Shown here one piece after another: positions 1-64,000 of a stretch of 64,000 nt of DNA; position 1 is the stretch's first letter, and each line of letters opens with the position of its first letter. The stretch covers positions 35,402,001 through 35,466,000 of the forward strand of contig OX597818.1 of assembly GCA_951406725.2 (NCBI GenBank), in the 5' to 3' direction. Source of the DNA: Octopus vulgaris (lineage: Eukaryota). A program made the position numbers and the translations under genes. The notes below the pieces were generated by a model. The model had not been told where the DNA came from. It did not search any database and saw nothing but the letters and a program-made list of their open reading frames with translations.

Positions 1-24
1 TCTTTGCCCCGCTCGTTCTCAAAG

Positions 25-87
25 ATATATAATATATATATATATATATAATAATATATATATAATATATATATATAGATATATAAT

Positions 88-163
<76 letters not shown>

Positions 164-318
164 ATATATATTATATATAATATATATATATAATATATAT
201 ATTATATATATATATACATTGTGAAAGTTGATTTAGTATTTCTAAATTGAATGTTTCCATGTAAGCTTGGAATAATATTCCCTCATATTATTATTGTTTT
301 TATTATTATTATTATTAC

Positions 319-389
<71 letters not shown>

Positions 390-392
390 GTA

Positions 393-456
<64 letters not shown>

Positions 457-481
457 CATATATATATATAAATATATATAC

Positions 482-556
<75 letters not shown>

Positions 557-575
557 CATATATATATACATATAT
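25..575. repeat. (TA)n/(TAT)n/(TACA)n microsatellite block
   Basis: Direct reading; the overlapping ORFs are poly-YI, poly-N or poly-L artefacts. Confidence 0.95.
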
Positions 576-1029
576 CCGGTTCCGTTTTCAGCAGAGAAAG
601 ACGTGATTGCCTTTGCTCTGTGAAAAAGTTTGCATAGAACGGCGAAATAACCCACTGTAGTTGCAAAACGTAAAACTCTAAGTCATAGAGATCACTACAA
701 CACTTTGGTTTAAAAATATTTTTAAAAATATATATATAAATATATACATATACACAGTAATTTTCATTTTCGACGAAACGCACATGGTGCAAAAATAACT
801 GAATCAAGTTATCTCCTGCAAGAAAGAAAAAGAAGCATCTCTCCTGAAAAAAATCCCGTAAACCAAAAAAATAATCCAGACCACATTGTTGGATTAAGTA
901 TCAATTTCATCTATTTCATATTTTATTTATTATTCTATTTTATCTTTCACTTAGGCCCACATCTTAGTTAAAGTTGCGATCGTCATTTTGTTTGTTTACA
1001 TTTTCAATATCTGTTCTCGATATAATAAT

Positions 1030-2180
1030 TTTCCAGATACTCTATCTTCTAATTAGCCTTAAGATTAAATTAAATAACGTTTAATATTGATACCGTCAAA
1101 TTAGCCTTAGGATTAAATTAAATAACGTTTAATATTGTTTAATATTGTTAATAATTATTGTTAATTAGCCTTAAGATTAAATTAAATAACGTTTAATATT
1201 GTTTTAATATTGTTAATAATTTTTCAGATACTCTATCTTCTAATTAGCCTTAAGATTAAATTAAATAACGTTTAATATTAAAAACGTCTAATTAGTCTCA
1301 GGATTAAATTAAATAACGTTTAATATTGTTAATAATTATTGTTAATTAGCCTTAGGATTAAATTAAATAACGTTTAACATTGTTTAATATTGTTAATAAT
1401 TACTGTTAATTAGCCTTAAGATTAAATTAAATAACGTTTAATATTGTTTTAATATTGTTAATAATTCTTCAGATACTCTATCTTCTAATTAGCCTTCAGA
1501 TTAAATTAAATAACGTTTAATATTACCCACACTCTAATATAATATTAACATTGCTAATATATTTTCAGATACTCTATCTCCTGATTAGCCTTAAGATTAA
1601 ATAACGTTTTTATGCACACTCTAATATAATATTAATATTGCTAATATATTTTCAGATACTCTATCTTCTAATTAGCCTTAAGATTAAATTAAATAACGTT
1701 TAATATTAATAACGTCTAATTAGCCTTAAGATTAAATTAAATAACGGTTAATATTGCTTAATATTGTATATATAATTTTTCAGATACTCTGTCTTCTAAT
1801 TAGCCTTAAGATTAAATTAAATAACGTTTAATATTACCCACACTCTAATATAATATTAATATTGCTAATATATTTTCAGATACTCTATCTCCAAATTAGC
1901 CTTAAGATTAAATAACGTTTTTTTACCCACACTCTAATATAATATTAATATTACTAATATATTTTCAGATACTCTATCTCCTAATTAGCCTTAAGATTAA
2001 ACAACGTTTTTATCCACACTCTAATATAATATTAATATTGCTAATACATTTTCAGATACTCTATCCCCTAATTAGCCTTAAGATTAAATAACGTTTTTAC
2101 CCAAATAACGTTTTTACACAAACTTTAATATTGTTAATATTTCTTTTTCAAGTACTCTATCTTCTAATTAGCCTTAATAT
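1030..2180. repeat. Complex modular tandem array, about 15-16 copies of the core AATTAGCCTTAAGATTAAA(TTAAA)TAACGTTT, interleaved with TTTTCAGATACTCTATCTYCT and CCCACACTCTAATATAATATTAATATTGCTAATATA modules
   Basis: Core seen at about 1051, 1099, 1163, 1243, 1290, 1344, 1408, 1487, 1584, 1670, 1718, 1798, 1894, 1983, 2070 and 2166 (partial). Confidence 0.9.
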
Positions 2181-2238
2181 CTTCCTGTCTTCTCTCGAAC
2201 ATAATTAGATAGATAAACGGATAGACGGATTATCCAGC

Positions 2239-2493
2239 ATGTCCAGAGCATGGAGACGTGACGAGCTGGATTTATTCGTACGAGCATGGGAGTGCGCCGG
2301 CGGAGATAGCCCTAGCGAGGTGATTGCGGCTGCGCTGAAGAGCAGAGGCTACAAGAGGACAGCGGCTCAGATGGAGCGAAAGAGACAGGAATTCGTGCGC
2401 TCATATGCGCTTGTACGGTCGCACATTGGCGCACTTGATGCCATCTTTGAGAACGAGCGGAGCAAAGATGGCAAGAATGGAGACGATTATTAA
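2239..2493 (+). CDS. Compact Myb/SANT-like trihelix DNA-binding domain protein (84 aa), probably transposon-derived
   Basis: W-x3-E...W, IAAALKSRGYKRTAAQMERK and a C-terminal LDAIF fit the Myb_DNA-bind_4/GT-1 trihelix pattern; GC-rich island within AT-rich flanks. Confidence 0.65.
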   Translation: MSRAWRRDELDLFVRAWECAGGDSPSEVIAAALKSRGYKRTAAQMERKRQEFVRSYALVRSHIGALDAIFENERSKDGKNGDDY

Positions 2494-2499
2494 TTATAA

Positions 2500-3010
2500 T
2501 TTCAATTATATTATTATTATGATATATTATTATTATAAGTATACCATGGAGACGGAGATATATATAAGGAATATATATATAAAAGATTATATAAGAGCAG
2601 GAAAAGCATTAGGACCAGAGAAACAACCAGGTTATATATATACAATAAGGATTACAAACAGCGCACATGTGTATGTTCTACCTAGAGGTTCCTGCTGGCA
2701 TATATGCCGCTTTGCACATATATTATTATTAATATAGATACATATAATCAACACAAAGAATATTATTATGGACCACGCACCACCTGCCCAAAACGGATAC
2801 GCAGATTATTACAAACTGCCAACATGATGTATTGAAAGGCATTGCTGAGCATTATTATTATTATTTTTGTGCATTATTATTAGCAGCTATTATTATCAAA
2901 CCCAAGCCCGCAGGTGGGACTACCCACTATATACCAGACCACCACAGCAAACAGACACAGGATGGACACCGCCGGCAACAACGTACACCTCACCTCGATA
3001 CTCCTACTGA
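2500..3010 (+). pseudogene. Disrupted LINE ORF1 remnant (CCCH-type zinc-finger trace and Pro/Thr/Tyr-rich C-terminus)
   Basis: RGSCWH..CRFAH at about 2684-2718; YYQTQARRWDYPLYTRPPQQTDTGWTPPATTYTSPRYSY* overlaps the ORF2 start; interrupted by TATTAT-type junk. Confidence 0.4.
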
Positions 3011-5731
3011 ACATCAGAGGACTGCAAACACTCAGTAACAGGACAAAGATCCCGTTCCTGAGAGACTTTGTTGCATGCAATCAAGCCTTATGCATAGCAC
3101 TTACAGAAACGCACCTGAAACCGGACATAGCAGATGCGGAGTTACACATACCACAGTATGCTGTACTACGGACCGACAGGAAAGAAAGGAGTCATGGAGG
3201 TGTTGCTATGTACATCCGTGAGGACCTCACACCCCAGGTCCTCTTGTCATACTCAAACTCTGTGTGTGACACACTAATTGTACATATTAGGCAACTTGAT
3301 GTAGTTGTGTGTGCTACATATCGCCCTCCAGATGCCCCAAGCCATGTGGGCAAGTTTGAAGACTGCCTTATAAAAATAGAAGAAATTCTAACCACATTAG
3401 AACAACACATAGGTGTGCTTCTTATGGGAGACTTCAATCTGCCCAATGTCAGATGGCCCGAGGGCCTTTCTCTCCCAGGAATGACAAGATGTGAACGAGG
3501 ACAGGCGAGGTCCCTCCTGAACCTCATCAACACCCTGTACATGGAGCAGGTAATACTCCAACCAACCAGGGCAGGTAACACACTGGATCTCTGCTTCACA
3601 AATGACATGGATCTCATCCATAATGTGAAAGTGACACCGACAATACTCTCGGATCACAACATGATAGAGCTGACCATGTATGGGCCAAAAGAGAGCACGG
3701 ACATGCAGCCTACAAGAAACCCTCAAAATCTTTCCAGCTTGAACTACCATAAGGCAAACTGGAAACAAATTGAGAAAGAGATCCTCAAACAAAACTGGCC
3801 TGAATGTCTCTCCTCGCCAGACATCGACGTGAAACTTCAACAATTCATGTCTGTAATGCAAGCCATATGCTACAAATGTGTCCCAGAGAGAAAGGCCACT
3901 GTACACAAGAACAAAATCCCCAGAGAGAGGAAAATTTTAATGAGACGGCGTACGAAATTTTCAAATCGCCTAAACAAACAGATTGAAAGCAGTGAAAAGT
4001 CCCGCCTAAAAATAAAACTGTTGGAAATCGAAAAATGTCTGCAACTCTCCCATGAAAAAAAAGAGCAGACAAAGAAGCCTGGGCTATAGAAAACATAAAA
4101 TCTAACCCCAGAGCTTTCTACAGGTATGTCAAAGAAACAGCTACAGTGCACTGTAGAATAGGGCCACTCCTCGAAAAGGATGGCACACTTACAGGAAAAC
4201 CAATGAGGGTAAGTGAAATACTGAATGAGCAATTCAAGAGTGTTTTCACTCCACCCCTTGGGCATCTCCAAATCACCAATCCAACTGACTTTTTTACCAC
4301 TGCAGATATAAAATCAGAGGCGGCGACGATAGATTACATCGATATAAAGGAAGACGATGTAACCAAGGCTATAGATGAAATGAAAACAGACTCAGCTACT
4401 GGCCCCGATGGATTCCCGGCAATCCTCCTAAAAGCATGTAAGAGAGTCCTAGCAAGACCACTGCAGTTCCTCTTTCAGAGCTTCCTTGCAGCTGGCAAAC
4501 TTCCAGGAAAACTGAAGGAAGGTAAAATATGCCCCATTCATAAAGGAGGTAGCAGAGCGGAAGCCAAGAACTATAGACCTATCTCTCTGACCTCACACAT
4601 CAGCAAGGTCATGGAACGAATAGTCAGAAGGAAGCTGATCACCTTCCTTGAAGAGAATGACTTGCTGCCCGACACCCAACATGGTTTCCGACCAGGGAGA
4701 AGCTGCTTAACTCAGCTCCTACAACACTATGACTGGGTGCTGAAACGGCTGCTCAACCACTCAAATGTGGAAGTCATATATCTCGACTTGGCAAAGGCCT
4801 TTGATAAAGTCGATCATGGAATGATATGTCACAAACTGCGTGATCTCAACATAGTTGGAAAACTGGGAGAATGGCTTCATGACTTTCTGAAGGATAGAAG
4901 TCAGGTGGTAGTAGCCAATGGGGCCACCTCCATTAACACACAAATAGTGAGCGGTGTTCCGCAGGGCACTGTTCTGGGACCACTACTGTTCATAATGGCC
5001 CTCTCAGACATGCCCTCAGCCACGCAGAGAGCCACGATCACAAGTTATGCAGATGATACAAAAGTTTCACAGGCAATACAGAACCCTGAGGACACTAAAC
5101 ACCTGCAATGTGAGCTGGACGAAATATACAAGTGGGCTGAAAAGAATAGCATGCAGTTCAATGCTGGAAAGTTTCAAGCTTTATACTATCAGCATGCAAA
5201 ACTGAATGCAATACCCAATGAATACACTGGACCCGGAGGGATTGCAATCCCAGAGGCACAATCAGTGCGTGACCTGGGTATTCACATGAGTGATGACGCG
5301 ACCTTTCATGTACATGTTGCTAAACTGACAATGAAATGTAGACGGCTGGCTGGATGGATTCTTAGAACCTTTAGAACAAGAGAACAAGAAACCATGATGG
5401 TCCTCTGGAAGACACTTGTCCTAAGCCACTTTGACTATTGCTCTCAGCTATGGTCACCATCCAGTGTCAAGTTGATCACAGAACTTGAGGCGATCCAACG
5501 AAGCTACACAAAGAAGATAGCCTCTATGCAGAATGTAAGCTACTGGGAAAGACTCAAGAGATTAAAATTATATTCCCTGGAGCGTAGGCGGGAAAGATAT
5601 GCCATAATATACATCTGGAAGATCCTGGAGGGAAGTGTCCTGAACTTTGGCATCGAGAGTTACGCAAATGCCAGAACTGGGCGCCACTGCGTGGTGCCTA
5701 GGACTCCAAACCTGCCATCAAGATATAGGAC
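2961..5731 (+). mobile_element. CR1-group non-LTR retrotransposon ORF2 (APE endonuclease plus reverse transcriptase), one frameshift at about 4060-4070, truncated by the assembly gap
   Basis: APE motifs NIRG, ETH, YRPP, GDFN, LDL, SDH (ORF 2914-4089); RT motifs YRPISLTS, QHGF, DLAKAFD, GVPQGTVLGP, YADD (ORF 4146 onward). Confidence 0.95.
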
Positions 5732-5831
5732 NNNNNNNNNNNNNNNNNNNNNNNNNNNNNNNNNNNNNNNNNNNNNNNNNNNNNNNNNNNNNNNNNNNNN
5801 NNNNNNNNNNNNNNNNNNNNNNNNNNNNNNN
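5732..5831. other. Assembly gap (100 N)
   Basis: Run of N. Confidence 1.
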
Positions 5832-5884
5832 TATATATAGATAAGAAAGTTTGTTTGGTAAAGCACGTGGGTGAATATATAAGA

Positions 5885-6317
5885 AAATAGTAAAGTGTGA
5901 AAAAACGACAGAAGGCTTAAATGTTAAAAGATATATATATTTGTGTCAAAATGTCTGGAGAATATTGGAAAAATTTTTTTTTTTTCCTTTCCTTAAAATG
6001 ACATAATTTTTAAATTTTTAAAGAAATTACCGGTTTCGCGTGTAGCTTTTCAAATTTCTTGTGACGTTATGTTTATATTGCATGGATTTATCGTTGTTTT
6101 TATTTCCAGGAGATTTCTAAATAAGGGGAGGTAGTGAGTGATTTTTTCCGGTGTAGGGGAGATAATCGCTTAAAAATTTTTTTCCCATTTCCTTGTTAAT
6201 TTCTCTGTGTCAGTATGTTCGGATGGTTGAGTCTGGGTTTGTACTTTTCAATGAAGAATGTTTCCTTGTTCAGTCTCATTTGTGTTGATGATCCGAAAGC
6301 ACATTGGTAAAATGGGA
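5885..6317 (-). repeat. Inverted copy of the Penelope 3' end/pseudo-LTR
   Basis: Near-perfect reverse complement of 7359-7788. Confidence 0.95.
6021..6060 (-). ncRNA. Minimal type-I hammerhead ribozyme, U3-A8 variant (inverted pLTR copy)
   Basis: Exact reverse complement of 7617-7656. Confidence 0.7.
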
Positions 6318-7782
6318 TACATGGAAATAATCATTTACCAGGAATCTCTATCAATCTTTGGAAACTCCCTCTCTCAATACATAAAAGAGAATTGGAAACG
6401 ATTCCTAGACGATTGTTTCATTCTCTGGAATGAAAACATAGATAAACTCCTAAAATTTAAAAACCTATTGAACAGCATAAACCCAAATATACAGTTCACA
6501 ATGGAATACAACCAAAAGGAGCTCCCGTTCTTGGATATACTAATTAAAAAAATTAACCTTAAAATAGAAACAGACATTTTTTACAAAGCCACAGACGCCA
6601 AACAATACCTTCTTTTAATTCATGCCACCCAAGACACACTAAAACAAACATACCCTTCAACCTTGCAAGAAGGATATGCACAATAGTGTCAGAACAAAAT
6701 ACCAGGAACTTTAGACTGCAAGAACTCAAAAACACCCTAATTGACAGACATTACCCAGCTCAACTCATAGAGGATGGGATCAGACGTGCAACAGAAATCA
6801 ACATAGAAACTTTAAGAAAAGTTCAACACAACAACACACCTTCCCCGAAAATACTACCTTACATATCTACATACAACCCCAGAAACAAAGAAGCCTTCAC
6901 CATCATCACCCAGAATTTACCAATACTTCATAAAAACCCAAAATTAAGGGAAATTCTAAACATACACCAAATCATTAAAAGCTACAAACAGCCTAAATCA
7001 CTTAAAAAGATTCTCGCAAAGGCAAAATTGTCTTCTAAAATTACGGATGCAAAAGTAAAAAAATGTGGTAGATCGAACTGTGCAACATGTCCTAACCTAT
7101 TGGAAGGATCAGAATTCTTCTTTAAAGAAGGACAGAAATTTAAGATCAAATCTAACTTTACTTGTGCCTCTGAAAACATAATTTATGTTATTAAATGCTC
7201 GGGCTGCCACCAAGACTACGTGGGTTCCACGGGACTATCACTCAGGCGCAGATGCACACTGCATCGACAACAGATTGCATTCCCAGAATATAGAATGATA
7301 CCTTTTAGTGAGCACATTGAGAAATGCGCAAAGCAACTACTGCCACAATTTTTAATCTTCCCATTTTACCAATGTGCTTTCGGATCATCAACACAAATGA
7401 GACTGAACAAGGAAACATTCTTCATTGAAAAGTACAAACCCAGACTCAACCATCCGAACATACTGACACAGAGAAATTAACAAGGAAATGGGAAAAAAAT
7501 TTTTTAAGCGATTATCTCCCCTACACCGGAAAAAATCACTCACTACCTCCCCTTATTTAGAAATCTCCTGGAAATAAAAACAACGATAAATCCATGCAAT
7601 ATAAACATAACGTCACAAGAAATTTGAAAAGCTACACGCGAAACCGGTAATTTCTTTAAAAATTTAAAAATTATGTCATTTTAAGGAAAGGAAAAAAAAA
7701 TTTTCCAATATTCTCCAGACATTTTGACACAAATATATATATCTTTTAACATTTAAGCCTTCTGTCGTTTTTTCACACTTTA

Positions 7783-7788
<6 letters not shown>
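6311..7788 (+). mobile_element. 5'-truncated Penelope-like retroelement (RT C-terminus, Cys-rich linker, GIY-YIG endonuclease, pLTR); Neptune-like
   Basis: WKRFLDDCF, LPFLD and IFYKAT; after a frameshift at about 6612, SCHPRHTK..IPFNLARR; CGRSNCATC; IIYVIKCSGCHQDYVGSTG (GIY-YIG); stop at 7480. Confidence 0.92.
7617..7656 (+). ncRNA. Minimal type-I hammerhead ribozyme, U3-A8 variant
   Basis: AAGAAAT-[UUGAAAA]-GC TACAC GC-[GAAA]-CCGG-[UA]-ATTTCTT: 7-bp stem I and palindromic stem III ACCGGT. Confidence 0.7.
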
Positions 7789-7846
<58 letters not shown>

Positions 7847-7851
<5 letters not shown>

Positions 7852-8150
7852 AACTCAATAATACAGAGAAATTCACACTAAAGGAAAAAATTTTAAGCGA
7901 TTATCTCCCTTACACCGGAAAATCACTCACTACTTTCCTTTATTTAGAACTCGTAGCAAAAATACTATATATAACATTAAGTCACAAGAAATAAGAGCTA
8001 ACTGCGAAACCGGTATTTCTTTAAAAATTATAAAATTATGTCATTTTAAGGAGGAAAAAATTTTTTCCAATATTCTCCAGACATTTTGACGCATATATAT
8101 ATATATTTTTTAACATTTAAGCCTTCTGTCGACACTCTATATATACTATT
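7847..8150 (+). repeat. Third, degenerate direct copy of the Penelope pLTR
   Basis: Matches 7452-7788 with many small indels. Confidence 0.85.
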
Positions 8151-8190
<40 letters not shown>

Positions 8191-8415
8191 TGTATGTATA
8201 TATACTAACGTGTGTACAGAGACAGCAGAGACAAAAAGAAACAGAAATTAAATTTGGAGCACATAAGTTTATTTCTAAATATATATGTAGGATTAATAAA
8301 TACAATATTTTATGTATATCAAAATAAATTAAAATGTACGTCTTCAATAAGAAGAGTTCAACGAGCAGAAGACAACGCATATAATTTGCTTCTCAACATC
8401 TTACTCAAACAGCTT

Positions 8416-8467
<52 letters not shown>

Positions 8468-8967
8468 GGGAGAGAGAGATTATTTTATATATATACATAC
8501 ATGTATCCACACCAACACAGCTATTTACAATATAATATGTATATATATATATATATAAATATATATATATATATTTGCTATATAGAAATATTATCAAATA
8601 ACCAGTTTACCAAATATTATAAATAATAACGAATCTCGTTGGTATAGATTCAAAATCCCGAGGTGTATTTCACTGATATATGTATATAATGCAATGGAGA
8701 TGTGTGTTTCGAACTCCTTCTGCATCAATATATCAAGTTAGTCGTCAAAACACATCGACTATAAGGAGGCGTATATATATATGAAATACAAAGCGACATA
8801 TTCATGTTCAAATATCCCTCCGAACCTTCTCTCTCTCTATCTCTCTCTCTGAAACACACATTTTATAAACATCCCTACACACATATCTTATATGCATTCA
8901 CGCACACCTACATACACACACAAACACAGATACATGCACACACATGGCTTTTATCTGTGTGTGTGTA

Positions 8968-9028
<61 letters not shown>

Positions 9029-9098
9029 ACGGTGACATATGTGTGTGTGTGCTGTCAAGAAGTAGTGTGTCGTAGTGTATATATATATGCTATATACA

Positions 9099-9134
<36 letters not shown>

Positions 9135-9312
9135 TATATATACTAAGCATATATATATATATATATATGTAATACGTGTGTGTGTGCTGTAAAAGTCATG
9201 TAACGTGTACCACAGTGATCAATGTGTGTGTGTCACTGTAAGCACAATGCAATGTGCTACTCGTATATATAGTATACTATATATATATATACGTATATAT
9301 ATATATATATCC

Positions 9313-9373
<61 letters not shown>

Positions 9374-9376
9374 CAC

Positions 9377-9429
<53 letters not shown>

Positions 9430-10132
9430 AAGGAGAAAAGTTCACGAAAATAAAAAAATTTAAGAAAAAATTACCATAACAAATAGAGATGTATTAGTAT
9501 AAAAAAGGATATAGAAAAAGAATTTCGAGCCTACGCTCTTCTACAGAGAGATACAGAGATAAGAATATATATACAAGGAGAGACACACACACACAGAGAG
9601 AAAGAAAAAAGTAGAGAAAAGAGGAGAGAAAATATATATATATATATATATATATAAAGAGAGAAAAAAGGAGAGAGCTATGGTAATATATTGATATATA
9701 TATATGTTTTCGGTGGGAATGCTATTATATATATACGGCGCCGTATTTCACATATCATGTAAATTATGATATATGGCATTTTTATATAAGTTTAAAGCTA
9801 TATGCCGAACACCGTATATATATATATATGTATATATATGGTCTAAACCAAGCGAGGCTATATATAGCCCCCACCATGTATATATATATATATGTATATA
9901 TATTCCGTATAACCAACATATATGTTAACGCGTCTGAGTGTGTTAACTTATATATATACATATATATATGTATATATATATGCACGCGTATCGGTAGAGA
10001 AAGAAGTTGCTCTTTCTTGGGGATATATCAAATATATTCACTATATTTTGCACTAATATATCCCAAATGTATACGAGATATATTCTCATATCTATATGTA
10101 GTATGGTTTACCGTTGCTTCTTCTTCGATATT

Positions 10133-10320
<188 letters not shown>

Positions 10321-10430
10321 CATATATATATATATACACACATCTAATATAGGATTAAATTTTTCAAAAATTGAAAATTTATCAATGGCCAGCATATTAA
10401 AAAATACCTTTAAAGGTTAAATTTATAAAC

Positions 10431-10768
10431 AACTTATAAACAAGGGTGAAGGAAAAAAATTCCAATACCAAATATGCCGAAACTAGACACGTCGTCCATA
10501 ACCATATAATTCATCACTATATGCACGTATCTCGAAGAAAGCCGACAGAAGTTTCTAAAAAATTCCGTTATTATCATATCGGACCCGATTTCAGAGTTAA
10601 TTCATAAGAACCTTCTCTTCGTCAGTGATAAATGCGGCAAAGAAATAAATAAAATACTTACTTATACCCATGGAAAACCATAGTGATGAATTATATGGTT
10701 ATGGACGACGTGTCTAGTTTCGGCATATTTGGTATTAGAAATGTTTTTCTTTTACCCTTGTTTATAAG

Positions 10769-10770
<2 letters not shown>
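10431..10770. mobile_element. Foldback element with ~90-bp inverted arms and an internal hammerhead-like motif (10577-10630, minus strand)
   Basis: 10431-10520 is the reverse complement of 10680-10770; minus strand reads TATCA-CTGACGA-AGAG...CTCT-GAAA-TCGGG-TC-CGATA. Confidence 0.75.
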
Positions 10771-10812
<42 letters not shown>

Positions 10813-11024
10813 AGCAAAGAGAAAATAACAGACGATAGATAAATGTCAGTTCATATCAGCTGTTTCTTACGCATCCTTTTATTTGATGAGAGTAGATTAC
10901 ACCATAGTAAAGAAAATCGTATTCCTCAGAAGTTGCTATGAATGCGAATGAAAATCTAAATCAGATTATTTCAGTTTCAATATGGTATCGGGAAATCAAG
11001 AAATACAAAGCTGAAGCTACTCAC

Positions 11025-11183
11025 CTAGAATTCGAACCAACACATTTCTGCTCATTCCTTCCCCCTTTGAATTAGCCGCAGTACACGTATAGTCACCATC
11101 ATCGTAGGCGCTTTGTACATCTTCCACTGTTAAGGTTCCGTTTACCACCTTTTGCCGATGGTCTATTGGTAATGCCTGCGAGG
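11025..11183 (-). CDS. Dscam: Dscam-like exon, C-terminal half of Ig6 (159 nt, phase 1-1)
   Basis: (A)SQALPIDHRQKVVNGTLTVEDVQSAYDDGDYTCTAANSKGEGMSRNVLVRIL; acceptor TTTTATAG, donor GTGAGT; LP.DHRQ.V.NGTL motif typical of Dscam Ig6. Confidence 0.88.
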
Positions 11184-11402
11184 CTATAAAAGTGAGAAGA
11201 ATTTTGAAAGCATTGAAATATAATATTTGTATGTGAAATGTATGTATAATTGTGTATATAAACACACTTGCATCAATATACATTCACACGCACATCACAC
11301 ACACTCACATACAAACGCACGCACACGTACACACGCACACGTGCACATTTTCAGTAAAATTTATGAACGAATTATAGCATAGATTCAAGAGGTAGAATAG
11401 GT

Positions 11403-11450
<48 letters not shown>

Positions 11451-11856
11451 CATGCATAGATACATACAGATATACATATATGTATATATATATATGTTTT
11501 TACGTATGCTTATATAGATACATATATATGTATATATATGTATATATATATATATATGTATATATATATTATAGTGAAAAGGCTGAAATGCACTTCAAAG
11601 TGGGATACTTCAATTGGTGAAGGTGATATTAAGGTCAAGGTTTAATATATATATTAAACTGGATGCAGACACACACGTACAATATACATATACATATATA
11701 TGTGTGTGTATACATCTATCTATCTATATATATATATATGTAAATTGACGGTAAATGTTGGTATATGTACCGTTAGCAAGAGTAATAACAATAACGAATA
11801 ATTTCTGCGAAATATAGATCACAAATAACAGTTTAATGTTCAGTACACTATAAATA

Positions 11857-12067
11857 ATAGACTTGCTCTCAGATAAAGGCTTTTGCAAAAAAAAAAAAAA
11901 AAATCCCTCGCGGAAGAACTACTACATACACACACATAGATACGCATATATATATACATGTATGTATGTGTGTGTGTTTGTGCGTGTGCGTGCGTGTGAG
12001 TGTAGTGATTATTATACGATGGATTTTTGTCATTTTTGCAAAAAACTTTATCTGAGAGCAAGTCTAT
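11857..12067. mobile_element. MITE-like inverted-repeat element
   Basis: Perfect 22-bp inverted ends ATAGACTTGCTCTCAGATAAAG/CTTTATCTGAGAGCAAGTCTAT, with further imperfect pairing inward. Confidence 0.65.
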
Positions 12068-12102
12068 CATATATATGTATATACATTTATACTTTGTGTG
12101 TG

Positions 12103-12133
<31 letters not shown>

Positions 12134-12247
12134 CTGTGTATGACAAATGATAAACTCTTGTGTTTTTATGTGTATCAAAAATACTGAAAATTGTTCTCAT
12201 TTCGTATTAAATACCTGATTCATTATGTCACAATCTGTCTCTCCCTC

Positions 12248-12292
<45 letters not shown>

Positions 12293-13629
12293 GATAGATA
12301 GATAGATAGATATATACATAATTATTTAAATTAAAATGGAAACGATCATTTTTTTACATAATTAAGCATATCACATAATTATATGCGCTGTTTATTTGCA
12401 AAATTGCAATATGATATTAATGTATGCATAAAGTATGTAATTCTGCCATAGATGTCAACATTTATAAGTAACAATTATTTTACAGATTTATGTGTAATAT
12501 AACGAAAAGGAACAAATTTTAATTACAATGTTGCAGGGAGGCCATCTATATTTTCTCTTCCTGAATGAATAAAAATCGTTTTGATATGAACTGCGCTTGA
12601 TCAGTCAATGAAACGAGCATATAGAGCAAAAGTTAGTTTAAATATTTAAATACATGCTAGAAGAAGCAGCAACAAGATTCATAAAAAATATCAGACATAA
12701 GCAATGATCTTAAAAGTGATTCAGAAAATCATGATGACACACATGCCTCCCACGCACACTCATGAATCAATGTAATGTGCGTGTGCATATTTTCGTATGT
12801 ATATATCTGTTCTGTGTGCATATGCATACGTACATACGCGGAAATGCTAACACAAGTGTGCGAGCGAGTATAATTTATATATGAATGTTTGTATTTATTT
12901 GTGTACATGAAGATTTGTATGCCTGTATATCCATATATATTTATATATATATATGTATGTGTGTCCATACTTTTATTACTTTTATAATTTATTAATTAAC
13001 ACAATTATATTGACGTAATAGTTATTTTATATTTTTAACTGAATTATACAGAAGGAATAGTTATATTCACATTTTTATTCATTAGTGTTTTAATTTTTAT
13101 CGATAATTCACTTGTTTGTTAATTCATCAATTTACATATGAACAACGTTTCAATATTTATCTCTCTTTATTGTTTAGATACATATTCACAACTCACTTTG
13201 CCTTTTCTATTTTCAGTTGCCTGAAAGTCTTAACATCTTCAGACACGACATGAATGATACTTATGGAACAAAACTGGAGGTAAAGGAGAGTAATTTTATT
13301 CCAGCAGTTTCTATTGAACAAGGTACCTAAGTAATTTATTGAGGATTAATCGACTAGTGAGCTTTTAAGTAAAAAATAATATTTTACTTGAAAAATTATA
13401 AGATAACGTTTATCTATCAGCAAAATGTATGAAGATTATTTTAATTATTTTAAATTTTCTCTTTGTTCTATTTCCTTGTACGGTCACTATTTCCGTGTAT
13501 AGATGGTATTCCTTTGTGTAGTGACTACACACCTGTACCGTAACTATTTCCGTATGCAGTAACTAACTTTAAGGTGTTACTATTTACTTATGCAGTCAGC
13601 ATGCAGCTTCATATATTATCCCGAGCTAT

Positions 13630-13990
13630 AAGGCGGCGAGCTAGCAGAATCTTTAGCGATTCGGACATAATGCTGAGTGGCATTTCTTCCGGGTCTTTAT
13701 GTTCCGGGTTCCAATTCCGCCGCGGTCGGCCTGGCCTTTTATCCTTTCAGGATCGATAAGATAGTAACCAGTTGATCATTGGCGTCGATGTAAACAATTT
13801 ACTACCTCCCTTTAAATTATTCGTCTTGTAGCACAATTTAAAACAATTATATCGAGTGGCAAGGGCACGCATGTTAGTGATTAGTGTTAGATTCGCGATC
13901 ATGAAGTCGTGGTCTTGAATCGTGGACCGAGCGCTAGTTTGTGTCTTTGAGAAACGCACTTCACTTTACGTTGCTCCAGTCTAATCAATA
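13630..13990 (+). mobile_element. Two degenerate tRNA-derived SINE fragments
   Basis: GGCGGCGAGCTAGCAGAATC head (family of 63491) and CACTTTACGTTGCTCCAGT (family of 33801). Confidence 0.55.
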
Positions 13991-15031
13991 GTAATGTATA
14001 GTAACAAGACACTGATGTTACCCTCCTTCCAGTGGCTACATCCTCGATATTGCTCCGGGGTCACCGGTGAAAAAGCCGACCTATGTCTGCTCTTGACTAC
14101 ATAAGCACCTAAAACAATGAGAATAAGCAAAAGCGTGGTTCATGCTAGTAAGTCGTACTTACTTGCGATTGAAGACTATCACATGGTATATTTAAATAAT
14201 GACTTCAAAAGGAGTAATTATTAGGTTTTCTTCTACTTTCTGGCATTGGAATTTTTATTATTAATCGTTCGAAATACATTGACATTTTTCTTACATTAAT
14301 AAATATCGTTTAATCCAATATAGTATTAGGTACGTATTTTTGGGGAAAAAAATGTTAATCACAGATATGATTCCACGTTGCAAATTACAATGAAATAGAT
14401 ATAATAGAAATTAGAAGCATTCTCAGCGAGCAGGCATTCATAATATTGTAACATAAGCAAGATGAATTGAAATATAAATTATCTCATAACTGCAAGTTCT
14501 ATTTCCACCTGAAAAATACTCAAATGCTCTCTGGTATTTTGCAGATAGTATGTACGAAAGAAATTTTACTATTTGTTAAATAAACATCCTTTTCTGCAAA
14601 GTCATTTTTTAATTTCAATAAAAAAAGTTCAATAAAAAATACACAACAGACCAATCATGCAAGCGTAAGTATACATCATATACAACGTCACATAAATTAG
14701 GCAGATATGTTTGTTACTAATATCACTATGTCTGGAAACATTACTGTTAACATTCTTGCGATGAGTGTTAACTTTCAAACAAAATAACAAAAATCTGTTC
14801 ATAACAGTACTGATATTTAAGACGAATGAATAAAGAGGCAATGGTAGTATATAATACATATATCAGATTAAGACCCTGAAGGGACAGCACAGTTTTCATG
14901 TAGGGCTGCAACTGCAACGATTATTTATCGGAGCAATTGAAACATTTGTTAGTCTTAAATGGCATTGAATAATTATAGAATTAAAGGTAATGTCACTGCT
15001 AGTCAGGAGTTATCCTTATTTTTAACATTGT

Positions 15032-15083
<52 letters not shown>

Positions 15084-15362
15084 AAAGAATACTGTAAGGA
15101 TGAAGACAGAAACAAGTGGCCCGCAAGCGTATATATAGTGCGGAATTTGAGAGTTGCAGAGTTCGATTCTCTGTAGAAGACTGCTGGCCAATTTCGTCCG
15201 TCTTCTAAGGGTATTTACCTGATATTCTGAGCTGTCTTCACAACCATCTTGCATTCATATATGCATTCATAAATGCATACACATATGCATGCATATATAC
15301 ATACATATTTACATACATATATACATACGTACGTACATACATACATATATACATACAGACAT

Positions 15363-15590
15363 ATTGCATTAGTGCATAATTATTACGGTTTTCTTTCAAC
15401 AACTTTTATTCAACAAAAACAATAAGAATATTTATCAAAAATAACTTTAAAAGACAGTCTGACATTTTCGAAGCAAATAGAAGCAGTAATTGAAGTTGAT
15501 GGTGATTATGCTCCGGAATAATCATTTAAATATGTTTTTGTTACAAGTTGTTATTGTTTCAAATTTATTGAAAAATAGTTATGCACCATC

Positions 15591-15596
<6 letters not shown>
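15363..15596 (+). mobile_element. Internally deleted mariner (MITE-sized)
   Basis: Ends ATTGCATTAGTGCATAATTATT and rc ATTGGGATGGTGCATAACTATT resemble mariner TIRs; transposase C-terminal trace EAVIEVDGDYAPE*; TA flanks. Confidence 0.55.
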
Positions 15597-15626
<30 letters not shown>

Positions 15627-16538
15627 TGTATATATACATACACACACACATATATATATATATACATGTATATACATAGATGCGTATATATATACATACA
15701 TAAAACTATACATACATACATACGTATATATGCATACATACATATATATATATAAATACAAGCATACATATATACGTATATATGCATACATAAATACAAG
15801 CATACATATATATGTATATATGCATACACACACACATATATTTATTCATACATATGTGTATGCATACATATATATATACATAGATATATATAGATACCTA
15901 TATATACATACATATATATATACATGCATATACATATATATACATAGATATATATAGATACATACATATATATATATACATGCATATACATATATATACA
16001 TAGATATATATAGATACATATATATACATACATATATATACATGCATATACATATATATATATGATATACAGATATATATATAGATGCATATACATATAC
16101 ATACATATATATACATATATACATACATATATAGATGCATATACATATACATACATATATATACATATATAGATGCATATACATATACATACATATATAT
16201 ACATATATACACATATATACATATATATACATACATATATAGATGTATATACATATACATACATATATATACATATATATATATATACATACATATATAT
16301 ATACATACATATATAGATGCATATACATATACATACATATATATACATATATACACATATATATACATATATACACATATATATACATATATACACATAT
16401 ATACACATATATATACATATATACACATATATATACATATATACACATATATACACATATATATACATATATACACATATATACACATATATATACATAT
16501 ATACATATATATATATATACATATATAGATGCATATAC

Positions 16539-16583
<45 letters not shown>

Positions 16584-16692
16584 CATATATATACATACAT
16601 ATATACATAAATATACATATATACACTCATATATATACATATACATACATACATATATACACATATATATATACATATATACACATATATAT

Positions 16693-16735
<43 letters not shown>

Positions 16736-16764
16736 TATATGCATACATATATAGATGCATATAC

Positions 16765-16795
<31 letters not shown>

Positions 16796-16919
16796 CATAT
16801 ATATACATACATATATACATATATATACATATATACATACATATACATAAATATACATATATACACATCATTTATATACATACATACATCGACATACATA
16901 CATATACAGTACATATATG

Positions 16920-16969
<50 letters not shown>

Positions 16970-16985
16970 ATATATATATAAGATA
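15597..16985. repeat. 1.4-kb (TA)/(TACA) compound microsatellite with recurring ATAGATGCATATAC unit
   Basis: Direct reading. Confidence 0.95.
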
Positions 16986-17262
16986 TATAATATTGTTCTC
17001 CACATTCACTGTTATACTTATAAGAAAGTTGTTGATTAGTGTGTTAATAGTGACATGTGCGTATACAAATGGCACAGACATATCGGTTAAGAATCGTTTC
17101 ACAACAGGTTTTAAAAATAACAAACAATAGTCACTAATAAAGTTAGATTTCAGCATAAAATACATGTGAGTTCTCTAGACATCTGTTTATGTTACTTAAT
17201 TATCTACATTACATTCATGAGTATAGCCTCAACCACTAGGATGTCTAGAGAACTCACATGTA

Positions 17263-17354
17263 TTTTAGCTGATGAGTACGGGACACGTTTATATGCTAGT
17301 AATTTTTGCAACTTTTAATAAAACCTGTCCTTGTATGAAACGATTGTACTAAAA
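17263..17354 (+). ncRNA. Type-I hammerhead ribozyme with canonical core and long stem II
   Basis: TTTTAG-CTGATGA-GTACGGGACA...TGTCCTTGTAT-GAAA-CGATTG-TA-CTAAAA. Confidence 0.7.
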
Positions 17355-17604
17355 ACCTATCCATTCTTGTTGCTTCATTCTCGCTTAATAATCACCCCAC
17401 ATTACTGTATTGTTATATCACATACATGCAAGTACACCACACACATATATATATATATATACATTGATGTGTATGTGTGGATTTGTGTGTATATGTTATG
17501 ATTATATATATATATATACCATAAACGCAAATATATTCGGGTACGTATTGTAGTAGCGTTTTGTCACCATTGGATTATACGCACATGTTTGTGTGTGCGT
17601 ATGT

Positions 17605-17738
<134 letters not shown>

Positions 17739-17779
17739 CAAGGCTACAAAAAGGTCCTTGAGCACTACTATTTATTGAT

Positions 17780-18600
17780 GATTCTTCATAACGCTCGATA
17801 TTGAATCCAATTCTAGCCTTGTACACCGTTCATAATTACTGCGACCAGCGGGAAGAATACTGTAATTGCATCGCTCTGTAACTTGAAAATCAAAAACTTC
17901 TGAATGACAGTACAATTTTTTACACTGTGATGAACAATATAGTGTGCATAATATAACCTTCAAGCTAGTATAGTTTTGATTATTCATAATTTTCCAAGAA
18001 AGACTTCTAAGGATTAACACTCTTTAGATTTGCATTCCTGTCGAAGCATCTTATCTACTCCAATTCCTTACTGCGCACCACTGATCAAGACGTGAGCTTT
18101 TATAATCAAAGCATTTTACTCGCGAAGCCAAGATAAACTATCTATGAGGACTAGTATAGGATAAAGGAAAGTAAACGAGAACTGCATGAAAACTGTTTGG
18201 AAGACCTTAAGGCTACATATATACAATCACTTGGGATTTTTTAAATAAGGAATTGTACCAGAAGCCATAAATTGTTTCGACGTGCCAGTCTACGCAGAAG
18301 ATTTGATGGAATCAATACAGTCTCACTGTAAGTGTTTATCCATTGAACAGGCCCATAATTTGGCACAGAAACACCTCTAAAATGAGTCCGAAGACCCTAA
18401 TGCAGAGCCAGTACCATCAGAAATAATTTTCCCTATTAATTTTCTGTAAGATTATCTTGGGATAATTTATGGCGAAAGGCCCTGGCTGTGAGTGCAGTAT
18501 CAAAGCTGTTGTTGGTATCTTTTTTGTCTCGGGAGACAATGGAGTTGCGCATAAAATAATCTAGTCCAGCTTTTACATTTCATGTCTTAATACATCTCCT
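17780..18600 (-). pseudogene. Possible highly decayed LINE RT fragment
   Basis: Weak traces only: NYERCTRLELDS (resembles SYEERLKRL.L.S), SFDT (resembles AFD) and VSVPNYGP; many stops. Confidence 0.3.
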
Positions 18601-18867
18601 GCTGTGGCTGTGTAGTCCTATCCTGGACAAACAGGATCTAAAGCAAAGTATCAAAGTAAAAGAAGGTATATTGACATGATATCTCAAGAAAATGATAACA
18701 ACTTTCGAGGAGTGCTTCGAAAAGCAGTGAAGGTACAAGAAAGTAGCGTATTATGGACAATCCTTCCTAGATATAACCTCTACTTTCATATTTCCCACGC
18801 TACATTTCAAAAGAATTCATGGTAAACAGATTTTTGTATGCCAGATTGAAATTGATTAATTTAATCT

Positions 18868-19010
18868 CTTTCATAATTTTATAACATTAATTTAAACTGA
18901 TTTATAAATTTTATTACAATAATTTAACCTGTTCAATAATTTTACAGCATTCAGCCTGTTTCATAATTTTATAACATTAATTTGACGTGTTTCATAATTT
19001 CATAACATTA
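18868..19010. repeat. Degenerate minisatellite, ~31-bp unit, about 5 copies
   Basis: Recurring TTTCATAATTTTATAACATTAATTT. Confidence 0.7.
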
Positions 19011-19375
19011 GATCTTAATTGTACTTGATTTCTGATTTTATCATTAATTTAGATCACAATATAGAACATCATATTGTGTGATGCTGTCGTAAGTTTTCCG
19101 GTGGTTGGAGAAATGCAGAGAGTCTCTGGAATTTGTGCAGTTTAACGCATTCATTTGTACTCATATCCCTACTAAAGCAAGTATGTTTTCAGTGTTATAA
19201 TGAAAACCCACGCTGTTATTTAAAATAGCGCTACAATTTAGAAGGTATGTTTATAAATACATATTAACACACACACACACACGTTTGTATGAGATACATA
19301 TATATATGCATATATAATACATACATATCTGTATATCTATATCTATTTATACGTGTGTATGTGTGTATGTATATA

Positions 19376-19820
19376 TCTATTATATAAAATCCGTTCTGTC
19401 TGTCTGTGTGTGTGTCTTCTAGGATCTCGGGCATCCTCCATCGGATTGCGCTCAAATTTGATATGTAGATACCGACGGTATCACGGTGTGTAATAAGTCT
19501 TGAAAAAATTACAAAAATCGATTCCAGGTGAGAATGCGATCGATAAGGCCGTGGGAATGTACATTTGTACGCGCAAGTACATCAGCTGTTACGATCGATA
19601 CTACACGTACGCGAGAAAAATGCACTTGCAGTTTGCGCAAAAAAGCCAGCTGGCTTGAAATAATGCCACAAAATGCAGTATATTTAAGAGACCAAAGAAG
19701 TAAGATGCAAAAGAGGTATTTTCTTCAAACTTGGCATGAAGGAAGGAAAGACTATTTGGTTTCTCAAGAAGTTTTTTTTTTTACCTTAACTTCGTTTAAC
19801 AAAACCAAAACTTTCCTTTG
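19376..19820 (+). mobile_element. Helitron-like non-autonomous element, 5' portion
   Basis: A|TC start TCTATTATATAAAAT followed by (CTGT)n/(GT)n and GATTGCGCTCAAATTTG, typical of invertebrate Helitron 5' ends; 3' CTRR end not found. Confidence 0.5.
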
Positions 19821-19903
19821 ATTTCAAGATGAAACGAAGTGTTTAACTTACGAACTCCTTTTATCGTATATTGTCCATCTTTTGTCATGTATACAAGCTG
19901 CAT

Positions 19904-20470
19904 ACTGGTGCAGTTTCTTCAGGGTCTTTGCTTGATATCCTTCGATTTGACCGTTTGAAGATTTACCTTTATCTACTCTGCGTTGTATGATGTAGTCGCA
20001 AACAATCTCATTTCAATTTTTCATTGGATAATCATTTATAGTCCATTATTTCCAAACGTTCTATTGTTTAAATGGTTATTATTCACCTATACTTCGCAAA
20101 TATGAATTTCCTCATGTGCAAGCATCTCAATGCTTATTCATCTCTAAAATTTATTACATTACTCTTGGATGTGAAAATCTGGTAACATTCTTCTAAACAT
20201 AGAACACATCTATTGGTTCCAGGTCTGTAGGATTGCACGAGGAAATTCACATTTGTCAAGTATAAATGAACAACAATCACTTAAACAACAGGAGGTTTTG
20301 AAATAATGGACAATAAATGATTATATCCAATAAAAACCTGAAATTAGAGTGTTCGCGTCTAACTTAACGGACGGCTCTACATCATACAACACCAATTAAG
20401 TAAAAGAATATCTTTAAACGGTCAAATCAAAGGATATCAATTAATGACTTTAAAGAAAAACTGCACCAGT
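19904..20470. repeat. Large imperfect inverted repeat (foldback/MITE), arms of ~220-240 bp
   Basis: ACTGGTGCAG...TTGATATCCTTCGATTTGACCGTTTGAAGAT...ATGAATTTCCTC pairs with GAGGAAATTCAC...ATCTTTAAACGGTCAAATCAAAGGATATCAA...CTGCACCAGT. Confidence 0.85.
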
Positions 20471-21722
20471 TTTATAGTAGGGTTGAAACATGTGTTGGTC
20501 TCTGTAAAGGTGTATATAAATTAAAGAATTAAATGTACTTCTATGCAACTTCGTTGTAATCCTTACTATTATTTTTATTATTATTATTATTATCATTATT
20601 GTTATTATTATTAGTGATATCATATACTCCAGGAAAACTATATGATTAAGGAAATATATTCAGAAATATGCAACGGATTATACCTCTAATTTCTTATCTT
20701 ATGAGAACTTTATTGGATTTATATGTTAACTGTTGAATAACATATTCTGGGCACCTGAGAGCAAACTGGTAATCACTTTGGGTTAGTAACTTACTATCTA
20801 CAAATATATATATATATATATATACATGTGTGTGTGTGCGTGTACACCTGTGGATGTATACATATTTGTACATATTTTAATACAGAGTGAGAGAGTGAGA
20901 GAGAAAGAAGATGTTGATATACGCAGTGAGAAGAATGTTAGTAAGAGAGATCGACACAAAAAGAGTAAATTAGATAGATAAGACGGATTAGCAGATAATA
21001 CAAAATAGAAATGTAGAAACAAAACTCAAAGTGGATAATAAGGACATTTTTCATCCATTTTATGAATTTTTACGATGTTTGTTAGTTATACAACAAATGC
21101 CATTTTCAAACAAAAGAGAAAAAAGAAATAGTTTTTTTTGAGTCATAAAGAACAAGATATATATAACACACATATATATATAACATTTCAAAACATGATA
21201 CACTTTTTCCGCCATGTTCCTGGTTTTATTTATTTAGACTGTTTATTAAAATCTATATTTTGGAAGATTTCACTTTAGAGAATAAGCTGTTACATAAATC
21301 AATGTTATGCATGGTCACATTTGAAATTGTGTTAAAAGCTTTCACTTTTGTCTACAGTTAACAAATACATTTTAATGTAGTGTGTTTCAGAACTAACAAA
21401 ACTAAACCTAATTTCGGATCGCTTTGTTGCTACAAAAAGCTCAATTATTTATGTCCCCTATGGACCTTTTATCAATTACGTTGAGTTCCTAGGTGGATCT
21501 GAGCTTACGGAGAATATCAACTTACAGAGGATGTAGGCATTTTTACGGAACCTATTCACGTAATGTTTCAAGCAAAATTACAATTGTCTATATATCCGAA
21601 CGTTTATTCTGCTCTATTGGCAAATGACTAAGAACATTTGCCAATGGCTGTTTGCAGTGAAATATATAGGCAAAGAAGTGTCTATTGTAGTAATTTAGGG
21701 AAAAGAGTTCAAGTAGTTTTTC

Positions 21723-21775
<53 letters not shown>

Positions 21776-22088
21776 AAATCGATAAAGGTTGTTCATCCTT
21801 TTATCAGGCTGCGGAGAAATGGCTGAAACTTGCCCTGATAGTAATTATACAATATGTTACCTATTTATTATATAATGCATTCATACTGTGTGGACTACTA
21901 TACCAGTTGACAGGCCACTGGTATTTATAGATTGTTAAACACTTTCGGTATGCAAATTAGGGACTCCTTCATAGAGTAACTGCTGCATTTATTGGCTGCG
22001 TGTTTCTTTGGAGACTGTCAGAATAATGTGGTTGCTTCTGATAAAGTTCGAAAATCGACCAAGGCTGCTCATCATTTGTTTTTCAGTC

Positions 22089-22124
<36 letters not shown>

Positions 22125-22127
<3 letters not shown>

Positions 22128-22505
22128 TCATAGCTCTCAGTATGAGTTTAATTCGTTCCATGACCGAGCTCGTCTTACGATTTATTCGTTTACATATCAA
22201 TTTTCCCCATTGACATTAACTAAAATATAATTAATCTGTTCCATCACCACAAACCCACTCAAAAATTATTTTTTATAGGTATTAAAACAGAAAAGGTGTA
22301 GTTACAAGAAAATAACAATTATAAAAAAGAGAATGCAAAAGAAATATGTAAACTAGTTTTATTAACCGAATTATCTTAACGGTAGGACGATTTGTGTGCT
22401 CGTAAATCCGATTGCCGCTTGTACTTCAAGGCAAACATTCTCACGAGTCTCGGCTCATACAGCAAATTACTCGTACCATGGTGAACTCATACTGTGATGT
22501 TCTAC

Positions 22506-22507
<2 letters not shown>
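22125..22507. mobile_element. Tigger/pogo-like MITE
   Basis: Ends CAGTCATAGCTCTCAGTATGAGTT and rc CAGTAGAACATCACAGTATGAGTT; sits within TA runs. Confidence 0.6.
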
Positions 22508-22553
<46 letters not shown>

Positions 22554-24065
22554 GTATGCATTCTATATTATAGTTTATGTGTATTGTATTGTTAAATGAG
22601 GGAGTCTAGTAAAATGCACGAAGAGACAAATTAGAGAACGAAATAAAGTACATTTGTTGGATTAATTGCTTTATGAAATTGGTTTTTCTGCAGTTAAAAT
22701 ATTTTCAGTACATTTTTAAAAGTGTCCTATATTCTTCTGAATGCATAATTCGAGTGTTTGTTAGCATGCATCAAATTATAACGAAAATTACAAGACTTTA
22801 AAGCAATTTCAAATGTTTTCAATACATTTCATAGTGACCAATAATAAAGAGCATACATGCCACGAGTCTATGTTTTTTCACAATATATATATATATATTG
22901 GAAAAAAAACTTTCAGCAATACAGGTGAGAAATTAGGCAAAATATGTAAGGCGATACCAATACATGAAATGAAAAATAAAACGTTGTATTATTTCGGGAA
23001 ATATTTCCCTTTTCAAATGCAAGGAAGAAAAGCTTTAATTTCTTTCTTCTATTTGAAATGAGAAACATTTCCTTGAAGGATGCACGATCATTGAGCAACC
23101 TATTTAATGTCAGAAAATATCTTTTTTTCTTTTATAATATTTATTGGCATCACCTTTCATATTTCGCTTATTCTCTCAATTGCATTGCTGAAAAGTACTT
23201 TCAAACATTTTCAAACAATTCATCATTTTACACAAAGCAATGCTTCAACCAAATTACAATACTCATATATATATATAATACATATATATCAATGTTAACT
23301 AACTCTGTATTAGTTTCAAGTATGCATCAATAGTAAATACATACACATATATAAATAGCCATTTAGTCACATGACACCAAATCACCAATACTAAAACTTA
23401 CCCCATGCCATTGCTTCTTTTTGGGTTATTTTCCCTAAAAATAACCAAATAAATATGCTGAACCTTTCTCTTCAATCATTCAGTTGACCTAAAACATCAC
23501 ACAATGCCAAAGAAATCATAAATCACACCAGTAATGAAAAGCTATCTACCATTGCGAACAATTGATTTCAAGTGTCAGACATATTTGTCTCGGCTTGAGT
23601 TTCTCCTCTTAAATCCAACGCTTCACTTACTAATGCAAGAGATTGCACTAGAATAGATATAAGTTAAATTGGGGGCCCAAAAGTAACAAATATATATAAA
23701 AAAAAAACAATATTATCTTTTTTCAAAATTGGTCACGTAAATAGAACCATGAAAGAAAAATATTTCTTGAAAAAAGAATTCTCTGTTAAAAGGAAACACT
23801 TCTAGTTATTCAATCACTTGTGCAAGAGTGAATAACAGTTTTATTCTACTCTAGCGTACGTAGTATTTGAAAAATAACCGAAAATAGATCATAGAGATTC
23901 GAAGTGTAAAAACCAGTAATGCTTCAATGCTTTCTACAATTCAATCAGTTTTACTTAATACTACAAACGTAGGATTTTACAAGCGAATCTTTTTACAACT
24001 AACACTCACACGCTATGATAGGATATCAGGTGGTGAAAACAACACAATATATACAGAAACAAACT

Positions 24066-24101
<36 letters not shown>

Positions 24102-26036
24102 GAGAGAGAGAGAGGTGGGTGGGTGATGGAATCAAACCAAATACGAAGTTCTCCGATCGCTTGTCAGTGTAATGGAGACAAAAAAAAACGCCTACCAACT
24201 GAATATTCACATAAAGTTTTATTCTTTTTTTAACAGCAAAATTAGTAAAAATAAACAAAAAATATAGTTCTGAATTTAAACGCATTGTTTTTGCTAAACA
24301 CGTAATAATTAATGAAACAAGAGAGAAACTATGCAATACTTCTTTTGTTTGAAGGATATTTCCTTGTAAATCTGCCTTACAAGCTCATTCTTACTTTCAT
24401 AAGTATAACCATATGTTTAACGCACTAATTTATATTTATATTACAGTGACCAAATATGAACGTTGATTTAACAGTTGGGTTCACTGACTATGTCAAAATA
24501 TTTTCTCCAGCAACAAACCAAACAAAAGAGACACAGACCCTCGTTTTAGAGGTTAACCAAACAGTATCAGAAGCCAACTAAGGAATAAATATCTGTATCT
24601 AATCAATGAGTGTCAGAAGCCAGTGATATGGGAATATTTAGACCTGACCTGCTTAAAAAAAGCAGCCAAATTTCCTTCAAATTACATCATACTATATATT
24701 TAAAGACTGAGAACAATAGATAATTCAGTACTGTAAATGAATGTTACAGTAATCAAGGTTACAATAGTCCTATATCTACTCAATCATTCCGACATGAAGC
24801 TAAATAATAACAGCATCATCATACTGTTTTTAATCTATTACAGAGAGACAACAAGGTAACGCCGTTAGTAGGATGGTGAGAGATGTGTCGGAGAGAAACA
24901 GTGGACGCTATGCTAAGAGAAGTTAAGCTAAGTTAGTATGGGTATGAGTGTGAGTTAAGGCACTTGTAATCGTGATAGGAAGAATGAAGGACAGGGGGAA
25001 TGAACAGGTTGTAGGAAGTGATAATTGAGAAATTAGCAATTAGCGATGGGAAAACAAAAAGGCTAAGACGACAGAAATGAAAATCTGAAAAATGAAGGAA
25101 AATGTAGAAAAATGAAAAGATGACGAGAAGCTGAGACAGTTTAAACGGATGAGGTTTTAGGAGATTACATGAACAGTGAACTGAGGTTTTAATAGATTAT
25201 ATGAATAGTGAGCCAATACCTTATGTTTTTAATCTATTCAGAATAACAGCATTGATTTTTTTTTTACATAGAAACATTTTCACAAATTTGAGAGGGAGGG
25301 ATTGGCAATTTTATTCTTTTACCACTCTCAGAATGGTGAAAAAAAACAAAAATAAAAATAAGATGGCTTTGGTTAGATTCGAAATCAGAATGCAAAGAGC
25401 TGGAATAAATACGACAAAGCATTTTATCGGTACTGTTATGTATTTAAAAAGTATATTGTTATTGTTATTGTTTATGGTCAGTTCAGATTAGTTCTGATCA
25501 AGCTAACATGATCAAAGACTTTCTAAACGTGACAATATCGTATATTTTTGAGACACCTTGCATCTAGAATTCTCTCAGCTATGTCTAATGTGTCCTTCTT
25601 TTTTTTTGAGACGACAGATTGAGTTCTGAGAAAGATTTAGTTGGTTTTCTAGCAGTTTAAGCGACCAAGTGTAAACATTTTTGATGACTCGATAGACATT
25701 TATTCGTTAACACAGATGTCACACTTAGACATTTTACATATTTCATCTCTTTACTTGAAAAGCTAAATTGATCTGAAATCATAAATCTGGTACAGAAATA
25801 TTTCTAGGTGTGAAATTACAAAGTCGATAGGATATTGTCCTTTCAGACGCTGCTTTACGAGTAATTGAATTTTGGGTTGTGAGAGCGTAGCTATTGGAGT
25901 GGACGGTGGCTTGGTTCCTAATTCAATTCTATGCAATTATAGCACGGCGTAAAAATTTGGACATGTTTTCTACAATAGCATTAGGTTCACCAAAACTTTA
26001 TGAATAGAACTTTGGTGACTCAAAGCTGGTGTAATC

Positions 26037-26096
<60 letters not shown>

Positions 26097-26269
26097 ATAT
26101 ATATATATATATGAGAGATACTGCCACGCTGGAGATAGCAGCCAAAACCTGACTTTTTAAATTATAATTTTAATAATAATTATTTCCTTTGAAGGTTTTA
26201 TTCCCATGCTGACCACTTGATAAGATTGATATTTAAATTAACGATCTTATCCTTATTTATTCATATGTA

Positions 26270-26434
26270 TATCGTTAGCCACTACACACATTTTTTTCTC
26301 TCCTTGTTTTTTGTGTCCCTTTCTGTAGAAGAGCGTAGGCTCGAAAGGTAAAAGACTTTTTTCTATTCCTGAGTGTTATACTTATATATCTGTTTGTTTT
26401 GTACACCACCTGTCTTCGTCTTTTGTTTTTTTCG

Positions 26435-26437
<3 letters not shown>
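26270..26437 (+). mobile_element. Short interspersed repeat with a hammerhead-like CTGTAGA core (PLE pLTR-like); family also at 38035-38215 (+) and about 9470-9560 (-)
   Basis: CTTT-CTGTAGA-AGAGCGTAGGCTC-GAAA-GG-TA-AAAG; flanks shared among the copies. Confidence 0.65.
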
Positions 26438-26508
<71 letters not shown>

Positions 26509-26513
26509 GTATA

Positions 26514-26834
26514 TTTCATTTTCATTTTATTTTCACTTTATCTAGTTTCAGCTCACGAGGTGTGGCCATGTTGGGGCACCGCCATTCGGTGTTGCTACAT
26601 GATTTTACTTCATGAATGCTTTTTAGCAATTGACATTTGGTACATGAAAGGCTTTGATGCAGCTACCCTCATCTGCACCTCCTGTTGTGAAGTTGGTTCA
26701 TCTGCGACACCTGACAGGAAGAGGTCCAGCTTTATTTTAAAGACATCTGCATCCACCTCATGCAGGTCTCTCAGGTCCTTCGGGAGAATATTGAAGATCT
26801 GTGGACTTCTGAAGAACAGGCTATCACAGTATCT
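26514..26834 (-). mobile_element. 3' end of a CR1-group LINE, related to the element at 2961-5731
   Basis: YCDSLFFRSPQIFNILPKDLRDL...FKIKLDLFLSGVADEP C-terminus, 3' UTR GGCGGTGCCCCAACATGGCC...CTGAAAC and a (TGAAAA)-like tail. Confidence 0.8.
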
Positions 26835-26842
26835 CTCTCTCT

Positions 26843-26900
<58 letters not shown>

Positions 26901-27500
26901 AGAGAGAGAGATACTGTGATATATATAACGTACTCTATGAAGATATCTCACTACAATGTGTAATACATAGAGTTACATGAATTCACTTTGTCACAGTTAC
27001 CGTGGAGATTGCATTGAAACAACGATTAACTGGTTGAAAACCTGTAACCAACGATACTATTGCTTGCTATGGTAGTATAAACTATAAAATAAAATCTACA
27101 ATTACCTAATGTAACAGAGTTAATTGCCAGTTTGGGATTTGATTAGTTTACATGTATTTTTTTCCTTAAAAAACCTCTCAGTAATCTACGAATGCGTAAT
27201 TATAACTGATATTTTGCGTTACATGTATAGAAAGAAAGAGAACAACTTCAGGTTGAAAGTTGCAGATATATTTTATTTTTACCATTTTCTTTTCATTTTT
27301 TTCTACTATTGCGTAGATCGGCTACATATGTATACGTTAATATTTCAGTTTCGTGTATGTTAGTGTATTATCTGTGTGTTGTGGCTACTCAGACGCGCAT
27401 ACCACACAGATGCAAGTAGGAACGTTAACCATAAATGGTCGCTATCAATACACACACATACACACGCGCGCACAAGCACACGCACTCACACACACATATT

Positions 27501-27882
27501 GGAAGCACTCCGTCGGTTACGACGACGAGGGTTCCGGTTGATCCGAATCAACGGAACAGCCTGCTTGTCAAATTAACGTGTAAGTGGCTGAGCACTCCAC
27601 AGACACGTGTACCCTTAACGTAGTTCTCGGGGATATTCAGCGTGACACAGAGAGTGACAAGGCCGGCCCTTTGAAATACAGGTACAACAGAAACAGGAAG
27701 TAAGAGTGAGAGAAAGTTGTGGCGAAAGAGTACAGCAGGGATCACCACAATCCCCTGCCGGAGCCTCGTGGAGCTTTAGGTGTTTTCGCTCAATAAACAC
27801 TCACAACGACCGGTCTGGGAATCGAAACCGCGATCCTACGACTGCGAGTCCGCTGCCCTAACCACTGGGCCATTGCGCCTCC
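27501..27882 (-). mobile_element. Full-length tRNA-derived SINE
   Basis: Head GGAGGCGCAATGGCCCAGTGGTTAGGGCAGCGG (A box) ...GGTTTCGATTCCC (B box). Confidence 0.85.
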
Positions 27883-28917
27883 ACACAAACACACATAAAC
27901 GATGATGCTGTGAGTGCTTGACATATGTGAGTGTATGATATGCATTGGCTAAACAGTAAATGATAAAGAGCGCAATAATACATGTAGCGTAGATAAGCAC
28001 TCTGTGTCACTTCAGAAGCCACTCATCTGCCAGGAGATAAAGGAAAAAGAAATCTTCCCATGGTGCCACGCAGTGAGATTGAACCAGAAACCATGTGCTT
28101 GCGAAGCGAACTTACTTCAACAACCACGCGTATGTATGCATGTATGTATGTATCAAATCCGAATTATATTTGCGTAGGTAATTGTGTATAATATGTCTAT
28201 ATATCCAGATTTATCACCTTGATTATGCACGCGCTATTACACACCAGATATAAATACATGCATAAACACACACATACACACACGTTATTTTATATATATA
28301 TATGTGTATAATCTTCATATACTTTCATTATGTTTAATCCTTTCCTAGTCTTCTAATATATTTATCTACAAATGCTAAATTACTTTCTTCCAATGTTGTT
28401 TGTCTGGGTTTTCATTTACATTATTATCAGAAAATAATGACATGTCTTTCAATCCAAACAAATTTAATTAAATAAGACGGATTCTGTTATAAACAGTGTA
28501 TTATTTTCTATACATTTCCTTGCTTCTATAATATTTTATCTGATTCAGGGATATTAATTTAATTTCATTGTAAAGATGCTGTTTCTCACAAAGAATTCCT
28601 GATAACAAACATATACCCACAGATAGGGATTTCGATTTGCTTCAGTTTTGTTGTGGTTGTTTATTCTGAGATCAAGTTTCTGATAGAGCTGACATTTAAT
28701 CAAAGTATTTTTAGTCGTACTTACATATTTGTCTTGTATATCTAAGACTTCATTGTTTAATGTAACCGTCTGTAGTAAGGACTGTAGCGTGCAGTGTCCA
28801 CAAAATTTGCTCGAGATATCTAGAAGCTCCCTACTTGAAACCCTAATACTGGAGGCTTATGATCAAAGACATTGCAGCTGTGAGCAATCCTTCTTTTCAG
28901 ATCTAGTTTATCTAGAA

Positions 28918-29165
28918 CAGTGGTTCTCAACCGGGATCCATATGGCCCTTTGGGGCTCGTTGATTTTACTGCTAAAATTTACGTGAAATAAATTACTTAT
29001 ACTCCTAAAATAAACAAAATATTGAAAAGGTTTTAATACAATTCTTAATGATATTTATGAAAATACAGTAAGATCTTTTTCTATACATCGAATAGCTATG
29101 GGGGTCCAGTAGAGTAAAACAGAAATCAAAGGGTTCCATAGGCCAAAAATGGTTGAGAAACACTG
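28918..29165. mobile_element. hAT (Charlie-type) MITE, 248 bp
   Basis: TIRs CAGTGGTTCTCAACC / GGTTGAGAAACACTG; perfect 8-bp TSD ATCTAGAA at 28910-28917 and 29166-29173. Confidence 0.92.
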
Positions 29166-31018
29166 ATCTAGAACTTCCTGTTTTCTTTCCAAAATTCGTC
29201 TCCGTTCCTTTTATCACCCGTGTTATGTCTAACTACTAACTCTAGTCCTCCGCTGTGGTATGTGGACATTCTGGAATATCTTCCCTAGTTGTATCTTTCT
29301 TCTGGAAGCAAATTGAAAGAAAATTTGACTGCTATTTTTAGCAAGCTGAGTGGTTACGGAAATATTCTCTTTTTGTAAAAATTAATTTGAAATAAATGAC
29401 CAAAGGCAAAGCAGTTTGAAATATTCGTAGCAGAAGGTATTTCTCATGACGTGTATGTATTCATGGTTAGCTTTAGTTAATCATTATAAGTGATATAAAT
29501 AAATGTAATTATTTAATATATTTTACTGGTTACACTTAAATGTATGTTTATTGACTCGCATTTGGTGACACTCTCTTCAATCTGATCTTTGTGTTACAAC
29601 GTTGTCAAAAGCATACACAAACACACGTACGCGACACGCTCAGGCCACACACACACAACCATCACCACCACCATCATCATCATCAATTTCATAATTTTCC
29701 TATTTTTCTTCGTCTTGTTTTATTGTTGTTGTTCTTCTTCCATGGTTTAAATCATTACTCATTTATTTTCCCAACAAGTGAGTAATGTATTAAAAGACAG
29801 GATGGACCTGGCTTGAACGCTTATCTTTAAAGGTTTGCTCAATCATAGCTTAGCTGGGACAAAATGTTAACAATAACAATAACAAAAGCAATACCATCTT
29901 TAGCCTTGTGTCATTATCAAAAAAAAAAAAAAATAGTATTTACTTCTAGAAAATGTGAATCTACCATAAACAAAATTTATATTTAATAATATGAGTTGCT
30001 AAAAATGAAGCCAAATCAAATTTCGTTTGAAAGTTGACCAAATCTATGTTCATTGGTGGGAGACACTAGTAAGGTTGGGTGTTTTGGATGTCTTATAGGA
30101 CAGCTATCGAAACGAAGCCTCATTCATTATTCATTACGAGTTAGTGTGATGGTAAAGTCGAGAATCATTCAATTACGAATTTAGTCTTGTGTTAATGTTT
30201 AGGTAACTTTGAAGGAAAGCAGAGAGAAAGAGAGGGAACGTGAGGGAGAGGGCGATAAAGTGGAGAGTGAAAAGAAAAGGAGAAGACAACTGTGGAAGAA
30301 AGTATGAAAAACAATTATATGTCTAAGAGGTGGAACAGCGGTAACCATACAAAAAGTAAGCAAGAAATTCAGATAGCATATTTTTATGTCAATATAGTAA
30401 TAAACTGGAAGAAAGTGAAGGAGAGGGAGAGAGAAAGAAAGTGAGAGAGAATGGGAAAGAGAGAAGGAAAGAGAGATGGAGAGAGGAAGGAGAAAGAGGA
30501 GAGAGAAGGAGGAGGAGAGAGAGAGAAGGAAAGAGAGTAAGAGAGAGGTATATGAAGTGTATATATAAAGCACAGAGAAATGAAAACAGAGAGAAAAAGA
30601 ATGAGAGGGACAGAAATGAAGGTAGAGATGGTAAGGAAGTAAAAGAGAGACAACAAAAGTAAGAAAAAAACAAATATTTATGTGTGCTTGTATGGGCGGG
30701 GGGGGGGGGGTCCGTGTATATGAGTGTATCAGTGAATGTCTGCAAGAGTCAGGAGAAGAATTTTCTATTAGAAATCAGGAAATCATGGTAAACAGATTTT
30801 GGTTTCTATCGTAAATCTGATTATTTTCTTTGGAGACAAATTTACATAATAGAAAATTATGATTTCTTGCATAGAGATATATGGTCACAAAATGATTTCT
30901 TCGGCGTCTGGGGGTGTAAACGATTGTGACCCTATAAGCACGATTTCATTTCGGAAGGATTTGAACATAGAACTTAGAGTGACATAACTAAATAATGCAT
31001 CATGCTCTAACGATTCTT

Positions 31019-31429
31019 ATTTCTTTATTGTTCACAAGGGGCTAAACAGAGGGGACAAACAAGGACAGTCAAAGGTATTAAGTCGATTACATCGACCCTA
31101 GTACGTAACTGGTACATATTTAATCGACCCCGAAAGGATGAAAGGCAGAGTCGACCTTGGCGGAATTTGAACTCAGAACGTAGCGGCAGACGAAATACCT
31201 ATTTCTTTACTTCCCACAAGGGGCTAAACACAGAGAGGACAAACAAGGACAGGCAAACGGATTAAGTCGATTACATCGACCCCAGTGCGTAACTGGTACT
31301 TAATTTATCGACCCCAAAAGGATGAAAGGCAAAGTCGACCTCGGCGGAATTTGAACTCAGAACGTAACGGCAGACGAAATACTGCTATGCATTTCGCCCG
31401 GTGTGCTAACGATTCTGCCAGCTCGCCGC
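31019..31429 (-). mobile_element. tRNA-derived SINE with tandemly duplicated body
   Basis: rc of GGCGAGCTGGCAGAATCGTTAGCAC...GAGTTCAAATTCCGCCGAGGTCGAC; two cores; AACGATTCT flanking repeat. Confidence 0.88.
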
Positions 31430-32223
31430 TCAAACGATTCTGGAAAACGGCTACCTCTGAAGACTGATAACATTGTCGCCTCAAAGTTTGCAAGACTCAA
31501 ACTGAGAAACTAAAGGTTAAGAGGAAATGACTAAATATAACAAGATATTTTGTCTGTTATCCTACCACTTCCGTTAATTAAATGCTTTCAAAGCAGAATA
31601 AGAATTAAAATAGTATGATGATAATCCTAAGTACCAATAACAATCAAAACAGGCAAGTAAAAACATTCTACTGGCAAGAAATAGCAACGACGTTTCCCAC
31701 GAATAATAAGAATGCACTGCCTTTAATAAAGAAAGGATGCACTAAATAATGAAATCTTTGACACACCTACAACAGAGAGGATAGCGACGATAGAATGCCG
31801 TTAATCAGCTCTCTAAGGCCTGAACTAGAGCTAAACAACAACATCAACCACTCTACGTAATCTGGTATAGAAATTAAGCCAAACACCTGTACGTCACCAT
31901 CACAAACAGAACTATAAAAGAATGTATTTCCTTTGATCATACATACCAGTTCGAACAAGTATCTTTCGGAACATTAATTCCGATTAGAACACAAACTCTT
32001 TTAAATTCTGTTGGTGGTTTTCCTGATTGGGTTGAAGTCGTGCTGTGACACGACTTTAAAGGCGTTTGGGCTATTAAATGAACCTCAGTACATGTGCACG
32101 TGAATTGGGTTACCGTCTTATGAAGCAGAAAAGTAAAGCTCGATTTGGGAGAAATTTTAACTGAGAGCATAGATTATTATAAGGGCTATATATATATATA
32201 TATATATTATTTACAGTTAACAT

Positions 32224-32350
32224 ATATTTGTCCTCATCTTGTTTGTTGTTAACACGACGTTTCGGCTGATATACCCTCCAGCTTTCATCAGGTGTCTTGG
32301 GGAAATTTCGAACCTGAGTTCTCATTCCTAAGGTATTTTTTGATGTTAAC

Positions 32351-32394
<44 letters not shown>

Positions 32395-32530
32395 TAGCAA
32401 CAACAACAACAACATCGTAAAATACTTTAGGAATGAGAACCCAGATTCGAAATTTCCCCCAAGACACCTTATGAAGGGTATATCAGCCGAAACGTTGTGT
32501 TAACAACAAGCAAGATGAGGACAAATATCC
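32224..32530. mobile_element. Inverted pair of a hammerhead-bearing short repeat around (AAT)n/(AAC)n
   Basis: 32224-32347 is the approximate reverse complement of 32411-32529. Confidence 0.85.
32251..32296 (-). ncRNA. Minimal type-I hammerhead ribozyme (canonical core, GUC site)
   Basis: Minus strand GACAC-CTGATGA-AAGCTG GAGGGTATAT CAGCC-GAAA-CG-TC-GTGTT. Confidence 0.7.
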
Positions 32531-32570
32531 GACGAATGTAAATAATGTACATAATTCCTCATCTCTTAAA

Positions 32571-32629
<59 letters not shown>

Positions 32630-32964
32630 ATATATATATATATATATTCGAAGAAAATATTCTTTTTAATACACCATTGTTTTATCGGAATTTTTCTATA
32701 TATTTTCTTTTTTCTTTTAGATTCTAGCGATTTGCTTACAGCAATAATGTCTACATAACATGTCTTCGTCAGCGCTTCTATACCTCCGGAGTCTCATCTT
32801 CAGAAGGAAATGATGTTGGCGAGCGATTCATAACTTTTCATAATAGAATGAGCTAATGTGATTGCTGTAGACGTTACCTCTGGAACTGGAATTTTGATCG
32901 CTAAATTTATTCAATATCAGAGTAGATGTTTATTCTTCTTATAAATGACAGCATGCTGGTCGAT

Positions 32965-33740
32965 ATGCTAATACTATCAAAATTTCCCGTGAAAGAGTTG
33001 AGAATATTTTGTGCAATGAATTTAGCATGACGCAGGCTTCTAATGGTTGGGCGTCACGTCATCTAACACATGATTAAAAGCGTACCAGGCTAGTCACACC
33101 ACAGGAAAATCTGACATAGTTTGCGATAGATCAAACTGGTTTCCTTGTGCGTTTCCTAATCCAAGATGAGTGTTGGTCTCATCACTTTTAGCCAGAGACA
33201 AAGAGAAAATCCATGCAGTGGAAACACTCTTCTTCACCTGCTCCAAAGAAGACCAATGTTGTTTCATTAGCAGAGAAGGTGGTGACCCTAGTTTTTGGGG
33301 TTGCAAAAAGCATTGTACTTATTGATTACCTTCAAACAATGGAGAGTACTACACCAAATTGCTGAAACAGCTACGAAAAGCTGTCAAGACTAAACGCACA
33401 GGAAAACTGATGAAAGGGGACATGTTTCAAAAGGACAATGCTCCAGCACACAAGTCCTTGTTTTCGATGGTTGCTATGCGGACTGTGGCTTCGGACTAGT
33501 TCATCAGTCTCCCTATTCTCTTAATTTGACCTAATCTGACTATCATTTGTTTCCCAACAAGAAGAAACTCTTGAGTGGGAACCAGTATCACATAATGAAG
33601 TCAAATTTGCTATTGATGGTCTTTTAGAGTAACAAGATGATAGCTTCGTCACCAATGGGACCCAAGCAGTGCAAAGCCAATGGAAGAAGTGTGTAGGCTG
33701 TAAGGGTACGATGTTGAAAAATGAACCTCATTTGGTGTCG
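32965..33740 (+). pseudogene. Decayed mariner (DD34D) transposase
   Basis: ISRERVENILCNEF..GWASRHLT (WVPHEL-like), QDECWSHHF, SMQWKH, DNAPAH, SPYSLNLT*SDYHLF (YSPDLAPSDY-like); stops and frameshifts. Confidence 0.88.
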
Positions 33741-33800
33741 CACACACACACGTATGTGTTATGTATGTATGTATGTATGGATGTATGTATGTATGTATGT

Positions 33801-34225
33801 GAAGGCGCATGGCTCAGGGGTTAGAGCGTCGAGTTTACGATCGTGAGGTTGTGGGCTCGAATCCCGGACCGGGCTGCGTGTTGTGTTCTTGAGCAAGGCA
33901 TCTTATTTCACGTTGCTCCAGTTCACTCAGCTGTAGAAATAATTGCGATGTCACAGGTGCCAAGCTGTATCGGCCGTTGCCTTTACCTTGGATAACACTG
34001 GTTGCCTGGAGAGGAAAGGCCGGTATGCACGGGCGACCGCTGGTCTTCCATAAAGAACATTGCCCGGACTTGTGCCTGGGAGGGAAAATTTCTAGGTGCA
34101 ATCCCATTATCTGTGTCGTGACCGAAGGGGGTCTCAGAATGTATGTATGTATGTATGTATGTATGTATGTATGTATGTATGTATGTATGTATGTATGTAT
34201 GTATGTATGTATGTATGTATGTATG
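33801..34225 (+). mobile_element. tRNA-derived SINE with (GTAT)n tail
   Basis: GGCGCATGGCTCAGGGGTTAGAGCG (A box), GGCTCGAATCCCGG (B box), body and microsatellite tail. Confidence 0.85.
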
Positions 34226-35139
34226 TGTATATTCATAATGTGTACTTTTCTGTTGGTTATCCATAAAAAGACAAGGAATGTATTGCATTTTACCACACAA
34301 AACAGCGGTTGATAGAAAGCCCCACTGCATGGCACCACACAAATATTTTCTGCTATAGTCTGGGTCACTGAAACCTTGTGAATAGATTTGATTGACTGAC
34401 ACTGAAAGATGCCCATCCTATGTATACAGGAATTTTCACATTTGCAATCGAATTTATAACCATATTGGTTATTAGTAGCTTATCGTCGGATTTACGTGTG
34501 TGTGTGGTTCCTTAGTGATCAGAATGTTTTTAATTTTAGTATTTCTGTAACATATAATTTCTCTTAATTTACGGTTTGTATTATGCGCTATGTTTTACGA
34601 GGTTTTCGTAATATGTTTATCTATTCTGTAATTAGGGTATATTTAATTCATATAATACAATTTATATGTCTACGCCAGTTTATCGGATATTTACAACAAG
34701 GGGTAACTGTGATGCATTACATTATATATTAAAAAACAAAACGAAATTTGGAAACATCGATCGTCTGCACATCTGTACTCTACATAATTACAAAGTAGAC
34801 AATTGATGATGAAGTAATTCAATAAATAAATAGACAGCATACACAAGCTGGCTGATGACATAAATGGTAAGTCATAATTCAAATTCCGAGGTAATGTTTA
34901 CACCAATTTCATTGTTATTGCCTATTATAAAGAGTTAGAGAGAGAAACACGCCAACATCACTGTAAACTGAAAGTGAAACTAAGAAGTCTAGAAATATTG
35001 ACGAGGGATTCAGAACCTTTCTGTATCAATAAAAATGCAAGGAATTCGTATGAAATATGAAAAGTTAAACTTACAAAGTAAAGTTGAAAAAAGAACAACC
35101 GTGGAATTTATGCACATACATGCACACATACTTATGTTT

Positions 35140-35280
35140 ATTCATATATGTATATACACACACAAATATACATACATGTATATATATATACATATATACA
35201 CACACACACACATATATACATGTATATATATACATATATATACACACACACACACACACACATATATACATGTATATATA

Positions 35281-35312
<32 letters not shown>

Positions 35313-35330
35313 TATATACATGTATATATA

Positions 35331-35400
<70 letters not shown>

Positions 35401-35730
35401 GATATAAATAAATACACATATATACAGATATATATATATATACATAAATATACATATATATACATCTATATTTATACACATATATACATATATATATACA
35501 CATATATTTATACACATATATACATATATATATATATATATATACATATATACATATATATGTATACACACACATATATACACATATATATATATATATG
35601 TATATATATACACATATAATACACACACATATATATACATATATATATATGTATCGAGCATCTTTTATATTTTTCTTAATTTTCTTTTGACTTTTTATAC
35701 ATACATACACACACGCCCATACACACACAC

Positions 35731-35761
<31 letters not shown>

Positions 35762-35790
35762 TGTATGTATGTATGTATGTATGTATGAAA
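35140..35790. repeat. (TA)/(CA)/(GTAT) compound microsatellite
   Basis: Direct reading. Confidence 0.95.
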
Positions 35791-36217
35791 CATGTATCCC
35801 AACCTTCTATGGCTGTAAAATTTGACTCACAAAGTTTTTAAGGAAGAGGCCTGACCAATGAGATATGTTATGACTGCTGTGACGAAGTGTATAAAAGAAA
35901 CTTTGATGTTTTTAGTATTAATACATGTATGAAAGCCAATTTTGCCCGTCACTCTTCCGAAGTCAATAAAACATGTTCCTATCAAATTATGGTTTCTATA
36001 TAATCAACTTTACCTTCTTCCAAAACAAAAGGTGTGTCTACGTTAGAATTAATATATAAACAAATTGTGATATTAACTATCAAAACAGCATTTTATAATT
36101 TTTTGAAAAAAAAAAACACACCAAAAAAACAACGCAGAGATACTTTCAATAAAAATACTAAATTCAAAACACCAGTAGCTAAACAGTAAATGGAGGTTAT
36201 CAGATATTTTTACTGAC

Positions 36218-36328
36218 CTTTGAACCAGGTAATCGACCCAATCGGATATCCGGAGACATAACATTTCATAATTAATGGTTGGTTTGCTGTAGCTGTGATA
36301 TTTTGCAACACACGAACGTATGGAACAC
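36218..36328 (-). CDS. Dscam: Dscam-like exon, N-terminal half of Ig6 (111 nt, phase 1-1); not in the ORF track
   Basis: (G)VPYVRVLQNITATANQPLIMKCYVSGYPIGSITWFK; acceptor TTTCCTTAAG, donor GTCAGT; joins in frame to 11183. Confidence 0.88.
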
Positions 36329-36524
36329 CTTAAGGAAACGAAATATGAGAAAAACGAAAAAAGAAATGAGTGTGGAAATCAATAATGCTGTGTAGACTTT
36401 AGTATCATCTCGCTTGATTAGCTGGCAGGGAATCAAATTCATAGTCAAAAAGGCATTGGTTCATATGCAATCCAACACACAGGTGTTTTACTGTATAACG
36501 ATAAACGTCGCCCTTATCAAGTCT

Positions 36525-36817
36525 AGCCAGGTTCATAGGCCCGGTTCCCCGGTTTCTGTGGCGTATGTGTTCCTAACCCTAACCCCCACCCCAGCTGGAC
36601 GGAAGGCCAGTCCATCGCAGCGTTACTCAAAAAGCAGGAAGAGAGTAAGAGAACGTTGGGGCGAAAGAGTACAACAGGGGTAACCCCCCTGCGAGAGCCT
36701 CGTGGTGCTTTAAGGTGTTTTCGCTCAATAAACACACACAACGCTCGGTCTGGGAATCGAAACCCCGATCCTCCGACCGCGAGTCCGCTGCCCTAACCAC
36801 AGGGCCATTGCGCCTCC
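36525..36817 (-). mobile_element. tRNA-derived SINE (head shared with 27501-27882, different 3' part)
   Basis: Same GGAGGCGCAATGGCCC...GTTTCGATTCCCAGACC head. Confidence 0.8.
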
Positions 36818-37619
36818 ACGTTGTACTGTATACATAGAAAAATACCCTCACTGATGTAGGTTCGATTAGTTTAGATTCGAGATCCGTTCACATATATACT
36901 TCTTCAGAGGAACGGAGGAAAGTCTTGCCCATTGTACCCTGGTGTATTTTCAACAAAACTCCTCCCTGTTCACTTGGGAATCACAAGTATCAGTTTTATC
37001 TCAGCAAGAAACTGCACACATTGCGATATCTAGTTGTTATACTAAGCAAAAAAACTGAGCTGTCATTCAAATTCTCTAAGTGGTGATTTTTTCTGGAAAA
37101 TTTCCCAAAATTAGCTGTGAATATTATTATCTCTTAATATTTACTTCACATATAATCCCTTACCCTAATACACACAGTTTTCCTTTATATGAAAACCGAA
37201 CACTCGGCTTACTGCCACCAACGAAATTAACTCTAAATCATTAACTGTTTAACCTTCCATAAATTTTTACTGATATTTCTCAGGTTACCACTAATACTGC
37301 TGTGATATTTATTGATAATTAGTGCTGAAGTCTCTAATAGAGTTTACATGTAATTGTAGAGTTTACATGTAATTGTATAGACAGGTTGATGCAATATTGT
37401 AATCCTTAAATGACAGTTCAGTTTTCTTACTTAGGATTATAGCTAGTTGTTGCAATGTGTGCGGTATATATATTTGTTTCAGTCATCTAGCTGCGGTCAT
37501 GCAGGAGTTCCACCATTATATATATTATATATATAATTTACATTATTTGATTTGTTTCAGTCATCTGACTACGGCCATGCTGGAGCTCCGCCTTCATATA
37601 TACATATATATCCCTACTA

Positions 37620-38215
37620 TTTCTTCTTTTCGCTCCTACTCTCCTTCTCTCCACTCCTACCCACCTTCTCCCTTCCTCCTCTCCCTTGCTTTTCCCACGC
37701 TCGCCTCCCCCACATCCCAACACCATCATGCTATACCACACAGCACTACACCATACACCACCATACAACACAACACATCACATCACATCACACAACCACG
37801 CACACACTAGCACTACCACTTCCCAGCCCCACATCCACACACCTACACATACACACACGTCAAGGTCAACAGCCGTCTTCCACACGCACATACATGCTCT
37901 CTTATTCACACGTGCATACATGCTCTCTTATACATACGCACGCGCACCTTCGTTTTGGGATCACCACTACTTTATTATCTCCCCTCCTTCTAGCTCTCCT
38001 GTGTGACCCCTCTGTCCGGCATTCGCCGTGATAGATCGCTAGCCACTACATATTCTTTATTTTCTCTCTTTGTTTCTTTCTGTGTTCCTTTCTGTGGAAG
38101 AGCGTAGGCTCGAAACGTTAAAGACCTTTTCACTTCCCGAGCGTTATACTAATACATCTGTTTGTTGTCTACACCAACTGTCTTCGTATTTTGTTTTTGT
38201 TTGTGAATTCTCCCT
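37620..38215 (+). mobile_element. Repeat with a C/A-rich body ending in the CTGTGGA hammerhead-like pLTR family
   Basis: CTTT-CTGTGGA-AGAGCGTAGGCTC-GAAA-CG-TT-AAAG at 38088-38123; 3' part homologous to 26270-26437. Confidence 0.6.
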
Positions 38216-38597
38216 ATGTATGTATATATATGCTATGACCGAAAACTTGCAATAGAAAAATCTCTACAGAAGCTCATCTAAGGTTAAGAGTGGGTATCAA
38301 CTGGAAATTCCATTAAGTATATATTCCATAAGCATGTACAACTCATCCATGCACCTTCTACAGTTTTCTTCTGCCGAATTTAGTTCAAGAATCCCGGGTT
38401 GGTTTGAGATTATGATAAAGCATTCCTCAAAAGCTCGCAATAGATATCGAAGTAGAAATTTGATTTGGAACCGCTTCCTTAACTTCACATTCAAGCATAC
38501 ACTCAAAAATATCTGCTCGTTTTCAGGCGTTAAATCAAACCTTCACCTAGAAATTGAAAGCTAAGCAATAACCAAAACCAATGTGATGTATACTAAC

Positions 38598-38894
38598 CAT
38601 AAACATTAGCTCTAGCCATGTGAGTGACTTTCCCTACAACATTTGATCCAATACATCGGTATTCTCCACCTGTTTGTACTTGGATATTTGTTATATGCAA
38701 AGTGCTGACTACATCTGCTTGCTCTGTTGCGTATGTTTTGATCGTTGTAATATCACTGGAATAGATCAATTCATCATCTAAAGTCCAGCGGATTGTCGGA
38801 GGTGGGTTTCCAGATACAGCACATTTAAAGGTGACGTTGGAGCCGGGTTGTACTAAAACAGTGTCAAACGTTTCTAGAAAGGCAGGGTGCGCAG
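38598..38894 (-). CDS. Dscam: Dscam-like exon, Ig5 (297 nt, phase 1-1); not in the ORF track
   Basis: (A)AHPAFLETFDTVLVQPGSNVTFKCAVSGNPPPTIRWTLDDELI...DVVSTLHITNIQVQTGGEYRCIGSNVVGKVTHMARANVY; acceptor TTCTTTCAG, donor GTTAGT; W.LD, VVS.L.I and H.AR.NVYG are Dscam Ig5 hallmarks. Confidence 0.93.
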
Positions 38895-39003
38895 CTGAAA
38901 GAAGAAATGAAATATGTCATACATAGATCTAATGATGCCTATTCACACTGACAATTAAATAAATTTATATACATACACATGTTTGTGTGTGTGTGCGTGT
39001 ATA

Positions 39004-39050
<47 letters not shown>

Positions 39051-39085
39051 TTATATGGACACACACACATATATATATATATATT

Positions 39086-39900
39086 CAGGGCATGATGCAA
39101 AAATTGTCACCATTTTATATTTTTAATTTCGCGCATGCGCATTGTTGGTTTCTGATTTTGAAACTACTCAGTATATTAGGGTTAGTTTGGCACTATCTGT
39201 GAGAAAAAACAGCAACATGAGGCAATTCATTCTACCAGAAATTTGGAAACGATATGCTGTTCTTCATGGCATTCGCACCGGAAACTCCAATACGAATATT
39301 TCAGAGTGTTTGGGTGTCAATCCGAGGACAGTGCAATCTGAGGACATGTTCTGAGAGTGATAAAAATCAAACATCCAGTCAACACCCTGGTGTGTAGAGT
39401 GATCATTGGTGATGGCGACGTTATGCCTCCATTCATCTTCCCACACGACCTCAAACTCAACACGGAGGCCTACATCAAGTGCCTGGAGGAGATATTACTG
39501 CCCTGGGTTAAGAGGGTGGCTGCTGGAAGACCCTATGTATGGCAACAGGACTATGCACCGTGCCACACAAGCAGGAGAACCCTGTCATGGCTATCAGACA
39601 ATTTCTGCGACCATGTCACCGTAACATCTGGCCACCTAACTCCCTGGACTGCAATCCCCTTGAATATTATGTGTGGAGCGCAGTTGAGTGAGATGCCAAC
39701 AAAACTCCTTGCAAAAGCAGAGATGAACTGAAAGCAATAATTGCGGCAGCATTTACTAAGTTAAAGAAGGGGATCGTCCAGAAGAGTTGCAGGAGATTCC
39801 GAAGTCGTCTGGAGGTCGTGGCTGAAGCCAATGACGATTTTATTGAATAAATTTACTCTTTAGTATTTCAAGCTATTTTTTATATAATTTTGGTAAATAT
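39086..39900 (+). mobile_element. Internally deleted Tc1/mariner DD37D (maT-type) transposon
   Basis: YVWQQDYAPCHTS...(frameshift)IWPPNSLDCNPLEYYVWS, with about 37 residues between the last two acidic residues; C-terminus SCRRFRSRLEVVAEANDDFIE*. Confidence 0.85.
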
Positions 39901-40396
39901 ATCTTATGGATACGTGTATGTATGTATGTATGTATGTATGTATGTATGTATGTATGTATGTATGTATGTATGTATAATTAATATTTCGTCCTTTTGAGGT
40001 CAATAAAATGTAATTAATCAAGAGCAAGGAATAAGTAGATCTGCTAGAGCGTCGGTTTAGGAACCTTGTAGTATCTGTCTCTATCTTTTGCCTTCTGGCA
40101 GCAACTGTTATCTTGACACTTTTACCAATCTGTGTTGTTCTTAAACCGACGGCTCTTTCCTTTGCGCAATATCAATGGTATGGAATAAAATTTGCATGCA
40201 TTGGCAACATCTAGTGTTCAATCCTCTGAATCTTACGGGACAGACCTGCGTATACAGATGCAGATTTTCAGATACATAGTCAGCCCTGATCGACAGAGGC
40301 CTTCTGTCAGGCATTTTATCAACGAAGTGACCAGTTCGTAGAATCAGTGATTCTTAGATTTCATAAACAATGCCTGAATTTAATTTAACTAAGCTA

Positions 40397-40475
<79 letters not shown>

Positions 40476-40577
40476 CATTTCAGAACATAAAAAATAATCA
40501 TTTAAAGGATACACTTCAAACAATTATCATTTTCAGAAACCAAGAATAGAGTAGTGTGTAAACAAATAGAATGTTAC

Positions 40578-40847
40578 CTCCAAGGCGTAGTTCTCCAGTG
40601 GCCTGCGACATATCTACATCATTTCCTACTATACATTGGTACATGCCTTGGTCATTTCTATTCACAGCCGGTAGTTGCAACCGGTTATCAACAATGATGT
40701 GTTTTCTACTGCTGTTGGTGAGGGGCTCTCCATTGTGGTACCACGTAATTTCGTTTATTGGGGAACCCTGCACTGAACAGTTGAAGGTAGCCACACGACC
40801 TGCATCAACGATTTGGTCGGCTGGATATAGAGTAGCGCTGAGCGGTG
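40578..40847 (-). CDS. Dscam: Dscam-like exon, Ig4 (270 nt, phase 1-1)
   Basis: (S)PLSATLYPADQIVDAGRVATFNCSVQGSPINEITWYHNG...DQGMYQCIVGNDVDMSQATGELRLG; AG/GT boundaries. Confidence 0.93.
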
Positions 40848-42580
40848 CTGAAATAAAATGGAAATGAATTTTTTTTCATTATTATAATATTGGTCGTTAT
40901 TGATGTTGCTGCTATCGATTCTGTTGTTGTTTATTACTATTTGTACTTAGTCCCAATTTAGTCTTCGTTGAAGAGATAGATCTACTGTCAAAGGCATTCT
41001 AGCTACGGCTGGCTCGTCTTCAATTCAAACACAGTTTATCTAGGACTACATCATGTTCAATTTTACTTACTTTATTTTAAATGGTAAAGTACGATGAGAC
41101 AGCTATTTCTAGCAGGTTGATCAACTGCGTAGACATCTCTTCTCATTGACTCATTATGACACTGGTTATTCTGACTAGTATTACAAGAAGACTGGTGATA
41201 AAGAAGTCGATAAACTATTAAGCATCCAATAATAGATCACTCACCCCAGTACTGTATAGACTGTTAACATTTATCTGTTAATATTTAACGGCAATGCTTT
41301 CATGGAAACTGGCTGTTGTTATTTATCACTAGGTCAATTTTGATCGAAAACACCTATAATTAAATAATTTCCTGCTGTGACCACCCTGTCTTTATTTTTT
41401 CAGACATAGTTTATCTAAGAATAGATTACAATGATTTTTGAAAACACATTAGGGTTGTACTTGATGAAGGTTTTTCAACTTATTTATAGGCCGAGCATTT
41501 CTTAGTGGCTTCACCTGACACTCCATAGTTACCATAAGCTAGAAAGGCTGAAGGTTACATTGAAAAATAAATGGAACCGTCTCGTAGGTTACCTATACTG
41601 ACATCAACTATTCCTGGAGTTGTGACCACAAAATAATTTGGATTCAGTTACGATTAACTACATGTCAAAATGGCCGATCATATATTGCTTGTTGCCGCCA
41701 TTTTTTTAAAGCCGAAACGTTCTTTCAATAATATATTGCTGCAAGTTATTACGTCAAGCCGACGAACACAAATATTTGACGAACTTGTCTTTGCTAGTCG
41801 TTTATTTCTGAATTAATTCAGAAACAGCGGTTGTGATAGTATGGCTGTGTGAATGGATTAGATTTCCCATAGAAACTAATTACAGGCCTTCGATTGCAAG
41901 AATAGAAGGTACAAAACAAAACAAAAGGAAATAAAAATACAGAACGAAAAGAACGAAACTAAATGCTTTAAAGCTGTTAATCCATTTGCAGAGGCGGAGG
42001 GTGGCCAGCACATCGTCCGTCTTCGAATATTGCAATTGTTGCAAGATAAAGCAATCACAAGCAGTACTGAAGAATGGAACAATTAATATAGACAGGTAGA
42101 AGATAGGAAAATGAAATGCGTAAGCAAAAAATACATAAATAAAAAGTTAAAGAAACCTATTGAAATAATGTAACAAAGAATGGATGAAATAATAAAAAAG
42201 GAAATATTGATAAATCGATGAAAAAACTGATAGCTGGCTAAATGGAAGATAAAATGAGGTGGATAGAATATTCTAAGATTGGTTTTGGGGAAAAAAAAGA
42301 TAAGCAATTGATTCGATTAGACGTTGCTTATAGCTGAATCCTATTTCTTAGAAATATATACATGAGTATAGGCATTACTGTATGGTTAGGCAGTTTTCTA
42401 CGTAAATACACCACTGTAAGTTCGATACCACCGAAGATAACCGTGGGTGAGTGTTTTCTACAATGCCCCCTAAATAATGTGTAAAAAATTTAAATTATAC
42501 ACTTAGTGAGAGGAAATATATTAGCATTTTTGATAAATGCTGTTAAGAGGAGTAACTTTGGAATTAATGTTGATTAAAAA

Positions 42581-42890
42581 TTGATTAGGGGTCTATATGA
42601 AGTAATATTTAATGTGACCTGTGGATGCTACCGTGGCAATTTTGAGTATGTTTCGAAGTTATTAGATCACCTCATTGAAATGTAGTCTTACACGCAACTA
42701 CGAAGCGAAAATGAGTACACACTTGTTATGTGAAATTGATTAGGGGTCTATATGAAGTAATATTTAATGTGACCTGTGGATGCTACCGTGGCAATTTTGA
42801 GTATGTTTCGAAGTTATTAGATCACCTCATTGAAATGTAGTCTTACACGCAACTACGAAGCGAAAATGAGTACACACTTGTTATGTGAAA
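42581..42890. repeat. Perfect 155-bp tandem duplication
   Basis: 42581-42735 is identical to 42736-42890. Confidence 0.95.
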
Positions 42891-43434
42891 CTTGGGCAAG
42901 ATTAAGCACTCTAAAAAATAATAACAACGAGAAATTTTCTAGGGGTTCCTTCTGAATAAAGACCATTTTAAGTTTCACGTACTATGTTAAGTATATTGGC
43001 ACGCACTTAGATATTTGGCTTTGTGTCTGTGCTAGGAATCATCAAAAGAGTGTGGTAACAAACAGAATCGGTAGAGAATATTCTTTTCTACTCTAGGCAC
43101 AAGGCCCGAAATTTTGTGGGAGGAGGCCAGTCGAATAGATTGACCCCAGTATACTACTGGTAATTAATTTATCGAAAGGCAAAGTCAGCATCGGAGGAAT
43201 TGGTAGAGAATATTGAAATGTAAAGTGTCTTAGACATGAAGCACAAGTAGTACAAGAATAGGTTAAGAGCGTTCATCTTTCTCTATAAACTCGTAATACT
43301 CCTCTATTCATCCAGCCACATATTGAATTCAGTTCAGTTAACACACAAACATACACACATGTTTGAAAGGATGAATAGTTATGGCTTTTTTGATAATGTT
43401 CCACTTTAATATCTAAACAGTTATAAATCATTTG

Positions 43435-43474
<40 letters not shown>

Positions 43475-43908
43475 GATAAAGCTGTTTCCAACAAAAATTA
43501 CTTTGTTATTTAGAAAGTTATATGTGTCGTATTACGCCAACGACTATTTGGCCATTCGATAGAGTCAACAAAGTAAAATAATCGATACATTGAAGGTAGT
43601 GTCTCAGCATGGTTCTGTCCGAAGTCTGAAACCAGTAGAAAAGCAAAACAATACGCGAGCACACACACACATACACACGTGCACACTTTCGGGTGCACAC
43701 GCATACATATATCAGACTATATCAACAGTTGGCACACACATATTTATGCTCTCTCGTGAGTGGTTTCAAGCCTATTACTAAGCCTAGTCATAATGCCGTG
43801 ATTTATAATATATTGGTATGTGCTTGTGTGTTTGTCTGTGTGTATGTGCGTTTATACAACGTACTTCCTTCCTAGTTACTTAAGAACAAAATAAAATAAT
43901 AAACTTAC

Positions 43909-44196
43909 ATGTAACCGTTAACTGTATTGACACTGAAGTTGAACCTTTCTTATTAAAAACCCCACATTTATAGACTCCGCTGTCTGTAACAGTTAAATTG
44001 TGTATCACAAGGTTTCCACCCTTTTGTTCAAATTTCTTTTTATCACTGACAATCGTTTTGCTGCCTTTTGTCCATTTGTAGTTTGGTAGAGGATTGCCTG
44101 TGGCTACACATGGTAGTTCCGCTGTCTTTCCAACCTGGATAATCAAACCTGTATCAGTCGTTTCAATATTTGGTGTCTTCCAAATAACTGGAGGAT
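43909..44196 (-). CDS. Dscam: Dscam-like exon, Ig3 (288 nt, phase 1-1)
   Basis: (D)PPVIWKTPNIETTDTGLIIQVGKTAELPCVATGNPLPNYKW...GGNLVIHNLTVTDSGVYKCGVFNKKGSTSVSIQLTVT; acceptor TTTTCAG, donor GTAAGT. Confidence 0.92.
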
Positions 44197-44907
44197 CTGA
44201 AAATTAAAAGAAGAAAATACAAAGAATTGTAATGCAATTGTTATTATTATGAAAAGCTATGGAATGGAAATAAACTTGAAACCGCAAGACAAAATGCCCT
44301 ACAGCGATTTATTACGTCTCTACTTTTAGAAATAATTATAAATGGAACATAATGATAATCTATTCTTTTCTCAATAAGCTATTAGGATTTGCTGAAAGCT
44401 GAGAGCCTTAAACACTTTTACAAAATCATTACACATAGTAATTTATCTCGTAAGATTTTGATATGTAAAAGTTATTAAATCAAAATTCAAAATATTTAAG
44501 TCTTTTTCACGCCAATAAAATAAAACATTCTAATTATTTAAATGTCTTTATTCTTTTTTTCATCAGTGCAAAAATTGCCTTAATATAATAAAAGATAAAA
44601 ACATCATCGTTTCATAAAATTCTTCATTCTTCACGTTTTGTCATGCTGAAGGATTCTAAAAAGACTAAAATAGTGTTTTGCATGATTACCCCGACTACAA
44701 ATTTTAAGAACGTTATTATAAATAAGCAAAAAGATGAAAAAATATATATGTGTATACTATGCCTCTTTTTCTTTCTTAATTTCAGAAAGAAACATTTAAT
44801 TCTGCCAAATACTATGAAGAAATGATTATCTCCCTTGTATACGCTCTCCACTAGGACACAACTACACATATTTCCTTAAAATAACTTCTAATATTCACTT
44901 CGTATAA

Positions 44908-45120
44908 GGTGGCGAGCTAGTAGAATCGTTAGCACGCCGAAAATGCTTAATGGCATTTTGTCGGTCTTCATATTCTGAGTTTAACTTTCGCCGAGGTTGA
45001 TTTTGCCTTTCATCCTTACGGGATTAATAAAATAAGTAAGTACCAGGTGAAGACTGAGGTCGATGTAATAGACTTGTCTCCTTCCCAGAAATTCCTGGCT
45101 CTGTGCCAAAATTTGAAACC
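44908..45120 (+). mobile_element. Degenerate tRNA-derived SINE
   Basis: GGTGGCGAGCTAGTAGAATCGTTAGCACGCC head and core. Confidence 0.7.
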
Positions 45121-45263
45121 AACATTTACTTCATATTACAACCCTGTAGATTTTTCACGTACCTATACGTAGCATGTATTAAGATCAAATCAATCGAATA
45201 CGAAACTACAAGCCACATACATTTCATTAACTTGTAATCGCATATCAATATAAGAAATCATTC

Positions 45264-45491
45264 CGGCGAGCTGGCAGAAACGTTAGCACGCCGGGAAAAA
45301 TGCGTAGCCATATTTCGTCTGCCGTGACGTTCTGAGTTCAAATTCCACTAAGGTCGACTTTGCCTTTCATCCTTTCGGGATCGGTAAATAAAGTACTAGT
45401 TACGCACTGGAGTCGATGTAATCGACTTAATCCCTTTGTTTGTCATAGTTTGTCCCCTCTATGTTTAGCCCCTTGTGAGCAATAAAGAAAT
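45264..45491 (+). mobile_element. tRNA-derived SINE with 16-bp TSD
   Basis: TSD ATATAAGAAATCATTC at 45248-45263 and 45492-45507; B box GAGTTCAAATTC. Confidence 0.92.
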
Positions 45492-46133
45492 ATATAAGAA
45501 ATCATTCGGGATCATCCAAACATTTTTTTATGAATTTCACCTAATTAATTAATTCGCAAGTGGTCGACAAATTTGAACTTAAAATATACTAAAGAATACA
45601 CTACAAATATTTATGATATTTATGATCACTTATATATTCTTATAGAAAAAAACAATTGTAAATTATATTTCTTTCAAATTATTTTCCTGATAGAATTTCT
45701 GACATCTACTTTATTCCTTGTGTGTTATATCAACTAACCAGAATGACAAATGAATGGCAGGACAGGTTGAATAAAATATTCCGTTATATATGGTAGTGCC
45801 TTTTTATAGTCTGAATTCAAATCCCGCCCAGGTTCACTCCTCCAGTTATGTTTTCACGGTGGATGAAACAAATACAACTCGATTAAATAAGCACTAAAGC
45901 CAGTGTAATCGACTACACCATAGACAGTGGTGCCTGAGAATTGCTACAGTCCAGTGATTGCAAACAGTTGAAAAATAAACCACACGCTCTACCTTTTACA
46001 ATTTGTGGCATTATGCCAGTCTGTGATATTATTTTTAACTCAGTGATCTTGAGAGAGAGAAAGAGAGAGACAGAGGGAGAGAGAAATTGAGCGAGAGAGG
46101 GAGAGAAAGTGAGTGTGGGAGAGCGGGAAAGGG

Positions 46134-46167
<34 letters not shown>

Positions 46168-46289
46168 TATCATTATTTCAACTTCACTCATTATAAAAAC
46201 GCTGATATATTTCACACACGAATAAATATAAGTATGCACTCAAACTGGCTTTTCATTTTTCCTATTGTTCTTGTTACATTAACGCGTGC

Positions 46290-46575
46290 ACACACATACA
46301 CACATACATATGTATACATACATGCATATCTATATATATTCATTTATATATATTTTTACATACATTTCTATATATATTCATATATGTACATTTATATATA
46401 GATATATATGTACATTTCTATATATATTCATATATATATATACATTTCTACATATATTCATATATATATATAGATATATATTCATATATGTACATTTATA
46501 TATATATATATATATAGATATATATGTGTACATTTCTATATATATTCATATGTATATATATACATTTCTATATAT

Positions 46576-46620
<45 letters not shown>

Positions 46621-46640
46621 GTATAAATACATACATTTCT

Positions 46641-46679
<39 letters not shown>

Positions 46680-46695
46680 TACATACATATATACT

Positions 46696-46730
<35 letters not shown>

Positions 46731-46744
46731 GATATATATATGTA

Positions 46745-46817
<73 letters not shown>
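46290..46817. repeat. (TA)-rich compound microsatellite
   Basis: Direct reading. Confidence 0.95.
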
Positions 46818-47215
46818 GAAACTATGCACGCTCTTTTCTATTGTGCATAAAAAGAAGTTCACACATACCTGCATAAACTACAAACAAATACACTGAAATA
46901 ACGATGTACTACGCAACAAAAATCCTATACATACATACCCATACGTATACGTGTGCAAAGTCATGCAAGTAAAGTTTGGATATAAACACATAAACATCAT
47001 CAAAGCCGGAGCACATATAGTTATGCACTTTCAACCGCATGCATGCTCATGAACATAAACTAATGAATATATTTCTACACCATTTCATGCACATTGATGT
47101 GCATGCACTAGCAAAAAAACACACAGAGAAAAATTATGCCGAGGGCAGAACCACACATGTTTACGACTGTACATACATAGACACAGGTACGTAGAATTGA
47201 TTATTTTTGACTTAC

Positions 47216-47362
47216 CATGGACGTGTATAGAAGCAGCAGGACTTGTCTTAGTATCTTGTGTCAGTATATTTCGTGTCACGCAACGATATACCAAAGAGGC
47301 ATCTGAATCCTGCACGTTGCGGACATGTAGTTCTCCATTGTTCATGGCAGAAACTCGGTCGT
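47216..47362 (-). CDS. Dscam: Dscam-like exon, C-terminal half of Ig2 (147 nt, phase 1-1)
   Basis: (H)DRVSAMNNGELHVRNVQDSDASLVYRCVTRNILTQDTKTSPAASIHVH; GELH.R.V..D...YRC.T...LT motif; TGCAG/GTAAGT boundaries. Confidence 0.92.
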
Positions 47363-47769
47363 CTGCAATAATTTACGTTGTTCAGTTATATACAAAGATT
47401 CACATACTGCGTATCTACGTATACAATATATATATACACACACACACACATATATACATATATACATACATACACACACAAATATATATATATACATACA
47501 TACACACACACAGATATATATATACATGCATAACAGACACACACACACACACACACATATATATGTATATATATATATACACATACATACATACATACAT
47601 ACATACATACATACATACATACATACATACATACATACAAATATACATACATAGCGGATCGATTAAGAAATTAAAACATTTCGTAGTTCATCCGACTAAG
47701 TCCCGTTTTGTGCAAATCTCTTTTAGCACACACTCGTGTGCACTCGCACATATGTGTGAGAATGTATGC

Positions 47770-47810
<41 letters not shown>

Positions 47811-48442
47811 CGTGTGTGTGCGTGCGTTCTTGTGTATTCTTCATCTAGGGATTCTCAACGAGCAATATAAACATAGACAGATGGAAACGTGTCTTAATAC
47901 ACACTATCTTCGTTTAAAAACAGTCTTTGTATTTAATTTGCTATCACTGAATTGTTGAGGGTTTCACGAATGACGTTACCTTGTTTAATTGCCAGCGAAT
48001 CATCGCTTATAAACTCATTATGTTAGGTGCTTAACAAAATTAGACAGAACGATTTGTATATGTAACAACGCTCTTAGCAGCCAATTCATTGAATAAACTA
48101 CTAGTATGTTACTTGTATTAACTAATGTTCAAATATAAACAACTTGTTTAGATTAGAAGATTAACCTCTGCGTAGGTTTCTAGTTTTTAAATTAACCAAT
48201 ATTTCGTAGCAATAAATGAAATAGTTTCAGACAAAGTGTCTGTAACTTCATTATAGAGTCTCTCCTTTTCTTTTTGAGGTAGTATTGTGTGGTTTAATAT
48301 ATATATTTATCTTGTATTTCTAACATGTTCAGCACCAATTTAAGGGCCTCCCTCTACTGACTGTTGATTTAGAAGTTTAATAAAATATTTACTTCGATTT
48401 TACACTGGTGTATGGTGGCCTTAATAGAATGTAGATACTTAC

Positions 48443-48601
48443 GGTCGGTGATAGGCTTTGAATCCTGAGTCCATTTCGTAACCTTAATGTATTCATTCAC
48501 AAAACGTGGGTTAATGAGACACTTTAAGATGGCTGTACCGTTGCTGATTACCCAGACATCGTTTAACTGAACATTGTAGATTTTGTATCGGTCCACAACA
48601 A
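48443..48601 (-). CDS. Dscam: Dscam-like exon, N-terminal half of Ig2 (159 nt, phase 1-1)
   Basis: VVDRYKIYNVQLNDVWVISNGTAILKCLINPRFVNEYIKVTKWTQDSKPITD; TTTTTGCAG/GTAAGT boundaries; positional equivalent of insect Dscam exon 4. Confidence 0.92.
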
Positions 48602-48959
48602 CTGCAAAAAATAGGAAGAAGTGAGAAAGGATAAAAAAGAAACCTACATTTAAGTTTGTATAGTGATAGTATAACGATATCTACAAGTCAAAATATCATA
48701 CGGTGTATCGGGAGGGAGTGGAGGAAAACGTTGTTGTCAAAAGCTTGGGATCATGAACGACGAAGAACTAAACAGTTAAACATAAAATAATCCATATATA
48801 ATGGATGATGCATGGATCTTGACATGTGGTTCATTATTGATAATAATACAAGGACTCAATACATGGATGCAATATTTTTGTTTACTAGTTTGTTTGATTG
48901 GGGTTAAGCGTCAATGTACGCGATACATGAATATATATAAGGAAAAGATAATATTCTTT

Positions 48960-49645
48960 TCTTATCTAGGCACAAGGTCCGAAGTTTTAGGGGACGGGGC
49001 CAGTCGATTAGATTGACCCCAGTACATAACTGATACTTACTTTATCGACCCCGAAAGAATGAAAGGCAAAGTTGACCTCGGCGGAATTTGAACTCAGAAC
49101 GTAAAGACAGATGAAATACCGCAAACATTTCGCCCGGTGTGCTGACATTTCTTATCTCTTTATTGTCCACAAGGGGCTAAACATAGAGAGGACAAACAAG
49201 GACAGATGAAGGGATTAAGTCGATTACATCGACCCCAGTCCGTAACTCGCACTTAATTTATCGACCCTGAAAGGATGAAAGGCAAACGGATTAAGTCGAT
49301 TACATCAACCCCAGTGCGTAACTGATACTTATTTAATCGACCCCGAAAGGATGAAAGGCAAAGTCGACAGCGGCGGAATTTCAACTCAGAATGTAAAGAC
49401 AGACAAAAAACCTATTTTTTTACTACCCACAAGGAGCTAAACACAGAGGAGATAAACAAGGAGAGACAGACGGATTAAGTCGATTATATCGACCCCAGTG
49501 CTTAACTGGTACTTAATTTATCGACCCCGAAAGGATGAAAGGCAAAGTCAACCTCGGCAGAATTTGAACTCATAACGTAGTGGCAGACGAAATACCACTA
49601 AGCATTTCGCCCGGCGTGCTAACGATTCTGCTAGCTTGCCGCCTT
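48960..49645 (-). mobile_element. Head-to-tail array of about 4 partial or complete copies of the abundant tRNA-derived SINE
   Basis: Repeated TCGACCCCGAAAGGATGAAAGGCAAAG cores; head at 49645. Confidence 0.88.
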
Positions 49646-49839
49646 AATATATCGATAAAGTGGCCATGAAGATTACTTTTCAGTTCGTATACTGCTTCTA
49701 TCTCAAACTGAGATTTTCTAATGGACTAGTTTCCTAGTTACATTCTAGTTACACAATCAGTGATTGTATGACACTGCATTTATTATATACTTCAAACGAG
49801 GTTAAACAAACATGTATATACATATATATACATATATAC

Positions 49840-49987
49840 GACGGGCTTGTTTCAGTTTCCGTCTACCAAATCCACTCACAAGGCCATAGTAGAAGACACT
49901 TGCCCAAGGTGCCACGCAGTGGGACTGAACCCGGAACCATGTGGTTGGTAAGCAAGCTACTTACCACAAAGCCACTCCTGCGCCTAC
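49840..49987 (-). mobile_element. tRNA-derived SINE, third family (fragments also at about 28050-28120, 34300-34410 and 42370-42460)
   Basis: rc GGCGCAGGAGTGGCTTTGTGGTAAG...GGTTCAGTCCCACTGCGTGGCACCTTGGGCAAGTGTC. Confidence 0.75.
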
Positions 49988-50539
49988 GTATATTGAAAAA
50001 TAAGAATATTTGAGATGCACAAGTATAAGCTTATTTTCTATTATAATACCAAACAAACGGGTGTAGTTTTAATTCTAATTGTTTGCATCGCTATATTGAG
50101 TATATTAACATCAACTTTTAGTAGTTGCCTCGACTGGACTGCCAGGATTTTAATGTCTTACGTAACAACTGTGATTGATAATCACATACCTAAACATTTT
50201 GACCGGATGCATTTCTATATATTTCTGGTATTCACATTCGCTTACTTTCTTCTCCAAAATGAACTCCAGGAAATTGATGAGAATTTTACCGAAGGGGAAA
50301 TTCCTTGCCGCCAGTTCTATCATCTTTGTTCATCTTGCAATCAATTTTGTCATAGCTACGTAACAAGTGATAGATGTCTGCTCTAGTAGTGGGGGATAAT
50401 CCTCATGTTGAACACGGCAATCCGAAGAGATGAGGCGCACAACTGATCTCGACATGATTCGGACTCTACGGAAAGAGCATTATTTCCGACCCTCTAAGGA
50501 TGTTGCTAGCTTCCAGTATTTAATCACTTCTCGTTTTAG

Positions 50540-51538
50540 CTTAAAGTCAGCAATTTTGAGGTGGTGAGTGTTAGTCGATACCGTAAGCTCTGTACTTGAC
50601 TGATACTTTATTTCATCTTCGAAAGGGAAAAAAGGCGAAGTTAACTTTAGCAGGATTTGAACTCAGAAGGTAGCATGTCTGAATGCATACCACAAGGGAT
50701 TTTGTCCAATGATTTAGTTATTCTGTCAAGCGGTGCCTATTAATATAGAGATCATAATAATTGTTTATTGCATGGGCAAAAGGCGCGATATTTGGAGGAG
50801 GGATATGGTAAATATCAACCCAGTTCTTGACTGACACTTTGTTTCATTGACTCTAAAAGGTTGAAAGCAATGTTGGCTTTAGCGGATGATCATAAAGTTA
50901 ATAATAATTCTTAATAAGGATTTCGTTTATTAGAATAATATTCTCTTCGCTCAACAGAATCAATTTTTTTTTATAGAGATATGTTTGATTACTGATAGTG
51001 GATTAAATTCAATGACATATTCAGCGAACCTCGCACTTGAAGATATTTAGATGGGTGACCTACTATTTCTGCCGATTTAAAAAAAATGACCAAAAGGTCC
51101 TTCCCTAGTCAAAATTTCATAAGGCCGGTTTCCCGGATTGTGTGGCATAAATATAACCCCTGGATGAGACGCCGGTCCATTCCAGCGTTGCTCATTTTCA
51201 CTAGTGTCAAATGGAGCAACGTGAAATGAAATTCTTTACTCAAGAACACAACGCATCGCCTGATCCAGGAATCGAAACCATAACCACACCATAACCACAA
51301 AGTCACGAGTCTCCATAATAATATTCCTTTCTGCTATAGGCAAAAATCCTAAAACCTTGTGGGAGTGGAATAGTCGATTATATTGACCCCAGTGTTCCAC
51401 TGGTACTTCTTTTACCGGACCCTAAAGGATGAAAATGAAAATCGACCTAAGCCAGATTTGAATTCAGAACGTATAGACGGACGAAATGCCGTTAAGCATT
51501 TTGCTCGACGTTTTAACGATTCTGCTAGCTCACCGCCT
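50540..51538 (-). mobile_element. Cluster of degenerate SINE fragments
   Basis: Partial matches to the families at 63491 and 33801. Confidence 0.6.
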
Positions 51539-52266
51539 GCTCCTCCATAATATTATTAACAACTCCTTATAACGAAATGCTAATCGCAAAGCGAGAATAC
51601 GACATCCATACAATTTTCACAAGACTATTAACAGCATAACTGAAACTGTTCCCAAAAGAATAACACACTCAGGTTACATATCCTTGGAGAAATACAAGGC
51701 AAATAGATCTCAGTGGGATTTGAACAGAAAATAAAAGCAAATTAATATAACTAAATATAAGCTACTTAAATAAAAAGAAATTGCTCTTCTTTGTAGTAGC
51801 AGCATTGTAATTGTTAGATGTTGATGGTGTTAACAAGAGTAACAATAAGCAACTTATACTGCCATTGAGGTAACCTTGAAATACAGTATGTAAACATATC
51901 TATTTGTGTAAAAACATAAAAAAAAACTAACATTTGAAAGTATATGTGTTGACTACGTTTGTGAGTGTTAGCGTGTGTGCATGTTTTATGCTTTTGTTTG
52001 AGCTTGTGTGCACGTTTTATAGAAATCTTGTTTCAACGCGTGTTCGTATGTGTTTGTGTATATACTGCTGATTATTTTTCTTTAGACATTTTTTGAATTG
52101 AATGAGTTTTTACTTCGTGTTTTTTTTAATTTTTTTTTTTTTAGTTAACACCAAAATAAGGAATAAATAGATAATCCACAAATATATGTGAACGATTTTA
52201 GTTTTAGAAATATTGCATTTCTAAATTTCTCAGAGAGACTTATACAGTAGCAGCACGATAAAGAGC

Positions 52267-52634
52267 TGGTTTGTTGCCAACTTAATGTGGCATTCCCAGG
52301 AAAGGGAAGAATGCTACTGCTAATTAGCCCCAGGAAACACCGTTTCCTGTTGGCTATGTGACACAAGCGTAATGTGTCCTTATGTTTTCAAAGCTGAATA
52401 AGCATCGACAGCTAGTAAGCCAAGCTACTCAAGACTGGTGAAGAGCAAAGACTCTGAAACTAGTCTCTGATTGCTGGCTTTGCTGGGTGGAGGTGCTTAT
52501 CTCCCCTGTTTGAAAACACAATAACACAGCACGCTTGTGTCACATAGCCAACTAGAAGCGGTGTTTCCTGGGGTTAAATAGCAGTAGCATTCTTCCCTTT
52601 TCTGGGACAGCCGCATTAAGTTGGCAACAAACCA
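52267..52634 (+). mobile_element. Rod-like foldback element with an apical hammerhead motif (copy 1, full)
   Basis: 52267-52370 is the approximate reverse complement of 52531-52634, with pairing continuing inward; hammerhead at 52432-52468. Confidence 0.85.
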
Positions 52635-52910
52635 TCAGTTTTAGTTTTATAAAAATCAAGTGGTGTAAACCAATAGAAATTGAAAATAGTGATATCAAAA
52701 TCTAGGGCGTACTGTTATTTCGCGAACTTAAATAGCTATATACGCACTATCACAATACTTCTATCCCAATACCCTGTGAGTAAAGGCATACCAAAAAAAG
52801 ACGTTCTGCTTATACTAAAATTTCTTCTATTCATTCAGATGTAGTGTCTGCCTTGTAACTACATCACCCACTGCGCCCTTCAATTTTTAAAAATGGTATA
52901 GTGTGAGTTG

Positions 52911-53090
52911 TGTCCTTATGTTTTCAAAGGTGAATAAGCGTTGACAACAAGCAAACCAAGCTACTCCAGACTGATGAAGATCAATGACTCTGAAACTAAT
53001 CTCTAAATGTTGGCTTTGATGGGTGGAAGTGTTTATCTCCCTTGTTGGAAAACATAATGACACAGCACGCTTGTGTCACATAGCCAATTA
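52911..53090 (+). mobile_element. Copy 2 (core only) with a canonical CTGATGA core, flanked by a 20-bp direct repeat
   Basis: AAATGGTATAGTGTGAGTTG at 52891-52910 and 53101-53120; hammerhead at 52968-53004. Confidence 0.8.
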
Positions 53091-54429
53091 GTATTTTTTT
53101 AAATGGTATAGTGTGAGTTGATGAAGATTTTGGTGCTATTTCTGGATGGTAGGCAGGTGTGTTTTCGTTGACACGAAGTGCTATAAGTGAGGTGTTCGGG
53201 TAGATACAGCAGTCGAGTACTAAGCTCCAAGGTTTCGAACTCAAAATCACTACAGGTGTTCCATTGTCTATTGATTAGTGAACTTAGTTATAAACACTTT
53301 AATATAACAACTGAGAATGTTCTCTGCAATACATTTCCACTAGGAACCCTTCGGGCTGTGATGTCATTCAAAATAAAAATTTAAACATTTCACCAAATCT
53401 TCTTTCGGTTTATCAGAGAGAAAAATAAGCTGTTAAAGGCGTAACATCTAAATTAATATCCAAAGAAGATTATTACGCTTTCAAAGTGAACACATGAACA
53501 TTTTAATTGAGTTATTTAGCCACTTGTGTTCCACTGGCATTCTCCTATCTTCAAATAACAAGTCTATGTATATTGAATTATTTGCATGTGAGTATACATG
53601 TTTGTTACAGTGCATTCATACTCAAGATTTGTGTGTGTGATTCTATGTCTTCGTTTGTGCGTATGTCTACAAATGTAGTGTATCCGTTTCGTTATTATAT
53701 GATAGAGTACAGATATGCCTAATATTAGAATAATTGCTTTTATTTTCAACTGAAATATAGTGATAGCGCTTTCACATACTCACAAAATACACTTACTTTC
53801 ATGTAAGAATAAGACGAAAGAATAAGACATACAAACACGGACGTTCATAGGCAGACATATGTTAACATAGACACGAACATGTGTACACAAAAGCAAAGCC
53901 ACACACGATATTTACAAATGCATTCAAACACACGTGCAAACACCGACGCACACATTATAATGCTGTTAGTTGGTTCTTTTCCAAGGAAGCCAACTATTTG
54001 TTGCCTTCAATAACTCAGCGTGATCTAATTAGTGTAGTTACCAACTACTTAAAACAGAGAGGCAAAATTCCGTTTTACATCAATGTACATGACATGGCCT
54101 CAATATAGCTAGTTATGTTTCTAGAGGGAATTAGTTTTCCCCTACGCATAGAATATTCTCTATAAATTGGCTCCTTTGTTTCTATTATATAGAAACTATC
54201 ATTTTAGTAATGCAAAAATATAGGTTGAAAATATAAAGGATGAACAAACTGCGACTCCATCTTGTTGTGGTTGTACTACTCCAGGGAATTTCTGACTGAG
54301 TAGACTTATGATATAAAAAGGTTCCAGCCGTGACCATTTCGTTATTTTACCTCCATTTCTGTGTACACCGGACTAAATTATCTGCATTTTTTTCTTTAAA
54401 CGGCAACGAATGAGTCGCGGAAAATATAA

Positions 54430-54681
54430 CTATGTGACACAAGCGTGCCGTGTTCTTATATTTTCGAACAGGGGAGATAAACACCTCCACCCAGCAAAGC
54501 CAGCTTCCAGAGACTAGTTTCAGAGTCTTTGCTCTTCGCCAGTCTTGAGTAGCTGTCGATGCTTATGCACCTTTGAAAACATAAGGACACAGTACGCTTG
54601 TGTCACATAGCCAACTAGAAACGGTGTTTTCTGGGGCTAAATAGCAGTAACATTCTTCCCTTTCCTGTGACTGCCACATTA
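54430..54681 (-). mobile_element. Copy 3 of the rod/hammerhead element, inverted
   Basis: rc AGA-CTGGCGA-AGAG CAAAGA CTCT-GAAA-CTAG-TC-TCT at 54509-54545, plus shared arms. Confidence 0.85.
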
Positions 54682-56706
54682 GAAAAAAATGTTGAGCTCC
54701 GTTTGTCACTGGATTTTGTTTCGTTTTCCTTATGGCCTTTATGCCACAAGAAAAGGAATGTGTATCACTGTATCATCGGCTCTTTAAATTTTTGCGTGTT
54801 TTTTTTTTTATTAATTACTGACATCAATGCTAACAAAAGTTAATGGAGACTGATGCAAATAAAGATGTGCAAATATGAAACCACACAATATTTTCTAAGA
54901 TTTGGAAATTCCTGTCATAGCTGCATAAAGGTCGAAAAATATAAAACTTGTTCGATCATAAACGGCTTCTAAAGATTTGTTGCTGGAAAATACCCGAAGC
55001 ACATGCATTTCAGTGTGAAGTAGCATTAATAGAAGGAAAACCCTAAGTTGCTTTCTCGAAGATAAAACTCCGCAAGGAAGCCACAGTGCAGAGTATACTG
55101 ACACCGACTAGGACGCGAGAAGAGCAACGCATACTCAGTTTCTGCAGGCGACCTAACACACAGCAAGAACACAAGCACTTCAAACATCAGCCCTAACTTC
55201 TTGAAACTTAACAGGCAGCAAATTCATTTAGAATTTTATCAAAGTCTCGTGAGTAAGAAAGGTTATATCACGCAAATAATTAGCGAAACGTTAATTATTT
55301 GACATTAGTGTACAATTTAATAAATGTTTCAATTATCTAAACTATGTAGAAATTATCAAGAGAGATTTAATATTCCCCAAATACGAAACACGCTTTTGAA
55401 TGGAAAATGAAATGTTATTTCTTGCCAATATATATTTGAAGCAAGAAGAATGGAAATTTTGATATGCTAAATTGGTTAGTATAACCTAATATTGTTAGCA
55501 GAGAATTGTTAAAAACTGGTGAATAATAATGTTTCAGGAAATACTATGAATAAGTTGTATTCAAATTGCTTGCCTAGACTTTTGTCTACATATAAGAAGC
55601 AATCGGTATGCAAAATGATAAATACATTACTGTGGATAAAAGAATTATATAACAGTAGATTATACAAAACAGACGACGTCCCTTTAGAACATGAGTGACG
55701 CTCCAGTTAAAATTCAAATTAGCGATTTATTTAGACTGGCGATATCTAGGATCAGTACGATTTACAAAATGGCCGAACTTCTAAGTTTAATTAAAGAGTA
55801 GGGGATTGGTAAAATTGTCAGAGCGTTGGGTACAATGCCTTGCAGGATTAATTATGATACTTTTCGTCCAGAACTCGTATTGCGCACGTTGACGTTGTTT
55901 TCATCCGTCCTGTATAGTTAAATAAAATACAGGACAAGCTCGCTTCAACTCAAATTTGAGGCTTTGTGCCCATGGTTACAATCATTTAGAAGAGAGTCGC
56001 TAAACAACAACTAGCATATGTTAGCAAATTTAAATTTCTACTGTAGAGGCAGTCTTACAAAGAAAAATCTCACTGCAGCTCATGAGAAAGACTTACATCC
56101 AAAGTAATGCTTGAACAAGTTCATCAGAAGAAGTGGAGTTTCAGATATTGCAAGCTCTGCCTGATTTGTGGGGTGGATAAGGTTGACATTCATTTCGAGT
56201 ATTTAGATGAAATTCGACTTCTGAATTTCTGTACAACATACATATCAGCACCAGATAGATTATAGCTGTTTCCGCTATAAATTATAGCTGTTTCTGCTTC
56301 ATTAATAAAATGATTTTTTTCAAATATAATCAAATCCGTTTAAATATGTAATGATGGCTTCATCAGAACGTCATATCTGCTTCAATCTTTCACGAAAAAT
56401 ATCAAGTGAAAATATTTGTAACTGCTAAAGCTTTTCGAAAACGTTTTTTAAGACCGAGCTTACTCATAAATTACCTAAATTTCTAAATTTAAGTCTATGA
56501 ATATTCAGTTCTACAACCGATTTTATTGCACAGTACACACATTCATATATACATAATTATATATATTTATATATATACACACATATACACCTATAATTTA
56601 TGTATACACACATAAACACACGTACGTATACACACATGCATATTCACATATACAAGTTTACTTATTCATCTATATATATACATATACATACACATATATA
56701 TATACA

Positions 56707-56767
<61 letters not shown>

Positions 56768-59700
56768 TACATATATACATATATATCCATATCTTATATA
56801 CATATATATTTTTTTCTTACAATATGCATACATATACAATTCATACACACATGTATCTATTTTACATCTAGCTAAATTGTTTTATATATATATATATATA
56901 TATAAAATATATATATATATAACAATGTCTGTGTATGTATGTCTATGTGTATATGTACATATAATCTTACTGAGCATGTATCTTCTATTATATAGACTGG
57001 AAAATCATTTCTTAAAAAAACCAAACAAGTAACCTAAATTTATTTTTAACGTGGCCCTACATAATATATACACCATGCAAGCTTATCAAAAGAGAAAAAA
57101 TTAGATATTCATAATGAAAATTGTTTGAAAAGTCTTCCTTTAAAATATGTGATTTCCACCCCCTCACACACGATGAATGTGGAGATCTCTATTTAAGAAA
57201 AATAGACAGTGAATTGTGGGAGAGGAAATCAAGGATTGAAACAAGCAGAGGAAGATCAGCCAATACACTAACATTCCGTGAAGAAGTTCACGAATAATAA
57301 ATATTCGAAGATGACTTATTGAAAAGGTAATGTATGTTATTGATGTTGTTCCATATCGATCGTTTGTGAACTAAACTGCAGTTGAATTTTAAGCTACTGA
57401 CGAATTTACGATGAAATATTTAACCCTTCTCTTTCACGCATGTTTTCTCCGCACTCACACACTTTTATAGCTGTGCGCAGTCCCTTTTTTTTTTGCTCAA
57501 TAGCTGCCTCATTTCTCTCCTTCCTCCTCATCCACTCTCCCAACATTGAAACACAAGCCTGCAACGTCTATTATTCGCATCATTCCGTTTTTAAAAAAAG
57601 CGTTAAAATTCTATAAGCATTATATATTCTCAAAGAACGCATAAATAAAAATTAGAATAATCAGCAATACAAAATACTAATAACATTATAATTAAGTTTC
57701 TGATATAAACGGAAAAATTTCAATATATTACTCTAAATCATGGATTATTTAATGGTCTCAAACAAAATTGTAACTATCACGATGAAGCTTCTTTCTGTTC
57801 CGGTTAAAAGTTATTATAAAGTAGTAAAAATTAGTAACCAAATTTGGGGTTATGTTTCAGCTCTCATACCATAAAGTGTATAGTTCAAACGGAAACCAAC
57901 AAATAAAATAAAGAACACTAATATTTTGTCGAGGGAATATGGGCTGTTAAGAAATGAGTGACTACCAATGTAATTGGAAACGTTTATATTTAATCTATCA
58001 CATACAAAAATAGAGAAATAACGTTTATCAAAACATCAGATACTGCAATAAATCGTTTCTTCAGACTGAAGGATATTGCCTAGATAAATTGATACGTTGT
58101 TTCCGTTAATGTTGGCTGCATAAAATAGACTTATTTACTGACGAAATTTTAGTAATATGGTGAGATAATTTAAACGTTCTGTTTGATGAGTAAAGATTCT
58201 GTTAGTTTGAGCATTTTGTTTAAATTATCAGAGTGTATACTTATCAATTAGTTGATAGGGTTCAAAATCCTTTTATCTATATATTCACACCATTTAAATC
58301 CCGCTGGTGTGATAGTAAATTTGAAATCGATGAAAGCTCGAAATAAAAGTAAAGAAACCCAAGAGGAATTACTGTTACGATGCTTGTCAGGAAAAACAAC
58401 AAATACAAATGCAGCCCAAACATCATCATCATCAACATCATCATCAGGCGGAATACTACCTTCCAATATCACCACAGCTAGCTCTACCATCAATACCACA
58501 ATCATTATCATCAAAGATAATGTAATATACAATATCATATTCCGTTTTACTCTAAATTGTTCTAGGCTTTATACTGACTAAAAGAACACTAAACATTATA
58601 TTGCAATCAAAAAAAAAAAAGAACAAATAAACAAACAGAAATTTATATTCACCGTGTGTATGTGACACCTTAATGACTACCTTGTGGCTCATGCATCTGG
58701 ATTTGAAAAACAACTGCAAGGTTACTAGTTAATGATGGAGTGATGGCTCCGAAAGAGATTAAGTGTCTAACGTCATCGCATGTTGCTCCATAATTAGAAA
58801 AACATAGTGTTTACTAAGCAGTCAATCTAAAAAGACAGCTCGTTAATGGATGCCGAACTGGAAAGGATTTATGGCAAATATAAAACCTTTGGAGAAGTGA
58901 AAATTGATTCGACAGTTTGCCATTTTGATGCGATATAAATGGAGATATGTACACATTAAACGGTCGCGAATACCATTCCTAGTATTATATTCACTTTTTA
59001 ATATCGCCGTAACAGAAGCAGGGAATTGATATAATCGGAAGAGCGACGGAATAAATGACTAGTGTTAATTAATTTGACGAGTTCAAATTGCATTAAGTTC
59101 ACATTTGCTTTGCATCGTTCTAGGGTCGATTAAATATGTAATAATCAAAAACTGAGGTTGGACGTAATCAGTTATACCCTTTACTCAAAATGTGTGGTTT
59201 AGTCGCTGTGTTATAAATTCATATTACAGCAAAGACTGACAAAATTAAGGGAGCACTTTAACAGTATTTTGTTACGTCCTCTTCACGTTTAACATTTCTT
59301 CTGATGCAGCACGGAATTTTGTCAGTGAACAGGTCGCGGTCTCAAAGCGACGAAAATATTTTGACAAATTAAATTTATATGTTGAAGTGAATCTGACGGT
59401 TTTTGTGTGTGTGTTTCTTAAATGGCTTATAAACACCTTCCACGCTGCAATTGTTTTCGTTCCAACACACGATCTCAGATCAAGTCACTTGCTATGCAAG
59501 TACATCTCCGTAATTTTATTTTTTTTGATATCGATAAAATAAGTACCAATCAGATACTGGATTTCATTACTCGATATTTATCTATCGTGATAACTTTGTT
59601 GCGTTATGCAAATGTTAGAAACAAATATTAACTAATTAGTAAAGAGACGAAATAGCTTAATAGATTCGATCCAGTAACGTTAAGCTCAAATCATCTTCAT

Positions 59701-59869
59701 ATGACATGAAGTTGCTTATATTGTGGACATGCCATCTCAGTATATAGGACTTAAAGGGAAGCCTGAGGGGTTAAGAAGTTTGGACAGGAATATTTCACCA
59801 TAGTTTATTATCGACCCAACTCCTGAATCTCAGAGTTATACACAATAAAGGAAATGAGTGTTATGTCTC

Positions 59870-59945
59870 ATTTGATTGGGGCAAACATATGATAACAAAC
59901 GCGACTGAAAACAATACCTCCGCCTTAGCGAAGGCGGAGGTAATA
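59870..59945 (-). mobile_element. Helentron/HINE-like terminal fragment with a 12-bp hairpin
   Basis: TACCTCCGCCTT-AGCG-AAGGCGGAGGTA; minus strand continues TTGTTTTCAGTCGCGTTTGT. Confidence 0.5.
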
Positions 59946-59949
59946 ATAA

Positions 59950-60960
59950 TGATTTCAAATTTTGGCACAAAGTCAGCAGTTTCAGGTAAAATGGTAGGTC
60001 GATTACATCGATTCCAGTCTTCAACTTATACTTATTTTATAGACCCCTAAAGGATGAAAGGCAAGGTGAACGTCAGTGGAATTTGAACTCAGAACATAAA
60101 GACAGACGAAGTGATGTTAATCATTTTGCTCGAATTCTTTCTACAATAAACTCAAAATGTGAAATGTGAAGGAGAGAGACAAATCAGTTACGTCTTATCC
60201 CGGTATTTTACTTGCACTTTATTTTATCGACCCTGGAAGGACGAAAGGCAAAGTTGACCTCGGTAGGATGTGAACTCAGAGCTTAAGACAGAAGAGATAA
60301 CTCTAAGCATTTTTTCCTGTAAGCTTACGATTATGATAACTTGCTGCATTTTAATAATAAAGTGATTCATTACAATTTAGCACAAGGCCAGTAAGCTTCT
60401 GGAGTACCATAGTGTTTGAGTTGTGCTGTCCTTTAAGGATGAATGTCTAAGTTGACCTTGGCGATATTTGAACTCAGGACACAGAGCAGCAAAAAAATGC
60501 TGCTCAGCATTTTGTCCGCCAGGCTAGTGATTCTGCCAGCTTGTCGCCTTTTAATTATAATAGTAACAGTTTCAAATTTTGGCACAATGCCAGCAAATTC
60601 GTGGTAGGGATAACTCGATTACATCGACCTCAGTGTTTAACTGGTACTTATTTTAACGACTACGAGATGGAAGAAAAAGCCAACCTCGGCGGAATTTGAA
60701 CATATGCCACTAAGAATTTTATTTCTGCTGAGCCTACGATTCTTTCAATTTACTGTCTTTTGCTGTGCTTTAATAATCTATTCTACTGAAGGAATAAGGC
60801 CTGACATTTGTAACATTTTGAAATTTTGACACAAGGCCAGCAATTTCGGGGGAGGAGTAACTCGATTACATCGATTCCAGTGTTTAACTGGTACTTATTT
60901 TATCGGCTCCGAAATGACGAAAGAAAAAGCCAGCCTCGACAGAATTTGAAGAAATGCGTC
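59950..60960 (-). mobile_element. Cluster of about 5 old, degenerate SINE copies
   Basis: Repeated GATTACATCGA...AGGATGAAAGGCAA...GGAATTTGAACTCAG. Confidence 0.75.
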
Positions 60961-61115
60961 TCAGCTTTTTTTTTCCGATGGGTTTACGATTCCACCTTTT
61001 GCTGTGTTATAATAATAATAGTGATATTGTATTAGCGATATTTGGGTGATACACTAAGTTGTGCCAGTAGTCAAGAAGTAAACTTCTCTCTTGTTAGCTG
61101 TTTTTGCAATTTGCA

Positions 61116-61201
<86 letters not shown>

Positions 61202-62289
61202 CTTGCGGCTATGGCGAAAGAATGTGTATGGTGGACGCATCTGAAAGGTCTAGAGACAAACATTTTCGTCTATGGTCAATCTCTCATCAACTTCTTCAAG
61301 TATCGCTTGAGGAGGAAGGCGAGAGTAGAGAGGGAAGTTTTATCTAGTGAATGTTTCAAATAAACATGGGTGAATGTAGCAAGGACGGCACGTGTGAATG
61401 ACTGAGCCAGCTTGAGCATAATCCTATGAACCAGAAGAAAAAAAAAACGAAAGGAAATATGAGAGCCACTTATTGTAATATGTTTTCTTTTCGCATGACA
61501 CTATTGCCCAAGGTTCCCGTGGTCTTTTCCGTAGGCTTTTCTATCCACGGACAAACCTAATCTGTTTTCCCTTCTTACTTTGATTCTGTGATACACAATC
61601 CCTATTGATCGACACCACCATTTTTTTTTCACGATCCCTTTTGGTCGGAATTCTAACTTTTTTTATTTCCTTCTTTTCTTCCCAAAAAGAAAAGCTCTAC
61701 TCTGTATTTTGTCCCTTCTGTGTAAAGAAATCTACCTACCTACCTATTATCCTTAGACAAGAATGTTGTTAACAGTCTTACGATGGCTTAGCTGGCCGAA
61801 TCTTTGAAGTCACTTTCAACAACATGCTTGTTTATAAGAATAATAAATTTGTGCTCAGATTAATGTAAAATTGTCTATAATAACTTAACATAGAAACAAA
61901 CATAAATCTATCTATCTATCTATCTGTCCGTATTTCTGTCACTCTTTCTCTCTGTCTATCTATCACTGTACAGAAACATTCACACATACACATACACACG
62001 TGTGTGTAAGAATGTTGTTTAAGTCTTGACCAGACCACACTTGCATGAAGAGTGCTATACATTTTAAATGCAGTGTAAATATGCATTATTCTAACATCGC
62101 ACCTTGCTGCCAGCCAAACGTTTCCTTCTATTATCACCGTATCTTGAGAAGCCGGTATATTCCAATGAACAGATCTCATAAATCTCATGAAGTCTGTATA
62201 ACAGAATATTCTGAGCTCTGATTATACTATGATAACACTTGGAGACGGTGATATGTAAGGCCTAAATCAAATCTAACACTCAAACACAG

Positions 62290-62425
62290 ACACACACACA
62301 CATGCGTATTATACATACATACATCCACACACACACGCGTATATATATATATATATAATATTATATTATATATATATGTTATATATATTATATGTATAGA
62401 TATTATATGTATATATATATTATAT

Positions 62426-62456
<31 letters not shown>

Positions 62457-62485
62457 GATATATATGTATATATATATTATATATT

Positions 62486-62534
<49 letters not shown>

Positions 62535-62786
62535 TATGCATATATATCCATATGAAAATAATATATTATGTATATATATATATATATATATGTTATATAT
62601 ATTATATATATAGCTATTATATGTATATATATTATATATATGTATATAATATATATATGCATGTATATATACATACATACATACATAATACATACATACA
62701 TACATACATACATACATACATAATACATACATAATACATACATACATACATACATACATACATACATACATACATACATACATACA

Positions 62787-62817
<31 letters not shown>

Positions 62818-62820
62818 GTG
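62290..62820. repeat. (CA)/(TA)/(TACA)n microsatellite block
   Basis: Direct reading. Confidence 0.95.
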
Positions 62821-63490
62821 TGAGTGCAGGTTTTTATCGATTTATCCATCTGTCTGCAAATTACAAAATGCAAATGGCCAACCGATATCATTTCTGGGAG
62901 TCGAATGAATATATTTTATTTTCACATTGACTTCTTGAATGTTGTGTTGGCGGTACAGGTCATGGCATTATTTTTGCAATTATTCTTGTTGTTTTTCCCC
63001 CAGCTTAGTCTTGGTTAAATAAACCTATCACCAAAGATGTATATAAAGACTATATTGCCTATTGTGTCCTTCCTTTTTATAATGTTTTATGTGTCATTGG
63101 TTAAAGATTTAGCTTCCTTTTCTAGAACGTAAGGTGCCTCGTAAAAATTTTGTCGAGTAATTGTGTACAGTAATTGATTTTAATTTACCTGTTTGTTTTT
63201 TTTTTACCAAAATATTAGACTTAGCAAAGCGACTTTCGTATCAACGAGGTAAAAGGTTATAAAACTTAGACAACCTGAATTTCTTGAAGTTAGCTAAATA
63301 AAGGATTAGAAACATTTCACTATTCTTTTACTTGTTTCAAGCATTAGACTGCAGCCATGCTGGAGCACCGCCTTGAATTCTTAGCCGAAATAGCATTAGA
63401 TTGGCATGCTAATTTCGCATAGAAATCAATGCTTACTCCATCGCGGGTGGTGAAGCTGAATTTTTGCCTGTCGGTATTTAAAGAGTTTAA

Positions 63491-63721
63491 GGCGGTGAGC
63501 TGGCGGAAACGTTAGGACGCCGGGTGAAATGCGTAGCCGTATTTCGTCTGCCGCTACGTTCTGAGTTCAAATTCCGCCGAGGTAGACTTTGCCTTTCATC
63601 CTTTCGGGGTCGATAAATTAAGTACCAGTTACGCACTGGGGTCGATATAATCGACTTAATCCGTTTGTCTGTCCTTGTTTGTCCCCTCTATGTTTAGCCC
63701 CTTGTGGGTAATAAAGAAACA
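63491..63721 (+). mobile_element. Full-length tRNA-derived SINE
   Basis: GGCGGTGAGCTGGCGGAAACGTTAGG...GAGTTCAAATTCCGCC...GGGTAATAAAGAAAC; imperfect flanking repeat GGTATTTA.AG.GTTTA. Confidence 0.9.
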
Positions 63722-63958
63722 GGTATTTATAGCGTTTACCATAGTAATCCGTAAAATGGTAATGTGAAAATTATAAAATAATTAATGTTTCCAGACGCAA
63801 TTTAAAACCAAAATAGGAAATGATTCACCGTCACTAAAATGGTTGTCTCTATAGAACATGTGCTTTCTGTGGCTAAAGAGTCTCTGACTCTTGTTTCTAG
63901 CAATGTCAGTGCTCCATACACCCTCGGTCCCTTTTTAGTGAGGGGGAATTATGTATCT

Positions 63959-64000
<42 letters not shown>

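Follow-up and report, generated by a model that had tools for sequence, protein, structure and literature searches.

The window, the 64,000-nt stretch of Octopus vulgaris DNA analysed here, very probably carries a decayed head-to-head insertion, together with two local duplicates of it, of a 356-nt hammerhead repeat of the non-LTR retrozyme type, which was likely copied in trans by a Penelope-like protein with reverse transcriptase (RT) and GIY-YIG domains. The original prediction of a hammerhead retroelement that is non-autonomous and was probably moved by a Penelope-like RT is in this part supported by the two kinds of outer ends (A and B), the inverted truncated copies and the target-site duplications (TSDs) described below. 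As far as the family was sampled, it is non-autonomous. The features of the three window copies are collected in Table 1.

Table 1. Features of the three window copies; monomer positions refer to the 356-nt unit.
Position	Strand	Feature	Basis
52196..52206	+	left 11-nt direct repeat, candidate TSD, 3-nt overlap with element end	sequence, duplication scan
52204..52392	-	copy 1 inverted arm, monomer 228-416, outer end at site B	
52381..52641	+	copy 1 main arm, monomer 99-360, outer end at site A; without the PSE-like motif of monomer 69	
52381..52392	.	12-nt arm overlap, base of the monomer's own hairpin; recurrent junction	
52410..52422	+	predicted +1 region and LINE target (monomer ~128-140), empty in copy 1	
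52430..52470	+	copy 1 type I hammerhead, A6G, predicted cut after 52465	
52639..52649	+	right 11-nt direct repeat	
52908..53087	+	copy 2, central part only: inverted 228-248 and 99-270	
52966..53006	+	copy 2 hammerhead: core intact, stems damaged, fold z +1.2	
54430..54583	-	copy 3 main arm, monomer 99-266, 13-nt deletion across the LINE target site	
54507..54547	-	copy 3 hammerhead, A6G	
54572..54681	+	copy 3 inverted arm, monomer 228-337	

The arms of copy 1, 52260-52392 and 52509-52641, are 133 nt long and 87% complementary. The terminal pairing described earlier is thus real, but its extent of about 104 bp was too short: the left arm continues for some 60 nt beyond the start given at the time, to 52204, and this 56-nt tail (52204-52259) is unpaired, with no partner on the right side. 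Folding of 52267-52634 as RNA yielded the proposed single rod (-256 kcal/mol, z -29.6), and none of 100 shuffled sequences folded as well. The hammerhead words and the palindromic ACTAGT were found as stated in the three local copies, as were A6G in copies 1 and 3, the damaged stems of copy 2 and the absence of coding capacity, no ORF being found in the element. In the frame of the repeat unit, copy 1 reads as an inverted segment followed directly by a forward one (228-416, then 99-360). One base is common to all three window copies and occurs in none of 73 other copies. Copies 1 and 3 additionally share two more private variants plus A6G, and the CAAAGA form of loop II is private to these two (0/73 others). 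Because these private variants are shared, the window copies are read as local duplicates of one insertion; judged from sequence, they derive from a single event and are not independent. All three look like defective fossils. Copy 2 is flanked by 28-nt direct repeats (52883-52910 and 53093-53120) that exceed the duplication usual for the family and perhaps reflect a templated repair insertion.

The repeat unit is a 356-nt non-coding monomer, whose period was taken from a natural longer-than-unit copy (L033:1501-1920) that also provides the coordinate frame for all monomer positions. It contains no ORF of at least 130 aa, and its own hairpin (~99-240) bears the ribozyme at the tip. Partial tandems are present among the copies, and in many of them the tail runs directly into the next monomer; pairs of ribozymes in tandem are nevertheless rare here, as exact-pattern dimers were absent and same-strand ribozyme pairs occur only at L033 and L155. 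First-look searches of the genome returned 2674 and 3041 candidates, which are not copy numbers, while a 33-letter ribozyme pattern gave 189 exact matches genome-wide against none for the reversed control. The family appears old, since its copies average 86% pairwise identity. Contigs of three sequencing runs, guessed to be RNA, cover the monomer and are silent on starts, strand and circles.

A sister family, 64-69% identical to the main one, has a period of 352 and copies about 90% identical to one another, among them dimers and trimers (L179:79-1566; L223-L252, with 3 overlapping loci left out of the set). A third hammerhead family, and perhaps a fourth, lies 3' of a LINE end (L208, L213, L214, L205) and is known only as a LINE target. 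Elsewhere in the window (~32190-32590), an unrelated second head-to-head hammerhead element shows an intact minimal-type core near 32296 on the minus strand, a damaged core on the plus strand, an (AAT)n centre, and TA and ATCT flanks. A suspected GIY-YIG end upstream of L018 turned out to be another transposon-like sequence.

The ribozyme of the monomer is a canonical metazoan type I hammerhead, with a stem II of 3-4 bp closed by a 6-nt loop and a stem III of 1-2 bp with a palindromic loop. The accessible text of PMC4209133 distinguishes this type, which is expected to act as a dimer, from the min-HHR of Penelope-like elements (PLEs), in which helix III and loop 3 are missing and helix II is long. 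With its 3-4-bp stem II and palindromic stem III, the monomer ribozyme falls outside the min-HHR definition, and the earlier assignment to the minimal type is replaced on these stem lengths. The consensus proposed at first gave the core correctly; its CAAAGA loop is atypical, the commonest loop II being CAATGA. An A at position 6 is normal for the family (52 of 57 copies, counted after 11 rows had been dropped), and the core is intact with correct spacing in 39 of these 57. The 12 core columns are 96.5% conserved, compared with 90.8% at the other columns. In the sister family all 12 core letters are kept, the stem III palindrome differs and the cleavage triplet ends in A; relative to the main family, four pairs of stem I, one of stem II and one of stem III change on both sides. 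In the alignments the hammerhead covaries across families around an unchanged core, and cleavage is predicted. In family 1 the 5' ends are not piled at the predicted cut, where 5 of 153 fall; in family 2 it is 3 of 33, a sample too small for a reading. A search of Rfam gave no hammerhead match at E <= 10 within 52200-54750, and its matches over the whole window were miRNA models on microsatellites.

We mapped the outer ends of the family's copies at 71 distinct loci, obtained with queries biased towards inverted arms and B ends. Of 118 ends, 101 fall at two fixed sites, A (~341-370; 43 ends) or B (~401-420; 58 ends). The sites, centred on ~360 and ~416, are about 58 nt apart, and the ends often run into TA or other microsatellites. 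Head-to-head structures were found at 46 of the 71 loci, with scattered inner junctions. The two-ended loci, 46 in number, comprise 28 with one A and one B end, 2 B+B, 1 A+A and 15 with a truncated end; where both ends are intact, 28 of 31 loci are thus A+B. Direct repeats of at least 11 nt, a length that includes a few element bases, flank 12 of 25 non-microsatellite loci as against 35 of 896 mismatched pairs (21 low-complexity loci were left out of this count, and 19 loci, including L019, which contains window copy 3, were dropped from both the end and the duplication counts as duplicates or segmental duplicates). Flanking duplications measure ~9-13 nt across the family, and one of 11 nt surrounds copy 1. 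The tail of ~58 nt compares with 30-40 nt in the literature.

An inverted truncated copy and a one-sided tail are described as typical of PLE insertions in the accessible part of Craig et al. 2021 (PMC8557442). The architecture, at first thought to match nothing recognised, is therefore a described PLE insertion structure. According to the accessible sections of Frangieh et al. 2024 (PMC11167929), cutting and extension of both strands can be seen in vitro with a PLE protein, whose RT begins at two internal positions delimiting the tail. The long inverted arms, the flanking duplication and the lack of an ORF would also suit a MITE or foldback DNA element with a ribozyme-like sequence arising by chance. 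We consider this scarcely credible: the two ends are different sites (A and B) and the arms vary in length, so the arms are not MITE-like as had been suggested; copies with a single, 5'-truncated arm are common; and covariation of the hammerhead extends across families.

The rod-type junction of copy 1 recurs in ~7 of the 46 head-to-head loci and is seen in two subfamilies. Together with the fold of z -29.6, this recurrence could mean that the rod itself is a replicating RNA, a ~370-nt hairpin with one ribozyme that is recopied as a unit. Such a scenario is very improbable. Among 17 loci picked by an exact ribozyme match alone, a head-to-head arrangement is seen in 9 and the rod junction in none. 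Rods of either subfamily have both arms drawn from that subfamily, a sign of repeated de novo formation. The rod also lacks the PSE-like motif, and the window copies are local duplicates. Moreover, the 228/99 junction falls on a natural 12-nt overlap at the base of the monomer hairpin, so that two helices merge and the DNA reads as a rod. A quantitative comparison of the arms is weak: similarity is only marginally higher within a locus (0.893) than between loci (0.872), and the partner arm is the nearest neighbour in 6 of 40 cases, the filter having dropped the second subfamily. The rod is a by-product of integration, its left arm an inverted 5'-truncated second copy, and the viroid-like mobile unit of the original prediction is abandoned.

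As a control we examined a coding PLE of the same genome. Two sites separated by 42 nt account for its ends (13 and 17 of 30), and all four of its head-to-head pairs have one of each end. A fragment of this PLE, which is very young and has RT, C-x-x-C linker and GIY-YIG, lies in the window at 5850-7790, with an inverted pLTR and tail at its left and a TA end at its right; a second pLTR-like piece stands beside it (7860-8160). The 150 scored copies of this young PLE, from 18,386 candidates, are ~99% identical, and in long copies a ~450-aa upstream ORF overlaps an RT-EN frame of 811-869 aa. It was rejected as the partner of the hammerhead family: only short chance words are shared, and its ends resemble those of the monomer no more than shuffled sequences do (327 and 188 of 500). 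The hammerhead core was not found in four young-PLE loci. More generally, no pLTR-length match appeared in 30 GIY-YIG loci, where the one match was a chance one (E 0.03), in 4 coding-PLE loci or in 20 ribozyme loci, and no attached ORF with RT and GIY-YIG was seen in the loci examined, which are not a full census.

All the insertion marks of the family are PLE marks, and each partner search scored only the best candidates. The monomer might thus be the solo pLTR of a PLE, yet to be found, that is autonomous and bears a hammerhead; opposite-strand hammerhead pairs 100-700 bp apart are indeed described for truncated PLEs in the accessible text of PMC4209133. We regard this as unlikely, since the tail continues into the next monomer in many copies, LINE insertions, and no PLE ORF, lie between the members of a same-strand ribozyme pair 2.8 kb apart, and the ribozyme is canonical rather than min-HHR. 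A retrozyme-type repeat served in trans remains the reading that we prefer.

Upstream of snRNA genes of this genome, an ATYAG-type motif was found at -57 to -61 in 28 of 30 U2 loci and at -56 to -59 in 27 of 30 U1 loci. Many of these loci are array paralogues, and the matrix was built from 17 distinct sites. Its best score lies at monomer 69 in three of three monomers (6.8, 14.2 and 12.5), and no plus-strand site of the window reaches a score of 12. In the sister family, the matrix ranks the motif first in one monomer and third in another. On the strength of this match, the predicted transcription start is near monomer 128. In addition, a hairpin adjoining site B forms in the fold of the PSE-like stretch, for which reason its conservation may instead reflect RT binding.

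A LINE occurs in several copies at monomer ~128-140, with this stretch duplicated. Counted from the motif, the target begins at 58-59 nt in 11 of 12 monomers of family 1 and at 59-60 nt in 27 of 27 of family 2. Of 41 matches to the LINE 3' end, 30 were analysed, a set that includes the query locus twice and that also supplied two of the reference slices. They lead into the main family (13), the sister family (4), the third family (3) or a duplicated target followed by a LINE copy (8), and 2 are unassigned. A hammerhead unit thus follows the LINE 3' end at 20 of 30 loci, while U1 or U2 follows at none of the 30. The resulting target preference of 28/30 compares with a threshold of more than 20% of flanks in Kojima's rule. 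Contigs of runs that bear the labels of three organisms (B, C and D) bridge a LINE/target junction. Both the U1/U2-like motif and the LINE are absent from all three window copies.

The architecture of the targeting LINE was pieced together from different decayed copies. Its ORF1 matches zf-CCHC (E 0.0017); RVT_1 was matched at E 3.5e-12, zf-RVT at E 1.4e-10 in a U2-linked relative, and EN only at E 0.046. The best PDB match of the RT is L1 ORF2p. From its motifs and architecture we take the LINE to be Tx1-like. An Atlas search with ORF2 gave a best score of 0.82, which serves as a lead only. At the two U2 loci without the motif, a related LINE ORF2 (58% over 55 aa) ends at +1; upstream of U2 at L282 and L289 it is a long open C-terminus with zf-RVT, ending at U2 +1 in place of the motif.

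Many LINE copies at the target (L172, L180, L253, L265-L269) consist of ORF1 alone followed by the 3' end; these half-L1-like deletion forms frequently stand in tandem and are then separated by the duplicated target. An abundant SINE, present in the window at 31215, 45489, 49416 and 63718, shares a ~45-nt 3' tail with the targeting LINE and sits elsewhere: none of its four window copies is at such a site, and one has a ~16-nt duplication. Another LINE, distinct from these, has EN and RT and two long open frames; it lies at window 2884-5837 and is interrupted by an assembly gap.

These observations can be arranged into a working model. Driven by the snRNA-type motif, transcription of a source copy would begin near monomer 128. 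Hammerheads pairing through their palindromic stem III would then cut read-through multimers or a circle, giving a template in which the motif is restored. The PLE protein would nick both strands of AT-rich DNA ~10-12 nt apart, one strand priming at A and the other at B, and the two cDNAs would join wherever they are able to pair; joining at the hairpin base, over the 12-nt overlap, would produce a perfect rod. The L1/Tx1-like LINE would parasitise the family at the predicted +1. A stronger version of this model holds that the retrozymes described here are RNA circles driven by an snRNA promoter, that a Penelope dimer copies them from the two strands of a single cut, starting at A on one and at B on the other, while the RNA hairpin steers the join, and that a Tx1-like LINE lineage locates them, as well as U2 genes, by their position behind the promoter element, being tethered to the snRNA transcription complex rather than guided by target sequence, and takes over the promoter. 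We put this version forward tentatively, as a possibility that is more doubtful than not.

The family shares many traits with the metazoan non-LTR retrozymes (Cervera and de la Pena 2020, PMC7229834; Li, Clavereau and Pollet 2026, 10.64898/2026.07.22.740005, each in its accessible part), which are 150-450-nt non-coding units with a type I hammerhead. Its 356-nt unit without ORF is close to those of mussel (350-390 bp) and axolotl (330/350 bp), and it has in common with them a palindromic stem III, TSDs of more than 4 bp and a PLE as proposed partner. Stem II has a U-U at its base, as it does in HHR_Amex2, and no other form is as frequent among the 100 matches listed here. The present family is mostly dispersed as head-to-head partial monomers, whereas retrozymes are described in arrays; A/B ends, inverted copies and LINE targeting do not appear in the accessible parts of the published accounts. 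With PLEs, as presented in the accessible text of PMC8557442 and PMC11167929, it shares the inverted 5'-truncated copy, partial tandems, one-sided tail, two RT start sites and AT-rich or microsatellite targets. It differs from them in having no ORF, a canonical hammerhead and a ~58-nt tail; non-autonomous, pLTR-forming PLE families (MRC1) do exist. The copying enzyme of animal retrozymes has so far been argued from co-occurrence and phylogeny. The insertions analysed here show the PLE footprint directly, and A+B pairing predicts the unexplained inverted-plus-tail structure of PLEs.

An internal snRNA-type promoter was shown in newt satellite 2, also a hammerhead repeat (Coats et al. 1994, as cited in the accessible text of PMC2220036), whereas here there is only a motif match, in an invertebrate-type genome. 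In our literature search, which covered sources other than Dfam, Repbase and subscription papers, no paper on LINE targeting of retrozymes or snRNA start sites was found. To the extent of the texts accessible, what was known already comprises retrozymes, their proposed PLE link, the snRNA-type promoter of newt satellite 2, and the targeting by Tx1 elements of other mobile elements or of U2 nt 38/39. If true, a LINE that lands at a constant spacing from an snRNA-type promoter motif, in targets unlike one another in sequence, would represent a way of targeting absent from the literature searched. Like Tx1L, Tx1-Mar, Keno and Utopia, as described in the accessible parts of PMC4494074 and PMC4640811, the targeting LINE combines a CCHC ORF1, an APE-like EN, RT and zf-RVT, and like Tx1 LINEs it occupies a fixed site inside another mobile element, with tandem copies separated by a TSD. 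Its U2-linked relative ends at +1, while Keno and Utopia insert at U2 nt 38/39. Unlike the Tx1 LINEs of these accounts, the LINE described here enters hammerhead targets that differ in sequence and keeps a constant spacing from a PSE-like motif.
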